Shown here: piece after piece, positions 1-5,057 of the stretch
Layout: each line of letters starts with the position of its first letter
Position numbering within the stretch: position 1 is the first letter of the stretch
Assembly: GCF_004376175.1 (NCBI RefSeq)
Contig: NZ_SNUY01000078.1
Span: 10,458-15,514 of the forward strand
Direction: 5' to 3'
DNA: 5,057 nucleotides
DNA from: Halalkalibacterium halodurans
Lineage (GTDB): Bacteria; Bacillota; Bacilli; Bacillales; Bacillaceae_D
The notes under the pieces: model-generated
What the model saw: only the letters and a program-made list of their open reading frames with translations
Told to the model about the DNA's origin: nothing
Databases searched by the model: none
Position numbers and translations under genes: made by a program

Positions 1-124
1 CTTTAAAAACAGTATCTACTGTTTGACTAAACCATCCATTATCACCACCAAGTGCTACCCCTAGCACTCCAAAGAGCATTACAGCAAGAACAATTAAAAA
101 CAAAGATCCATTTTTTTCACCCAT
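1..124 (-). CDS. 5' part (41 codons) of a small protein with a short charged N-terminus followed by a hydrophobic segment of about 20 aa. It is a pilin-like or signal-anchor candidate and continues beyond the left edge.
   Basis: ATG at 124..122 is preceded by a strong SD, AAAAGGGGGTGA (G-run at 137..133), with a 6-nt spacer. My translation is MGEKNGSLFLIVLAVMLFGVLGVALGGDNGWFSQTVDTVFK, open to position 1. It is missing from the ORF track because it is truncated by the window edge. Confidence 0.6.
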   Translation of the reverse strand, partial: MGEKNGSLFLIVLAVMLFGVLGVALGGDNGWFSQTVDTVFK

Positions 125-145
125 CAGCTTCACCCCCTTTTCGAA

Positions 146-180
146 TAAAAAAACACGAAACCTAATAGCTTCGTGTTTTT
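146..180 (-). terminator. Rho-independent terminator downstream of the ATPase gene.
   Basis: Minus-strand RNA reads AAAAACACGAAGC-UAUUAG-GUUUCGUGUUUUUUUAUU. The stem is 9 bp (153..161 pairing with 168..176, one G-U pair), the loop is 6 nt, and the stem is followed by 6 unpaired U (A7 run at 147..153 on the plus strand, whose innermost base is in the stem). On the plus strand the same stem has an A-C mismatch and a shorter T-run, so it works better for the minus strand. Confidence 0.6.
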
Positions 181-194
181 CCCTATTCATCCAC

Positions 195-229
195 ATTAAT
201 ATATTAACATTTGATGAGGTCAGAATCAG
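195..229 (-). promoter_or_regulatory. Candidate weak sigma-A-type promoter with an extended -10, facing the pilin-like gene. Speculative.
   Basis: The minus strand reads CTGATT (229..224), a 17-nt spacer ending in TG (209..208), T, then TAATAT (206..201). An alternative register is CTGACC (223..218), 17 nt, ATTAAT (200..195). Only 3-4 of 6 positions match in each hexamer. Confidence 0.2.
196..207. repeat. Perfect 12-bp palindrome TTAATATATTAA in the ATPase/pilin-like intergenic region.
   Basis: Read directly: 196..207 is its own reverse complement and overlaps the candidate -10 elements. AT-only palindromes do arise by chance in AT-rich DNA. Confidence 0.5.
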
Positions 230-234
230 TTCCT

Positions 235-255
235 AAAAAGTACACAAAAAGTACA
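235..255. repeat. Two tandem copies of a 10-bp unit with 11-bp periodicity, immediately downstream of the ATPase stop codon.
   Basis: The plus strand has AAAAAGTACA at 235..244 and again at 246..255, separated by one C. The minus strand reads TGTACTTTTT G TGTACTTTTT. The spacing equals one helical turn, and the repeats lie just upstream of the candidate promoter. Confidence 0.5.
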
Positions 256-1344
256 TCACATAAAAATACTTGGTACTTGATGTATTTTTTCAGCAAAAAT
301 CAGGTTTTTCTTTGTTTTTTCAGAAATCCTACCCATAAACTCTTCTTCATGATATTTTTTCGTTTCCTCATCATACTTTTTAATTCTCTCATAGATTAGA
401 TTATATTCAATCCCATCTTCGGAAAAATCCAGAAATTCAACGATTTCTTTTATATAACGCCGAATGCTTCCTTCTTTTGTATAATCCATCCCCATATGGA
501 TACCAAAACCCAATTGACTAATATCTTTTCCGAGTAACAGTTCATTTTGTTGATAAACCTTCCCGATCATTCTCATGATCCGACTAGGAATACTCTTTGC
601 GTCCGAAGCGTGCAAAGTGGTAATAATACTATGGTTCGTAAGAGCCGACTCAAGCATTTCATAAGCTTCTCCCCCCCTTATCTCCGAAATGATCAACCAG
701 TCAGGATTATTTCTTAATCCCGATTTAATCAGATCGTGAAACGTAACATTGATGTTCTCTTCTTTTCTAATCCTCCAACTACGAATATCCTTATTTGGGT
801 AAAGAGATTTAATGTGACTATCCATCGTATCTTCCATAAGAGTGATATTATGATGTTCAGGGATAAAATCGACCAAAAGCTTTTGTAATTCTGTTTTACC
901 AGATCCAGTTTCTCCGCTTATAATCATATGATTTTTTGTTTCCACTAAGACTTTTAATAATTGTTCTATCTGACTGTTTGCTAAAGTAGCGAGACTAGTA
1001 ATTGCTTTTCTTGGTTTGGAAACCCGAATTGCCATTGTTATTCCAAAAGGGCTAATAGTCTTATGGACAGCATTCAGCCTTATATTATCAATTTCTGTGT
1101 CTAGTATCGGACTAGCGTCCGTAAACTCTTTATTGCGGATATTTGCTATTGATCTTACGATTGTGGCAATTGCTTCTTGAGACGGTTGATCTTTAGCTTT
1201 ATACCGCCCTTTTTTATTGTCTTGAATAAATAAAGTCGTACCGTTATAAGATATATCAGTAATATCATCATTCATTAGATACGGTTCCAAAAAACTTGAA
1301 TATAAAAGTTCTTTAATCTCCTTATTTTCAGTTTGTTTATCCAT
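256..1344 (-). CDS. VirB11/CpaF(TadA)-family secretion or pilus-assembly ATPase (T2SSE superfamily), 362 aa.
   Basis: Walker A GETGSGKT (aa 144-151, nt 892..915). Asp box NITLMEDTMD. Walker B region PDWLIISEIRGGEAYE. His box ITTLHA. SD AAGAGG (1356..1351) lies 6 nt upstream of ATG 1344. The gene starts 20 nt after the upstream stop. Confidence 0.93.
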   Translation of the reverse strand: MDKQTENKEIKELLYSSFLEPYLMNDDITDISYNGTTLFIQDNKKGRYKAKDQPSQEAIATIVRSIANIRNKEFTDASPILDTEIDNIRLNAVHKTISPFGITMAIRVSKPRKAITSLATLANSQIEQLLKVLVETKNHMIISGETGSGKTELQKLLVDFIPEHHNITLMEDTMDSHIKSLYPNKDIRSWRIRKEENINVTFHDLIKSGLRNNPDWLIISEIRGGEAYEMLESALTNHSIITTLHASDAKSIPSRIMRMIGKVYQQNELLLGKDISQLGFGIHMGMDYTKEGSIRRYIKEIVEFLDFSEDGIEYNLIYERIKKYDEETKKYHEEEFMGRISEKTKKNLIFAEKIHQVPSIFM

Positions 1345-1364
1345 ACTTAACCTCTTTTCTATCC

Positions 1365-2060
1365 CTATAGTCCGCTTAATGCGTCATTTACCGTCATAAC
1401 CAAAGATACAGCAACAAAACTTAAGGTGAATAATACACATGTAATAAGCACAGGGTTAGCGTATTTTTCCATAGCATTTACTTTATACTTAATTAATTCA
1501 TTGGTTTTATTAAAGTGTAATTGGTAAATAATCGTTTCCAACTCTTTTAAATCCTTTTTATTCACTCCATGCTCTGAAAAGTCATAAATAATGCTCATTA
1601 CATTAACAGCTTCGGGCGTACCAATATAATGAGCAAAATCTAAATATGAGTTTCGATCATTTTTCTTTTCAATGGCATTAACTAACTTTTGAAGTTCATC
1701 ATGTAATAAAGGGTGCTTTACATATTTTAGTGTTGCCTTTAATGTTTGATACACATTTCCCTGAGTTTCTAATAGCGAAATGAAATATCTTAAAAAAATT
1801 GGAAAAATGATCGACTTGATCTTATCTACTCGATTTTTCTGCATTAATAACTGTACATAAGGTAGTTTATAACCTAAATAACCTAAAAGGGGGACACCTA
1901 TTAAAGCAAGGGAAATATTTTGAAACGAGTAACTTGAGAACAAGGCAAAAAGTACAAATAGACACGCCCACACTATCCGATATCCGTTGAATTTCGCCTT
2001 ATTCACTTTAAACACTTGAAACAGATCTTCTTTCTCTTTTTCCAAAATAAATTTAATCAT
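1365..2060 (-). CDS. Integral membrane protein of about 231 aa resembling a single T2SSF (TadB/TadC/GspF-type) platform domain.
   Basis: Two N-terminal TM helices (IVWACLFVLFALFSSYSF and ISLALIGVPLLGYLGY), a cytoplasmic helical domain of about 120 aa, and a C-terminal TM (PVLITCVLFTLSFVAVSLVMTV). The cytoplasmic part (FPIFLRYFISLLETQGNVYQTLKATL...LLHDELQKLVNAIE...LDFAHYIGTPEAVNVMSIIYDFSEHGVNKKDLKELETII) follows the spacing I remember for TadB/TadC. The ORF-track start at 2093 is probably too long: ATG 2060 has GGGAGGA (2072..2066) at good spacing and overlaps the upstream stop as ATGATTAA. That this is a CDS is solid. The family call is moderate and rests on memory only. Confidence 0.7.
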   Translation of the reverse strand: MIKFILEKEKEDLFQVFKVNKAKFNGYRIVWACLFVLFALFSSYSFQNISLALIGVPLLGYLGYKLPYVQLLMQKNRVDKIKSIIFPIFLRYFISLLETQGNVYQTLKATLKYVKHPLLHDELQKLVNAIEKKNDRNSYLDFAHYIGTPEAVNVMSIIYDFSEHGVNKKDLKELETIIYQLHFNKTNELIKYKVNAMEKYANPVLITCVLFTLSFVAVSLVMTVNDALSGL

Positions 2061-2072
2061 CCTCATCCTCCC
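2053..2072 (-). promoter_or_regulatory. Translational-coupling junction: SD and start of the platform gene lie inside the last codons of the T4CP gene.
   Basis: The minus strand reads GGGAGGATGAGGATGATTAA. SD GGAGG is at 2071..2067, the start ATG at 2060..2058 and the T4CP stop TAA at 2055..2053. Confidence 0.7.
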
Positions 2073-4314
2073 AATCCTCATCCTCTGTGTCATTCACTTG
2101 ATCGAATAGTAAGCCCCCGCCCTTTTGTAATTTTTTAAAGGTGTCGACTGCTTCTTTTTCTTGTTCCGTATTAACTACATTAATTATGTTTAGCTTTTTG
2201 TACTTCTCTTCCCAATAACTCCACTCTTCTAACTCAAAAAAGGGCTTTATTGTTTGTTTAACTCGGTCAATCGCATTTGAGGGAAGATGTTTAGCTACAT
2301 GAAAAAGAAATGATTGAAATTGTAGAAATGTAAAATCATCAAAGTTATCCTCAAAGATTTTTAGTTCATCTTCTGGCAAACACTCATACATTACATCTTT
2401 AATTAGCTTTTGATCCCCCAGATCCAGTTCATTCGTTATTTTCCCAAACTTATCTTTATGATTCTTTGTACCAAAAACTAGCCTTTCAACATCAAGATCT
2501 TTATGTTCTCCTACTATCGGTAAATCCAAAATAGATCCCGATGTATCAAACTCATCCGTCAGGTATCTCCACCTTGATTTCAAAGATGTTTTCCCTGTAT
2601 TGTATATAGGCTTGGGCGTCACTTTATTTCTCTTTTTGTCTTGCCTTTTTATTACCCTTACTACCACACTTTCTTCTTCTAATAATTCCATCAATTGATT
2701 TGGGTCTAATAACCATTTGTCTTTTACTGTTTCTGTAGCAGTTTTGTTTAAAGACAAAAACGCTCCATTTCTAGTAAGATCATCAATGGTTTTTTTACCT
2801 ATCAATTTCGAAAAATGTTCGGCAGTTGACAGGTCATTAGTCAAAATGTATATTTGGTTACCGCAGTTACCACTTATGGTCTTACTTGCACTTCCATAAA
2901 CTTGATCAAGCTGGCTATAGGCTTGCACGATCAAATTAAATCGTATATTGCGCCCCAAGCAAACAGTAATGATCGTGTCCATCCCTTCAATAGGAGGCAT
3001 ATTTCCAAATTCGTCCAAAAGAAAAACAACTTCCCTTTCACATTTATTCCCCTTAGAAACGGAAGCTTTTCGAGCCAAAACGAAATACAGTTGTCTAACA
3101 AAGACAGAAGCCAATGCATGATTACTTTTATCATAATCAGGAGTAACCATGAAAATAGCTACAGGCTTTTCTCCAAATCCCACTTTTTCCATATCCAAAT
3201 TATTCATACATGTCATCTTGGCGTTCTCAGTTAAAGCAAACACCTGAAGCTTTGCCATAGTTGCAGAAAAAATAGAACCTCTCGTATTCCCTTTGGCGAA
3301 ATTACTATTTGCATATTGCATACGAGCTGGATCAGTTGATGACCGCCTTTGGAAAAACTTATCTAACTCATTTTGTCCTTCTTCATCCTCTTTTGCTCCA
3401 AGATCAGCAATAAAATTAGCCACAGAATATAAGTTTATCTGTTCTTCTTTTCCTCTCTTAATTGAATCTGCTGTAATTGCTAATGCTACAGCATTGAACA
3501 GAGACATTGCGCTTTCTTGCCAAAATTTATCTTTGGCTGATGGGTCACTATAAAGGCTAAAAGATATAGTATTACAAAGGAGTTGCGCCCTAGAAACATC
3601 CCCAGCTTTATATGCGTCTATAACTAATTGTAAAGGGTTGTATGACATGCTTAGATCAGGATTGAGTAAATTTAGTATATATACTTCATACCCACGCTTT
3701 TTAAGCGTTTCGAAGGAACTAGCCGCTAATTCACCTTTCGGATCATTGACAATTAGTGAAGCTTTTTTTTCAGCCCTTGAATAAATATCAATTGTTGGAA
3801 AAACAAACGTTTCGCCTTTCCCTGATCGAGTTGTACCAATGACCAAATTATTTACAGGGCTATCATCGATGAAAATTCTGTTTTTATATCGAGAAATCGG
3901 TACGCCCCCACCACCACTAAACTCTTTTGTTTTTTCCGGTACAGATCTATATTGTTTCTTTAATTCCCTTAATGTAGTCCACTTCCTTGACCCAAACTGG
4001 TCTTGATTGATAGATCCAAAGTTCTTTCTTAATCGATAGGCAAACTTAACATATCCAAAGGAAGCAATCAGGTAAAAAACAATATAGAAGTAATAGAAAT
4101 CACTTTGAAACTCAAAAAAACTGCCTAAAGGCAGTTTAAATTCTTCAAAAGCAAATAGATCACTCTCAATAACAAGTTTTAATACTCGTACAAGCTCTAA
4201 TATCAAAGCCAAAATGAAGTTTGCAATTAAATACACTATACCTGCATGAACAATAGCCAAAAAAGCTATTGTTTGTGATTTTGCTAAAAACTCTAGTACC
4301 TTTTTTTCTGTCAT
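2053..4314 (-). CDS. virD4: Type IV coupling protein of the VirD4/TraG family, 753 aa, with a C-terminal extension of about 160 aa that ends in an acidic tail.
   Basis: Two N-terminal TM helices (about aa 15-45 and 72-93). Walker A IGTTRSGKGE (aa 160-168, nt 3811..3837) matches the family-typical TRSGKG. Walker B VVFLLDEF (aa 429-436, nt 3007..3030). Conserved QAYSQLDQVYG motif. ATG 4314 overlaps the upstream stop as ATGA, with SD-like GGTGGTGA at 4329..4322. The symbol is given at family level only. Confidence 0.95.
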   Translation of the reverse strand: MTEKKVLEFLAKSQTIAFLAIVHAGIVYLIANFILALILELVRVLKLVIESDLFAFEEFKLPLGSFFEFQSDFYYFYIVFYLIASFGYVKFAYRLRKNFGSINQDQFGSRKWTTLRELKKQYRSVPEKTKEFSGGGGVPISRYKNRIFIDDSPVNNLVIGTTRSGKGETFVFPTIDIYSRAEKKASLIVNDPKGELAASSFETLKKRGYEVYILNLLNPDLSMSYNPLQLVIDAYKAGDVSRAQLLCNTISFSLYSDPSAKDKFWQESAMSLFNAVALAITADSIKRGKEEQINLYSVANFIADLGAKEDEEGQNELDKFFQRRSSTDPARMQYANSNFAKGNTRGSIFSATMAKLQVFALTENAKMTCMNNLDMEKVGFGEKPVAIFMVTPDYDKSNHALASVFVRQLYFVLARKASVSKGNKCEREVVFLLDEFGNMPPIEGMDTIITVCLGRNIRFNLIVQAYSQLDQVYGSASKTISGNCGNQIYILTNDLSTAEHFSKLIGKKTIDDLTRNGAFLSLNKTATETVKDKWLLDPNQLMELLEEESVVVRVIKRQDKKRNKVTPKPIYNTGKTSLKSRWRYLTDEFDTSGSILDLPIVGEHKDLDVERLVFGTKNHKDKFGKITNELDLGDQKLIKDVMYECLPEDELKIFEDNFDDFTFLQFQSFLFHVAKHLPSNAIDRVKQTIKPFFELEEWSYWEEKYKKLNIINVVNTEQEKEAVDTFKKLQKGGGLLFDQVNDTEDEDWEDEDD

Positions 4315-4724
4315 TTTAACTTCACCACCCGTCTACACTCAAGAATATCCATTACGAATGATGACAGCATTAACATTGCAATACCAACCAAAAAGTATAG
4401 AGCATACATTGAAACAAAGGCTGATAAGAAGCCGATAGCAACAATCGGACTTAGAACCACGACGATGGCTATATTTCTAATTACTTTTTTTGATTTCAAG
4501 AACAGAAACCCTTTTGCTGTCACTACTGTCCCTGTAACAACAAGGAACGATATAATTAGATAAAATCCGTACAAAATCATAAAAATGAAAACCAGTTTTT
4601 CAGTTGATGAGGTTTCCTTATAGCTGCTGTAATGGGTAAATATTTCACCTATCCATCCATAAAGCGATACTAAAAGGACAAAGGCTACAGAAAACCAGAT
4701 AAACACTTTTTTATACATTGACAT
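4311..4724 (-). CDS. Small polytopic membrane protein (137 aa, about 4 TM helices) of unknown function, translationally coupled to the T4CP gene.
   Basis: SD AAGGAGA (4739..4733) lies 8 nt upstream of ATG 4724. There are four hydrophobic stretches (about aa 7-25, 44-68, 84-105 and 106-130). Its stop TGA (4313..4311) overlaps the T4CP ATG. I recognise no motif. Confidence 0.8.
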   Translation of the reverse strand: MSMYKKVFIWFSVAFVLLVSLYGWIGEIFTHYSSYKETSSTEKLVFIFMILYGFYLIISFLVVTGTVVTAKGFLFLKSKKVIRNIAIVVVLSPIVAIGFLSAFVSMYALYFLVGIAMLMLSSFVMDILECRRVVKLK

Positions 4725-4738
4725 AAGCGTTATCTCCT

Positions 4739-4942
4739 TTAATTTCTCTTATTTATAGTTACAGATTTAGTTGTACTCATGTTTTCTGTGGTACCAAAAA
4801 CTGATGTAAACTCATATTCATATTTAATATTGATTTTAGTACCTACAGGTACAACAGAAGATATTGTCTCCCCTGTATTCGCATTTTCAAATTTAACATA
4901 GAGATTTGAGTTCTCTAATTCCTTCACCTTTGTATTTTGCAA
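4739..4942 (-). CDS. Small beta-rich protein of unknown function. The start is uncertain and the gene may be frameshifted, with a true N-terminal signal or anchor segment.
   Basis: The ORF-track start at 4942 is a TTG with no SD. The same frame stays open upstream to a TAG at 5026..5024 and encodes a hydrophobic stretch (WQTSAFFIAFLCTFL) with no ATG, GTG or TTG. An SD-equipped ATG (4992..4990, SD AAAGGA at 5003..4998) sits in the neighbouring frame and stops at 4924. The downstream part (NLYVKFENANTGETISSVVPVGTKINIKYEYEF...) looks like alternating beta strands. Its stop TAA (4741..4739) is embedded in the next gene's SD. Confidence 0.5.
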   Translation of the reverse strand: MQNTKVKELENSNLYVKFENANTGETISSVVPVGTKINIKYEYEFTSVFGTTENMSTTKSVTINKRN

Positions 4943-5057
4943 TAGAAAAGTGCAGAGAAATGCAATGAAAAATGCAGAGGTTTGCCACCCATTTAATTCC
5001 TTTTCGACAATGCGTGGGACAGTCTATAGCTCTCGCCATGAAAAGAGATGATATGGG

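Follow-up and report, generated by a model that had tools for sequence, protein, structure and literature searches.

The 5,057-nt stretch of Halalkalibacterium halodurans DNA analysed here (the window) appears, on balance, to be the central part of a Bacillaceae DNA-transfer cluster acquired by horizontal transfer, in which a coupling protein (T4CP) has been inserted into, and translationally coupled to, a compact and very divergent Tad/archaeal-type filament module that serves mating by a VirB4-type T4SS. We lean towards this reading as a whole, if only by a modest degree. The encoded proteins match H. halodurans proteins with full identity. Every gene in the window lies on the minus strand, and the order is minor-pilin-like gene, 137-aa membrane protein, T4CP, T2SSF-like platform, CpaF/VirB11-superfamily ATPase, hairpin and Flp-sized pilin-like gene.

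The first-pass annotation described the T4CP, platform and ATPase genes as joined by an 8-nt overlap and a 20-nt spacer, and direct reading of the sequence confirmed both junctions. The T4CP gene ends in ...GAGGATGATTAA and the ATG of the platform-like ORF (position 2060) lies inside this string, so the two genes overlap by the 8 nt ATGATTAA; the Shine-Dalgarno sequence of the platform gene, GGGAGG, sits 8 nt upstream, inside the T4CP gene. This start, which gives 231 aa, is also used by the NCBI record of an identical protein (starting instead at the in-frame ATG at 2093 would lengthen the protein to 242 aa). Between the platform stop (1365) and the ATPase ATG (1344) runs the spacer GGATAGAAAAGAGGTTAAGT, which contains AAGAGG. 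At the other end of the T4CP gene, its start overlaps the stop (ATGA) of the 137-aa polytopic membrane protein (4311..4724, minus strand), called from its ORF and hydropathy. This protein had no family match in profile searches and no homologue in any related locus, and is not recognisable as an A24 prepilin peptidase. Downstream of the ATPase gene and ahead of the small pilin-like gene, a hairpin followed by a U-run (143..188, minus strand) has the form of an intrinsic terminator or attenuator; its RNA fold of -20.6 kcal/mol (z = -5.9) was equalled by 0 of 200 shuffles, and a simple terminator scan did not pick it up.

The T4CP (2053..4314, minus strand; 753 aa, anchored in the membrane by its N-terminus and ending in an acidic tail) is a VirD4/TraG protein, as its first reading had it, and belongs to the CD1115 subfamily. 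It scores 466.9 bits against NCBIfam NF045973 ('VirD4-like, CD1115 family'; cutoff 250), matches Pfam T4SS-DNA_transf (PF02534, 9.5e-52) and TraG-D_C (1.1e-24), carries TRSGKG (Walker A) at residue 162, LLDEF at 432 and QAYSQL at 464, and is 45-49% identical to T4CPs of P. larvae and B. subtilis plasmids.

Judged by its predicted fold, the 231-aa protein (1365..2060, minus strand) is a very divergent, single-repeat T2SSF-like (TadB/TadC/FlaJ-like) platform whose profile matches are all sub-threshold (T2SSF, PF00482, E = 0.026 and 14.9 bits against a cutoff of 25.2; ArlJ/FlaJ, 8.4e-5). Its AlphaFold model (pLDDT 86.7) matched the cytoplasmic domains of EpsF, OutF and PilC in Foldseek with probabilities of 0.94-0.98 and TM-scores of 0.60-0.74; the E-values were 0.4-1.2, so the fold assignment stands on probability and TM-score. 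There was no match to VirB3, VirB6 or VirB8, and hhalign found no alignment between E. coli GspF and the platform profiles. T2SSF is the sole recurring Pfam family among the relatives (9 of 20 close and 10 of 93 remote), which NCBI names 'FlaJ' or 'T2SS F family'. Hydropathy gives strong transmembrane segments at 28-47 and 200-228 and AlphaFold adds a helix from residue 49, so the three-segment topology first proposed is plausible rather than proven. In relatives, a second platform paralogue lies downstream of the ATPase gene; its T2SSF match (E = 0.036, profile positions 2-119 of 125) and its hhalign match to the platform family (E = 3.6e-5, 166 columns) point to a TadB/TadC-like pair.

SpoIIIAB (6bs9) is also among the fold matches of the platform, with a Foldseek probability of 0.84, and SpoIIIAB is a GspF-like partner of the secretion ATPase SpoIIIAA in a machine without pilins. 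This match favours a conventional reading in which the ATPase is a VirB11 analogue that docks beneath VirB4 and powers the Gram-positive T4SS channel. The T2SSF-like proteins would then serve just as its membrane adaptors, in the way SpoIIIAB serves SpoIIIAA, and the small proteins would be ordinary bitopic components of the channel rather than subunits of a filament. We consider this reading unlikely, and the ATPase bears on it from both sides. The 362-aa protein (256..1344, minus strand) is a secretion-superfamily hexameric ATPase (T2SSE; CpaF/VirB11/FlaI group), with a T2SSE match above cutoff (PF00437, 5.4e-28) and intact Walker A (GETGSGKT, 144), Asp (EDT, 171), Walker B (LIISE, 217) and His (TLHA, 243) boxes. 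Its NCBIfam score for VirB11 (111.8 bits) is about that for the TadA family (TIGR03819, 112.6), as a VirB11 analogue might show, with FlaI lower (94.9) and each score below its own cutoff. By pairwise score it is nevertheless nearer CpaF and archaeal GspE/FlaI than VirB11, its best PDB matches being CpaF (83.6 bits), archaeal GspE (83.5), FlaI (70) and VirB11 (61.5 and 56). In a neighbour-joining tree it is not nested in VirB11; with the pAW63 and Listeria plasmid ATPases it forms a clade of its own (100%), a Bacillales plasmid clade outside canonical VirB11, CpaF and FlaI, which argues against a VirB11 analogue. We also know of no T2SSF partner of a canonical VirB11.

Both edges of the window carry pilin-like genes. 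At the left, a Flp-sized major-pilin-like gene (1..124, minus strand) starts at an ATG at 124 preceded by AAAGGGGGTG, reads MGEKNG followed by SLFLIVLAVMLFGVLGVALGG..., and runs past the window's end after 41 codons. At the right, a minor-pilin-like gene (4739..5057, minus strand) that belongs to the 'hyp118' family is represented by its 3' part (residues 17-121 and stop), with its start 48 nt past the end; the full 121-aa protein, on the identical contig L006 (2426-2791), begins MGEKTG followed by FLFCLVLSLVFIVPF. The two families (53-64 aa and 110-127 aa), in other respects unlike each other, have in common M-G-E-K-x-G and then about 20 hydrophobic residues, with a strong Shine-Dalgarno sequence at the MGEKxG start in each case. 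Gly6 is kept in 8 of 8 members of the smaller family and 9 of 10 of the larger, where Phe directly follows it in 8 of 10. Homologues of the small protein occur in L002, L007, L008, L010, L011 and L012, often in two or three tandem copies, with related forms on pAW63, a Listeria plasmid and pXO1; the hyp118 family, to which pXO2-21 belongs, immediately precedes the platform gene in 10 loci. The AlphaFold model of the minor-pilin-like protein (pLDDT 83) has a lollipop-like architecture, with a 48-residue N-terminal helix, a short helix and three strands.

A VirB11 analogue with bitopic channel parts would leave both the MGEKxG leader plus helix in two families and the tandem small genes unexplained. 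In its favour, neither the window nor any fetched locus yielded an A24 prepilin peptidase, and Glu+5, like the Flp G/XXXXEY motif, is absent from the pilin-like subunits. Against filament subunits, too, the pAW63 homologue of the small protein is without the Gly leader, no MGEKxG small-pilin gene turned up in what was fetched of the two relatives that have VirB4, the minor-pilin-like model had no significant PDB structural match, and neither platform nor pilin-like proteins passed a curated profile threshold. For such subunits, one hyp118 member matched DUF4320 below threshold (E = 0.0017) and a pilin-like protein weakly matched the GspH N-terminus (E = 0.017). The suggestion that the edge proteins are filament subunits gains real support from their common leader and helix and from the conservation of this pair across loci.

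Module synteny is conserved across 10 loci, and relatives have the same pilin-like pair, the second platform paralogue and large adhesin-like proteins. The T4CP lies inside the module in the window and in two VirB4-containing plasmids; seven related loci carry the module without an internal T4CP, so T4CP-platform adjacency is not a general property of it. On those two plasmids, from B. subtilis and P. larvae (L003 and L004), a single operon encodes the module together with VirB4, a hydrolase, a MobP2 relaxase and a VirB6-like protein. Since these closest T4CP-sharing relatives place it in a complete, ordinary Gram-positive T4SS operon, the motor is probably a T4SS accessory and not a replacement, and by the same comparison the window's own element would have a VirB4 channel. 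Such an operon would also suit a VirB11 analogue, a reading weakened in turn by module-bearing loci where VirB4 was not found. The proposal that the VirB11-like protein is a Tad-like motor ATPase gains from the platform fold and the non-VirB11 clade but is tempered by this operon; each of the computational checks suggested with the first-pass annotation came out favourable or neutral.

In the seven loci without an internal T4CP, which hold no VirB4 in the stretches examined, WxL surface proteins and large proteins of MucBP- or Ig-like type accompany the module, and the position of the T4CP differs from locus to locus. Both observations would suit an adhesive Tad-like pilus for surface attachment or aggregation, carried as plasmid cargo independent of DNA transfer and joined to a T4CP by an accident of rearrangement. 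We think this improbable: the 8-nt overlap and the Shine-Dalgarno sequence within the T4CP gene speak against an accident, L003 and L004 interleave module and T4SS genes, and a T4CP-like gene or remnant lies near five of the seven loci, two of which also have a replication-relaxation protein.

Those same genes, together with the coupling of T4CP to platform, could instead indicate that export runs through the filament machine itself. The T4CP would pass relaxase-DNA straight to the platform and ATPase, and a pseudopilus acting as a piston would push it through the wall, like ComG in reverse, with VirB4 dispensable or absent. At such related loci tblastn found no VirB4 within ±10 kb, none is annotated in 77 kb of a Peribacillus plasmid, and PAPI-1 transfer has been described as T4P-dependent, in a system that has few T4SS parts. 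We give this conduit little credence: among relatives that share the T4CP subfamily, the closest also encode VirB4, a hydrolase and a VirB6-like protein, and VirB4 may sit outside the stretches examined or be missing from incomplete plasmid gene tables. To our knowledge, T4CP docking on a T2SSF platform has no biochemical precedent.

We infer how an accessory filament might work. The hexameric ATPase would dock onto the cytoplasmic helical domain of the platform, joined in relatives by the second paralogue, and ATP-driven movements would pull the small MGEKxG-leader subunits out of the membrane. The leader would be cut after Gly6, probably by a ComC-type host prepilin peptidase, and the subunits would stack into a short pilus or pseudopilus across the thick cell wall. 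The 121-aa minor pilin may prime this filament and, in relatives, may display the large adhesin-like proteins. The filament would help a Gram-positive VirB4-type T4SS to form mating pairs or to penetrate the wall, and the co-translated T4CP would bring the relaxase-DNA complex.

The first-pass annotation held that well-studied Gram-positive conjugation systems lack VirB11, and a 2025 review says the same of Gram-positive T4SSs. It also mentioned VirB11 annotations without a mechanistic role on pXO2/pAW63-type plasmids; these indeed exist on pAW63, pXO2 and also pLS20, with the mechanism unassigned, and those of pAW63 and pLS20 would fit a VirB11 analogue. The idea of a Tad motor is less new than was assumed, because a 2010 table, citing a 2007 analysis of pXO1, lists pXO2-25 as virB11/cpaF/tadA and pXO2-23/24 as tadB/tadC; the TadA/TadB/TadC likeness of pXO1/pXO2-type genes was thus already tabulated in 2007-2010. 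No pilus for pLS20-type conjugation is reported in the literature, and our analysis suggests that some Gram-positive mobile elements mate via a pilus-like filament, which reviews deny them. The pAW63 and pLS20-type plasmids have the same parts as the window's module in a different order, and in pLS20 the homologous genes, numbered 36-41, lie within the conjugation operon, a further point against an adhesive pilus independent of transfer. pXO1 has a fuller Tad-like set than the window, with CpaB and a ParA/TadZ-like ATPase, in a cluster that, as an adhesive pilus might, adjoins WxL proteins.

All substantial ORFs of the window lie on the minus strand of AT-rich DNA (GC 0.29-0.37), and direct reading of the junctions bore out the first-pass annotation's picture of three consecutive genes joined by an 8-nt overlap and a 20-nt spacer. 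The first ORF (753 aa, 2053-4314) ends in GAGGATGATTAA, inside which lies the ATG (2060) of the second gene (231 aa, 1365-2060), so that the two genes share the 8 nt ATGATTAA, with GGGAGG upstream; the same 231-aa start is used in the NCBI record of an identical Halalkalibacterium halodurans protein (P0001). A 20-nt spacer with AAGAGG then separates the stop of the second gene at 1365 from the start of the third at 1344 (362 aa, 256-1344). The identification of the first protein as a VirD4/TraG-type coupling protein (T4CP) was equally sound: it carries the motifs TRSGKG (at 162), LLDEF (at 432) and QAYSQL, has a hydrophobic N-terminal membrane anchor (residues 13-52) ahead of its Walker A/B nucleotide-binding domain, and scores above cutoff against both NF045973 ('VirD4-like, CD1115 family'; 466.9 bits, cutoff 250) and PF02534 (176.8 bits, cutoff 20.1; 9.5e-52). 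Judged by these motifs and profiles, it is a bona fide coupling protein of the CD1115 subfamily. Of the genetic links seen here between recruitment of a DNA substrate and the putative motor described below, its overlap with the second gene is the tightest.

Near-identical DNA was absent from plasmid and phage collections, exact-DNA scans of metagenome and viral contigs did not find the window, and exact-protein look-ups for its proteins returned two contigs only, of 1.7 kb and 7.4 kb. A contig identical to the window but reaching further upstream of the module (L006) has, at 2-2034, the 3' end of a gene for an acidic-repeat protein anchored by a C-terminal TM segment and then three or four ORFs for small acidic soluble proteins, which have no counterpart in related loci. 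Within the window, a 137-aa membrane protein with about four TM segments (4311-4724, minus strand) sits between the minor-pilin-like gene and the T4CP gene, with an ATGA overlap; it has neither a family match nor a homologue in any related locus. We considered it as a TadV-like peptidase and rejected it, given the missing family match and one visible Asp against the two needed in the active site.

The second protein had been read as a T2SSF platform, a claim that held at the level of fold and fell short at the level of sequence profiles. Its scores were below threshold against T2SSF (PF00482; 14.9 bits, gathering threshold 25.2, E=0.026) and against ArlJ/FlaJ (21.7 bits, cutoff 400; 8.4e-5). 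An AlphaFold model (pLDDT 86.7) places a helical cytoplasmic domain between two TM helices at the N-terminus and one at the C-terminus, and this domain resembles those of EpsF, OutF and PilC as seen in crystal structures of their cytoplasmic domains (Foldseek probability 0.94-0.98; target-normalised TM 0.60-0.74, rmsd 2.8-4.0 Å over 105-123 alignment columns), with E-values of only 0.4-1.2; SpoIIIAB was also among the fold matches. T2SSF was the sole recurring Pfam family among relatives of this protein, matched by 9 of 20 close ones (best E 0.011). An exhaustive profile search of 1.84 billion representatives yielded 321 relatives at E<=0.001, and among the 93 remote ones that were scanned, three matched T2SSF at E<=0.001 and ten at E<=0.1 (best 1.3e-5). 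NCBI labels several relatives 'T2SS F family protein' or 'FlaJ'. The gene adjoins the ATPase gene in all ten loci compared, with pilin-like genes in the same cluster. A profile built from 20 relatives drew only chance matches from PDB sequences (a bromodomain and centrin, for example), and hhalign found no relation between either platform-family profile and E. coli GspF, although a single-sequence template makes this a weak test. No VirB3-, VirB6- or VirB8-like signal appeared, in line with the view that the protein is not a standard T4SS channel part. We take it to be a T2SSF-like protein of the single-repeat kind that has diverged very far, on the strength of its modelled fold and despite profile scores that stay below family thresholds. 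In relatives, the ~250-aa membrane protein encoded beyond the ATPase gene matched T2SSF at E=0.036 (profile positions 2-119 of 125) and aligned with the platform family by hhalign (E=3.6e-5, probability 71%, 166 columns); by these alignments it is a second platform paralogue, such that a putative TadB/TadC-like pair flanks the ATPase.

The third gene encodes a secretion ATPase, but its proposed VirB11/CpaF affiliation was only partly upheld. The protein scored well above cutoff against T2SSE (PF00437; 98.1 bits, cutoff 24.9; 5.4e-28) and has the expected catalytic boxes (Walker A GETGSGKT, Asp box EDT, Walker B LIISE, His box TLHA). Among NCBIfam models it came close to even between the TadA family (TIGR03819, 112.6 bits) and VirB11 (TIGR02788, 111.8), with FlaI at 94.9 and TrbB at 84, all far below cutoffs (373 for TIGR03819 and 249.95 for TIGR02788, for example). 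Against PDB sequences the best scores were to CpaF (83.6 bits) and an archaeal GspE-like protein (83.5), followed by FlaI (70) and VirB11 (61.5 and 56); the alignments to CpaF, GspE and FlaI also covered the N-terminal domain. In a neighbour-joining tree (249 columns, 200 bootstraps, rooted on E. coli GspE, with references from annotated plasmids and PDB alignments), the ATPase formed one clade (100%) with seven Bacillales relatives and the ATPases of pAW63 and a Listeria plasmid. This clade fell outside the VirB11 (100%), CpaF (100%) and FlaI/archaeal GspE (100%) clades, with deep nodes at only 44-66%; the firm nesting within canonical VirB11 that would have counted against the filament-motor reading was not seen.

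The suggestion that small proteins with hydrophobic N-termini at both ends of the module are filament subunits proved well founded, because two families sharing an MGEKxG leader are both present in the window. The first is minor-pilin-like (~115-121 aa): residues 17-121 are encoded at 4739-5057 on the minus strand, and the full protein, read from the longer identical contig, starts MGEKTG/FLFCLVL. The second is a small, Flp-sized family, whose gene starts with an ATG at 124 (minus strand) after AAAGGGGGTG, opens with MGEKNG/SLFLIVLAVMLFGVLGVALGG and runs out of the window. Common to both families is a leader M-G-E-K-x-G followed by ~20 hydrophobic residues, with a strong Shine-Dalgarno immediately 5' of each start; Gly6 is kept in all eight small proteins and in 9 of 10 longer ones, and Phe+1 in eight of the ten longer ones. 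A short leader ending in Gly before a hydrophobic helix, in one Flp-sized and one pseudopilin-sized protein, is on sequence grounds the signature of a prepilin-peptidase substrate. Neither Glu+5 nor the Flp motif G/XXXXEY is present; position +5 is Met, Leu or Ile, and the pilin-like proteins contain no Glu-Tyr. The 121-aa protein was modelled (pLDDT 83) as a 48-residue N-terminal helix, a short helix and three strands, a fold without a significant match in the PDB. The only profile matches of the pilin-like proteins were weak ones, to the GspH N-terminus (E=0.017) and DUF4320 (0.0017). No A24 prepilin peptidase is annotated in the Peribacillus asahii (NZ_CP085715), B. subtilis (NZ_CP123978), P. 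larvae (NZ_CP019656), pAW63, pXO1 or Listeria plasmid loci, and tblastn with GspO, GspF and GspG against all fetched loci returned no matches; because none of the loci has an A24 peptidase, the leader would presumably be cleaved by a host ComC-type peptidase. A single membrane protease was noticed in the neighbourhood of these modules, a CPBP-family intramembrane glutamic endopeptidase on the Listeria plasmid (11584-12042 of L019), a few kb downstream of its pAW63-type module.

The small gene occurs in tandem copies in other loci, with three near-identical ones of 64 aa on the Peribacillus plasmid (9342-10094 of L002) and two in L010 (12856-13273), and pXO1 has three tandem 67-aa genes (11941-12693 of L018). 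A major structural subunit would be expected to have its gene amplified in this way. Between the ATPase stop and the small gene in the window, RNA folding reveals a strong hairpin with a U-run (143-188, minus strand; -20.6 kcal/mol, z -5.9) that a simple terminator scan did not pick up, leaving ~20 nt, including the Shine-Dalgarno, before the ATG. This hairpin could be a terminator, or an attenuator setting the ratio of pilin to machinery. By eye, a promoter-like TTCTGA-16-TATATT lies just upstream.

The closest relatives (~45% identical) are on Bacillaceae and Paenibacillus plasmids and contigs, and mapping ORFs between loci defined a conserved module. It comprises an Ig-like protein, a 53-64-aa protein (often in two or three tandem copies), a large protein of 860-1150 aa with a weak MucBP match (684 aa in P. 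larvae), an N-terminal-TM protein of ~130 aa, the ~115-aa protein, the platform, the ATPase and the ~250-aa membrane protein. A CD1115-type T4CP lies between the minor-pilin-like gene and the platform gene in the window and on the B. subtilis and P. larvae plasmids. On these two plasmids the genes of the module are interspersed among those of a complete Gram-positive T4SS operon, which encodes a VirB6-like pLS20_p028-family protein, DUF5592, VirB4, a cell-wall hydrolase and a MobP2 relaxase; a TrbC/VirB2-family protein is additionally encoded on the P. larvae plasmid. A paper on the pLS20 family states that a VirB2 homologue is absent from these plasmids; NCBI applies the name 'TrbC/VirB2 family' to two-TM proteins of 78-99 aa in the P. 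larvae (7677-7913 of L004) and pAW63 (16309-16608 of L005) loci.

VirB4 and a relaxase, which the first-pass annotation proposed to look for in flanking DNA, thus lie beside the homologous trio on the B. subtilis and P. larvae plasmids. In seven other loci the T4CP is not inside the module, and tblastn found no VirB4, VirB6-like protein or MobP2 within 10 kb on either side. T4CP-related sequence persists in five of these seven. L007 (a Caldifermentibacillus contig) and L011 have a divergent T4CP-like gene after the second platform, the start of one lies at the contig end of L008, and the Peribacillus plasmid has a short stretch resembling the T4CP N-terminal membrane region just after the module; L009, L010 and L012 gave no match. 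A 216-aa P-loop ORF with HerA/TrwB-like N-terminal matches lies inside the L011 module (10706-11356), between platform and ATPase and overlapping the ATPase start, and may be a T4CP remnant.

These loci bear on a direct role in DNA conduction without VirB4, in which T4CP, platform and ATPase would form one inner-membrane complex and a pilin-like rod would serve as the route or piston for relaxase-DNA through the Gram-positive wall. The 333-kb Peribacillus plasmid encodes a replication-relaxation (PF13814) protein, a 1017-aa T4CP and an S1-domain protein within 20 kb, and L011 has the same trio with its T4CP-like gene; VirB4 is not annotated in 77 kb of the Peribacillus plasmid, nor was it found by tblastn within 10 kb on either side of the L007 and L011 modules. 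With the module accompanied by a T4CP-like gene, a replication-relaxation protein and an S1-domain protein, the Peribacillus, L007 and L011 loci may represent a transfer system lacking VirB4. We consider the conduit reading improbable, even with a T4CP-like gene, a replication-relaxation protein, the same module and no detectable VirB4 in related loci in its favor. If true, it would make the related loci VirB4-independent conjugation apparatuses, a new class of DNA-transfer system.

A further alternative is that the module is an adhesive pilus carried as plasmid cargo. Genes for WxL and WxL-interacting (DUF916/DUF3324) surface proteins follow the module in the Caldifermentibacillus contig (14712-18471) and on pXO1 (12765-14526), which suggests a linked, cell-wall-bound adhesin set at these two loci.

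The best-supported reading instead places the module in the service of a VirB4-type T4SS. The ATPase and platform(s) would form a filament motor of Tad/archaeal type that builds a short, wall-crossing pilus or pseudopilus by polymerising MGEKxG subunits, and this filament would aid mating-pair formation or wall penetration for the T4SS, with the T4CP co-expressed. The filament is a predicted function, which the anatomy of the locus supports. The analysis established gene identities and junctions, the fold of the platform, the clade of the ATPase, the leader common to both subunit families and the conserved synteny; leader cleavage, polymerisation and a part in transfer are predicted. Several observations stand against it: platform and pilin-like proteins miss their profile thresholds, Glu+5 is absent, the pilin-like fold is unmatched, a small MGEKxG gene was not found in the fetched parts of both VirB4-containing relatives, and pLS20, which transfers efficiently in liquid, has no known pilus. 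A competing reading that dispenses with the filament altogether makes the ATPase and platform a VirB11- or SpoIIIAA/AB-like energiser. Should a filament be built, it would explain how these plasmids connect cells and get through a thick wall, and would offer concrete genes to delete and proteins to image.

Among known systems, the Tad/Flp pilus shares with the module a secretion ATPase, two single-repeat T2SSF-like proteins, a 50-65-aa pilin-like protein in tandem copies and a ~120-aa pseudopilin-like protein with the same leader. Unlike Tad/Flp, the module has an ATPase outside the CpaF clade, profile scores below cutoffs and no G/XXXXEY, its subfamily lacks TadV, TadZ and CpaB, and it is embedded in DNA-transfer genes. 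The pXO1 cluster likewise has a CpaF/VirB11-family ATPase, a TadB-like protein, tandem pilin-like genes, DUF4320 and WxL genes, but its Tad-like set is fuller, with CpaB and a ParA/TadZ-like ATPase as well, its CpaF/VirB11-family ATPase branches separately from the window's clade, and its pilin-like leader is longer (...SSENG/MLIALAV). Canonical VirB11 (Agrobacterium VirB11, HP0525, TrbB) belongs to the same ATPase superfamily and is likewise found in DNA-transfer loci, whereas the window ATPase lies outside its clade; we know of no canonical VirB11 with a T2SSF partner or pilins with class-III-like leaders. Bacillus ComG and SpoIIIAA-SpoIIIAB are also monoderm machines pairing a secretion ATPase with a GspF-like membrane protein, and the ComGC leader (MNEKG/F...) resembles MGEKxG/F. 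ComG differs in importing DNA and in its two-repeat ComGB, SpoIIIA in lacking pilins, and both in having no link to a T4CP. With the IncI1 R64 thin pilus and the PAPI-1 type IVb pilus, too, the genes for a type IV filament (ATPase, platform, pilins) are carried by a conjugative element, and the filament serves in mating, above all in liquid; the hosts are Gram-negative, the type IVb pilus comes with its own prepilin peptidase, and the pil operon is separate rather than interleaved with the T4CP.

The nearest counterparts are the pXO2/pAW63/pBT9727/pLS20-type clusters, in which the 'VirB11' (pAW63 CDS22, pLS20 gene 37, pXO2-25) is flanked by pLS20 36 and 38-41 or pXO2-21 to -24. The ATPases of pAW63 and the Listeria plasmid share the window's clade, the window platform is weakly homologous to pAW63 CDS20 and to the pLS20 gene-39 family, pXO2-21 belongs to the minor-pilin-like family, and a CD1115-type T4CP is present in both the window and the pXO2/pAW63/pLS20-type clusters, which have an adhesin gene upstream. 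The order on pAW63, Listeria and pLS20-type plasmids is adhesin, small TM protein, ATPase, two platform-like proteins, ~120-aa minor-pilin-like protein and ~48-aa protein, with the T4CP ~6-10 kb away in pXO2/pAW63/pLS20-type clusters, whereas in the window it lies between minor pilin and platform. The window ATPase is also shorter (362 against 402-444 aa), identity between the window and these clusters is only ~25-37%, and the small pAW63 homologue lacks the MGEKxG leader. What the window, pXO2, pAW63 and pLS20-type plasmids have in common is an ATPase of the CpaF/VirB11 superfamily, a T2SSF-like platform or two of them, and pilin-like proteins that share a leader. In the literature, pAW63 CDS22 and pLS20 gene 37 go under the name VirB11 and the genes next to them under 'unknown', current reviews state that VirB11 homologues are missing from Gram-positive T4SSs, and papers on lactococcal conjugation describe systems without this ATPase. 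Gilmour et al. 2010 (PMC2834635, Additional file 2) list pXO2-25 as virB11/cpaF/tadA and pXO2-23/24 as tadB/tadC, and, with reference to Grynberg et al. 2007 on pXO1, remark on 'cpa, tad' genes for appendages resembling pili. The literature we found does not mention the pilin-like proteins, their shared leader or coupling between T4CP and platform. The locus is thus of a kind known but neglected, and is new in the insertion of a T4CP into the module and in representing a Bacillaceae subfamily with MGEKxG-leader subunits.
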